The position numbers and the translations under genes are program-made. DNA of 64,000 nucleotides from Octopus vulgaris (lineage: Eukaryota): assembly GCA_951406725.2 (NCBI GenBank), contig OX597830.1, positions 186,001 to 250,000 on the forward strand. Reading direction: 5' to 3'. Shown here one piece after another: positions 1 through 64,000 of this stretch; position 1 is the stretch's first letter; each line of letters opens with the position of its first letter. The notes under the pieces were generated by a model. That model saw only the letters and a list, made by a program, of their open reading frames with translations. It ran no database searches and was not told where the DNA came from.

Positions 1-455
1 TTGGGTAATTATTATTCTTAAAGTTATTATCATGTAATGTAACTATACATTTATACACTACATCGTTAATATCACAATTATTATTTATATTTAATATACA
101 ATTAGATTTATCTCTACATGTACAATTAATATAAGTCTTATCATTATTAATATTATTATCAAATAATTTCTTTTTATAAAAATTTTAGTGTATGTATTTA
201 GATATGGTTATATATAATTAGTTATATGTGTATGGGTGTATATATAGTTTATTTTTTGTTTTGTTTTATATTTTATATTTTATATTTAATTGTTGATAGG
301 TTTATTTTAGTTTATATATTGTTTATATATTGATTATATATGGATTATATATAGGTTATATATAGATTATATATTTATATTTTTTCATTAATACTTTAAT
401 TATTTTAAAATTATTATTTTTATATTTTTAAATATTGATATTTTAGATTGGAAGT

Positions 456-498
456 CCACCTGAAGATTGTCGATCAGGACAAGAAACAATTGTAGTGG
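456..498 (+). ncRNA. Minimal type I hammerhead ribozyme motif (Penelope/retrozyme type)
   Basis: ccac-CTGAAGA-ttgtc(gatcag)gacaa-GAAA-caattg-TA-gtgg. Helix I ccac/gtgg, intact core, 5-bp helix II, palindromic helix III, GUA cleavage triplet. Confidence 0.85.
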
Positions 499-583
499 CG
501 GTTTTTTTGACTTTTTATTAAAATTTTATGTATTGATTAAGTCTTTCCTTGTTTGTTTTGCAAAATAGTGGTTTTGTCTCTAA

Positions 584-654
<71 letters not shown>

Positions 655-836
655 CAGTATATAGAGCTGATTAACTATAACCTTATGTATATACTTATAT
701 ATATATGTATATGTAGGTGCATATACACTTATATGTATATATGTATACATGCATATTCTTGTATACGTGTACCTTGTTTAATATTCATATTTGCATTTTA
801 TATCTTCCTTTTATATCTTTATATTTATACTTTATA

Positions 837-961
837 ATCTCTGACGAGGCCTTGAGATATATATATATAACTCATTTTTATACTGCATATTATCTCATTA
901 CATCTGACTAATATGGGCATAATGAGATACTCTTATCTACGGGCTGAAACAGCTGTAAGAT
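837..961 (+). ncRNA. Type I hammerhead ribozyme motif with long branched helix II insertion
   Basis: atct-CTGACGA-ggcct...gggct-GAAA-cagctg-TA-agat. The ~90-nt insert contains the stem tatctcatta/taatgagata. Confidence 0.75.
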
Positions 962-1189
962 CCATTTTATATGTATTATCCTTATGGTATTATCTTACTT
1001 ATTGATGTATATTGTTTTATACTGTATTATTCTGTTGGATTTGGATGTTCCTATTTAATATAAATAATTAGTTAATAAATTATATGAATTGCTATTATCT
1101 GGAAGTTGATGATTGATAGAAATCTATTCCTCCATTTTCTTATTTTGTATTATGAATTTGAGGTAAAAGATTTTACCTTCGCCCATATA

Positions 1190-1460
1190 AATTTCGGGGT
1201 CATTCCGAAAAGCTCTATCTGCGACGATTTCATCTCAATCGAAGGAGAGGGGCTTTCTCCGTCCGGGTTGCGGATCCGTGGAACAAACTGCCAGACGAGA
1301 TGGTGAAGATGCCGACGACCGCTTTGTTCAAAGTCTCCCTTGAACTCAAGTGGCCTGAACTCTTTACATGAACACCACCCTGTACATAACTCCATGTCCC
1401 CCTACATGGCCTTGCTTTTTGCTTTTTGAGCCAAAAAATTAACTAACTAACTAACTAACA
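1190..1460 (+). mobile_element. 3' end of a CR1/L2-type LINE with (AACT)n tail
   Basis: Translates as RGHSEKLYLRRFHLNRRRGAFSVRVADPWNKLPDEMV...LFK, a typical CR1 ORF2 C-terminus, followed by a short UTR and an aactaact tail. Confidence 0.75.
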
Positions 1461-1617
1461 TAAATGAAATAACTGCATTGCAATTCTTAGCATTTATATA
1501 TTAGCCTTCTGGGTACTTTACTGGCAGTAATGATATCCCATAGTGGGTTACACTCATAACCCCTATCTCACTTTGTACTTTTATATATATATGTATATAT
1601 GTATATATATATATATG

Positions 1618-1674
<57 letters not shown>

Positions 1675-1694
1675 GTGTGTGTATATACATATAT

Positions 1695-1750
<56 letters not shown>

Positions 1751-2160
1751 TAGAAAAAGGTTATTTACAGAATAACGTAGTTTAGTGACAGCTAATTAAT
1801 GTAAGAGAACGGGTTTATGCCAAAGCCCTTCTAGAAATGGAAACGTAGTAATGCTTGAGACTTCTGCTACGATAGGTGTGTAGGAACCATATAAAATTTA
1901 TGGGTATCAGAATCGTACAAAGTCGGAAGGAAATTCGTGGATGAAATAAGACAGCTACTGGAGGCAAACGGGAAATAAATAAACAAGGTTGTTGCTTAAG
2001 CCGTTTGCAGTTATATCCCTCGATTTGAGCCCTGGCTTCAGTTCTACAATAATTGACTGTAGGATAAGATAGAAAGGTGCAGTGAGAGGGAGAGGAACGG
2101 GAAAGGTAGGAAAATAAGGGAACGTTTACCAAACATGAATGTCTATAAGGTGTGCATTTG

Positions 2161-2230
<70 letters not shown>

Positions 2231-2255
2231 TGTATGCATGTATGTATAACTAACA

Positions 2256-2568
2256 ATAATTGGCACTCCCGCGCTTAAGACGACGAGGGCTCCAGTTGAA
2301 TCGAGCTGCTCATGAAATTGTCGTGCAAATGGCTGAGTACTCCACAGACACGTACCCTTAACGTAGTTCTCAGGGAGATTCAACGTGACACACAGTGTGG
2401 CAATGCCAGCCCTTTGAAATACAAGTACATCTCATTTTTGGCAGTTGAATGAACTGGAGCAACTCGAAACGAAGTGTCTTGCTCAAGGACACAGTGCACC
2501 ACTGGAAATCGAACCCGTAACCTGACGATCGTGAGTCAAATATGCTAATCATTAAGCCACGCACCTTC
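2256..2568 (-). mobile_element. tRNA-derived SINE
   Basis: The minus strand begins with a tRNA-like head (gtggcttaatg...gggttcgatttcc, A/B-box-like) followed by ctgtgtccttgagcaagacactt. Flanked by microsatellites. Confidence 0.75.
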
Positions 2569-4399
2569 ATATATATATATATATATGCATGTCTCATAGT
2601 TATTCTCCTTATTAACATCTGAACTCTTTCGAGTCGAAAGAAAAAAATTCATTCCTTTTGTTTTAATGTCTCTTTCTTCATACTCCCCTACACATACACC
2701 TTATTTTGGACCTTCTAAATAAACATACATACACACACAAAGATTTGTATATTTATGTTTATCTATCTTAAAATATTACTATAACATCTTCTGTAATTGA
2801 AATCTCCCGCTGTTGATTCCGTCGTCATCGTCATGTACAACACGCTTTTGCAGCGTGTTGATATCCCAGCAAAGACTTCTCGATGAAGCACAATTTTTGC
2901 CATCGTTCTCACCTTCTCAGAGCGTTTTCTTGGCAGAAAATATTGAGGTGGTTTACGAAATCGAGATAATCGAACGAAAACGTAATCAAGACTGGTAATC
3001 ACAAATTTCATATTGACCTAGACAATATTGACGTTGATAAGGACGATATATATTTTACCTGGTGCCTATGCCTGATTTACATTCTGACATTTTGCTTTGT
3101 TGTTCAGGTGGTACATATAGAGTTAATTGTGATCTACTCAGAAACAAACCAACATACTTGCATTAAATAGAAAACCCACAGGATTAAATATACTGTATCG
3201 ATAAATCGAGGGTATTCGAAAAATACAATGGTTGACTCTTCCTGCTTTTGCCATTAACTATAGGAAACAACTCTTAACATGTTTCGGTCACACGTTTTCA
3301 CCTCTTGAATAAAATATAATCCTCACTAAAATAGCTACAATAGTAAATTTACACAGTTATATATGTATCTTGTTACTTAAGAATTTAGAATTATTTAGAA
3401 ATGAAATCAATTTAGAGACTCCGTTTTCTGCGATATATAAATTTATAGACTGTTAATGCTAACAAATTTAATACATGATGATAAAGAAGAAAAATAGCAA
3501 ATACTTAGAATAGTTTTTAGCTTTCCCACAACTACAGATTAAAAAAAAAAAACAGACTTATTTCAGTATTACTTTGCACTCATCAGGCAACATAAAATTT
3601 CACTTATCTACTAAAGTATTAGAGAAAAAAAAACTTAAATGAATGCATAATGATTGACGAGAAAGTTATCTAGATGGTCATCTCTGTTGAAAACTAATAA
3701 TTACGAATGAAATTTGATGAGGAGCTTGATTACTTCATCCGGCCAAATATATTTATATTTACAATAATCAAAACGAAAATTATTGAATTGGTGCCACCTT
3801 CATAATTATTCAGATATATTCTTAGCTTTTGTTTCCGTTTGTCTGGCAATATCTGAACGTATTCACATTGTATTCACGTAACACTGTCGAGATGTTCGGT
3901 TTGAAAATATTTTTATGTGTTGCCAAGGGGTTATATATATATACACTAATCTTCTTTTCTCTCTCTATAATATAATATAATATAATATAATATGATATAA
4001 TATAATTTAATTCAATACAATACATATGAATATGTATATGTTAAAGTGTAGACACAGCCCCTTATTTACCCTCATAACCACTAAATCTTTAATCAATATA
4101 TTCCCTAAAACTCCTTATATTTTTTATCTATTTTTATCTTTCCTCATCCTTTATACTCTAAAATTACTCTTAATTCGCCTTCATCCACACCTATTCCCAC
4201 TTCTTTGTAAACTTACATGTACATACGCCTACATACACCTCTACTAGTTCATATAGTACACGCTCACGCTCAATAATATACATTCCTTAATTCGTAGATT
4301 TTAGTACTTACTACCATTCAACATCCTTTCCTCCAGACTTTCTGTTTTACTACTACATCATCTCTTTAAGCACGCATTTTTATTTCCCTCCACAACCAA

Positions 4400-4900
4400 A
4401 TTTACCTTCCTTCCATATTATCCTATTCAAATGCCACTTCCCATTCCTGTCTCTCCGACTCGGCCAAAATGGCCCTACTGAAAATAGTCTGGGAAATGAT
4501 CTTACTTAAATTTTTTACTTGTAACTCTCCCACTCCCTTATATATTTAAAAATTCACTTTATATCTTTTTTCTTAGATGCTTAATTTTTCTTCGCAGTTA
4601 TATAATCTCCACTTAAACCGTGCTCTCTATGCATTCTGATCGAATCTTTCGTGTGCTAACGACAATGTAAACCTCCTTTAATCAAGATACCCTTAGCCTG
4701 AAGAGTAGCCTGTGGTATACACCTCGCTTGGACATTTACCACTTCCAAGGTTCCGCTTGATATGAAATTTATGTAGCCCGGGTTCTATCTACTCCATTCC
4801 TTAATTCTTTTTTTTTCTTTATTAGCTTACGTGGCATCCCTGGCTGTCCTACCGTGAAATGTAAAATAATTTGTTTTCGCTTTTCGTACTTTGATACGGA
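4400..4900 (+). mobile_element. Penelope-like element 3' relic with degenerate hammerhead
   Basis: A C-x-L-C...LLN-like C-terminal motif near 4615-4680 is followed by CTGAAGA (4698-4704) and GAAA-tttatg-TA (4764-4775). Confidence 0.35.
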
Positions 4901-5027
4901 AAGCGTCCACAACATTTCGATCCAATAAACCACTAGCGTTCCTGAAAGTTGTCTTTTATAAATTCTATGGATATTTTTTTTGCTTTTTTACATTTTCTAC
5001 ACCTCGATCATTGGATCTTACACTTTC

Positions 5028-5105
<78 letters not shown>

Positions 5106-5108
5106 TCT

Positions 5109-5303
5109 AGGACATTTATCCCCATGGACAATAACCACCCAAGGACAATTACCCTTGAAGACAACAGATGATGATTTAAAATTTTAGATACTGGAGAAGG
5201 GGGTAATTAACCAGGGGGAGTAATTGTCATAGGGGGTAGTTGTCGTCGAGAGAATTGTGCTATGGTGGGCGGGGGGTAATTGTCCTAGGTGGATAATTGT
5301 CCT
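5109..5303. mobile_element. Foldback/MITE-like element with subterminal GGACAATTACC-type units in inverted orientation
   Basis: Left arm has ggacatttatccc, ggacaataacc, ggacaattaccc. Right arm has gggtaattgtcc, ggataattgtcc and similar reverse-complement units. Confidence 0.55.
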
Positions 5304-6736
5304 GTTACATATTTATATGTACACACACACACACTCACATTTTACTGTTTGTGTTTGTCCCCCGCCACAGCTTGGTAACCCTGTAAAAGTGTAAACAACA
5401 ACTTCACCGTTTTGAAAATCAGCACGTGTTTTTAAGGGTTTTCTTGACTGAGTTTAACCCTAGACGTTAAGTGTCGCTATCAGTGATTAAGATGGTCAGC
5501 ATCGAAATCCGAAATCATTCGATCCGACTATATATGTGAGGGTCTTATTTCCTTTCGTCAGTCATTTATACAGTGCTTTGGTAGTTTTGAAGTTGTTTTA
5601 ACTCTTGTTAAAGTGTAAACAACAACTTCCCCGTTTTGAAGTTTTGAAGTAGCTGGTGCTTTTGTGATCTCGATTAAATTTGCCTTTAGGTTCAAATTGC
5701 TAATAATCCACCCAGTTAATTTGTTATATATATGTGCGTGTGTGTGTGTGTGTGTGTGTGAGTGTATGTGTGTGTGTGTGTGTGTATGTGTGTGTGTGTG
5801 TGTGTGTGTCATTGTGTAGAAGACATCACCAACGAGTGAGAATACGTAAACAGACGCGAGAAAAGTACAGGAGAAAATACCAAAGGAAGAAAACTTCTCA
5901 TCAGTTCTAGGACTGTTTATTACTCTTATTTCGTGCTTTTAACGATAATATAGGGAATTTCATAAGACAGCAGCATCCAGAAAATTTTTAAAATATGAAA
6001 TTCATGGAGCGTTAGAGCTTCGAGCGAACAAATAACGACAAAGTGGACGTACAGAATAAACAATCGACGAAGACAAAACATTAATAGTCTTTAGGCCAAG
6101 ACGGATTCTAATGACTAACGCCTGCGAGAATTTTTTTCAAGGAAATAAAATAATTAGAAGAGAAGAAATAGAAGAAAAATCACAGGAGCCGAGAAAAATG
6201 ACATCCAACCTGGTGAACTTCTAGTCTAGAAAAGAAAGGAGCAAGAGAAATGACCTGTAGTCACGTGTGAGTTACAAAAGTAGTGAGGAGAAGGGAGAAG
6301 GTACGACAGACAGTAGAGACAGTTTGGATGTCATTTTTCTCGACATCTCCTGCAGATGTGTTTACACCTGGTTTAAGAAAAATTCAAGGAATGCTGCTGC
6401 ATTTGCCTCAAACAACGTCAGATGTGACCTTCTTTAGGCAGACAACAAAAAAGGGAGCGATATTTCAACGGTCTAAGTTCAAACTCAGCCGAAGTCAACT
6501 TTTCCTTTCTTCCTTTCGGGATCTATAATATACGTTTCAGCTAAGCACTGGGATTGATTTAATCCAAAATTTCAAATATACGCATAAATCTATGCGTGGG
6601 AAACTGTGTGTGCACAGGCGATGGCGGTTCTACGTGTAAAATGTGTGCGCATGTTTTTCATACCCTTTATCTGCGTCTATCGATTGGTAAGAGTGTAATT
6701 ACTTGTCGGTCTCTCTCTCTCCCTCTCTCTCTCCCC

Positions 6737-6812
<76 letters not shown>

Positions 6813-7007
6813 GTCAGGATATATGTGTGGGTATGTGTGTGTGTCTATTTATCTGTGCTTATGTGTGAGTATATGTATTTATATGGATATGTATACGTTT
6901 GTGTTTCTTTGTGTATATATGCATGTATGCATTTATGTATGTACTTACTGTTGGCTTACTTTGATATAAGTGTATGTTCTAGCGTTTGTCTTCTATGCGT
7001 CGATATA

Positions 7008-8248
7008 CGATAGTGGGCTGAAAAGTTCATAGGCTGGCTATGAAGGAGTAATGCTAGAGCTGTGAAATATGGCAGGCATTAATTTCAACTCTTATTAATA
7101 TCTGCATTTTTCTTTCCAAGTAAACTGACACCTGACTGTCCAAAGAAGACTTCTGAAGTAACCAGTAGCGACTCCTTTTGAAAATGGACAAAACTTGGCA
7201 TCGGTGTATTATCAACTACCTGCAGAAAAAGGGTGTACCACACGCCAGGATATTCATGCTGACGTGGTTGATATTTTAGGGGATGACACTCCAGTTCTAT
7301 AAACAGTACACGAATGGGTAGCTGGATTTAGGAGGGGAAGGGGAAATCTTGCATATGACCCAAGGTCTGAACGTTTAGCAACAGCCACCACTGACGGAAA
7401 CAATGATCGTGTTTACCTATGCAGATGGATGACAGTCGATTGACTGTAAGTCAAATAGTCAATACAATTACCATATCCGGTGAGAGTTGCGAATATTCTG
7501 CGCAATGAAGTTGGCATGACAAACATATCTGCTTGGTGGGCAACCACGTATTCTGAAAAATGATCAAAGGCGCGTTACGGAAAAATCACGTTACGGAAAA
7601 ATCTGACGTTGTTTGAAGCAAATGCAGCTGCATTCCTTGAATTTTTCTTAAACCAGGATGAGTGTTAGGTTCATCACTTTGAACCAGCGCGACAGAGACA
7701 ATCTATGTAGTGGAAACACTCTTTCTCACCTGCTCTAAAGAAGGCCAAAGTGGTTTCAACTGAAGTGACAGTGATGACCTCAGTTCTTAGGGATGCAAAA
7801 GGCATTGTGTTTATTGACCATCTTCAAAAAGGCCACAGCATCAATAAGTACTATGCCAACTTACTGAGGCATTTACGAAAGCCCATCAAGACCAAACGCC
7901 CAACAAAACTGATGAATATATATGATGAAACTTTGTTTCATCAGGACAATGATCCAGCAGACAAATCTTTGGTTTCAATGGTTGCTGTGCGTGACTGTGA
8001 ATTCGAAATGGTCGATCAACCTTCCTATTCTACTGCCTTGACCCCATCTGACTATCAACTCTTAACAAAAGTGAAAAAAAAAGCACTTGACTGGGAATCA
8101 GTATCTCAGTGATGATGACGTCATATCTGTTGTTGATGAACTTTTTGAGCAATAGTATGAAAGCCGGGACATGTTGAACAAAAAAACATTTGGTCATAAA
8201 TACATGAGACTGTCTTAGTCGGCCTGTGAACATTTCAACTGACCCTCA
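7008..8248 (+). mobile_element. Decayed mariner (DD34D) DNA transposon with degenerate TIRs
   Basis: Left end TA+cga..gggctgaaaagttcataggctg, right end ggcctgtgaacatttcaactgaccctca. Disrupted transposase from ATG 7184 with QDE, HQDN and PSYS..L.PSDY motifs. Confidence 0.85.
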
Positions 8249-8976
8249 TCAGTATCTATATGTACATACATAAATACGCGCGCGTATGTTTGTGTGCGTG
8301 TGTATGTCCGTCTCTGCATGTGTATATGTTTTATGTATGTATATGTACGTTATATGTATGCAGGTAGGTATGTCTAAATACATATCTAGATGTACATGCT
8401 TTCTCTGTTTATGTATACATGTGTTATTGTCTCTTTCTCTCTCTCTCCCTATCACTATATATCTCATTGTCCTTGCCTATTAGTTGATGTTTCCGATATC
8501 CTTAAAACCTCTAATCTACTCAACTAATCTTGTCAAACCTAATTTAGTCGAAACCACTAACCTCGTTTTACGACTTACTCCGCCTTTCACATTAGAACTT
8601 ATATTCTCGAACTTTCTACCTGTCCCTAGTACTTTCTTTATATGTCAGTATCAACTTGGCACTCTATCTGTTATGTATGCATGCGTATAGTGTTTTTATT
8701 TATGTTCATCGTGCGCTTTTCTATATACATATGTATGCACAAAATTATCAAAATCTACATATTCCTCGGAATGCTTTTTATCCTTCAAACTCTATACATC
8801 AGCATTTCTTATATATTTTCATTTTATTTTTTCGACGATGATCTTTTCCACACGTGTAAGTGTTTTTTCAATCAAATTTGCACCCCCATTGTTGAAGTCA
8901 TGAGGAAGTTATCAAATGCAGATACCCTATAGCAGAAACAGATGTAAGACAATGAAATTCGCTGCACAATCTCCTG

Positions 8977-9100
8977 TCCCTCTGTCATTATTTCATTACA
9001 TATTACCCTTGGTACTCGACTAACGCTTTTTGAAGCATATGCTTCAAAAAGCGTTAGTCGAGTACCGAGGGTAATATGTAATGAAATAATGACAGAGGGA
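8977..9100. repeat. 124-bp spacerless palindrome (62-bp arms, one mismatch)
   Basis: tccctctgtc...gaagcat|atgcttc...gacagaggga. Centre at 9038/9039, with a single T:G mismatch at 9010/9067. Confidence 0.95.
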
Positions 9101-9229
9101 AGAGACATACATACATACGCTAACATACATATTTGTATGCGCACGTGTATATATGTATGTATGCATGTATGTATATCTCATCTATTTTTTAATTGTTACA
9201 AATATTCCAATGAGGAGGGAGCCAGTTTC

Positions 9230-9755
9230 AACAAATTCACATTTAGATCTTAAGAAAAGTCTTGCATATTTTTACTGTTCCACTCACAGATTGCACTTGT
9301 CATGTACGAATTAGCCGGTCGATATCTCTTTCTGAAATTCCCAGTTTATCAAGATTCTCCTTTTAGAATTTACTAACAAAATCTAGTACTACAATTATTA
9401 TTGGTATGAATATGAATTCATAATCTGGATATAGAAACTAAAGGTTTCGAAGCAGCTGCACATAGATATACTCTTTTTCTTTGTTTTTCAAAGAAAAATT
9501 TATATCTGCAGGGCAGCTGACCTCTATGACGCTACATACCTTTGCCCCTCTGACCCAATCAAGAATATCCGGCCTGTTATATTTACATTTGAAAGAAGTT
9601 TTGATGGGAATATTCCACCAGTATTCCATGAGTTGGTATTTATGAATGTATTCCATAACAGCAGGATTTTCTAAGTTTATTTCGGGATAGTCTTTTTTGA
9701 GGATGGCATTGTGAATCGTTTTAGCGACGTCGTGCCGCATAGGAAAGTAGTACTG
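9230..9755 (-). mobile_element. 3' fragment of a restriction-like-endonuclease LINE (R4/Dong/NeSL group)
   Basis: ORF 9438-9770(-) contains RHD...WWN...NRPDI...IEVSCP..N...KEK (RHD plus PD-(D/E)xK nuclease motifs). Confidence 0.7.
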
Positions 9756-10411
9756 TATGTATGTATGCATACATTCATAGATGAAGCCATATATAAAATT
9801 TAAATAAAGTCGACCAAAATGGGAAAGAAGCTATCGGAGCGTTAAGGTAGTCATAAATTATTGATTAGTGGTTGATTCGGTTTGCTTTCAGATATATAAA
9901 AAAAACTTCTGAGGACTACATCTAACTTCAATATTACTTTATGTTCTGCTTGAGAAACGTCGACCAAAAAGTATAACAAAGAGCAAAACGCGCGTGGATT
10001 AAATATAAATACATATACAGGTGCATATGTATAGATGTGTGTGTAAAGTAATATACATCTCTATGTTTATTACGCACACACACACACACGAATATATGTA
10101 CATATGAATATATATAAAGATGTAATATGCATTAATGTGTGCCTGTGTGTGTGCGTGCCTGCGTATGTGTGTGGGTGAGTGTGTATATATGTCTGTAAAT
10201 ATTGTTGATATTAAATAAGTTTATTGAATATCGTATGAAATAGAATAATGAATACTAGTTGGAATGTTCTGATAGACTATTTGATTATGTGAAAATCTTT
10301 TGTTTCACTCCCCTATAATTTCTATATTAATACAATTGGCTTGAATCGATTACATATCAATTAAATTAATCGTTCCGTCTAAGTTTCCATATCCTAGTTG
10401 TTGTGACAGTT

Positions 10412-11544
10412 ACGGTGGTCAGATAAAGTGCGTCCATCTTCAAATGGACTAAGGAGGAAATATCAACACTAGATAGAAGGGCGAGAAAGTTCATGACGCT
10501 TCATAGGGCGCTACATCCTGAAGCAAAGGTAAACAAGCTACATGAAAAGAAAGAATGGTGGCAGAGGGTTAATTAGTATACACCATTGTATAAGGTGTGA
10601 AAGGTGGTAAATAGTGATGAAGACCTGCTGCAATATACAGCGAAAGATATGGGTGTAAATGCAGATGAAATGATGGGCAAGGAAGAGTTTAACCAAAGAG
10701 CTGAGGAGAAAAGAAAGAGAAGACCTTGAAATGACAATGCATGGACAGTTTCAAAGGAGTACACAAGACGTTAAGGATAATACAGCATCTTGGGCATGGC
10801 TTGAGCGAGGTGATTTGAAGCGTACCACCGAAAGCCTGATCATTACTGCACAAGACCAGGCTCTCGCTACCAATTCAGTGAAATATAACACTTATAAAAC
10901 TTCCGACACCCAGAAATGCAGACTCTGTGGAAAGAGTGTGGAAAATGCGACCCACTTGGTAAGTGGATGTGAGAACCTTGCACAAAAAGAATCCAAGCGC
11001 CGCCACGATAAAGTGTGTGTGTGTGTATCTTCCTTGGTTCTTATGCCGTAGATACCAATATGAAGTAAGAGAGAATTAATATGAGCATGTTCCAAATAAA
11101 GTTAAATAGAGGATGGAAAAGTAATGATACTCTGGGACTATGATTTTCAGACGGATCGTGTAATCGAACACAGTCAACCGGATATTGTCATATTGAAAAA
11201 GAGAGACAAATACTCTCAGATCAATTATGTAGCCATACCAAATAACATGAATGTTGTGAGTAAAGAGGTTGAAAAATTACCAAGTACTCTGAATTGAAAG
11301 TGGAAAAGGCAAGACTATATGGAATATGAGAGGGTAATGTAAAAGTGATACCAGTGGTGATTGGAGAGTTGGGCTCAATCCCATTGAAACTTCAAGACTT
11401 CTTAAGGCAACTGGAAATCACATGCAAGATTAATGTCTTGCCGTTATTGGGCACAGCACACATCTTAAGGAAAGTATTATCTCTCTGAGGTCCTTGTTGA
11501 CAGATGACTAAAGACTCCGGTGCATTTTTACCTACACTTGTTAC

Positions 11545-11599
<55 letters not shown>
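10412..11599 (+). mobile_element. 5'-truncated R4/Dong-type LINE ending in (TAA)n
   Basis: MHGQF...AQDQAL...CRLC....NATHLVSGC...KRRHD, then PDIV and a KY motif, ending ILRKVLSL* and followed by (aat)n at 11546-11599. Confidence 0.85.
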
Positions 11600-11649
11600 C
11601 TGCAGAATGTGTGGGGGAGAATGTCGAAAGCGTACGAGTAACTCACATT

Positions 11650-13300
11650 GGTGGAGGCATTTAGAACTCATACTAAACACTGGAGTGTCACGGATCAAAA
11701 ACATGTGCTAATATTTACAATGAAGTTAACCTTGCGATTTAGCGATTGTCTTCAGTTGTTGGTGATTTGTAATTTTGTAAATTTTATTTGGCAGAGAGTT
11801 GATGTTTGATGAAGAATTGAACGGTATCGTTTGGATGAATTTAGGATGTTGTGGTTCCTACGATTATGGATGACTACTAATGTAATATTTATATTTGTAT
11901 TTTTTGTTTTCGCCCTCTCTGTAAAGTGGAGATCGGAATTTCTTTTGCTTTGGTTATGGCTTGGTTTATTAACTTTTGGGGTATTTTTGTTTCTGAAGGA
12001 ACATATTTAGTTCTACCGGTAGTTTTTATCTCAAACTTAGTGAAGAAATCCAACATTTTTTATGTTAGGTGATTTTTGAATTTGCCCTTTAATTTATCAA
12101 TTTCACTTATTGCTCGTTATCTGCATTGGTTTCTACTGTTTGGAGAAATGTTCGTCATTTAGTTATTCTAAAACCATTTCCAAGTAATGGGTCTCATCCA
12201 TTATCCGTTGTCAGCGTCTTTAACGAATATAGAGAAATTTATTCTGGATACATTGCAATGTTTTCTTTTCTTCATTTGTAATATTTGATGCTACATTGTT
12301 GAGCGGAATGTTTAAAGTTTGCAGATCTGAGACACGTTACATGCCTTCCTTGAACCTTCCCTAAGCCAGGATGAGTGTTGGGTTCATCACTTTGAACCAG
12401 AGACAATGAGAGAATCTATGCAGTGGAAACATTCTTCCTCACCTGCTCCAAAGAAGGACAAAATGGTTGACCAACCTCTCTATTCTACTGATTTGGCCCC
12501 ATCTGACTATCATCTCTTCACAAAAGTGAAAAACAAAACCCACTTGACTGCGAATCAGTATTGCAGTGATGATGACGTCGTATCTGTTGCTGATGACCTT
12601 TTTGAGTAAGAGGATGAAAGTTTCTTCATTTATGGGATTCAAGCACTACAACACTAATAGAAGAAGAGTGTGGAGAGCAAAGGGGAAGTCTGTTGGAAAA
12701 TAACCTGATTTGGTCAGTATCTTTTATACGATCTACCATATCGAGTTTGGGAGTTGGTGTGGATTTGAGTCCATATTCGAGAAGTTCATTTTCTTTTCGG
12801 TAACCCACGATTAGACAAGAAATACTTACAAATCGCATTTACCCAGAAATGCCGATGTCAGAAATAACTATCCTTACTCAGGTCTGTTATTTTTTATGGA
12901 ACTGCTGGAGGTCACCCTGAATAACAAGATTACCAATGTTTCTAGGGTGGAAGAAGTGTTCAAAGTTCCCGAGATCTTTAAATCTTTCTTTGTGTAAATC
13001 TTGAAAATGTTGGGCATCACGTACAATTGCGTCTGTGTTTTCTTCAACAATAAGCATACATATGCCATGGGGTTTCAGGCAAAGCTTATTTTCAGAGATA
13101 CAGAGGGTTGAAACGCTTTTTGGACAATTAAGTCATTGTCCAACAAAAATCAAGCAGAGAATACCTCATCTGAAACAAATGGAAAAAATCCAAAGAAATA
13201 AGACGCTCTTCTAGCCAAGGAGTCACTACTGTTGCAGCATCATTTGTTTATTTTTGCTTCTGGTGAAAATATATTTATTTTGAATAAGAAGATTGAGTGA
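11650..13300 (-). mobile_element. Penelope-like element relics interrupted by a mariner fragment
   Basis: Minus strand gives LLEYGLKSTPTPK (resembles the PLE N-terminal GLxFxPTP motif) near 12750-12790 and KYPKKLINQAITK (post-RT region) near 11950-11990. Heavily decayed. Confidence 0.45.
12340..12720 (+). mobile_element. Internally deleted mariner fragment, same family as 7008-8248
   Basis: Very similar to 7630-7750 and 8005-8160 (QDECWVHHFEP, YSTDLAPSDYHLF). Confidence 0.8.
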
Positions 13301-13403
13301 ATTCCAGGAATTTATAATAAACATCACAATTCTTTTAATGATGTTTTTGGAAAAAATAGGAACACAATTAGGAACACACACATAATTGAGTTATGTATAT
13401 TTA

Positions 13404-13475
<72 letters not shown>

Positions 13476-13914
13476 AAGAGAGAGAGAGAGAGAGAGACAT
13501 AAATAAAAGAAAAATACACGCAAAAGTCACAATTTAATCTGTCTTGTAAATTCTTTATTTATGACGAGAATTTATATCTTTTGCATTGTAACAAAAAGAA
13601 GGCTTTTTCTTTTTTTCTTTTCCTTTTCTTGTCTCTTTTATTATTTTTGCCTACATTTTATATCTTTTCTTTTCACGACTAGCTTTAATGTTCTTCAACG
13701 TGGCATCGGAATAATATATTATGACATTTTCAACTTTTACAACAAAATGTATTTATCAAACTAAAGCATATGCTAACTTTGCTTCTTCCTTTTTACTGTT
13801 TGTTTTCTGGTATTTTTAGCTTATTTCCTTATAGCCTCTGTCTCATTCCTGTATTTATACAATATTGAACGTTTCTATGGTGCCGATTATGGATATGTAT
13901 TTTACAGTTTTACA

Positions 13915-13968
<54 letters not shown>

Positions 13969-13988
13969 GCATGTCTGTGTGTATCTAC

Positions 13989-14035
<47 letters not shown>

Positions 14036-14960
14036 TACGTATGCACAGTTAGAAGAATCGCTTATACTTTAAATGTTTAATATCTCATCATTTTTGCTGT
14101 CCTCTGAAGGGGAAACATATCCAGTGACCGACGAGAATATTTTCCCTACCTATGACTTTCAGAAAGATTAAATTTAACCGAACCAATGAGATAGCATTAG
14201 ACAATCACTGGACCGTCTAATGTAAGTAGTCAAATTTCAAAATTATGCCGTAAAGTCTTGAAAAATGATAAAATTGTTAAATATGAGCATACTAACTACA
14301 TATCAGAGAATGGCTGGAACGCCTTTTGTCAGAGATTTGTTTTATGAAGCAGCAGTAAAACTAAAATAAAACAAAACGCTTTTAATTTCCCATTTTAGAA
14401 TATTAAAATATAACATTCAGATTATAATTAATGATTCGATGATTTATAGAATACCATAAGTTTAGAATAAATAAGATTGGTTAAAAAGGTTCAAATCATT
14501 ATCTTTGATTGCTTTTCACGCATTTGTTTTTTTGAAATGTAGCTTCGTTCAAATGAATTTTAATAATGTTATTGTATAAGTTATTCGCTAATCCCCAGCT
14601 TTCTAACTTGTTAGTCCATCACAATTTGAGATTTTAGATATTGTGTAAAGCAGCACATATTTGAAATAGTCAGATGTTAATGCAACAAAAATATTTTTGA
14701 TCTTTAGATAGATCAGTTAAGGTTGATATGTGCCTGACCGACAACAACAAAGAGGAAATTTATTTGAAAACAAACCTCGCTTGTTTCTTGTTGATTTTTG
14801 CAGCAAACAGCGTCATTGGTCACGAATTTGCAACGAATTATTCACTGAATGACTGCATTTCAGAGGGAAGAGTGATAAGGAAATGTACGTTATTCACTAC
14901 AGAACACATCACAATATTTAAAGCAATCGCCTATTTACGGTGAAACATATATATATCAGT

Positions 14961-15136
14961 TCTATATTTAAGAGATGATGAATTGTGTACAATAATAAAA
15001 TCGAAAAATATATTAGGAATGAGAACCCAGGTTCGAAATTTCCCCAAGACACCTAAGGAAGGCTGGAGGATATATCAGCCGAAACGTTGTGTTAACAACA
15101 AACAAGATGAGGACAAATATCCGTCTAATGTAAATA
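14961..15136 (+). mobile_element. Short TSD-flanked insert carrying a core-mutated hammerhead motif (15049-15092)
   Basis: atatatatcagt flanks both sides (14949-14960 and 15137-15148). Inside: acac-CTAAGGA-a-ggctg...cagcc-GAAA-cg-TT-gtgt. Confidence 0.65.
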
Positions 15137-16034
15137 ATATATATCAGTATCTAGTATAATGTCTCATAAAAATAATCTGACTGCAAATGCAAATCAACTC
15201 GGATTCTCTGATCAATGATATCGCAGACTTGTTTGAAGAAGCACAGTTTCAGTTCCACGTATAAGGGTATAGGAATGTGGAGTTTACATCCTCTCTGGAC
15301 TTCAAGGGTTCAAGGAATCGATTTTAACATCCTATGAAGTGATTAATAAATATTTGGCTGTGTGTCTTATACCATATCGGGTTGAATAATGATTCCTTGG
15401 TAGATGTTGTAGTACTAGTGTGAGTGTAATTATAAACACACATACACACACAAATATAAATTGGCTTAACTCTGAATATTCTAGATCTTACATGCATTCA
15501 CCATGTTGGTTTGGGTAGGCTGATGAAACCTAACTCAACCAATTGAAGACAATTATTCCCACTGATAAGGTATTTTAGAAGTATATAGATTTCAACATGG
15601 AAATTGAAAATGGTTTTGACAGTTTTACAGTTTAAAGTTTTTTTCGTATGTAACTGTCTTTCCAGTTTTATTCATTAAATGCTTTCTACCTGGTCTGAGA
15701 ACGAATCCGAAAAAGCAGCTTTACTTACCTTCATATACCAATCCTCTCCAACACACATGTTAGCAATTTTTTTTCAATCTATTGCATAACATTTTTATAT
15801 CCCAGTCAACGATGTTCTATCTTAAAGTAATATAGTAATAAATAACTGCTTGGTTACCGACAGAAATATTGCAACATTTGGCAAATTGAAATTAGCTATG
15901 AAAAATAAAAATGAAAAACAACTATATTTCATAACATGTTCACCTACTTTTATAATATAGTTAGCAAACTGCAACCCCAGACTAATGAGTCATCATTCGG
16001 TCAAATACTACAACTGCTACTACTGCTGCTGCTG

Positions 16035-16068
<34 letters not shown>

Positions 16069-17110
16069 CACTACTACTACTAGCAACAGCAATATCAACT
16101 TTTCCAACAGTTTAATTAGTTGTGCGTATGACAGGTAATAATAAAACATGGACGTATTTTGTTTTATGCGCTTTAACGTTTGGTTTTAATCATGTCGACT
16201 ATTTCCAGCAGTTACTAAGTAACTGACAACGTTATTATATAAGTAACGTTATTATACCAAGGTAAGTTAAAAAGAAATAATAGTTTTTAATGAATGCAAA
16301 GTTGTCGTCGGAGATTATATTTAAAAAAATGTCAAGAATGAAAATAGTGTTGTTTATGTGGAACAAATTTTAGTTTCATATACAGGATTTGTCATAATTC
16401 ATTATAAAGGCAAAATGTCTATATATTTCAGTTTTCAAAAATTTTTCAAAGTGAGGAAAAAAATTATAAAGAAGATAATTTTGATTATTAGGAAACATGT
16501 AGATCTAAGGATAGTCGGATTAAGACAAGAGATTAAGCTTGAACTGAAGAATAAAGTTACTCACACAATTGTTTGAATTTTGTAGAAATACGATTTATTA
16601 TTTGTCACATTAATTTCTAAATCATTTTTCAGCTCTAAAGAACTTGGATATGGTTTTGTTATATGATTTTATATAGTCCTAATTCAGCCAAGAAACGCGC
16701 GTAGTTTTATACATTTATTATTGTATTAATTTTTATTGTTCAATTTATATTTTATTTGATTTTAGATTAATATTTTTATGATGAATGTTTCTTTGTATGA
16801 TATTCGTTGTGATTTTAAAAGTATTTTAAAAAGTATAATTGTATATTATATGATTGTAATAATTTTACTGTTCAATATTATATATTATTAAAATTTTAGA
16901 TTAGTATTTTGTATGGTATATGTCTCACAGCATGGTTTTGGACGGGTTCTTCATTGACTGAGTTGTGGAATGGTGGTTCGTCTCTAACTTAGTTATATAC
17001 ATATATTATATATTATATATTACGAAATTCGGTCTAATACTGAATTTTATCTGTAAGGTTGGAATAATAATTTATTCCCTATTACAATAGAAGACATAAA
17101 AAGTGCAAAG

Positions 17111-17670
17111 GTGTTATTGAGGAAAGAAGGCAATAGCATTTTCCTCAATACTCCACAAACACTAATAAATGAAACTAACAAGAAAACAATCATTTATAAA
17201 ATTTTCGAAAGAAAATACAAGAAATTACACAATGCCGCACCACAACTCGAAATAGCTCTAAAGCCCATATGGAGCCAAAAGAGCTATGTAACTAAGGGAA
17301 AGCGGTTTGGAACTGTAGAAGTTCGCTTCCCAAAAGAGGAAGAAGCAAAAAAGCATGCCATCCAAACATTACAAACAGATAATTTGTTACTCTTGCCAAC
17401 TTACCTTGGTCGGCGAGTAACGAAAATTAAAATTGACCAGGTGCCGCCTGAGCTGGATTTATCTTGGCTGGTGGCAGCTGTCCTCTATGACATAGATGAC
17501 ACTACCACTATTCTGGATGTATGGAGATTAAGGGAGAAAAACTGGTCAGGAATGGGAGTGTAGCTCCTGGCACAGATTCAGCAAGAAAATATAAATACGA
17601 TTCCAGATTCTGTAAATTTGCCGGACGGCACCAGATTACACCTTGCTGTAGAGGGGCGAAGGCCAAAGAG
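17111..17670 (+). pseudogene. L1/Tx1-type LINE ORF1 (disrupted)
   Basis: The ...VEVRF...LLLLPTYLGRR...VPPE...VEGRRP segment is homologous to 30314-30942, which keeps a CCHC knuckle. It lies directly upstream of an APE-RT ORF2. Confidence 0.7.
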
Positions 17671-17834
17671 GGGCGAAGGCGAAATTCCCTAACGATGTCG
17701 GGTCGCCAGGGAGAAATTTCTCCCCAAAACTATATAAAAACTTGGTGGAAACACCCGTGCAAAAGCACAAGGGAGTCACCCCACCAAACAACAGTAAGTA
17801 GAGCCTTTTTCTCCTTTTGACCTTTTAAAAAAAC

Positions 17835-19919
17835 ATGGCTAAACTCAGAATAGGTTGCTTAAATGTGAGGCCGCGGGTCACCTTGGAAACAGGGCCACCT
17901 GTTAAACGACCTGAGGTCTCACAGCGTGGATGTAGTAGCCATTAATGAAACCAGGCTCTCCGACCCGCAGGAACTCGTGGCCCTTTTCGGCGGATACGAG
18001 ATTTTTCTATCTCCGTGTCGGCCGGGAGCGGGCGGTGGTGGTACTGCGGTGCTGTTTCGGAAGGGCCAGGATTTGAAAATAAGGACAGTCTTCCTGGATC
18101 CAGAAGGTAAGTTGGTGGTCCTCAACGTAGACAGTAGTGATGGCGGTGCTTTCAGACAGCTGGCTGCCTACGCTCCGACAGGAGCAGGGCAGTCCGATTA
18201 TTTCAAGCGTCTGGAAGTTTCTTCGGAACGACACGCACTCTAGTGCTAGTTGGGGATTGGAACGCTGTCTTAGACGAACGTTTCGATCGGGTGGGTACGG
18301 GAGCTTCTGATAGGAGAGGGGGTGCAAGAGCCTCGCCAACCTGCTCGGGCGCTTTAGCTGTCCGACAGGTGTCAACTAGACAACCCGAATGTGCCAATGT
18401 GGACTTGGACTAATCGCATCGGGTCGTCTAGATCTTACTTAGATAGAGTATTCTGTAGGCCAGCGGATAAGGACAGCATAGGGTGTCCACATTTCCACCT
18501 AGTCGACTACACGGACCACAAATTCGTGATCTGTACGGTCGACTTAGATAGGCTACATAGTCAGGGACCCGGCTACTGGAAGCTGAACGCGTCGTTAACG
18601 GCGTGCAAAGCCTAAAGAGACCGGATTAGATTATTAGTTAAACGGGCACTCACGGGGGCAATCATCAACAACAACTGGTGGTTTGCCCTCAAGAGAGCAA
18701 TTAAAGCAGAGTCGTAGAAAAACAGAGCGGGATTTAGTTGGAAAACTAGACGAGGTTCTTGAGACAGGCATCGCAACCGACGTGTTGGCGGCTAGGTTGG
18801 CCCTCGACCAACACTTTGACGCAAAACACGAAGTCTGCGTTGTCAGAGCTAAGGCGCGTTCGCTAAGCGGGGAGGGGACTAAGGCCGCTCGGTGGGCCCG
18901 CGTGGCGGAGGCGAAGCGTGACAACAAAGCGACCATTCGGTCTTTGGTGGATCAGGACGGGCGCGAGGTTTCCGAACCGAAGCAGATGTGTGCGGTGTTT
19001 CAGCGGCACTTTGCTCAACTGTTTGGGACGAACGGTGGGACGGACAACGGTACAGACTTCGGTGTGTACCTGGACGGCCTACCGCAACACTGGGACAGCG
19101 AGGCAGAGTGCTGCAAAAGGCCGATATCTGCCTGGGAAGTGGAGGAAGCGATGAAAAGCTGCACGAGAGGTAGATCGCCGCGTTTGGATGGTCTGCCCTA
19201 CGAGCGTTACACTTCAATGACAGACTTGTTTGCGGGCCTCTTGGCAAACGTCTACTGCAACTGGCAGCAAAACGGGAGAATTCCTGCTTTTGTTTGTCGA
19301 TGAATGGTGGCTTTGCTGAGAAATGACCCAAACAAGGGGGACATTATAGGGAACTTTCAGCCCATCACTTTGCTCAATGCAGATTTGAAGATTTTGGCCA
19401 AGGTGTTAGTCAAGAGATTGGCGCTTGTCGTGGACAAGCTGACTGGCAATGCGCAGACATGCGCCGTGCTAACCAGGCCGATACACGATAATCTCCATCT
19501 CATGCGCTACATCATTGAGAGGGTGGGTAACGACGCTAGCGCGGGTGGGGCTTTGATCAATTTAGATCAGAGTAAAGCCTTCGATAGGGGTCGACCATCG
19601 ATACCTAGCAGCTGTTCTCAAGGCAGCCGGCTTCGGTCCAGTCTTCCGCGGGTGGATCGTTGCTTTATACAGCAACATCTGCTCGGTGATACGGGTAAAC
19701 GGTCACTTTTCAGAGCCGTTTGACATCTCGCGTTCGGTCCGCCAATGATGCCCTCTCTCCTCCCTCTTGTACGTATTGACTCTTGAGTCATTACTGCGCA
19801 AGTTGGAGGCTTTGAGGGGTATCCCGCGCGATCTAGGAGGTGGAAACAGCGTGTCTGCCTATGCCGACGACGTCACCATGATGGTGTCGAGCCACAGGCA
19901 CATTGACCTGATCGGCGAG
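17835..19919 (+). pseudogene. L1/Tx1-type LINE ORF2 (APE endonuclease + RT), frameshifted and 3'-truncated
   Basis: Endonuclease: MAKLRIGCLNVR, INETRL, GDWN, YLDRVF, TDH. RT: SPRLDGLPYE, PITLLNADLKILAK, DQSKAFDR, CPLS, YADD at ~19860. Ends abruptly at ~19919. Confidence 0.9.
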
Positions 19920-21628
19920 TGGCGCTCCGGCTTGGTATGAAATGCATATACCAATGGCTTGTGGTCGGTGTATATGGCAAAATTGGTACCTTCTAGCATG
20001 TGACGGAAATGCTTAACGGCCAGGTATGCCGCTAATAATTCCCGACTGAATATGCTGTATTTGGTTTCCGCGGGTTTTAACCGCTTAGAAAAGAAGGACA
20101 ACGGTTGTCATATGCCGTCAACAAGCTGCTGTAGTACACCTCCAACTCCGGAATCGGATGCATCAACGAGTAAACGCCGTGGGGCGTCTGGTTTTGGATA
20201 AACCAACATGGTAGCGTTAGATAACGCTTTTTTCAGGGCAGCGAAAGAGGTGAGTTGATCTTCGGTCAGTGCAATTTCCGTATTTTTGCAAGTTCGCTGA
20301 CGTAGCAAATCCGTGAGCGGTTGCGCTATCTCAGCGAGGTGGGGTACGAACCGTCGATAGAAATTCGCTAGACCGAGATATTCTCTAAATTTGCGGAGAG
20401 ATGTGGGTGGTGGAAAATCCACGATGGCCTTGACTTTCTCGGGAAGGGGATGAATTCCATCCTTATCGACGATGTGCCCAAGAAAATGAAGGGAAGCAAC
20501 TCCGAACAAACATTTACTGGGGTTGATAACAACACCGTATTTGCGGAGGCGTTCGAATAGCAGGTGAAGGTGTTGGTTATGTTCTTCGTCCGAGTTACTG
20601 GCCACGAGTATGTCGTCTATGTAGGCATAGACGAAAGGCAAACCTCTAGTCACCATGTCGATAAACCTTTGGAATGTCTGTGCCGCGTTGCGTAAACCGA
20701 AAGGCATACGCAGGAATTCAAACATTCCGAAAGGTGTAGTAACTGCTGTCTTCGAGATGTCCGCAGGTTCCACTGGGATTTGGTTGTATGCTCGCACAAG
20801 GTCGACTTTGGAAAAGATGCGAGCTCCATGCAGCGAGCTCGAAAAGTCTTGACGATAGGGCACCAGATAGGCATCACTAATAGTATTTTTATTCAGCGAT
20901 CGATAATCGCCGCAAACACGCCAATCGGTCGATGATTTTTTGGGGACGCAGTGTATCGGCGAGGACCAGTTGCTGCTGGAAGGGCGGAGGATTCCGAGGT
21001 CGAGCATATGCTGGAATTCCCGCTTGACGGCCTGGAGACGATCAGGTGGTAACCTTCTGGGTCTTGCAGTAACAGGTGGACCGCTGGTTTTAATGTGGTG
21101 GATAACGTCGTGCTTGATCGGCTGGTTGTGGAATACTGGTCGAGCGACGTCCGGATATTCCTTCAGGGTGGAACTGTGACGAGTCGTTGTTGTAAGCAAT
21201 ACAGTTGGGCTGACTGTGGCCATACGAGCGGCTATACCGCGCACAGTAAGCTTGGTGGTGCTGTCGACAAGTCGTCTGTCCTTAATATCTACCAGGAGAC
21301 CGAAATGATGCAGGAAATCGGCTCCTAAGATAGGGGTCGGCAGTTTAGCGACGACAAATACCCACTGAAAAGTGCGGCGTAGTCCTAAGTTCAGTGTTAG
21401 GGACTGCTCACCGTAGGTTGGGATGGGTGAATGGTTGACTGCGTGAAGACAGACTGGTGTCTCTTTTCTTTTTCCAGAAGTGTTGGAGACAGGGATGATG
21501 CTGATTTCCGCGCCGGTGTCAACCAGGAAACGCGTGCCTGTTACCCGATCGCAAACGAAAAACAGGCGACTGTGTGGGTGCGAACCTGGAACTTCCGTCG
21601 TGTTCAATTCCTGGCTGTGCCGTTTCCC
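19914..21628 (-). pseudogene. pol: Gypsy pol (protease, RT, partial RNase H)
   Basis: [14 protein letters not shown]...KK...[39 protein letters not shown]. In-frame stop at 20108-20110. Confidence 0.9.
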
Positions 21629-22326
21629 GAACTGGGTGAGGAAAACGAGCACGGTATCGTACATTTTTGCGCCCGTGTTCCGAATGTTCGGTGGTACCAA
21701 CACGTGTCATGTGAGTTGCGGGTAGCACTGGGGCTTCGGGACCGTCTACCATCTCGTCGCGATCGGCTGCTGCTTCGACGCTAGGAACTAAGCGATAGGG
21801 CCTGTATTTGGGTTGCGAGTGTCTGTATTTTAGCTGGAGGGTTCTCCAGTGGAAGCGAGAACAACCTGCGTATTGGAGGGCAGACGCTGGAGAAAAAGCT
21901 GCTTGAAAATTTTGTCCGGGAGGCTCTCATCTCCAAGAAGCTGCTTCATTCTACGTAGAAGCTGGGACGGCGTTTTGTCATCCAATTCTTCCGATATCAG
22001 AAGCTGGTAAAGTCGTTTCTGTTCAGATTCGGAGGTTCTGTTTATGAGTGTGGTTTTAAGAGTGTCGTACGACACAGAACCGGGTGGTGCCATGATAAGA
22101 TCGCGGACGACTTTGTGATTTCTGGCGACAGAGAACCGATAACATGTGAGATCCGAGACGCATCGCTCAGTACTCGGTGAGAGGAAAACTGTGCCTCTAT
22201 ATGGTAAAGCCATAATTCAGGGTCGTGGGTCCAGAACGGTGGAATTTTCAAAGAAATCGCAGCTTGGAATGCCATATCGATAGGAGGTATTATGTTGGCC
22301 GCTGGATTCTGTTCCGGGAGGGCCAT
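21604..22326 (-). pseudogene. gag: Gypsy gag (frameshifted) with CHCC motif and G GGA AAC slippery site
   Basis: LKIPPFW..DPELW...EAQF, YDTLK..LI.R, PSQLLRRM, LFLQRLP. C-terminus CWYHRTFG...KCTIPC..SGN...stop. gggaaac at 21622-21628 is in the gag frame, with pol in the -1 frame. Confidence 0.8.
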
Positions 22327-23255
22327 TGTGTTCGTCGGAATTCTCAGGTGTTTCGTTGCCGGGTGATGCGCAAGCTGTGATTCTTCGACGCGGTTGATGA
22401 AGCTGGTTCCGGGGAAGGCCGCAATTCGTTCACAGGGTTACCAAATGTAGTGGTTATGTGTGTATGTAAACAAATACATAAACCGATTATGATTAAAAAT
22501 GATTTATTTACAGTGTTATACGTACTCTACATACAAATGTAGGCAACTGCTACGAGTTGCTTGAATAGAGTACATATTAGAAATGAATATGTTTGTGTGT
22601 GTGTGCGTGTGTGCGTGTTTCATTCGAAACAGTAGTCGATCGGCACTTCGAGCATTTCTCTGTGTCTCTGTCGTCTGCCAAAAACTTGGGTCGTAGATAG
22701 ATCTATCTCATGTGTCTGCTCCCGTCTCTGCTGAGATTGTCTGCCTCTCTGTTTCACCCTTGTATTTATAATATTTGTGACAGCTAGAAAAACAGACATA
22801 CTGCAGCAGAGACAGTGCCTAAGTAGGTCAGCAGTTGTCCAGTTGAACTTCGCACGACATGGCTGAGGTTGCAGGTCAAAGGGAGATGATCAATCACTTT
22901 TTGTCAGAACAAAGCAAGCCTTCTTTTCGCGCCTTTGGTTGTCGTGGTTTGGGCGACCGAGGATTCTTGGATTCGGTTTCGAATCTAGGCTTAGAGAAGG
23001 AAGTGCTAATTCTTAAATATTCATATATAAATGCATAAATATATATATATATATATATATATGGATATATAAATGCATATGCATATGTATATATGTATAT
23101 GCATATATAAATACATATGCATATGTATATAGATGCATATATAAATGCATATATATGCATATATCCATGCATCTATACATGCGTATATATATATATGCAT
23201 ATATACATCCATATATATTATATATATATATTATATTATATGTATATATACATAT

Positions 23256-23299
<44 letters not shown>

Positions 23300-23857
23300 C
23301 GAAATGTTTGAAGAATGATTCCATCAACGTTATGCTATTCCCTTTGCTTTCTTCAAAAGTCCAGTAGTAAAGAAACCAGATCAGTGAAGTCATTAACAAA
23401 CCGAGTGTAACAACAACATAGAAAGGAGAGCGTGAATCATGACTATAAAAATATAAGGCTGCTGATTTTCAGGCACTATGAGTCAATTGTTTCATAATTA
23501 TAAACAATCTGTTCACTCTTTAGCTACTTTATCTACCATCACTAAGTTTAGCATTGTCCTTATAACGGTGTATACTACTATAATACACACATGCACACAC
23601 ACACACATATATGCACAACATTCCCCCCCCCAAACATATTACAAATGGGAGTGGTCCCTTTAAATCTTTTTTGTTAAATAATTTTCCCATTTTACAACTT
23701 ACTGCCGAAAACCCCACTAGTACACTAGTGTAAATGAGATTTCGTAAATCTAGAAATATCAGAATTAATATCTTTAGGAAAGTATTCCTTCATTTGTCCT
23801 TTGTTAAGAATTAAAGAACAAATAGGGAAATCTAAATTATCTTTAATAAAGAAATGT

Positions 23858-23910
<53 letters not shown>

Positions 23911-23949
23911 ATGTGTGTGTGTGTGTGTGTGCGTATGTGTACATATATA

Positions 23950-25003
23950 AAAGCAGAAATACCCGGCGTTGCTCGGAATTAAAATGGCATAGTTTATATA
24001 TAATATATTCTTTTCTACTCTAGACACAAGAAATTTTGTGGGCGGGGGCCAGTCGATTAGATCGACCCCAGTACACAACTGGTACTTAATCAGACCCTAA
24101 CCTGTCCTAGAAAATTGGAGGTGGAGGTTTTGTGATTTTTGAACGCACTGAAAAGCTGTCAGTGGACATACTCTGTTTTGCAGCAGTAGGCGCTGTGTCT
24201 AACACTTGCCATCATCTGAAATTTTAATACCGCCTTCGGATTAGTTGTCCTACATCACTCATAAAGTAAATTTGGCGGAACTGTAGTTATTCATTTGTAG
24301 GTGACAGGGAACCAATGCGGTACCCTTGAACTTTGACGTCGGCATAAATTCATGTTAGATGCACCAAACGATGGCATTTGAAATGCAGAGTTTTATTCTC
24401 TGATATTGTTCAGAAAATCCTTTGACTGGATGGAAGTGCCTTCTAGAAGATCGATAAGAGGTTGAGAAGGAGCTGGTAGTGCTGGCAATGTTACCTGACC
24501 GCACGAGCAGCACATACCATTTGTTTCATTTTAAAAATCTAAAGCTCTACAGAAACGACAATTTGTGTTTAGCACGTACGTCAATTTAGACAGAGTTATC
24601 ATTTTTATAAGAATGGGAAGGATCATATCTGAAAACAGCTTCAGGAGTTTTGAAGAACGAAACTGTACGTAATCTGTTTCTGAGAGTTATTCTACTGGGC
24701 CTCTGTCTAATCATTAAAACATTGATTTAAGGATTCAGCATTAAGTGCTGCAACATGCATTTGCTGATCGTGAGAAAATCTCATCTCTCTTCAGACTCTT
24801 GCCTTCGCTCTTCTACGATTCTCCTTGCTTTATACTTACTTCTGGAGAGATTATGTCTTTTCTGTGTTTCTCCCGCTCATTCCGTAAAAATTTATTTGAA
24901 GGGAGCAGAAATAGAAAGAAGAGAAAGCGAAAATGACAGAAAGAACGTGAAAGATATATGTATATATATAACGTGAAAGATATATGTATATATATAACGT
25001 GAA

Positions 25004-25044
<41 letters not shown>

Positions 25045-25215
25045 GGAAACGTGCGTGTGCGTACGCGTGCGTGTGTGAGAGGGAAAGAGAGTGGAAAGAG
25101 AGATATATTGAGTGAAGGTGTGTGTCGTGATGATTGATGTCTTTTAAGGTACGCACATATAGAAAATGTAATGTCACCGTATAAAATGTTTACGATAGTT
25201 GATTTATAGAAGAGA
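23950..25215 (-). mobile_element. Non-autonomous Helitron derivative retaining an N-terminal Rep fragment
   Basis: Minus strand ~24250-24560 gives ETNGMCCSCGQVTLP...LLEG...SKDFLNNIRE.NSAFQM..FGA...PTSKFKG-like text. The 3' hairpin remnant cccggcgttgctcgg (23958-23975) resembles the 52.3-kb element end. The 5' TC end at ~25215 is tentative. Confidence 0.65.
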
Positions 25216-25335
25216 TTATAATGTTAAATTTTTGAAATGCAAATGTGAATGGAAATTAAGTTTAATTTGTAGCCGAAATAGTACTGAATCTTTTGATACC
25301 CCATACATCTGTAACTCAGTTTTGGAATGCATAAG

Positions 25336-25407
<72 letters not shown>

Positions 25408-25409
<2 letters not shown>

Positions 25410-25950
25410 CTGCCCCCTCGTTATCGAGTATGGCCATTGCACGAAGCTTAATAAATGTTATCGTGCAAAGCCAGTACAAGAAGATTTTTTTTTTTAAATG
25501 AGGAAAGGCTGTGCACCGAGTCAATCCCACTCACTAAGCAACTGCAGCCGAAAAGAAGAACAAGTCAACATCTTGGGTAACCACTGAGCCGCAGATTTAT
25601 GTCGGAGTTATCCCAGTTACCTGAGTTACCTTCTCCGAGAAAGATGCCCTAACAAAGGCTAGGAGTCCTTCATTCCCAATGGTTTAACCGCGCGATCGGG
25701 TATGCAGTCCGATTATTTCTATGTCTCCGCGCATGATACAGCCTTAAGACATTTATTGGATGGCCGTTGACTCTCAAGAGCTCCTCCGCCCTTTGACGGG
25801 TTTTGTTTTTCATCCCGCAGGGTGTTCAATAAACACCCTCCTCACCAAGCAAGCTTGGTGGGGTTGCCGGTTTAGTCGCCGACGACCCGACCATGCAACA
25901 GGTTGTACTGGGTTACATGTTACCAGTAGCACTCGAAAGTGACCTAACAT
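25408..25950. mobile_element. ~550-bp hairpin-rich non-coding repeat, copy 1 (in (TA)n)
   Basis: Homologous to 37047-37598 (inverted) and 51156-51559. TA tracts on both sides. Confidence 0.85.
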
Positions 25951-26711
25951 AATATATATATATATATATACAGGACAGACTTCTTGCAAGCTAAAAGTAT
26001 TATCTCACATTACAATAGAGACGTAATACTGAAATAGTGTGAGATATGATATTGCTCTGGGCTCGCATTAGGCGAGAAGTTGGAAATGTTTTGGCCCATG
26101 ACACTGCATGGACCTTGGCTTTTGTATTTGACGACTGTTTCTTTAAGTATTTTATTTCGATTTTATGTATATATGTATGTATGAACCAATGGGGGAGACC
26201 TCTACATGGTAGCTAGACATTGTAGAAATAGCAGCTAAATCTCCCTCAAAACACCCTACTGTCTTAATCCGACAATTCTGCCTATTATGTTGTTTTAATG
26301 AGAAACTGTAACTAAAGATTATTAACCCCAAACTTGGACGGTAATGGAGATGTTTGGTGATTCAATGTGGTGGTTAATTTTGACAGATTCTTCTCAATAA
26401 AGATAATTGATTGGGAACGAATCTTAACACAATATATATACAACTTCAAGTGGAATCGGACATCATGAGAGAGAGAGAGAGAGAGATAGAGAGGGAGAGA
26501 GAGAAAGGAAAGAAGAGAGACTGCATAGCGACGGTTTTGGTTGACTGTGATCCTGTACTCCCCATGCTGCTAGCGAAATGGTATGTGCCGGCTGTCTGAG
26601 CAAACACGTTGCTTTTAATGGCGGAACGCCCCGCTCTCATGTATCGATGTTTAAAATTTCAGCGCGATCAAATGAGCAACACAAGTTATAAGCGCACAAA
26701 CAGACAGAACG

Positions 26712-26751
<40 letters not shown>

Positions 26752-26819
26752 ACCTCGTGAGTACCGCTGGCGATTTTTTTCCCTCTGTCTTCCCTTCTCG
26801 GGATCTTTCCTTCTCCTAT

Positions 26820-26854
26820 GTTTCCGACGAAGAGCTCCGCTCGAAACGTTAAAC
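26820..26854 (+). ncRNA. Very small type I hammerhead motif with CCGACGA core variant
   Basis: gttt-CCGACGA-a-gagc(tcc)gctc-GAAA-cg-TT-aaac. Helix I gttt/aaac, helix III reduced to the ACGT palindrome. Confidence 0.7.
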
Positions 26855-26954
26855 CCTCCTTCTTCCCTTCTTTCCTGAGCGTCCAATAATACTTTATTTG
26901 TTCCACGCCCTCGCGTTGTTGTGTTTTTTTTTTTTTGTGTTTTCTTGTTTGGAT

Positions 26955-27004
<50 letters not shown>

Positions 27005-27045
27005 CAAACGAACAATAACAGATGAATGAGATGGATAACTGCCAG

Positions 27046-27128
27046 TTCATTACAGCCGTTTCTTACGCATGTTTAATAGATGAATGAGTATATTATATCA
27101 TTGCAAAAATCCGTATTCATCAGATGAA
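27046..27128 (-). ncRNA. Type I hammerhead motif with extended helix II loop
   Basis: Minus strand: ttcat-CTGATGA-a-tacg...cgta-a-GAAA-cggctg-TA-atgaa. Confidence 0.7.
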
Positions 27129-28484
27129 ATGCTTAATTTCAAAACAATATAGGAACACTCCATGAACTCAGCAGGAATACGCCTATCCGCCACCGAGGTT
27201 GACAATGAATGGGAGAAAAACATAACACAAGCAATAATAACGGTTAAAATGGTGGAAATACATTAAGGATTTAGTTAGTGAGTTGGGGGGTTTTCTTTTT
27301 ACAAGCATGATTTTTCTATCACCTTTTATATTAATATCCTACCTCTATATTTCTTTACCAGATAAAAACAATATGTATAAAATTATATTTTCTATATCAG
27401 AGCTGACGTTAACATACCTACACACATATCTACCGGCATTCATAATCGTGAAGAATATTACCAATTAAATAATGTTTGAAACAATTTCTCCCGACACTCA
27501 GGTAACATTCGAAACTGAAATTGTAGAAATAAAATGGAAACTTAAATTTCTGTTAAGTTACTGACGTAAAAATAAAGCCTAATCCTTCGTGGTTTATGCT
27601 TCATGAACTGATTTGTTGTCATGAAGTAAACCGAAATTAAGCGCAGCTTATGAGAAGAAATATCATCTGTTCTTTTACATCAAATTGCTACTAAGTTCGG
27701 AGAAGCATATTTTTCAATCGATGCCCGAGTTGTGAGTTCACAGTTGTTTACATTTTGTCGTAAAACTTTAAGGACTTTTGAATCAATCAATTTACATTTT
27801 ATTTGAAAATTCAGTGCAGATAGAATGAAAGGAGGGATACAAACATGTATTTTATGAGATGAAGTGAGAAGCGATACAGCTCAAATAATTCGTTGGTTTC
27901 AAAATTATTACTTTTTTCTATGTAATTCTTTCCTTTGACTGTGATGACTGCACTGAAAGCTCTCCAGAGTCAACACCGGATTCTAATTGCTTTCAACACT
28001 TACTTCGTAGTTGCGAGTAAATGCTGATACACATACGCAGAGACAGACAATGACATACATGCATACGTATTAGTCTCAGAAACACACACACACACACATA
28101 GGTAATTAAGTAGAAAGGTAGAAATGTGACAAATGAAACATAAATGGTAGCTCTCTAGTATATAATTTGAAAGTTCTGCTATATAGAAATTGAAATTATA
28201 CTAAAAATGAGGGATAAAATCCCTGTTGGGGGATATTTAAAAAAAACAAAACCGACACGTGATTTTAGAAGAGTAAATGATGTTAGATGTGTATCTTGTC
28301 TTAAAAAGCTGCTAATGCTAATCTTTTCTCGAGATTAGTAGAGAAATATTTACGTAGGGTTGAATTTAGCAAATATAAAGACTATATATACTATATAAAC
28401 AACTGATATTGTTTATATCAACATGTTGTGTGCGCACGTGCATTCGTGTGTGTGAGTGCACGCGCGTGCGTGTGCGCGTATGCA

Positions 28485-28830
28485 GTCATGGTTATGAGAC
28501 GACGAAACTCCTTTGCAGCCCTGTGATTTCATGTTGAGTCCCACTGCGCAGCTCTTTCGCCAAGTGACTTCTTCTGTGAACCTTATGAACGAATTTGGTA
28601 GACGGAAAGTGTACGGAAGCTCGTCTTACATATGTGTACGTGAATTTGTGGCTATGTTTATCCCCCACGCTTGGAATGCGGTGCTGGTTTGTTTATTTCC
28701 ACATAAATAAGCGAATAGAATAATTATCAGTCTTAATAAGTTCTGGTGTCGATTGTTTGACAAAACACTTTACGTCTGTGATCCAGTAGGAACACAATTC
28801 CATTACTAAAATGAGTAGATGTACAGAAAA
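28485..28830 (+). mobile_element. Degenerate tRNA/CORE-type SINE
   Basis: Shares the ttggtagacggaaa...gaag block with 57560-57690 and has a degenerate tRNA-like head. Confidence 0.5.
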
Positions 28831-28994
28831 TAGTTATATGTATGGGCGCGCGCGCTCATCCGCCTCCATATATAAGAAATCAAAATGACAAGGCAATCGC
28901 AAATTGTGTCGTGAGCTTTGTTAGTTTACAGTTTTTTCTGCTACAAATGCAATGCACTCACTTTGTCCAGTGCCTAATCAAAGTTTGTGGGAAG

Positions 28995-29160
28995 GAGGAC
29001 AGTCGACTATATCGATCCCAGTACTCAGTACTTATTTTATCGACCCCAAAAGGTGGGGTAGGCAAAGTCGACCTCGGCGGAATTTGAACTCAGAACGTAA
29101 AGAGAGACGAAATGCCGCTAAGCATTTTGGCTGGCCTGCAAATGATTCTGACAGCTCGCC

Positions 29161-29161
<1 letters not shown>
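28995..29161 (-). mobile_element. tRNA/CORE-type SINE
   Basis: atcgacccc...ggcaaagtcgacctcggcggaatttgaactcagaacgta...ctcgcc. Same family as 29270-29447, 32550-32716 and the fragment at 24040-24090. Confidence 0.75.
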
Positions 29162-29220
<59 letters not shown>

Positions 29221-29269
29221 TAATAATAGTAATCCTTTCTATCATAGGCACAATACTTGAATATCTGTG

Positions 29270-29447
29270 GGGAGGGACTAAGTTGATTACATCGACCTTA
29301 GTATTCAACTGGTCCTTATTTTATCGACCCCTATTGGATGAAACACAAAGTAGACCCCGGCGGCATTTGAACTCAGAAGATGAAGACAGACAAAATACCG
29401 CGAATTATTTCGCCCGGCGTGCTAACTATTCTGCCAGCTCACCGCTC
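29270..29447 (-). mobile_element. tRNA/CORE-type SINE (second copy)
   Basis: Same blocks as 28995-29161. Confidence 0.7.
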
Positions 29448-30313
29448 TAATAATAATAACGATAACAAACAAACATAAGTTTTAAAACAAACATAATTTT
29501 AAAACAAACATAATTTTGGTATGGTTTTTTAGGCATTCACTAGTACAACACTAAGTACAAAACCAAATATATGGCACCCTAGGCATAACACCAACACGAA
29601 CTTCAAACTTGTTGTCTCTTGAGGTCTCTGGGTGAGACTTGGCGCCAGCTTGTGCAAATGTAAAGCAAAAGTCAAACATAGAATAATAATAATTATAACA
29701 ACAACAAGTGCACTCAGCGCAAACCAAGGCAACACAAACGTCCTCTGAACGATTAGCTAGAGATGATTTTTTAAAAATGAGAATATCTGAAATAAACTCG
29801 ACTGCACTCAAAGACGAGAATACGAAAAATGAATCCGACTATTCTCGAAAATTAAGTAAAAAAACCCAAAAAACAGGAAAAATAATCCAGAGTCCTTGTC
29901 CAGTAGCGGAACGATGCCAAAATCTAATCAGTTCGTGCCAGTCACGAGGCGAAACATCTCTGAAAGTATGTGATTCCTGTTGTTTATTGAAAAGTATTGT
30001 GACTCGTTTTATGTGTCATTGCAGCGGTGTGTGTGGTTGTGCTGTCCCTCAGCGTTTTGAGGGGAGTATGGCATGTAAAAAAATGTTTCACTCAGACCTT
30101 AGCGGGTTGAAGCTGTAAACATCTGAAGAAGAACTGTTAAGAGCTGTCGAAGTTATGATAAGGAATTGGAGGAAGAAGTAGGAAGTTCGCAGACGTCACC
30201 CGAGAATCGGATGATAATGTTGAGATCGAAATGGGAAAAATACAAGAAGCTATTAAGTTGGGACGGTTACAACGTGCAAGTAACGCCATCACCCGCAAGA
30301 AATAACAAAAATA

Positions 30314-30942
30314 ATGAAAGGAAGAACGGTGACATACAAAGCCTATTCAATTAAGAAGGAAAATATTGACCATATGACAATAGAACAAGTAGAGAAGTTG
30401 CTGATACCAATCTGGCAAGAAATATTATATCTTGCCAGAGGGTTGATATTCAGAGAAGTTGAGGTGAGGTTCAAAAATGAAAACACGGCGAAAAAACACT
30501 CGGCGACACCGCTAAGGAACGAAGAGTTATTACTTCTACCCACGTACCTGGGACCGAGAGCGTCTCGGGTAAGGGTGGAAGGCATTCCACCAGAGATAAA
30601 TGTGGCCTGGATAGCAGCCGCTGACTTGGTTGATACTGAGGACAAGATAGCGGTGCTCCAGGCCACAAAAACGAAAAGTGTGAATTGGAGAGACCAAATC
30701 TTGAATATGATTATTCAAGGTTCAAAAGAAGCGATAGAAGAAATGGCTGAAACGGTGAAGTGAACGAAACTATTATGAATGTAATGGTGGAGGGCAGGGT
30801 CCCTCACTGTTTTAAATGTGGCCAGAAGGGCCACATAAGAGGCAAATGCCCTCCACCGGAGAAAGAAGCTAAGAAAATGCAAGTAGATCCCCAGGAAAAG
30901 CCACAAGAGAAGCCCCAAGAGGAGAAAAAATGGTACGAGTAG
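30314..30942 (+). pseudogene. L1/Tx1-type ORF1 with CCHC zinc knuckle, no adjoining ORF2
   Basis: EVEVRF...LLLLPTYLG...GIPPE, then VEGRVPHCFKCGQKGHIRGKCP after a frameshift near 30760. Confidence 0.75.
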
Positions 30943-31731
30943 AAACCAAAAAAGAAAAAGAGGAAGAATGGGAAATATCAGAAAAAGAAAGAGAAGGAAG
31001 AGAAAAAGGATAAGTCCAACACATCCAGAACTACAACTACCTCAGGTCACTACAACTACCCAAGGTCCTCCTATACACCCTTTGTCCCATCCTCGCCCTG
31101 CAGACACTAAGCCTTCCCACTCCCCTCCATCACAAAAACAATGTGTTAAATCTCGAAAGAAATTAAAATTAAATTCACAAACTCTTAAAGTGTGTGCATA
31201 TATATTTTGGGAACTCCCTGTATGTTGATTTTGTGTGCTCATAGCAATTTTTGTTTTAGGAATATATTACATTACATAATACATGAAATAATACGATACA
31301 AACAAGTATGAATGTGTGTGTATTTATAAGTATATATATCTATTTAATAATATATATAACTATATGTAAATACGTTTAAAAATATGTGGATGCGATTAAG
31401 TGCGTGTGTGTGTATGTGCTTGCGTGTATACTTGTCTTTGTAAGTAAAACTTACTCAACTCATAATCTTAACTGGTATCTATTTATTCCCTATGTGCTTC
31501 CAATGAATATAGATTTATACATATATTAATAGACACGTATTCACAGATACACACAAGGACGTATATACTCGCACGTACGCACAAATGTATATATAATATA
31601 CATACAAACAGTGACACACACTTAGAAGTATATACACAGACCCATATATATATGTGCGTGTATGTATACAAACACGCGCATATATACTGGTATTGTCTCT
31701 CTTTACACACACACACACACACACACGCACG

Positions 31732-31779
<48 letters not shown>

Positions 31780-32549
31780 AAGTATATACACGTAAATATA
31801 CCCACAAACCAGTTGCCCAACCATGTGTATTCGTAAATAAATAATTCATAAGGATTACATGAAATCATAACAAAATCGAGAAACAATTCCAGAAATTTCA
31901 GAATCTTTGAATTTTGAAATTTACAATTCCAATCAAGACAACTCCGCCATGACAGTTATGGTGAATTCGAAACTAGAATGATATTTCTGTTTTTTAAATT
32001 TTGTTTTTCCTTCAAATTTGATTGAAATATATTATATTTTTTAAGTCAGTTATATTACATTGATGAACGCTTCCAGGCTTCATGGACCCTTTTTGTAAGT
32101 CGTTGTTTTTTGTTTCTATTCTGTTCACGCCTCCGCACGAAGAAGCTGACTTTGGTGAAGCGTTGTGAAGAGCATGATTTTTCTTTTGGCATTATCATTT
32201 TAGTTGATGCGAGAGTTTTCTAACTGCTTTCTATCTGGAATGTTGAAAAGTGCTCTATATTTTAGACTTACTAAACTAAAATCGTCTATCTCTCATAAAT
32301 CCTTCTATCTAGAACACACACACACACAATCACAAACACAATTTTTTTTCCTTAAGTAGAAGAAGCGATAGGAAAAAAAGAAGCTATACAGTACTGTGTT
32401 GGTAGTTATTTATCGACTGAAAGAAAGTGAAAGGCAAAGTTACTCGCGCTGGGTTTTAAATTCAGAATGCAGATAGCCGTAACGAGTAGCACAAATCTAT
32501 GTACTGACGCTAATATATATTTCCTTACTACCCACAAGGGGAGACAAAC

Positions 32550-32716
32550 GGATTAAGTCGATTACATCGACACCAGTGCGTAACTGGTACTTAATTTATC
32601 GACCCCGAAAAGATAAAAGGCAAAGTCAACCTCGGCGGAATTTGAACCCAGAACGTAACGGCAGACGAAATACGGCTACGCATTTCGCCCGGCGTGCAAA
32701 CGTTTCTGCCAACTCT
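32550..32716 (-). mobile_element. tRNA/CORE-type SINE
   Basis: gtcgattacatcgac...aactggtacttaatttatcgacccc...cggcggaatttgaacccagaacg...ctgcca. Confidence 0.75.
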
Positions 32717-33707
32717 AAAATCTGCTGCCTTCTACGCAGTGTCTCCTGCAACATGTATACAGGATATGAACAATTACAAACTAGGTGTTTTTAAAATACA
32801 TATAATTTTCAAAATTTAAGAGAATCTACAACCAGAATTTATTCTTTTATGAATTTTTGTTTTCAAACCAATAGCCGTCCTAGTTCAGGCACTGTTAATT
32901 ATGCAAAGAATTGGAATCACAAATATTTTGTTTGCTATTTGTGCTCATTGCTCTTTAATGGCTCTCTTTAAAGCATCGACTTTTGCCGTTTTATATACTG
33001 TATATCATAACTATCTCCATAAAAGTGTCTAGCGATGTGAGTCCCTTTGAATCGTCGTGATGCCAGTTTGACACCGCAAGTCACTTCAAAAGAATGGTGC
33101 AAATAATTCTATTGATTATAAGCCGCACCGTACTGTAATATCTGGTAAATTAACATGATGTTCGTCAGTAATATATGGAATAATTGAGTCATTTCTATAA
33201 GTTTAACCTTTTCAACACATCTTGTCAAGTACCTCAACATTTCAGATTGCATCTTTCTTCATTGAGAGCACAGACTATTCTTGGAATAGACCCTGTGCAA
33301 AATGTGGTAGACATTAATTTTGAAATGTCTATTTCCCGATTCCTCTTACCAAACAACTTTCCTTAAACTCTAGTAAAACATTTCTAGTATTCTTTGATTC
33401 GTGGGTCTCGTCGATGTACACGGTTTTCCAGAACATTTCTTGTGAATATTCTGAAGGCATATCCATCTGCTTGTAAGTTATCCCTAATTTGAGTCATGGT
33501 AAGTTGCAGTGGTAGATCACTGAAATTCCTTCCTAAATTGTCTTTGTAATTCAACTGCATTTTGAAACTCCCTGTATGATAAATTTCTTTGGGTTCAAAA
33601 CTGAGTTGGGTCTCTTCATTATTATATTTAAAGAGAAATATAACTCGATTCATCTGTGTATACATTTTGGGGGAGTGGATGTCGAATGTAGATGCATAAA
33701 TACATGT

Positions 33708-33788
<81 letters not shown>

Positions 33789-34769
33789 TTTTTACAATCT
33801 ATTACCGACGAGTAACAAAATACGCATAAATATTCTACGACGTAAGCGAAATATAATAGGTTATTTACAAAATCAGTGCACTATTGTGGTAGACGACTGG
33901 AAGAGTAGAAAGTTTATATTTATTGATGAATTTTATTGAATTACATTGAATATCATTGATATTTCTATTCACTGGTAGAGTATTATCAGTAATATTAATG
34001 TGAATTCTCTTTTGACAACATTAAACAAGTGTCGTAATTCACTTCATCATATCAGACTATATCGATCGACATTTATATTTGACCTTATGTCTGCGTTTTC
34101 TGCTGAAATGCTGACAAGAATATTCTTAATTTTGGAGTCATCATGGAGTTTGGTAAAATACATTGACAAAACCTCCTTGGCGTCTCTTTCCACTGAAAAT
34201 ATTCTTTGACGTCGATCTCTATCATTCTCTTCTACATTACTCATCATTTTTTCATGACATTTCTAATAAACGATCGTTGCTTTTGCTTTTTTAAAAAAAC
34301 AAACAATGTAAGAGGAATATGACTGTGAAATATACAAAGTATTTTCCTTCTGAATGATTTATATCAAAATTGAATTGTAGATTGGGTTTATGAGGTTGGG
34401 AAAAGTGTTGGAATTTGATAATATTCTATTTGAATTTTGCTGTGTTGGGATGAGCGACCTGCGGCTTATGTGTGAATTGGGTTGTGTTTGTGATGGTGAT
34501 GTCTGTGGTGATGGTGTTGATAGTGAAAGGACAATGTAGTTGACGGTATTGATGTGGCTGCTCTTGTGGGTGGTATTTGTGCATTTGTTCTCAAAGGTGT
34601 CTCCTCCCGCTGATCATATCTGCCGACTTTTGCCATTTAGGTGTTTTCATCGTCACCCACAACACAAGACAAGTCAGCTAGGATACTTGGAAGGTTCGCT
34701 GGCACCTAAGGTAACCTGTTGTAGCTGAATAGGAGGGTACTTGGCATCTAAGGTTACTTGTAGCCCAAT

Positions 34770-35112
34770 GGTAAGATATTTTCATTGACTTTACAGTCCC
34801 AAATGATAAAAAAAAATCAATGAGATATATAAAAAGCATAGCAAAGTACAAGGACCTAGCTATTAAATTACAGAGACTATGGAAAGTGCAGGTAAAATAT
34901 ATCCCAGTAGTTATAGGTGCATTAGGAACTATCCCTAAAGGTTTGAACAAATGAATAGAGGAAATAAGTATAAAACCCAGTTCAATACAGCTACACAAAA
35001 TAGTGTTATTTGTCACAGCTAGGATACTTATGAGGGTTGTTCGCATCTAAGGTTACTTGCTGTAGCCTAATGTTAGGATTTTTTCTCTTTCAATAGTTCA
35101 ATCTGTTGTATG

Positions 35113-35182
<70 letters not shown>
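34770..35182 (+). mobile_element. 3' fragment of an R4/Dong-type LINE with downstream (TAA)n
   Basis: IDFTVPND...AKYKDLAIKLQRLWKV...IPVVIGALGTIPK...ARIL, with (aat)n at 35115-35182. Confidence 0.7.
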
Positions 35183-35187
<5 letters not shown>

Positions 35188-35436
35188 TAATCCTTTCTAC
35201 TAAAGGCAGAAGGCCTTAAATTTTGGTGGAGGAGACTAATTGATGAGAGCAATCCCAGTGTTTCACTGGCACCTAATATTGACTGTTTATACACAATTGG
35301 TAGATGCTGAAAAGACAAAGGAACGTTTCAAATATTGTAAATATGGATAGACAGTATTTAGGTGTCCTCTAGGTGTTAACGCTATATATTTATAAATACA
35401 TACATGCTTGCAAGTATACATACATACATACATACA

Positions 35437-35467
<31 letters not shown>

Positions 35468-35756
35468 GTATATATATATATCGGCTTTACACAGAAGTAA
35501 GCATTACAAGCACAAGTAAGCCACAATGTATGGTTATCAAGATGATAAACAAAGTTTTAATACTTATTCATCAAGCCAAAAGTTCACAATGTAGATAAAT
35601 GTAGAGATTGTGAAATTTCATTTCAGAATTGAGACGTCTCTAAATGCTCAGAATTAATCAGACGAGAACACAATGAAAAAGTTATTTTCTCTTCTATATT
35701 GATGTTTATAAAATTATATATATATACATATACATATACATACATACATACATACA

Positions 35757-35838
<82 letters not shown>

Positions 35839-36347
35839 TCCACCTGAAAAGCCACCCGTTACAGAATGATTAACGAGATGTCTACTCAATCGAACAGATA
35901 CATTGGATGTTAAAGTCATTTTTATTTCTTTTCTTGCTTCATTTTAAAAACTTTCCTCATTATTTAAAACTACGAAACAATGGAAATAAAGAGGTGACAT
36001 GCTGTACTTCAGTTCTTTCTCACTCATTCTGACCATCTTTTTTTTTCCTTCATTTTTCATTCTCTATCATTCTTGGTATTCTTCTCCCCTCTAATTGATA
36101 TTGTCGATGCCCGTTTTTCTCATCATTACACCAGCAGCCCCAGCGTCGCTGCCACCGTCGCCGCCACCGTCGCAACCTTCTTCTTCTTCTTCTTCTTCTT
36201 CTTCTTCTTCTTCTTCTTCTTCTTCTTCTTTTTCATTTATACTTAATTATTCAGACTTTTTCCTCATTCTTACAGAGATTCTTCCTTCGAATATTGCAGT
36301 TGTCACGCCTCGTCCTCTTTCTTAGTCTTATCATCTTATCATCTTAA

Positions 36348-36464
<117 letters not shown>

Positions 36465-36876
36465 GTCTCTTTGTTCAGCGTTGTCACCATCATCACCATC
36501 CCCTTCATATTCCACCATATCATCGTAGTAGAGGTTGTCGTCGTCGTCGCCATCATCAAAAACCTCAATGTTTTCTCTCTCTTGAATCTCCATTATTCAT
36601 TGAAATGTTGCTAGTGCATTTAGTTGACTAACAAAGATAGAGAGGAAAACAATGGTTACGTCAATAAGTGCGTTGGTGTAGAAAGACATCAATACATGAA
36701 TATTTATATCTATCATCTGTATATATTGAGAGAGAGAGAGAAATAAAGAAAGTGAGAGAGGATAATTAGACTGAACCTGGTAAAATAGAGATAAAGGAAA
36801 ATACACGGTTGTTTATAAATCCATGTATATGTGTGTATGTATAAACATGCATGTACATATATACGTATATATATAA

Positions 36877-37633
<757 letters not shown>

Positions 37634-38199
37634 TGCATATACGCATACATATTATTCAACACTTTTCCTGTCAGAGAATTCGAAGAGTCACCAGAGGTTG
37701 ATCCCATGAAACCGTACATTCAACTCCCTTTCTGCCGTTTATACACATCTCCAAGGGAGATGTCGATTCTAGTGCTGAATATGATTAAACTTTCAAGTCG
37801 TCTTTAGTTAATCTTAAATTTCAGGCCTTCTAGAAATAATGATTTCCTTATATTCATTCCTTTCTTTTTTCCTCGTTTTTCTTATCCTCCATTCACTAGC
37901 ACACACACACACACTCCACAAAACGAATACACACTCTTTAGGTATCTGCGTGTATATTCTTTATAGCAATAAAAAAAAAATCCAAAATATCAAACGTTAT
38001 TAGTCTTGAGGTATCCACGATAATAAATTTCTTTTTTATGACCTTTGACATTTTCTACAGTCGGACAGACAGTCATATGTATCTTCAATCTACAATCATG
38101 TGTATATTCAGTGCAATAAAAAAGAATCCAAGAATCGGAGACATTTTCTTTCTGGTGGATAAAAAATTATTAACCTACTTTGGTTCATAAAGCATTGTC

Positions 38200-39480
38200 T
38201 GATTAACAAGACCAACGTTAAGAAGAGCTGAACATTTGAAGGGTTTATTGATAACTATGTGCTTTATTTGCGATGTACCTCGCTTCATTTTTCTGCCTTT
38301 AATGCGGTTCTCTTGAAAAAGCACGAGTGGATTGAGCATGTATTCTTCTCCGTAATATCCTCCCTACTGCAATTACATCCCAAATTTCTACATGGACAGA
38401 AAACACTTTTTAGAGTCGGATTTAAAACATTCTCTAAAAGTTTAACACGGAAGATAATTCTCCATAGATCTTTGAAATTCTTCCATCTTCCCTACAGACT
38501 ATATCGCCAGCTCAGCCTAGTCTGTTTTGTAACATGAAATATTCTGTTTGCGAATGTTAACCAATTTCAAGATTCCAATATCACTCCTATATTCTCTTCA
38601 CCGTTTAAACTTCTTTTGAATATACAGTGTTTAATATCTATATAATTTCGTAATCAAGATTGACATTCTTGCCATAGGAACATTTTGCTTTCCATCTCAG
38701 GAAGATAAAGAATAAGAGATTTACTAGGACTTTGTGTGAGACTTACATTGAAGTTTTATCGATTAGGATTTGATGATAGCTTCATTATGTATGTCAATGT
38801 CATAATCATCAGCTCAAAATAGGCCCAAAATTCAAATATTTATGGTTTAGAATAAAGCCATTTATACAGCAGTGTTTGTAGGGAATTGCCTCAGCACAAT
38901 TTTGGAAAGCAATTAAAAATATCTATTGTGAGGTTTATCTCAAAGCAAAAGGAGTTATATCACTGTTTTACACAACCAGTCATTGGAAATAAATCTCAAC
39001 ACTCTATGAATTACACCTCTTTTGGGAGGTTTTTCTAATATTCATAAAATAATCAAGACTTTGCCGAAAATTGTCCCCAACTCATTCAATGAATTAATGA
39101 ATCAATAATAGAAATCAAGTCACTATCGAATGTATCTGATGGGCAGAAAAACCTGACGGATTCGGGAAAAGGAGATTTTTCAAAGGGATATTTATAACAC
39201 GATACGTCAAGGGACGCCCAGACATATCAGAGACTACTCCCTTCCTCAGTGTCTGGTCATTGTATAGCAAGATGAGGCCAGAAACGGGTCCAGCAAAAAG
39301 GATAACAACGCATGTATTATCCCCTATTTGGATATCTGAGACAAGGTCAAGTGACCTCAAACCATTCAGACAAGACTTGCAACAATTCTGGCTGAACATC
39401 AAGAACATTTATCTCTTCAGTCTGACCCATTTATGCAAATGGCAGCGTCTCTGCAGTTCATCTGCTTACTCAATTGGAAG
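38200..39480 (-). mobile_element. Highly decayed L1-like LINE relic
   Basis: Weak APE-like N-terminal text (LNGLRS...D.SGR) at 39115-39408(-) and an ADD-like motif near 38810. Many stops. Confidence 0.3.
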
Positions 39481-40625
39481 ACAGAAGTAAAATATACGAA
39501 AACTAAAATTCAGATTTTTTTCCTATTTCTTCGCCTCTCTCAATTCCTTTCTGTTTGTTTTGCAATTCCTCTATAATACTCGCCATAATTGTTTGACCAC
39601 AGTAATGGAGTTTGCCAAATAATATAAAAAATTAAAATAAATCTTACAGTTGTAACAACTAAACAAAAGCATAAGAAATATAAAAAGAGCAAGTAAACAC
39701 GGCAAACATAAAAGTCCTTTTTCTTTAAATTATAATCAACAAACGCATTATCTTAGTTTTTATTTCTTTCAAAAGCCATCAATATATCTGATATATTGTC
39801 TTCTTTACACTTGTTTCTTTGTTCCTTTTCGTGATTTTCTTTTGAAGTTTTGCCTACTGTCTGAGAGTGTTATAGTTTTTTTTCCCTTTTTACATATTCC
39901 CAAGAGACTATCAATTATAGTTGAACTGGACAGACACGACTAAGTTCAACATATTTTGACAACTTTCCAACAGATACCGACCAGATTTAAAGAATCTAAA
40001 ACTGATCTATCAATCTAACATAAATCTTTCTAGGTCTGTCTGTCTGCATTTTTCTCTTTTTCTCTATGTTTATATAATACTATATGACTACTCCCTAGAA
40101 TACTACAGATTACAAATTACACTGACAACCACATACACATGCAAACAAACGCGCGCGCAACGCACGCGCACACGCACGCACCGCACGCGCACACGCACGC
40201 ACACGCACATACCGATGTAACTGTTCATTGAAGCAGAATTACAAATGTTATTTTGTAACTGAGTAAGATAGAATATATCCAATCAACTTTGACATGTTTT
40301 GCTGTTGAAGCGATCAGACAAGTTCGCCTTCAAATACACCTCCCACCATTCTCTATTCCTCATTTACCGAATTTAGTTCATTCAGTAATGATAAATACTT
40401 TATAAGATATTCGTGTAATTTTTTGCCGTGTGTTAAAGTAACGGCTTGATTCAAATAACAACGTAAGTGTTACATACACAACCTTAGAAAATTTTGCAGA
40501 TTATTATTGTTGTCTTAGCCGGTCCTTTTCCCAGGTAGTCACATAAGTTTTCCTTTATGTAATTGTCACAATAATTACTGGTATAAATAAGAATTTATAA
40601 TGAAAACCAAAACCTTTCTGTTCAT

Positions 40626-40677
40626 ACTACTACTACTACTACTACTACTACAACTACTACTGCTGCTGCTGCTGCTG

Positions 40678-40745
<68 letters not shown>

Positions 40746-40746
40746 A

Positions 40747-40844
<98 letters not shown>

Positions 40845-40845
40845 G
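40626..40845. repeat. Compound (CTA)n/(CTG)n trinucleotide microsatellite
   Basis: Alternating CTA and CTG blocks. Similar compound arrays at 16008-16083 and 36347-36463. Confidence 0.95.
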
Positions 40846-42039
40846 TGTTCGTGAACAGACAAACGAAGCTATGCAAAAATATTGCCAACTCAACTATTTG
40901 TTCATATCCTCTCCACTCCTCATAATACAAACAGTTAAAACTCTGAGAATAGAAAATCTTTTCAAATTTAATGTGACATTTGACGATTGTTATTGAAATA
41001 GTAACACCAGACATTGAGTTTTAACTTTCGCTTTACGTCAAAACACTTTTACATCAAAACAATTGATTGTGACCATTTCGTAAACATAAATAAAATTCAC
41101 AATTTTATAATAAAGATTTGTCTTAAGAATGTCTTCAACAATTTTAAAAAGTTCTAGACGAAAGAAAAAGAAAAAATGCACAAAGGTTCGATAGCCATTT
41201 TTGCTAAAATGGTAGATTTCAAGTTAAAACTTAGAAACACCTTTCAGCAACTTAGTTGTAGTTGTGCTAAAGATATATGCAACGTCGATGGTGTTTTTAT
41301 TTTATAAATATATTTTGTTGATGTTGTTGCCATATATCCCAAAATTAGTTCTGAGTGAGCAGATTTATGATCAAGATATCACAATACAGTTTCTTTTCGA
41401 CAGAAATTTGGCTGTTCTCTTGACAACTTTAAAGGCTACATGAGTCTCCGTTGCTGGTTGGATTGATATATAGATGCTTTAATGGTAGATTTTGTCGCTC
41501 AATGGTGCGGTGTCATAATACAGTGGCGACTGTATGTTTCTTTTTAGTGAGAAGGTAACAACATCCACAGAATTATACGGAAACGTTGCGAAATCCATTC
41601 TACTGTAAGAATTTGAACGACACTTCATTCTGAAGATAACTATCCCTATGGAATTCCATGTTTTATATGAAGAACTAAATTTTTTGATTACACATCGTCG
41701 TTCAACAGTTACTCTAGCTCCTATTCTCAAACCCAACTTAGTTTGACTGAAGCAAAGTACACAACAGCAACAACAATAACAATAACTTATGTTTCCTTAT
41801 TATCTTTAACGTCATTTTCATGAGTGGCCTCGTTCTTTTCATGATATATGAGAAAGCTAAATAGAAAGGACGAAGTTGTCACTGCAGGAGATATCTTGCC
41901 TAAAGTCTTTTAACAGAGGGGATATCACCAAAGGTTTCCTGGGCCAGATGTGACTATCAAAGTGGGTAACAGATTGAGTATATCCTTCAGGAATACGAAG
42001 GAACGCAAAAGGCCTGGCTGGGGTCCCAAACTTCCGAGC

Positions 42040-42184
42040 TTTTTTACAGAGCTTAGAAAAACTGAAGGACCATTGGAATAAGTATGTGAATTTGAGAGGG
42101 GAATAGATTGGATACTATCATAATCAAATGATCCTACTGTATTTTCTTTTATCCAAAGCCAGGAACTTTTCAGTACCCCTTCGT
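42040..42184 (+). mobile_element. Mariner 3' end fragment
   Basis: LEKLKDHWNKYVNLRGE-like C-terminus followed by the TIR-like aggaacttttcagtaccccttcgt. Confidence 0.6.
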
Positions 42185-43669
42185 GGGTACAGTCTTCTTA
42201 CAGGCTCTCTTTTTCATGTAATCTAGAGAAACAATGTACAGACACACGAAATGACTTATGTCATTTAGTGTTACCTGACACGTCAAATATTTATTCTGTG
42301 AGTTACTCGATTTAGGGTTTATCAAACCTAACGTGGGACAAAGCAACAATAAAATGTTAGACTTACATAAATCCGTTTTGGATGATTAATCTTTTGCTTC
42401 ATAAGTTTGTCACAACGTTCTCAACTTGGGAACTAACCACCCTGTATTTCAATAAGTTCTTTTTATTCAGCTACTTTTTTTACGATCAGAAGATATATCT
42501 TAGTTCAGGGTGTTATATATTTATTTTATTTGTAATATCATCTACGTCAGTTTTAACAATTGTGCTTCATTAATCTGGTACAAAATATTTGATAAAGAAA
42601 TCTTGTCAGTTTCCTTTTAAGATAAAAAGAAGCATAGGCGACGTCCAGTGGTATCTTCTTAGACTCTAAGCAACATCTTCCAAATATTTCAATCGTATCT
42701 TTAGAAGAATATCTGGGTACTGTACAGAACCGGAATATATACGATTTCTATCTCATTCATTTACGGGTACGTGGAAAGGAGACGATGTAGAAATATATGT
42801 TTAAAAATTTGTTATTTAGAAAAAATGTGGAGTAAGATTAAAAATGAACTTCCTAAAGATTTCAAACACTGTCAATTTAGAGTTGCGTGAAACATTTTAA
42901 TGAGAAAATGTTGCAACAATTCAAGCACGTCGATCCTCTAATTCGAACTCCTCACGATTCTGAGGATTTCATTTCAAGATATATTTTTTTCACAAATATT
43001 ACTGCAATGTGTTGTCGGTATTTACATTAGCCTCTACTATAAAAAAGGATTAAAACCTAGTTACTTCGTTAAGAATATTAAATAAATCAAATCAAATTTA
43101 GATTTAGTAATAGGATAAACCAACAAACGGTAACAAACATTAACTACCAAGCAGAATCTCCTGAAAGGTCTTCGTTCAGACACTAAGGGTGAATTGATGT
43201 GACAAAATAGTGCAGAGATAAATTCAATGACGTCTGAAAAATATTGAAAATTAGTTTGGTTCCGATTGACTACTTTGCTCAATGTTTGTCCATATGTATT
43301 AGGAGGGAAAGTAGACGGTGTTTTTTTTTTCCTAATGACAAAAGACAATTAAATAAATAAATAAAATCTATGTTCAATAAATATTTTATTTTCCTAGCAA
43401 CAAAGCATTTTCAATAGTTTGATAGGTTCTGGCCTTTTTAGTCCCAACCACAAAACAAAAGATCGACGTAAAAAAGAAATTAATACAATGTATTGTTCAT
43501 GTTGACATTGTCGTAGATTGGGGAACAGAGAGAGCGTCATGAATGTCAACATTGATAAAGCTGTGAGTAGTTGTAAGTTGAAGCCTCACAATCACACACA
43601 CAACCGATCAACAACGTCCTATTCATTACAATGGCTGCGCTGGGTTATATCATTGGACAACTGAATAGG

Positions 43670-43730
<61 letters not shown>

Positions 43731-43759
43731 TAATAATAATAATAATAATAATAATTCTT

Positions 43760-44600
43760 TCTTTATCAGCCACCAGGGCCGAACATAAAACACAGAGGAC
43801 AATATACAGACGAAGGACAATGCAGTTAAACGTGTAAACAGCCAATAAACACAACGATTAACAAAAAGATTAAAATCAACAATATGCTTCCTCAACCGGG
43901 GGAAGTTCAACCGTAAGGTGACCTCACATACTTTGGACCCCCTTAACATCAACGGCTCCCCAGGAAGGCACCCTTCTTCCCCTTTCCTTCCATCCTTCAG
44001 ACGTATACTTAGAGTAGGCCCATTCACGCGTTCAACAAACCGTGACCATACCTGCTCACCGTTAAGGTATCGTTGGAGATGTTACAGCCTCTGCGCATGT
44101 CTGCGCATCATTAGCCACGGCATGCCCACTCTTTCACGCAATGGGTGCTGACAACAAATGGACCATCTGACAAGCGGTACCTGACTCTTCCACAGGATGT
44201 AGACGACCAAACGCACCAACCCGTTAAGCCAACCTTTCAGGTACAGCTTCTCGGCCCCTCGCCCTAGTTCTTGTCCACCTGAAGATCTGGACTGAATTTA
44301 CCCCGAGCAACTTAAATCCACCCGACCAGCGTCCCAGAAAGCTGTCAGTTAGCATGGGCCTGCCTCTCCAAATGCCGAGCTGCAGGTCCACTGATTTCTT
44401 CTGGTTGACCATTGCCCCTGTCACCGCTCGTATTCCCTTAAGGTAGTGCCGAACATCTCGATTTCAGAGATGTCCAACACTATCATGGTGACGTCGTACG
44501 CATACGCCGACACGAACCTTCCACATCCCAGTTCATTCGGGATACTCATCGAAACCTATAGCTTCCGCTGTAGTGGATCAAGTGCCAGTAGTAGGGGTGC
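43760..44600 (-). mobile_element. L1/Tx1-type LINE 3' portion, internally deleted
   Basis: Minus strand VSAYAYDVT...YERVTGAMVNQKKS...FKLLGV, then C-terminal relics and a 3' UTR ending at a microsatellite. Confidence 0.75.
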
Positions 44601-44619
44601 AATGTGGGTAGGAACTATC

Positions 44620-46857
44620 AAAACAGAATTACAAGGAAGAAAGAAACAAAGGAATATTGTCATAAGCAATGACGTGAAAGAACAAGAAAAGTGCCTAACT
44701 GGAAAGTCCCCCCACCTGACCAGATGGGATTCATGGCCTTTGACTGAAGAGATGCCACGCAGTGCATAAAAGACTAGCAGCCCAATTGAATGAGTGTGTC
44801 CAGAAAGGTACAGTCGTCGCGTGGATGGTGACTGCGATGACATCATTTTTACTGAAAGATAGAAGAAAGGGGAATATTCTGGGAAACTACCATTCCATAG
44901 CATGCCTAAACATAATCTGAAAGATACTCACTGGAATATGCGCAGCAAAGACATACACTTTCCTGGTAAAGGAAGAAATACTACCAAGGGAACAGAACGG
45001 ATGTAGGAAGAGTTCTCAGAGCACCAATGATCACCTGGACATCGATGAAACATTTTTGAGGCATACAAACATGTCTATGGGTTGGATTGACTTTAACAAG
45101 GCATATGATGCCTCATTCTTGGATCGTTAAATGCCTGCAGATGTTTGGTGTTACTGACATCACAAATTTTCTGATGCATAGCATAAAGAGTGGGAAGTCA
45201 AATTGTACTCAAGTAATGTATTCCTTGGAGAAGTTAATATTAAAAGGGGAATCTTCCAAGGTGACTCGTTTTCTCCGTTACTATTTGTAATTGCATAACA
45301 ATGACACTTAGGAAAGTTAAGATTGATTACCGATGTGGGAAGAAAGGCCCATCAATGAATAATCTTCTATTTATGGAAGACCTGAAATTGTTTGGAAAAT
45401 CTGAAAAAAACACACAGATTCCTTAACCAAAGCAGTCCAAAAGTGTGGTAGAGACATCGGTATGGAATTTGGGATTACCAAATGCTTAGTGCTTAATATG
45501 AAAAGAGAGAAGAAAGCAGCCTGCAGAGGATTGCGGTTACCATCAGGAGAGACCATGGGTTAACTCGACGGTAGTGGGTATAGATATTTAGGGATTTTAG
45601 AATTGGATGACATTCTACACAGAGAAATGAAAGTCAACGTCAGCAAGGCGTATAAAAAAAGGGTGAAGACGGTGTTGAAATCCAAACTGAATGCCAAAAC
45701 TTTGATTACCGCAATGAATATCTGGGCAGTTGCAATGGTCAGATACATTGCACCCATACTCAAATGGATTAAGGAGGAAATATCAACACTGGATAGAAGG
45801 ACGAGAAAGCAGACGTAAACAGACTGTATATGATAAAAATGGCGGCACAGGGTTAATTAGTATAAACTATTGGAGCGAAAGGAGAACGCTTGCCGAGTAT
45901 TTGATAAATAGTGATGAAGACCTGCTGCAATATGCCGCGAAAGATATGGATGTAAATGCAGATGAAATGCAGATGAAATGATGGGCAAGGAAGAGTTTAA
46001 CCAAAGAGCTGAGGGGAAGTGAAAAAGAAGACCTTCTTGATATGAGAAAGCGTGGACAGTTTGAAAGGAATACACGGGACGTTAAGGATAATGTAGCAGC
46101 GAGGAGATTGAAGCGTACCACCGAAAGCCTCATCATTGCTGCACAAAACCAGGGTCTCACTACCAACTCAGTGTAGTATATCATCTACAAAATTTCTGAC
46201 ACCCAGAAATGCAGACTGTAGAAAGAGTGTTGAAAATGCGACCCACTTGGTAAGTGGATGTGAGAACCTTGCACAAAAAGAATACAAGCGCCGCCACGTT
46301 AAACTGTGTGTGTATCTTCCTTGGCTCTTATGCCGTAAATACCAATATGAAGTAACAGAGAACTGGCATGAGCATGTACCAAGTAAAGTTATGCAGGAGG
46401 ATGGAAAAGTAATGATACTCTGGAATTATGATTTTTCAGACGGATCGTGTAATCGAATACCGTCGTCCTGATATTGTCATATTGAATAAGAGAGACAAAT
46501 ACTGTCAGATCAATAATGTAGCCATACCAAATAACATGAATGTTGTGAGTAAAGAGGTTGAAAAATTACCAAGTACTCTGAATTGAAAGTGGAAAAGGCA
46601 AGACTATATGGAATACGAGAGGGTAATGTAAAAATGATACCAGTGGTGATCGGAGAGTTGGACTCAATCCCATTGAAACTTCAAGACTTCTTAAGGCAAC
46701 TTGGAAATCCCATGCAAGATTAATGTCTTGCAAAAGCAGCCATATTAGGCACAGTGCACATCTTAAGGAAAGTATTATCTGTCTGAGGTCTTTGTTGCAA
46801 CTTGACAGATGACTAAAGACTCTGGTGCATTTTTACCTACACTGTATTACGAAGGAA

Positions 46858-46944
<87 letters not shown>

Positions 46945-46970
46945 ATAATAATAATAATAATAATAATAAT
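44620..46970 (+). mobile_element. Decayed R4/Dong-type LINE (RT, zinc knuckle, REL endonuclease) ending in (TAA)n
   Basis: WIDFNKAYD, GIFQGDSFSPLLF, NLLFMEDLK, YRYLG, THLVSGC..YKRRH, RRPDIV. The 3' ~1.1 kb closely matches 10412-11546. (aat)n at 46859-46970. Confidence 0.9.
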
Positions 46971-47684
46971 GTTGTTGTTGTTGTTGTTATTTTTATTTTA
47001 TACGCACTCACACACTGCGACATACACACATACATATCTATTCATTATACATGCATTCATACTTTATACACACACACTCAAACACATACACACACAGTCA
47101 CAGACAAAAATGCATGTCCGTATTTCTGCTTGTCTATGTGGATGGCAGAAGGGAGGAAATTTTCTTAGAACAATGTAATTACTAAGCAGTAAGTTATTTG
47201 ACCGATAATTTCATAATCATTCTTTAAAATGGTATTTAATAATAGTCTACAGAAATGGAATGAATAACAGGAAATTTACTGACTCGGCACTTGTATGACG
47301 CAGCAGCAATTTGTATTAAAACGGAAAAACTGAAGAATAATGATGGTGAATAATGATGGCGATGTTGATGATGATGATTATAACGGTGGTGTAGGTGCCA
47401 ATAATCTTACTAATAACGACCATGATAAATGTGGTCTGTTGATGTATTTTTAGGTTGTTATTGCCGTTGTTTTCTTGTGTTGTTGTAGAGGAGTAGGTAC
47501 CATTTACATTCGGTCGTCCCATTAAACATCCTGCCTTTCCACCTGGAGGTACCAATTTTGTCTACTTGTTTTCTCTTCGTCCCCCAAGCGTTCCCTTGTG
47601 GGTGGGGGCACGTTTCCATCTTAATGCATGATGGAATGTCTATTTGAGTGAAAAATGTGTGAGCAGGTTTTTGTGTTTGAGGAG

Positions 47685-47740
47685 AATTGTGGATGAAGGA
47701 GGACTTCTATAGCCATAGAAGTCCTCCTTCATCCACAATT
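47685..47740. repeat. Perfect 26-bp inverted repeat with 4-nt spacer
   Basis: aattgtggatgaaggaggacttctat-agcc-atagaagtcctccttcatccacaatt. Confidence 0.95.
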
Positions 47741-48013
47741 GGTTTCTGCCGTTGTTGAATTGTGGATTGCCACTCTGCATGAGCTTCCCTTGAATAATCT
47801 TATGGCTTAAGCACTGAAACTAGGAGAAACGAGGTCGTTGTCACTTCATGCCCCTCAAAAGTACTATTCTACAAATGTTTGTGGCCCTTTTTACCAAGTC
47901 ACTTGTAATCTTCATGGTTTTGTAATCCTGATGTTTGCTTTTCAAAGAGAGCTGGCTACAATGTTTATGTAATTGGCCAGTCACCTTTACAAGCAAGCTT
48001 TCCACCTGCTATA

Positions 48014-48905
48014 CGAGGTGGTATCAAAAGGTTCCCGAACTAGTAATAATGTTTAATGAAAAACAAAAAAGAAACTTATACCTTATTTACTTAGATTTTA
48101 AATAATCTCCATTCAAATAGTTACCTTGTGTAGCAACACACTGGTCACAACGGCTCAGCCTCTTTTGGAATCCGTCTTGGAAGTCGTCGTCTTCTGGAAG
48201 CGAGTCGAGGACATTATGCGATTCACTCTCGATCTCGACAACAGTATTAAAACGGCGACCTTTGAGCAGCATTATCATCTTTTGGGAAGAGATGGAAATC
48301 CGTAGGTGCTAAAGCTGGTGAATAGGGCAGGTTCGGAAGCAATAACATGTTGTTTTTGGCGAGAAACTCACGAGTGAGGAGAGCTCGGTGACAGGGTGCA
48401 CTGTCGTGGAGAAGAATCCAATTCTTCGCACTCCATAAATACTTCACTTTCGCCGAATTCCTCCTTGAAACACTTCAAAACGTCGCATTAAAACTGTCGA
48501 TTGATAGTCAGGTCCAGGAGGAGGATTCTTAATGCACAATACCACGTTTTCGGGGTTGAGACCCGTGCCAAGTTTTCCAGATTGCTTATTGTCTTCCAGG
48601 GACGTTCTTCCGCTTTTGAAGCGTCCGTTTGACTCGAAATATTGCGTGCGACCCCTTGCTTCGTTCCGTAAGCTTTTCGAAGCATCTTCAAAATCTCTGA
48701 AGCAGACTTTCCGAGTTTAATGCAGACTACAGCATAGACGTGACCACGAAAACACAAGTTTCACAACTTGTGAAGTATGTACGTCAAATGTCACTCTGCA
48801 CACTACCTCATGAAAGTCACTACTAGTTCTAACTGCGCATTCAAATGTGCTGACATCTGTTGGCACACTGCAAAATTAGTCCGTGAACATTTTGATACCT
48901 CCTCG
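48014..48905 (-). mobile_element. Internally deleted mariner with both TIRs and TA TSD
   Basis: TA|cgaggtggtatcaaaaggttc...gaacattttgatacctcctcg|TA. Motifs WILLHDSAPCH and PYSPALAPTDFHLFPK. Confidence 0.85.
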
Positions 48906-51155
48906 TAAATTACTTTTTTTTCCTTCAGCGTGACCTCTTCAGTTTATTGCAGCCTTTACAAGGGTAATGGCTTGTGCTATGGTATGACTGTTGTTTTTGC
49001 AGCTGCTACTTCTTGTTCTGGTGAGTACAGTATACTACACACCATTTTAATACAAGGAACATGCGAATCCAGCTTTCCCAATTGCACCAGCTTTTGGGTC
49101 ACTTTCTTACAGTGAATCTCTCCAGGCTGAATTACATTGTAAACACAGCAAGGGTCACATCTTAACAACTGGCTTTGTCCTTGGATCCACATGATGCTGC
49201 ATCCCCAACAGTTATTGACACTCTACAAAAGTTCAGCTGAGGACCACTAGGGAGAGTTGCGTCCAAAGTTTGGCCCTTTCAGTTGCTATACAAATGAGTA
49301 GACCAAGATTTGTAAATAGGCCAACAGACAGCTTGGAATCAAAAAGAGTGACGGAAACGCAGGAGTACTCGCACATGACTCTAGTTTTGCTACCTCTGCT
49401 ATGATGGTCTGTTCACCTGGGGCTATATAGACTCAATTAACATCTATACAGGCCTTCCCCAACCACTCAGCTTTTCTTTGTCCATCATAATGTTATATGT
49501 AACACGCCATGTGTTGCACTACCCGCTTCCTCCATTCCTTCTTTCCCTTAACATCATCCCGCTGGAACGCCTTAACTTTTCATGCCTTTCCTCTATTGTT
49601 GCTTCACAATGTCATGAGTTAGATAAACAACATTCGACATTAAGAGACTCAAGCCTGCAAAGACGATTCACACTGCCCCCTTCGTTTAGACTCAAGAGAT
49701 CAAACAAAACGCAAACTTTTTGCGGTTGTCAAGGCCTAATTATTATTCCCGGTAGTTTACTTCCAAAACGTTTGAGAGTTGTATGAAAACATGTCTGATA
49801 CGCAGACAGCAGTAAATAATAACAACAACAATACTGCTATGGGAAGTATATAGCTGATTATATCGACTTCTGTATGCCACTGCTATGTATTTTATTGCAT
49901 TCTAATTTCTTTATTGATTCTTATTTCAAGAAGCCTACTATTTCACTGGAAATCATTTTATCAATTCCGTGAGGATAAAAGGTGAAAATAACCTTGCTTG
50001 GCCTCGAACTCAGGAATTACAAATAAAACGTATTTGTGTTTCACCTATTATTTTAGAAACCTTGTATATACATGACTGAAGGAGGAGAAGAAACAAATGT
50101 GTTAGGAAGAAACTTTCTAGAGATGTAAGGTAAATCTCCCGCCTCAATTTCTGTAGAGACCGCGATTTAGGTTAAGCTATAATCTTTAAACTCTTAAATC
50201 GACTCAGAACTAATAATTACTGACAGAGCTACATGAACAAATAGAAAATAAGCAAAATCCTTCTGCCTTTGTCTCTCTCTCCGTGTTTAACATATTCTCC
50301 AATCGCTCTAATCCTCTTTCTCAGCTAAGTCAGTATGACAACTGTTAATACGGGGTAATTCAGGTATTACAACTTCATATAAAAGATTTCATGTGGCTTA
50401 TATCAAGCAAAGGCTTCTTAGTTTTCGCTTGATATGTGTCACACCTTATGATGTCACAGCATCTTATGATGTTACAACATATCATAAGCGGCATGTTATA
50501 CATGTATCTTCTTACATCCTATTAATAGACAGAATAAGAAGCGAGAAAACCCCAGTGCAACATGGGACGAAATCGCTTTTTCAATTTATCATATTCCACA
50601 TAAAAGCTTTCTATTAATGTCCAACGAATTGCTTCTTTTTTAAGTGTAAAATTGAAGAAACTAATAAAATGTATTGTAATTTTACTTCTTATATTTGATT
50701 TTATTTTTCCTTACAATGTGTTTATTCGAAGACTAAATTAAACTGCCAACATATTCTCAGCTAAATAAAGTTTTTCAGTGATTTTTTTGATTGCTGCCTG
50801 CCTTTTTTTAAACTTTTAAAGCAAAACGTTTCTTCTTGAACGTTTCTTAATTAATGCAGCACTGAAGTGACACCTACGTTGATAATAATTTTACGAAGTG
50901 AACCTGGCGTGTCAGAAAGTTTTGAGGTGCTGGTTATTGATACACACAGAGGAGGAAACGATGCTAGGTTACGATTTCATGAAAAATGATACATTGAATC
51001 AGCTTCCAGACCCTTTCACAATGTAGTTTATTCGATTATGGAGGATCCTCACTTAATCACCTGCGATGTTCAATGTAGCAAGCTCGCTAAACCGAATGAG
51101 GTCTAGAGGGAGAGTCTATATCCTCATTAGGCTGAACTGGTGTACATATATATGG

Positions 51156-51556
51156 TGGCTGCCCCCTCGTTATCGAGTATGGCCATTGCACGAAGCTTAA
51201 TCAATGTTGTTATCGTGCAATGCCTGTGCAAGAATATTTTTTTTAAAGTGAGGAAAGGCTGTGCACTGAGTCAATCACACTCACTAAGCAACAGCAGCCA
51301 TAATCCGAAAAGAAGAACAAGTCAACATCACCGGAAACCACTGGGCCGCAGGTTTTATGTCGGAGTTATCCCAGTTACCTGAGTTACCTTCTCCTAGAAG
51401 GATGCCCTAACAAAGGCTAGGAGTCCTTCACTCCCAATGGTTTAACCGCGCGATCGGGGTATTCAGTCCGATTATTTCTATGTCCCCGCGCATGGATCAG
51501 CCTTAAGGCATTTATTGGATGGCCGTTGACGCCGACGACCCGACCATGCAACAGGT

Positions 51557-51559
<3 letters not shown>
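51156..51559. mobile_element. ~550-bp repeat, copy 3 (internal ~106-bp deletion, truncated end)
   Basis: Same orientation as copy 1. Deletion junction ggccgttgac|gccgacgacc at 51530/51531. Confidence 0.85.
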
Positions 51560-51600
<41 letters not shown>

Positions 51601-52312
51601 TACATACATACATTCATAGATACATGCATTCATACACACACACACACGCGCATTCGAGAGAATCGGTTACTTAAATAGTGAAAACACCAAGGTCGGGTCG
51701 GTGATAATGTTATTGTGTACAAACCTGTATAACGACTTGTTTTCCAGTTCTGCATATGTTCACATGTGGCTGATTGAATGCACAACGAGTCATCAAGGTC
51801 ACACATGGGTACACTCACTACACCTGTTACACCACCGTCTATAGACTCTAGGTACAAATGAATTGCAGGTTCGAAGTTAAGTGAAAAATAAACTATAGCC
51901 ACAGATAGATTAAGTTTCACTAAAGCTGTTTGAGGCGTGTATTTTATTGATGAACAGAAGTGTTACATCATACAGAAATGCCGTTTTCAGCAGGTGAATA
52001 CAGGTAAGAATTAAGAATTAGAAATCCTCAAAAACCTATACATAGTGCAAGATGAATCAGCCAGCTGAAATTCGGTCAGAGAGTGAAAAAACTTAAGTTA
52101 CTATCACCTTTATAATGAGAAACACGTTAAAGGGCCTGGATCGAAGGTGAGCGTGTAGATGGAGAAATGTGGGGAAGTGAAGAGAGAAAAGCTAAATTGA
52201 GGAGGGCAGATAAGAGAGTTGGTGATCTTGTTGGAGCTCGTAAAGTTTTATTAGTAAAACTATTGTTGTTTCTACATTTGTGTACATAGATACACACACA
52301 CATATTAATGGA

Positions 52313-53146
52313 CTAGCAGCATAGCCCGGCGTTTCCCGGGTATGAAAGAAACTTTGTCGATAAGCAATGCCCTTTACCTTTTTACCCCTTTTTATACTCA
52401 TTGAACCGTTATTTTGTAAATAACAAAAGTCAGTTTTGTAGGGTTCGCATGGTCGGTCTCAAAGTGATATGGTTTTGTTGATTTCTCCCAATACTTGTTA
52501 ACTGCATTGACAGAGGTCGTTAGTTTGACATTTAATGCAAACTTGATGTCCAAGGAAAATCTATGTGAACTTTCAAAAATTATCGCAGAAAAATCGGTGT
52601 GCTATGTGTGCCACATATGATGTAATTAATCGATTTTTTTCAGTAATAACGTATCCTATTGGAATCAAAAGGGCCATATAGCTCCTTGGAGCAGACATGA
52701 TGCTCGCTGGGAATTTAAAAAAAAATTCCTGCCATTTTGTTAAAGATATTGTCGAAAATATGTCATCTTGAATTTGAATGTGATTTCCCAAAATGGCATG
52801 ATTTTATCGATTTTTTCTGATGGTAAGGTATTGCATGGAAAACTAACGTCAGAATTAAGCTTCACCATGAGTTTGTGAAAATCGATTGCAAGTTGCGAAA
52901 ACTACAACGGAAAATGTGTTGCATATGATAAGCTTAGATTCTCGACCCCATGTCGAATTTATCGATTTTTTCAGAACTGGGGGAACTTTTCAAACTTTTC
53001 GCTGCGTTAGTTTTGAATTATGACATTGGGCTATGTGTGTGTCAAGTTTCATCAGAATCTGTTGAAAGCCGTAGTCAGGGTGAGGGTACAACCTGACAGA
53101 CACACAGACACACAGACAGACAAACTGCCTTTTATATATATAGAGA
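52313..53146 (-). mobile_element. Non-autonomous Helitron
   Basis: Minus strand A|TCtctatatatataaaaggcag ... ccgggaaacgccggg hairpin, ctatgctgCTAG|T. Canonical termini, AT insertion site, no TSD. Confidence 0.8.
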
Positions 53147-54697
53147 TAAATCTAGTTACGGCTCATATAGGCGCATACACATCTTCATAGATACAATAAA
53201 AATCACACACACAAACACTCACAAGCACACGCACGCACGCATGCACACACACATATATATGAATATATACATACCTATACACATACATATATACACACTC
53301 CCAGGCACATGTACTCTTATACCAACACATACGCACCATTACCCACGTAATTGCGCACTCATATACGTAGCTAATACTCTCACAATACATGTAATATTAA
53401 TAACTGACATTCTCTCCATGCAATCCTTAAATGAATTTTATTACTGGTCAAGCTATATTTGTATGTACGTTGAGAAATACCAAATAAAGAGGTATTTGAA
53501 GTTTAAAATACAAATTTAGTTTTTACTTAACCGTCAAATATCCTTTCGGCTCATGTAGTTAATATTATTAAATGATAATTTCAGGTTTATAAAAATTATA
53601 AATTAAGTATTTATTGTAAATAATAGGTCTAATATTCTGGGACAAAAATAAGTGTTAAATGTCGGAATTAATTATGTAGTTACAGTAATGATTGATATAT
53701 TTAAAAAAAAAGATTGAGGAATAAATACTTTACGAGCAATAAACGGATTGCTTACGTTCTAAACTTATATATCGGCACAGCGTCCTCACTGTCTTGTTGA
53801 TTTACACTTTGATCTAAATCTATGTCGCTATTCAATTTTGCTGTTTTTACTGGCCAATGTATCTTTTGGTGAAGAATATATTTCTTCTTTCCTTTTTATA
53901 TCTTCTATTTCTGTCTGTTAACCACCCTCTGACCCTTATTGCTCTTGCCTGGTCGGTTAACCGTTAATTATTTCGAAGAGACCTAACTCATTCCACTTTG
54001 CTTTCATTCCTTGTCGGAATCCCCTTCTGCGGGCTTCACTCCTTATCCAGCATTCAATTATCGTTCGCTTTACCTCCTTACTTTTTCTAATTAGGTTCAT
54101 GATATTTCCTCTGGCCCGATGTCATGCTATATTTCCGCTAATTTCAATCCACAAACATGTAGAACATCCCAAAGCACACTTTTACTCAATCATTCATGCC
54201 TGCGATTATTCTATTTTTGTGCTAGCTTATTGCATTCGTTATGAATAAACAGTCATCACCCTAATAGCCAGTAACGAGGAAGACATTACCAGACAATTCT
54301 CTCTTAAATTACTCCAAACTCCAACTGAATATAGCAGGACATTCTGGAAAGGCAGTTCTTGATGGCAAAATAGAATGTATGGTTATGGGTGGGTCAGAAC
54401 TGATCTATGTGTAACAACAACAACAACAAAAGGTGGAATGTGACATAGTATTACAGCCACAAGGCAAATTTTAACTTAAATCAAGAGACACCAGAGGGAG
54501 AGAGTGTCTATCAGTCACTGAATCAATAGACTAAATACTTTTAATAAAGTACAAAATATACAGACTTTAGGTTAGAAACCACATCACTGCAGAGAATTAA
54601 TGGTTGATATCGTCATGTTTTCACTACTATAAACATTGTACGATACTTGGCACTAACACACGCACAAACATATAACATTACTCACAGAACAATTACC

Positions 54698-54863
<166 letters not shown>

Positions 54864-55226
54864 TATATATATATATGCCATCAAACATATCTGCATGTAT
54901 CAGTCTATCTACATAATTTATATGTATCCGCACGTTCAGCTAATAAAGTGTCTCATGTCAAGTGTTTTAAGAAATATCATCAATTTAATACAAAATTACT
55001 TGAAACATGAAAGCTATTTATCAACTCTTTTTCTTATTTATTCATTGCCATATTTTCGATATCAATTTGTTTTCTCTGTTTTTATTTTTAGTTGGTCCAT
55101 GTAAATTAAAACAAAGTTTATGAAATAAATATTGCGAACTGTTTCAATTCCCCACGTCAGGTCTGTTAATTTATTGAAGGACATAAAAGATAATAAAAAG
55201 AACAATTGTTGTAAAATGAGTAAAGA

Positions 55227-55275
<49 letters not shown>

Positions 55276-55513
55276 AAGGAATGCAAAACAAGACACCAAT
55301 CACGCAAAACAGATTGATTTAATGTAGAAACGCAACTACTCTGATTTATTCTGGTGTTTATTCCATCAAAAGTATTTTTATAAATGACTACTCTGCTGAA
55401 TGCGCATTCTTATATTTCATTGCGCCTTTTATTATTGTCCTACGGGTAAATACTCTCCGTGAATCTTCAGAATATTTAGTCCTCCCTTTAGTATTATACG
55501 AATTCCCTTTTAA

Positions 55514-55686
55514 CCCCTTAATTGATCACGAGTAAATTCGTGATTGCTCAAAAATGAAACGACACAAAACAAATAAACTCGTTTGAGTGCTAAAATTAAA
55601 AGTTAATTTCGACCGAGTGTACTCACCTGGTTCTAAAAAGATACATTTGTAGTGCACGAGTAAACACGGGATAGCCCATTAAGGGG
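55514..55686. mobile_element. piggyBac-type MITE (173 bp)
   Basis: TTAA|ccccttaat...attaagggg|TTAA, with subterminal cacgagtaaa motifs near both ends. Confidence 0.75.
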
Positions 55687-56596
55687 TTAATTATTCGTGT
55701 TAGATTATAGAAGTAAGACACTTGCAACAATAGAGATTTTACAAGGACCGAGGAATACAGTTTAATTTTCGAAATTTTTATCAAGTTTTATTACGTTTCT
55801 ATGCTTTTTTAAAATGGTGAAGCTTTGTGAAAGTGAGATTAATATACTAGTATATTTGTATGCATAAATGCGATAATACAAACATTAATTTATTCATAGT
55901 TACATATATATATGCGTGAGTTTGCGATCATCGCATGGATGTAAAAACGCGCGGACACATAATTACTAAGTGTAAGAGAGAAAAGGAGTGACAGATCGTG
56001 GTTGCTAAAAATACACAATGGATACGTATATAACTTAACCGAGTAGAGATAAATACAAATGGGTATAAACACCCCCACACGCATACATACCTCTATTTCA
56101 AAATACATATATATATGTATATACATGGGCGTGCGTATGTGTGTGTGGTGTGTATATATAAATATATATATATCACTTTCCATATATGTCAGTCTGCATT
56201 TATTCATGTATGAGCGAATGCATCCATGAATGTGCGTATTTATACATGCACACAGAAACACATATACACATACATACATACATACATACATACATACATA
56301 CATACATACATACATACATACATACATACATAACAACATACGTACACACATATATATATATACACTCACGCACACAAAATATTCACGTTCGCACTCCACG
56401 AGCATTCGCATGTAAACACTCTTCAACACTCACACAGACTGCTTATATACAGACATCTTTATCAGAAGCTTCCATGTCTCTCTCTAACTCTCTCCATATA
56501 CATATGTATGTATGCATGTATGTATGTATGTATGTATGTATGTATGTATGTATGTATGTATGTATGTATGTATGTATGTATGTATGTATGTATGTA

Positions 56597-56642
<46 letters not shown>

Positions 56643-57025
56643 CTTGCTGATTTGCTGTTGATATACACCAGAAAGAGCTTTCCATTCATTAGCTCCTATT
56701 GACTCAAACACTTCTCAATATTCCTCCTGTTTGTCTTCAATTTCGCCCTTAATTTCCCCTGCATTTATTGTTCTACTTGTTATTATTGTTGTGGTTGTTG
56801 GTCTTACCATTGTGTTTGTCTTCTTTTTTTGTTTTTTTTTGAAAGCCAAACATGAGGAAATAAACAAGCAAATGATACCTTCATTTATCAGAATCTATAT
56901 TAGAACAAATTGTTTGCGAATAGTTTCACCTATTTCTTTCTGATACACAATTACACTGACACATGCAACTGAACACGTATACACGACTACATGTCAGTGA
57001 TCACACACACGCACACATGCACACA

Positions 57026-57135
<110 letters not shown>

Positions 57136-57401
57136 TATTTGTGGGCTAACGTGTAAAAATTATATTGATGGGCTGCACCGATGAATATACATCTTTATTT
57201 TCATCTTTGCTGTTGCTGTCCGTCTCTGTCTCTCTCGCAGTCTTTCTCTAGTTCTCTCTTTCATTCTCTCAACCCCATTGTTAATGCGTTAGAATGTACG
57301 TGTATATGCGTATATATGTACGTGTGTATGTGTGCATCTGTGTGCGTATAGATGCAGATAGTTAAATATTATACTATACAAATGAATACATACATACATA
57401 C

Positions 57402-57475
<74 letters not shown>

Positions 57476-57559
57476 ATACGCATATGACTTAAAAACATAC
57501 GTATATGCATACACATATATGTGTATAGAGGCTCATATGTTTAATATATGAATATATAA

Positions 57560-57690
57560 GCGCAAGAGTGACTGTGTGGTAAGTAGCTTGGTTACTATGT
57601 GGTACACATGGTTCCGGGTTCTACTGTAGCCTCGGGTCGAACAAAGCCTTGTGAGTGGAAATGGTAGACGGAAACTGAAAGAAGTATGTC
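57560..57690 (+). mobile_element. Partial tRNA/CORE-type SINE
   Basis: gtgactgtgtggtaagtagcttg...ggttccgggtt...gccttgtgagtgga...gtagacggaaactgaaagaag. Confidence 0.6.
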
Positions 57691-57784
57691 GTATATATTA
57701 TATATATGTGTGTGTATGTCGACACTATATATATATATATGTATGTGTGTGTATGTCGAAGATATATATATATATTTTTTTTTA

Positions 57785-58030
57785 TGCGCCCTTTTAAAGC
57801 CTAGCCAGACTCATGGGCCCTTTTCCCCGGTTCCTATGGCGTATGTGTTCCCCAGCTGGACGGGACGCCAGTCCATCGCAGCGTTACGCATTTTTGCCAG
57901 CTGAGTGGACTGGAGCAACGTGAAATGAAGTGTTTTGCTCAAGAACACAACACGTCGCCCGGTCTAGGAATCGAAACCACAATCTTACGATCATGATGCT
58001 GACACCCTAATCTCTAGGCCACGCGCCTCC
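57785..58030 (-). mobile_element. tRNA-derived SINE related to 2256-2568
   Basis: Shares gactggagcaac..gaagtgt..tgctcaag.acac and the B-box complement ggaatcgaaacc. Confidence 0.75.
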
Positions 58031-58033
58031 ACA

Positions 58034-58103
<70 letters not shown>

Positions 58104-58292
58104 ATTATGATTTCTTTGAATTTTTACTCAGTAAAATATACCCTAGTGAGTTTATAGCCATCAGAAATGACACCTACATAATATAAATATTAATTATGTA
58201 GATGTCAATCTAGTAATTAAGGATAAATTGGTTTTGGTGTTTCTGCAGGGCAAATTGTTAGATATTGTACTATTATTAATAATCCAAAAATT

Positions 58293-60802
58293 TGTAACGA
58301 AAGTGTGAATATCTTCTCTAGACCTTTTGGGGGTGCGAAAAGCAATCACTATCCGTTGCTTTTATAATCCAGATTCTACCAGTCAAAGAAACACAAAACG
58401 CAGACGTAAAATATATATATATACTTTATTCTCTTATGACAGTAACAAATAATTGGTATATCTGGGTATCCCTTTGGTATAGATGTGTCAGAGCTGAACT
58501 ATATCGCTGTAGAATCTACAGTGTTCAAATGCTAACGACACTGGTCAAAGATGGCGTCCGGAAAGAGGAAGATGATGTTGTCTGCAACAATTTGGTTAAA
58601 GCCTTCGGCCGACTGCTATCATAAAGGGACAGCGAGAAAATATACGTCCGTTGCCCTCGGTCGCTTTGTCTCAAGTCAATGACTGCTGCTGGACGCTAGT
58701 GGTCAACGTCCTGCGATCCCCCTGCCTCGGCTAACTGCCACGTAGGCAAAAGGGTTCTACTTCCGGTGCTTCGCGCATGCGCCGCTGTATAGCGTCACTA
58801 CAGAGCTCCACCCCAGTGCGAAGCACGACACAAAATTCCTTGTAGTGACTATAAAACTCAAGGTGGATACCAGATAACCAAATAGCACACAATATAATAA
58901 AAATGGCAAAATTTACATCATACACAAGAAATTTACCAAAAGGAAAAAGAGTAAAAATACTCAAAATGAGCAAAATCAAAATGCATGCGTGAAGGTGGAT
59001 ACGTCACAAAGTATAAACCCTTTCGCTGAAGGGAGCGGAAGGAAAGCAAACTCACAGTTAATGAACCTAGGCGAAATTAAATCCAACTCCTCTAAAGGTG
59101 GTTGGTCCTGCGAAATAGCAGTTAAATCAATTGCTGCAGGAGAGGAAATGGAATCGACAGATAGATCGCTAGTAACACAAAGGCAAAAGTGCAAGCATGC
59201 TGGTGTGATGCGCGACACAGATCATTTTCTCTGTTAATTACGTGACCAACAGGGGTCTAACAGGGAAAAGAATTAAGCTAACGCAAACGTGTTGCAAAAA
59301 CAAGGCAGTACACGTGCGGAGCAAAGGCGCATGAAATGCAATAGGGCTTGCCAGACCGAAAAAACAGCAATGAATATGCCAGTGGTTGAGCGATTATATG
59401 CCTCGTTCGTACAGGAACAAAAGTATGGCATGCCGGCGCGTTATAATGGACAAACAACCCTCTCTATGTATACGTGACCCCTAGGGTCTATAGAAATGAG
59501 GTGTGTCCACAAAAGGCAAATTTAGCATGGAAAAAACAAGCGAGAAAAGCATGTGTGACGTATGTATGTGAGAGAGATAGCATTTATGTGTGTGTACGTG
59601 TGTGCGACAGAAAATACAAACAAGGTGAATGCGAGCAAAAATAAAAATACAGCGCATAAGAAAAATGTCTCTCAGGGCTATTTCAGACAATGGAGTTAAT
59701 TTACCAGTCTGTAATAGCCTGACGCACAATAGCAGTTCGTTCTGTAACAGAATGTTGAGATCACAAATGCAGATGCCGATTGGACACATATCGTGTAACG
59801 GTTGTGGCTTCAATGCTGTGACAGGTTAACTGGAACAGAAGAATCTCGCAGATAGTGCTGGGCTGTTAATTCCTTGGTGTGCCATGCACAAACAGCAAGT
59901 GGGCTAAACTTCCGCGAGTTGCTATGTACATCTTGTGGAGGTCGACGGTGTTGAAAGGCGACGGTGGTGGTGGAAGGCGACTGTAGTGGACTTGAGACAA
60001 CATTGTTCTTAGTGGTGATGGCGACGAAGATAACGACGACGTGAAGTTCTAAGACGACGATGATGATGACGAAGGCAGAGAAAAAGCATCGATGATATGA
60101 TGGCGTCCGTCATTATGTTGAAGAATAAAAAGGCTCCTTCTATAACTGTCCGAGGGGACCGGAAACAAATCGTCGAAAGATGATGACTGCGTAGAGTTAA
60201 ATCGTGTTCCGACCTGGCAGAAAAACTGGATTTCTTTGTTGTTAAGTGATCTCTGGTTTTAGACCAGAATCACGTCGGGGTCACCAGTGTAACGAAAATG
60301 TGAATATCTTCTCTAGACCTTTTGGGGGTGCGAGAAGCAATCACTTTCCGTTGCTTTAATAATCCAGATTCTACCAGTCAGAAACAATAAGACGCAGACG
60401 TAAATAATATATATATCTACTTTATTCTCTTATGACAGTAACAGATAATTGGTATATCTGGGTATCCATTTGGTATAGATGTGTCAGAGCCGAACGTTAT
60501 CGCTGTAGAAATTTACAATGTTCAAATGCTAACGACACTGGTCAAAGATGGCGTCCGGAACAGGGAGAAGATGATGTTGTCTGCAACAATTTGGTTAAAA
60601 GCCTTCGGCCGACTGCTATCATATGGGGACAGCGAGAAAATATACGTCCGTTGCCTTCGGTCGCTTTGTCTCAAGTCAATGACTGCTGCTGGACGCTAGT
60701 GGTCAACGTCCTACGATCCCCCTGCCTCGGCTAACTGCCACGTAGGCAAAAGGGTTCTACTTCCGGTGCTTCGCGCATGCGCCGCTGTATAGCGTCACTA
60801 CA
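58293..60802 (-). mobile_element. Non-autonomous, internally deleted Gypsy (CsRn1-like) LTR element
   Basis: LTRs at 58293-58802 and 60288-60802 (TG...CA), AATT 4-bp TSD, PBS 60267-60286, PPT-like ggggtggag near 58806-58814(-). Internal pol linker relic AIDLTAISQDQ...ILCDVST. Confidence 0.92.
60267..60286 (-). promoter_or_regulatory. Primer-binding site complementary to the tRNA-Trp 3' end
   Basis: The plus strand gaatcacgtcggggtcacca matches the eukaryotic tRNA-Trp(CCA) 3' end and lies 1 nt from the LTR. Confidence 0.85.
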
Positions 60803-61920
60803 AATTTGTTTTAGAAAGAATACATAAACTGTGAAGACATTTAGTAAAACAAGGGTATGAATGGAAACTTGAAATTTTAAATAAATATGCGGTAATATCT
60901 AGTCTTCAACTTAGCAAATATTTGTAAGGATTTGGAACGTTTGCGATTCGAGTAATTTGCTTATTACGTCACCAATATCGTTTGAGACAAGTGAGGAAGT
61001 AGTAATTCCGCATTACGTCCAAAATTCCTGGGGATGGAACCGCGTGTCTGTTAAAACAGGTGTTAAAACACTTGTAGTTTTGTTATCTTATAAACAATTT
61101 CAATTAGCTTTAAACATAGCAAGGGTTTTGTAATAAGTAATTTAAAAGTACTTTTATTAGTTCTTATTTAATAAAATTTAATGTTTCTATTAGTTACTGG
61201 TAATTTAAGATTATAGTTAGTAGTAGTAGTGATATATTAATGAGTATGTAGTGTTTTATTATTAACTTTCGAATGATGAAATAATGTATTTCACTCATAA
61301 TTATTATATTATTAGTAAAATTAAATTAAATTGTGTTTGTCTTGTTTTGGAGGGATTTATTACAATATTAACTATGGAAGACAGGTGGGATTATTAATTT
61401 GTATGGACTTAAAAGATTGGTCACGATTTAATATATAATTTAGGTATTGCCGGTTTACTATTAATACCGATACGATATACATTGGTTTATGTGTTTCTTT
61501 GTTGTACTTTTATTAAAGTTAGTGTTTAATCCTGCTTTTAAATTGATTGAATGAATGGGGTTATGAAGCTTTCAGTTTTATATTATACTATGGAAGACGG
61601 TAAGGATTATAATTTTTGTATGACTCAATGGATTGGTCGCTGTTTAGTTACGTATTTAGGAGTTGGTTGTAATTTACTTATTGAATTTATATACCGATCT
61701 GATTGTACATAGGGTAAATGTTTTTGAAAGTTGTGGTTTCTTTGGTATGTTTGTTCCCAAACAACACTTATTATAGTGCTGTTGACACCCCTGGATTGAA
61801 TGGTACTACCCAGGTGTCGAAGCTATAATGATATTTGTGGGGCAGCTGATGATGGAAGTATGTTGGATTGTTGGCATAGCCGTTTTTGTATATGTGGGAT
61901 AGTATTATAACACATCCCTT

Positions 61921-61958
<38 letters not shown>

Positions 61959-62984
61959 AGAAAACGGAGAGGATATAAAATCGACAGACATCAGCTTTAA
62001 ACATTCCAGTATGTCTTTTTATTCAAAGGTATTGGATGAATATACACACATGTATGAGTGAAGGGTATGAAAACATAAGCATATATACTATCCCTTAGTC
62101 GGTTTCTCAAGCTCTAACTCACACAAAAATATGTATATATATATATATCTTAATTTGGGGGTTAAGGCGACCACTGACTTCATATTAAAAGAGAAATTAC
62201 TTAGTAATTATCAAGCCCACCACATAGCATATTTATCAGGTAGTTTCTTATTGTTTACATTGGTTAGCCAATGGACACTGTAGAGGAGTCTTGAGTTACA
62301 TGTATTGTTAAAGCTACTATTGTGAGATCTTTCATCAGAAATGTTCTCTTTCTGTCTATTATCAATATTAGTTGTTGTGTTAGGTATCTCTTCCGTATTA
62401 CTTTATCACGTATTTAATATACATGTCCTCCTTTTCAAGCAAGATATTTCAGATTCCTTATATACAAGTCTTGCTTGTTTGCTTTTTTGCTAAAATATCT
62501 ATTCTTATTATTGTTTTAATTCTCAGAATTTTCAGTCTTGTTTGTTCTGGTAGATTCGGTGAGAGCAAACAGCAGTCTGCTGTCAGAAATCTCACAGTCT
62601 CTTTTGGCACATTATAAGCTTTGATACTTGGTTGTTAATTATCGTGGGAGACATTTAACATCCAAGTACCAGTCTCTAAATCCTAACAATCGAGGCTGTA
62701 GGTGACTTTATATGTGATCCATCTGTGTGTGTGTGTGTTTATGTGTGTGTGCATGTGTGCGCGCGCGTATGCATGTGTGTGTGTGTGTGTGTTTGCGTAT
62801 AGGTGTGCGAATAGAGAGAAAGAGAAAAAGAAAAACAGGGAGCTATTCCTTATGCTCTTTATACAATTCAATCACTGACTACACAAGCGACAAACCAATG
62901 TCAGTTTTATTGTTTTGCCCCATGTGGCGAAAATGAGACTACCGGAACTTGAACCCAGATATCCAATATCACACCTAAGCATTG

Positions 62985-63540
62985 TGTTTTGCTGCAACTC
63001 TTCTCATTCGCAATTCCTCTCTCAAAATTTGTTGGCAGGAGTTTCAGGACACATCTGATATCAACAAGTTCGTCAAATGTTCGGCAACGGTCCTTCAAGA
63101 TCAGTTCATGAATTTTCGTGAGGTTTCCATTCGTTCGGGAGGTAGACGGTCGCCCTGAAGCGAGAAGTGACCATTCCATAAACTTGTGTTTTGCTCATGG
63201 CAGCGCCTTTGTAAGCCTTTGAAGCATGACAACTATCTGGGCCGCCGTTTTCCCCAGCAGAAAACAAAATTTCACGGAAGCAGGCCGTTCCTTCCTTTAG
63301 CTATGGCCAAAATCGACGAACATGGGAGAAGCACTGCAAAACAAAGACGCACCGCGTGGCAACAGGGCGTCAGAGAACAACTCACCTCGTAGCAGTAAAA
63401 CATCAGGGAACGACTCGATCGGCAGACTGATGCCTGAAGTTACTATCAAGTGGCTCCTAGCGGCGGAGGCTTGAATTACAATGGGCACAGATGTAAAATG
63501 AAAATCGAAACTGATTTGGTAATTCTGCTTCCTGGAATGT
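62985..63540 (-). mobile_element. Mariner 5' half relic
   Basis: Minus strand SGRPSTSRTNGNLTKIHELILKDRCRTFDEL (HTH region) plus upstream N-terminus. Confidence 0.7.
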
Positions 63541-64000
63541 GAAATAGACCGAAGAAGGAAACTTTACATGGATGCGCTAAAACTAACAGTCAGATATAAT
63601 CTAAGCGGAACCCTAACCTCTTAAATAATGGGTAATACCATTGTGTGTGTGTGGGGGGGGGTACGGTTGGAATACCTTTCATCTTAGATTTCGTTGATCA
63701 CTGTAGTCTAGCTACAACATCGGAATTTGATTGTACACTACAGTTTAATTACTGGTACATCATAAGTAAATGAAAAATTACAAAAAGACTTTAAAACCTC
63801 TATATTTCCGTCAGTGTATTTCGTTGTCATTCCGGAGTTGTTTATATTTAAATGTAATTTCGTGTTATTTGCATTCAGTCGGAAAAATAATAAGCCAAAC
63901 GAAGAATAAATGAAGATATGAAGACGAACAGCATAAACAACAATAAATTGTAGAAAAAAAAATCTCCCCCACATAAAAAGACATTAGCGATACGTTAACA

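Follow-up and report, generated by a model that had tools for sequence, protein, structure and literature searches.

At positions 837-961 of a 64,000-nt stretch of Octopus vulgaris DNA (hereafter, the window), the two halves of a hammerhead ribozyme core lie about 90 bases apart. The arrangement raises the question of whether this is a hammerhead at all and, if it is, how the intervening bases are folded and what they do for the element that carries them.

The motif and its host element

The core halves and their flanking helices were confirmed by inspection of the letters of 837-961, all of them on the forward strand. The 5′ strand of helix I (ATCT, 837-840) pairs with the 3′ strand AGAT at 958-961; the first core half, CUGACGA, occupies 841-847, where it was also returned by a motif scan; and the proximal helix II joins GGCCT (848-852), a strand supported by alignment and covariation, to GGGCT (941-945). 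These two strands are separated by an 88-nt helix II extension (853-940), delimited by predicted folds and covariation. Downstream lie the second core half, GAAA (946-949), a palindromic CAGCTG (950-955), and a GUA triplet (955-957), with cleavage predicted from the sequence to fall after A957; the self-complementary helix III, ACAGCUGU (949-956), has 2 bp in a monomer and forms an 8-bp duplex in a dimer (-11.1 kcal/mol). The elements that define a type I hammerhead—CUGANGA, GAAA, and UH, in that order—are found at 841-847, 946-949, and 956-957, respectively. The first pair of helix II is G·U in the window copy and G-C in subfamily A and part of subfamily B, and the 941-945 strand reads GGGCT in 4 and AGGCT in 25 of 30 close copies.

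The hammerhead core at 837-961 is a genuine motif. Querying the genome for both core halves with GGC/GCY ends at a spacing of 40-140 nt returned 2,064 exact matches, as compared with none for the reversed pattern used as a control; together with the sequence itself, these matches bear out the intact core and ATCT/AGAT helix I reported in the first-pass annotation. It had been set beforehand that other copies should keep both core halves in register, and 28 of 30 close copies do so. A motif scan of the window that allowed a helix II of up to 200 nt identified two hammerheads in all, the one at 837-961 and a compact one at 456-498. Rfam returned no hammerhead match at E ≤ 10 in window positions 400-1050 or in nine family loci; it misses the compact hammerhead at 456-498 as well, so the blank says nothing specific about loop length.

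Copy comparison places the motif within the 3′ UTR/pLTR of a 5′-truncated Penelope-like element (PLE) of subfamily C (653-1190), which continues at 1460-1580 as a leader-derived tail ending in (TA)n. The two parts are separated by a later insertion (1191-1459), likewise delimited by copy comparison, with a short (4-base) tandem tail; we take it to be a LINE-like 3′ end from its C-terminal motif. In an internal (TA)n of the host element lies the end of a much younger PLE (1-652), again on the forward strand, with its own compact hammerhead. The latter (456-498, +) is of type I, with a 5-bp helix II and a palindromic helix III, and belongs to a very young family with 1,215 candidates, 99-100% alike among the copies listed. 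The subfamily C insertion in the window is without an ORF. Upstream of the window (L050) are the remainder of the host 3′ UTR and an inverted, internally deleted copy, and a DNA search of the 2.8-Gb genome with positions 800-1000 returned 1,209 candidates, 40 of which were scored, with 89-96% identity among the matches listed. Elsewhere in the window are what we presume, from their motifs, to be Ty3/Gypsy-like gag-pol remnants (20108-22437, -), a decayed LINE (17057-19723, +), and a mariner-like transposase fragment (7711-8112, +).

In full-length copies (L047, L084, L085, L103, L116), an RT/GIY-YIG ORF is flanked by two direct pLTRs, each of which contains the motif. In L047, two direct motif copies 4.6 kb apart surround a decayed ORF with RWK, DKT, the RT core, a CxCx5C linker, a C-terminal GIY-YIG-like block, and CxxC; the 3′ UTR beyond this ORF is long. 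The traits that mark PLEs—an ORF with RT and GIY-YIG endonuclease, direct pLTRs, and inverted truncated copies—are all present; Pfam recognizes no family in any of the element ORFs, so the Penelope-like call rests on motifs and layout. For the Hydra clade, section 11 and the alignment of PMC8557442 give RWK, DKT, CxCx5C, a C-terminal endonuclease without CCHH, CxxC, and CxH. Reading the translations by eye, RWK, DKT, CxCx5C, and CxxC were observed in L047, and an RWR variant, DKT, CxCx5C, CxxC, and CxH in subfamily A. Moreover, the 3′ ends of most of 30 copies run into (TA)n-type repeats, as expected of the clade's insertion into (TA)n. The short length ("generally <3 kb"; PMC8557442) and compact hammerhead of that clade are not observed: the unit here is 5.6 kb (5,600 bp in subfamily A), with an ORF of ~950 codons and a helix II domain of 82-110 nt. 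The host is likely a PLE of the Hydra clade, the clade having been assigned from motifs. Membership in Naiad was ruled out by the C-terminal endonuclease. A non-LTR retrozyme (short noncoding tandem repeats of 150-1000 nt, each with a hammerhead) was likewise ruled out, as the copies are dispersed truncated ends of a coding element, with no tandem array at the locus.

The family's protein has a 99% match to an Octopus sinensis entry over 39% of the query, and relatives in O. bimaculoides and Argonauta. In subfamily A, the ATG lies 518 nt past the predicted cut; open frames of 955-962 codons occur in 3 of the 87 matches listed, and the one translated is frameshifted near its end. A subfamily A ORF (L084:3681-5138, -) has long Asn-rich insertions between RT and endonuclease, at ~950 codons versus ~700 in most homologues, and pieces of it bear the database label "GATA zinc finger domain-containing protein 14-like." A second Hydra-type ORF (L046:2618-4534, -), open over 639 aa and 35% identical to the subfamily A RT, is followed by a compact hammerhead-like motif.

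Fold of the helix II domain

The pairing common to the family, as drawn from predicted folds and covariation on the forward strand, runs through 855-859/934-938 and then, past a bulge on the 5′ side, through 871-876/921-926 and 884-886/917-919; it continues distally through 887-892/909-914 and 895-897/905-907 to an apical loop at 898-904. These rod pairs were defined by hand from predicted folds and evaluated in an alignment of 42 of 86 distinct extracts, picked to cover the subfamilies; the alignment excludes the deletion copy, the matches from metagenomes, the bulk of the near-identical C copies, and a copy whose TA run is very long. A single hairpin was the optimum for 39 of the 42 helix II domains (median z -4.1), and 31 of the 42 had z < -2 when the interior alone was shuffled. 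Across the 42 relatives, the rod positions were 80.7% paired with 91 double-change cells, a result matched by none of 500 shuffles, and slid controls gave 32-44%; two of five whole-structure measures, those counting pairs or pair types, were weaker for the rod (55/500 and 100/500).

Run without guidance on 18 sequences from subfamilies A, B, and C and two further families—D and E being omitted, as their A-tract misaligns—RNAalifold recovered the rod, with 18 pairs, 94% paired, 8 of which show double changes. Rod pairs as far as 15-25 bp from the core covary as well (second helix 97.5% paired, with double changes in 4 of 9 pairs). The misregister of subfamilies D and E limited RNAalifold, on all 42 rows, to the proximal helix plus a spurious pairing of the core. 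Parsimony counts on a tree gave three same-branch double changes for the rod against 0.55 expected (P = 0.016), as compared with one against 0.21 for a branched model (P = 0.20). Tree-aware support for the rod is real, if modest (three events). An asymmetric internal loop recurs at a similar position in subfamilies A-E. The conserved fold is thus modeled as an unbranched rod, in which CTCATT (871-876) is predicted to pair with AATGAG (921-926).

The first-pass annotation had proposed a different fold, in which the domain closed by helix II is a three-way branch bearing two hairpins, one of TGAG-(TA)n-CTCA and one with a perfect 10-bp stem. The corresponding letters are present on the forward strand (TGAG, 853-856; (AT)6, 857-868; CTCA, 871-874; inverted repeat, 891-900/920-929), and in the window copy branched and rod folds are equal in energy (-17.4 kcal/mol each, with a free optimum of -17.6), which explains the branched reading. 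In context, the 10-bp stem has a predicted probability of 0.72-0.80 and the TA hairpin of 0.01-0.77 in this copy, and 3 of the 42 relatives have a branched optimum. However, the branched pairs are no better than shuffles across the 42 relatives (69.1% vs. 69.4%; 358/500), the tree-aware count cited above is no stronger, and the 10-bp helix is 48% paired. Nor does the perfect stem, put forward as a conserved element, recur: it has a single match genome-wide, among 176 subfamily copies, having been perfected by two substitutions private to the window copy at positions where the family differs (893 and 898). Of the first 100 copies listed, 4 carry one of these substitutions singly and 1 carries the other, so that ~0.07 doubles would be expected among 176; a template-switch origin of the stem is possible but unnecessary. 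The TA microsatellite, read as a hairpin loop, falls mostly in the 5′-side bulge of the rod; it is the 3′ part of the 857-868 run that lies within the bulge. The run measures 7-15 nt in 29 of 30 measurable copies, and its counterpart in subfamilies A and B is a plain, nonrepetitive U-rich strand. The TA run is a slippage-expanded bulge. Helix II does appear to close a large domain, as first proposed, but the two sub-hairpins do not hold as a family feature, and we regard the branched model as very improbable.

Covariation supports closure of helix II in the family, and the helix is predicted closed in subfamily A (P about 1.0 in 13 of 13 rows) and open in the window copy in context. With its flanks, the window copy is predicted to form a competing hairpin that buries GAAA (P 0.90-0.97), as are two other subfamily C copies; the stretch 825-975 folds no better than shuffles (z -0.61), and the helix II domain alone has z -2.5. 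The window copy—an old, ORF-less, twice-interrupted insertion that is predicted to misfold—is therefore probably an inert relic. For the motif as such, we consider it probable that an intact type I hammerhead core sits in a PLE terminal repeat and that the ~90 bases between its halves form, as predicted, one long imperfect hairpin, likely an extended helix II.

The long arm as a lineage trait

Reducing the spacing in the genome pattern to 4-39 nt left a single match (control, 0), apparently a deletion copy. The long helix II is a trait of the whole lineage, and no one-off insertion. Spacing between the core halves is 82-86 nt in subfamily A, about 100 nt in B, 96-104 nt in most copies of C (to which the window copy belongs), and 94-110 nt in D and E. 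RT identity to subfamily A is 76-80% for subfamily C (L047) and 70% over 506 residues for L117, which has an E-type motif upstream; the rod is retained across both distances. A contig under a second organism label (X16) spans a subfamily A motif with one difference, and subfamily D and the non-GGCC families gave few hits to an ORF within 8 kb. Among loci selected by RT, the core is consensus in 35 of 36 rod copies, most of which are near-identical young copies; the pattern searches themselves impose the core, so that core conservation is partly circular.

Whole subfamilies, long-armed and compact, have a CCGANGA (U4C) core (L119:6467(+), L045:3390(+), L200, L152:3284(+), L155, L162), and the core of subfamily B2 is also U4C. 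At L062 and L123:7771, an E-type helix II is followed, as judged by eye, by a C-like downstream flank; the two may have been joined close to the cut site to give a chimera. A pattern scan of metagenomes gave 12 matches; none has the family rod or flanks (best model score 23.8 bits, 10 of the 12 having been searched), and they were set aside as chance or unrelated.

Outside this lineage, arm length varies more widely. Without the GGC constraint, 4,377 matches were found at a spacing of 50-140 nt (control, 0) and 2,737 at 8-49 nt (control, 2). Of 20 non-GGC long matches chosen for diversity among those listed, 16 folded as one hairpin and only 5 had z ≤ -2; 2 proved false, each pairing a compact motif with an upstream half that occurs there by chance. 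The figure of 4,377 must therefore be read as a maximum for that pattern. Three non-GGC families score 60-109 bits against a model built from the lineage. Across related families, helix II ranges between 21 and about 117 nt; in one group, forms of 21, 29, and 49-51 nt are nested on a common closing strand; the examined loci of 21, 25, and 51 nt share helix I. The nested forms and common closing strand suggest growth at the tip rather than a single insertion. The arm probably grew stepwise in this way, and the initial description of an "insertion" in helix II is doubtful, as the lengths in related families form a graded series. Every published Hydra hammerhead in File S2 of PMC8557442 is compact, whether it comes from cnidarians, a hemichordate, a sea cucumber, a copepod, or O. 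bimaculoides; the long state is therefore probably derived.

The published minimal hammerhead descriptor (stem II 3-7 bp, loop 2 3-10 nt; supplement of PMC4209133) cannot match this architecture, which is present in thousands of copies; the earlier suspicion that standard models overlook it, leaving the class under-counted, thus proved well founded with respect to that descriptor. Craig et al. (PMC8557442) also searched with looser descriptors and with a spacer of 7-17 nt, and describe half-cores in Naiad at a separation of 35-50 nt; loop 2 in their File S2 reaches at most 35 nt, in the non-Hydra element PLE-X1_sMoe, which is marked as deviating. No PLE helix II of 80-110 nt is described in the literature searched, though Arkhipova et al. 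2017 and Lunse et al. 2017 may contain examples of long helix II.

As in the Hydra-clade hammerheads treated in PMC8557442, including Hydra-1_Obim, the octopus motif is of type I, lies in the 3′ repeat of a (TA)n-inserting PLE with a C-terminal endonuclease, and has a short near-palindromic helix III and a variable first helix II pair; its 3′ half, GAAAC-AG..CTGT-A, is that of Penelope-1_NV and Hydra-1_aMil (PMC8557442). Unlike the Hydra motifs listed there, with a stem II of 3-7 bp and a loop 2 of 3-10 nt, the domain spans 82-110 nt. With the animal PLE hammerheads of PMC4209133 it shares a pLTR location, a short helix I, a poorly defined loop 1, a palindromic helix III implying dimers, and many sequence families per genome; the "larger than usual" helix II given in that source is 7-8 bp with a loop 2 of at most 10 nt, whereas the arm here has ~30 predicted pairs. 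The discontinuous Clec2 hammerhead of mammals (PMC6155905) is also natural, with core halves far apart, but it is of type III, with 150-1500 nt in helix I, and resides in mRNA, in contrast to the type I motif with a base-paired helix II expansion in a mobile element considered here. The "long helix II" hammerheads of chrysoviruses and megabirnaviruses (PMC13725137) are similarly of type I, upstream of an ORF, and with no evident loop-loop contact; their "long" helix II has 6-8 bp, and helix III in these viruses is already stable within a monomer. With chemistry and host class both known, the octopus motif is extreme in architecture but does not constitute a new system.

A still-young lineage has an intact core across an arm ~4 times the longest that the published descriptor allows, with compensatory changes along it, which argues for selection on the folded RNA. 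Ribozyme counts are too low in cephalopod and probably other invertebrate genomes. In addition, the lineage and its relatives provide a natural series of arm lengths with near-intact young elements, suited to tests of cleavage, circle formation, and RT binding.

Cleavage, copying, and the role of the arm

The role of hammerheads in PLEs is described as unclear (PMC8557442). We infer that the rod is selected mainly to stay closed, bringing CUGANGA and GAAA together. Helix III is self-complementary and too weak within a monomer, so the predicted cleavage after the equivalent of A957 would require two copies, supplied either by separate RNAs or by both pLTRs on a single transcript. Helix I has 2-4 bp, is 72.6% paired across relatives, and rarely forms in predictions. 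By inspection, no conserved complementarity between bulge and flank was identified across subfamilies that would indicate a loop I-loop II contact or pseudoknot; a pseudoknot of the helix II bulge with the 5′ flank was observed in part of subfamily A only and was rejected. As no conserved loop I-loop II contact is evident, the predicted cleavage would be expected to be slow. Such a contact is also missing from many published PLE hammerheads, and a need for dimers and low activity are reported for those of animals (PMC4209133). Cleavage followed by religation would yield a unit-length circle that RT may go round more than once.

Among 44 ORF-bearing copies, the 5′ ends show no clustering at the predicted cut, the nearest lying at -9 and +17; in 28 of the 44, cDNA passes the upstream cut site, by up to 2.6 kb, as copying beyond one unit would predict, and none starts there. 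The two pLTRs within a copy are 99.5-99.7% alike, as compared with 93.8-96.5% between copies in five of six pairs and 99.1% in the sixth. Run-through and pLTR likeness fit copying round a religated circle, along the lines proposed in PMC4209133, but fit an uncleaved tandem template as well.

This pattern bears on a reading in which the core cleaves hardly or no longer, with core and rod either retained for some other purpose (an RNP assembly site, for example) or simply carried along by passive inheritance. Consistent with that reading are the missing run-off footprint at the cut in those 44 copies, the weak helix I, and the spread of a U4C subfamily; in an anole PLE, moreover, hammerhead cleavage is dispensable in vitro and mutants are without effect on insertion (PMC11167929), and Craig et al. 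(PMC8557442) consider that the hammerheads may be mere parasites of PLEs. However, subfamilies with strongly diverged flanks have retained the core, the palindromic helix III, and a valid UH triplet (GUA/GUC), passive inheritance leaves the compensatory changes unexplained, and U4C reportedly leaves enough activity in vivo for a viroid (PMC3088659). We consider a spent ribozyme improbable.

A rod kept mainly for closure must also be weighed against a dedicated module that does more than close the core, whether as a handle for RT or a host protein, a double-stranded target of A-to-I editing, or a folding delay that times cleavage. The covariation of distal pairs and the recurrent internal loop reported above are in keeping with such a module, as is the near absence of short revertants from the lineage (1 of 2,065); furthermore, where young A copies are mismatched at the fourth pair, shortening the arm in silico lowers predicted closure from about 1.0 to 0.02-0.23. 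Yet arm length and sequence vary widely, from 82 to 110 nt in the lineage and 21 to 117 nt among related families, sister families thrive with a 21-nt arm, and neither a conserved loop motif nor a conserved pseudoknot partner was found across subfamilies; the RT-binding region of the anole PLE has been proposed to lie downstream of the start codon. On balance, a dedicated module appears unlikely. More tentatively, and as a possibility that we would not favor, the helix II of octopus Hydra-type PLEs may be an evolvable arm, extended repeatedly at its tip from 21 to about 117 nt, that now serves as a functional module—an RT or protein handle, an editing-sensitive switch, or a folding timer—controlling when the dimeric ribozyme cuts. 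If the module reading were true, thousands of ribozymes per genome would escape standard descriptors, and the graded series would constitute a natural experiment on the role of PLE hammerheads.

Two further observations concern sequence just past the hammerhead. Copies (L084, L163-L202) stop at two fixed points, about +205 and +388 from the cut in subfamily A; the window equivalents are at about 1150 and about 1580, and the longer end occurs in 14 of 30 subfamily C loci. These end points are much further apart than the 30-40 bp PLE tail, and may be two RT start sites as in PMC11167929. Separately, at L084:1293-1368, contigs of a run guessed to be RNA have clustered T>C differences, at 20 places versus at most 3 of any other kind. 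On the sense strand of the element these are A>G changes lying immediately 3′ of the cut, and they hint weakly at A-to-I hyper-editing.
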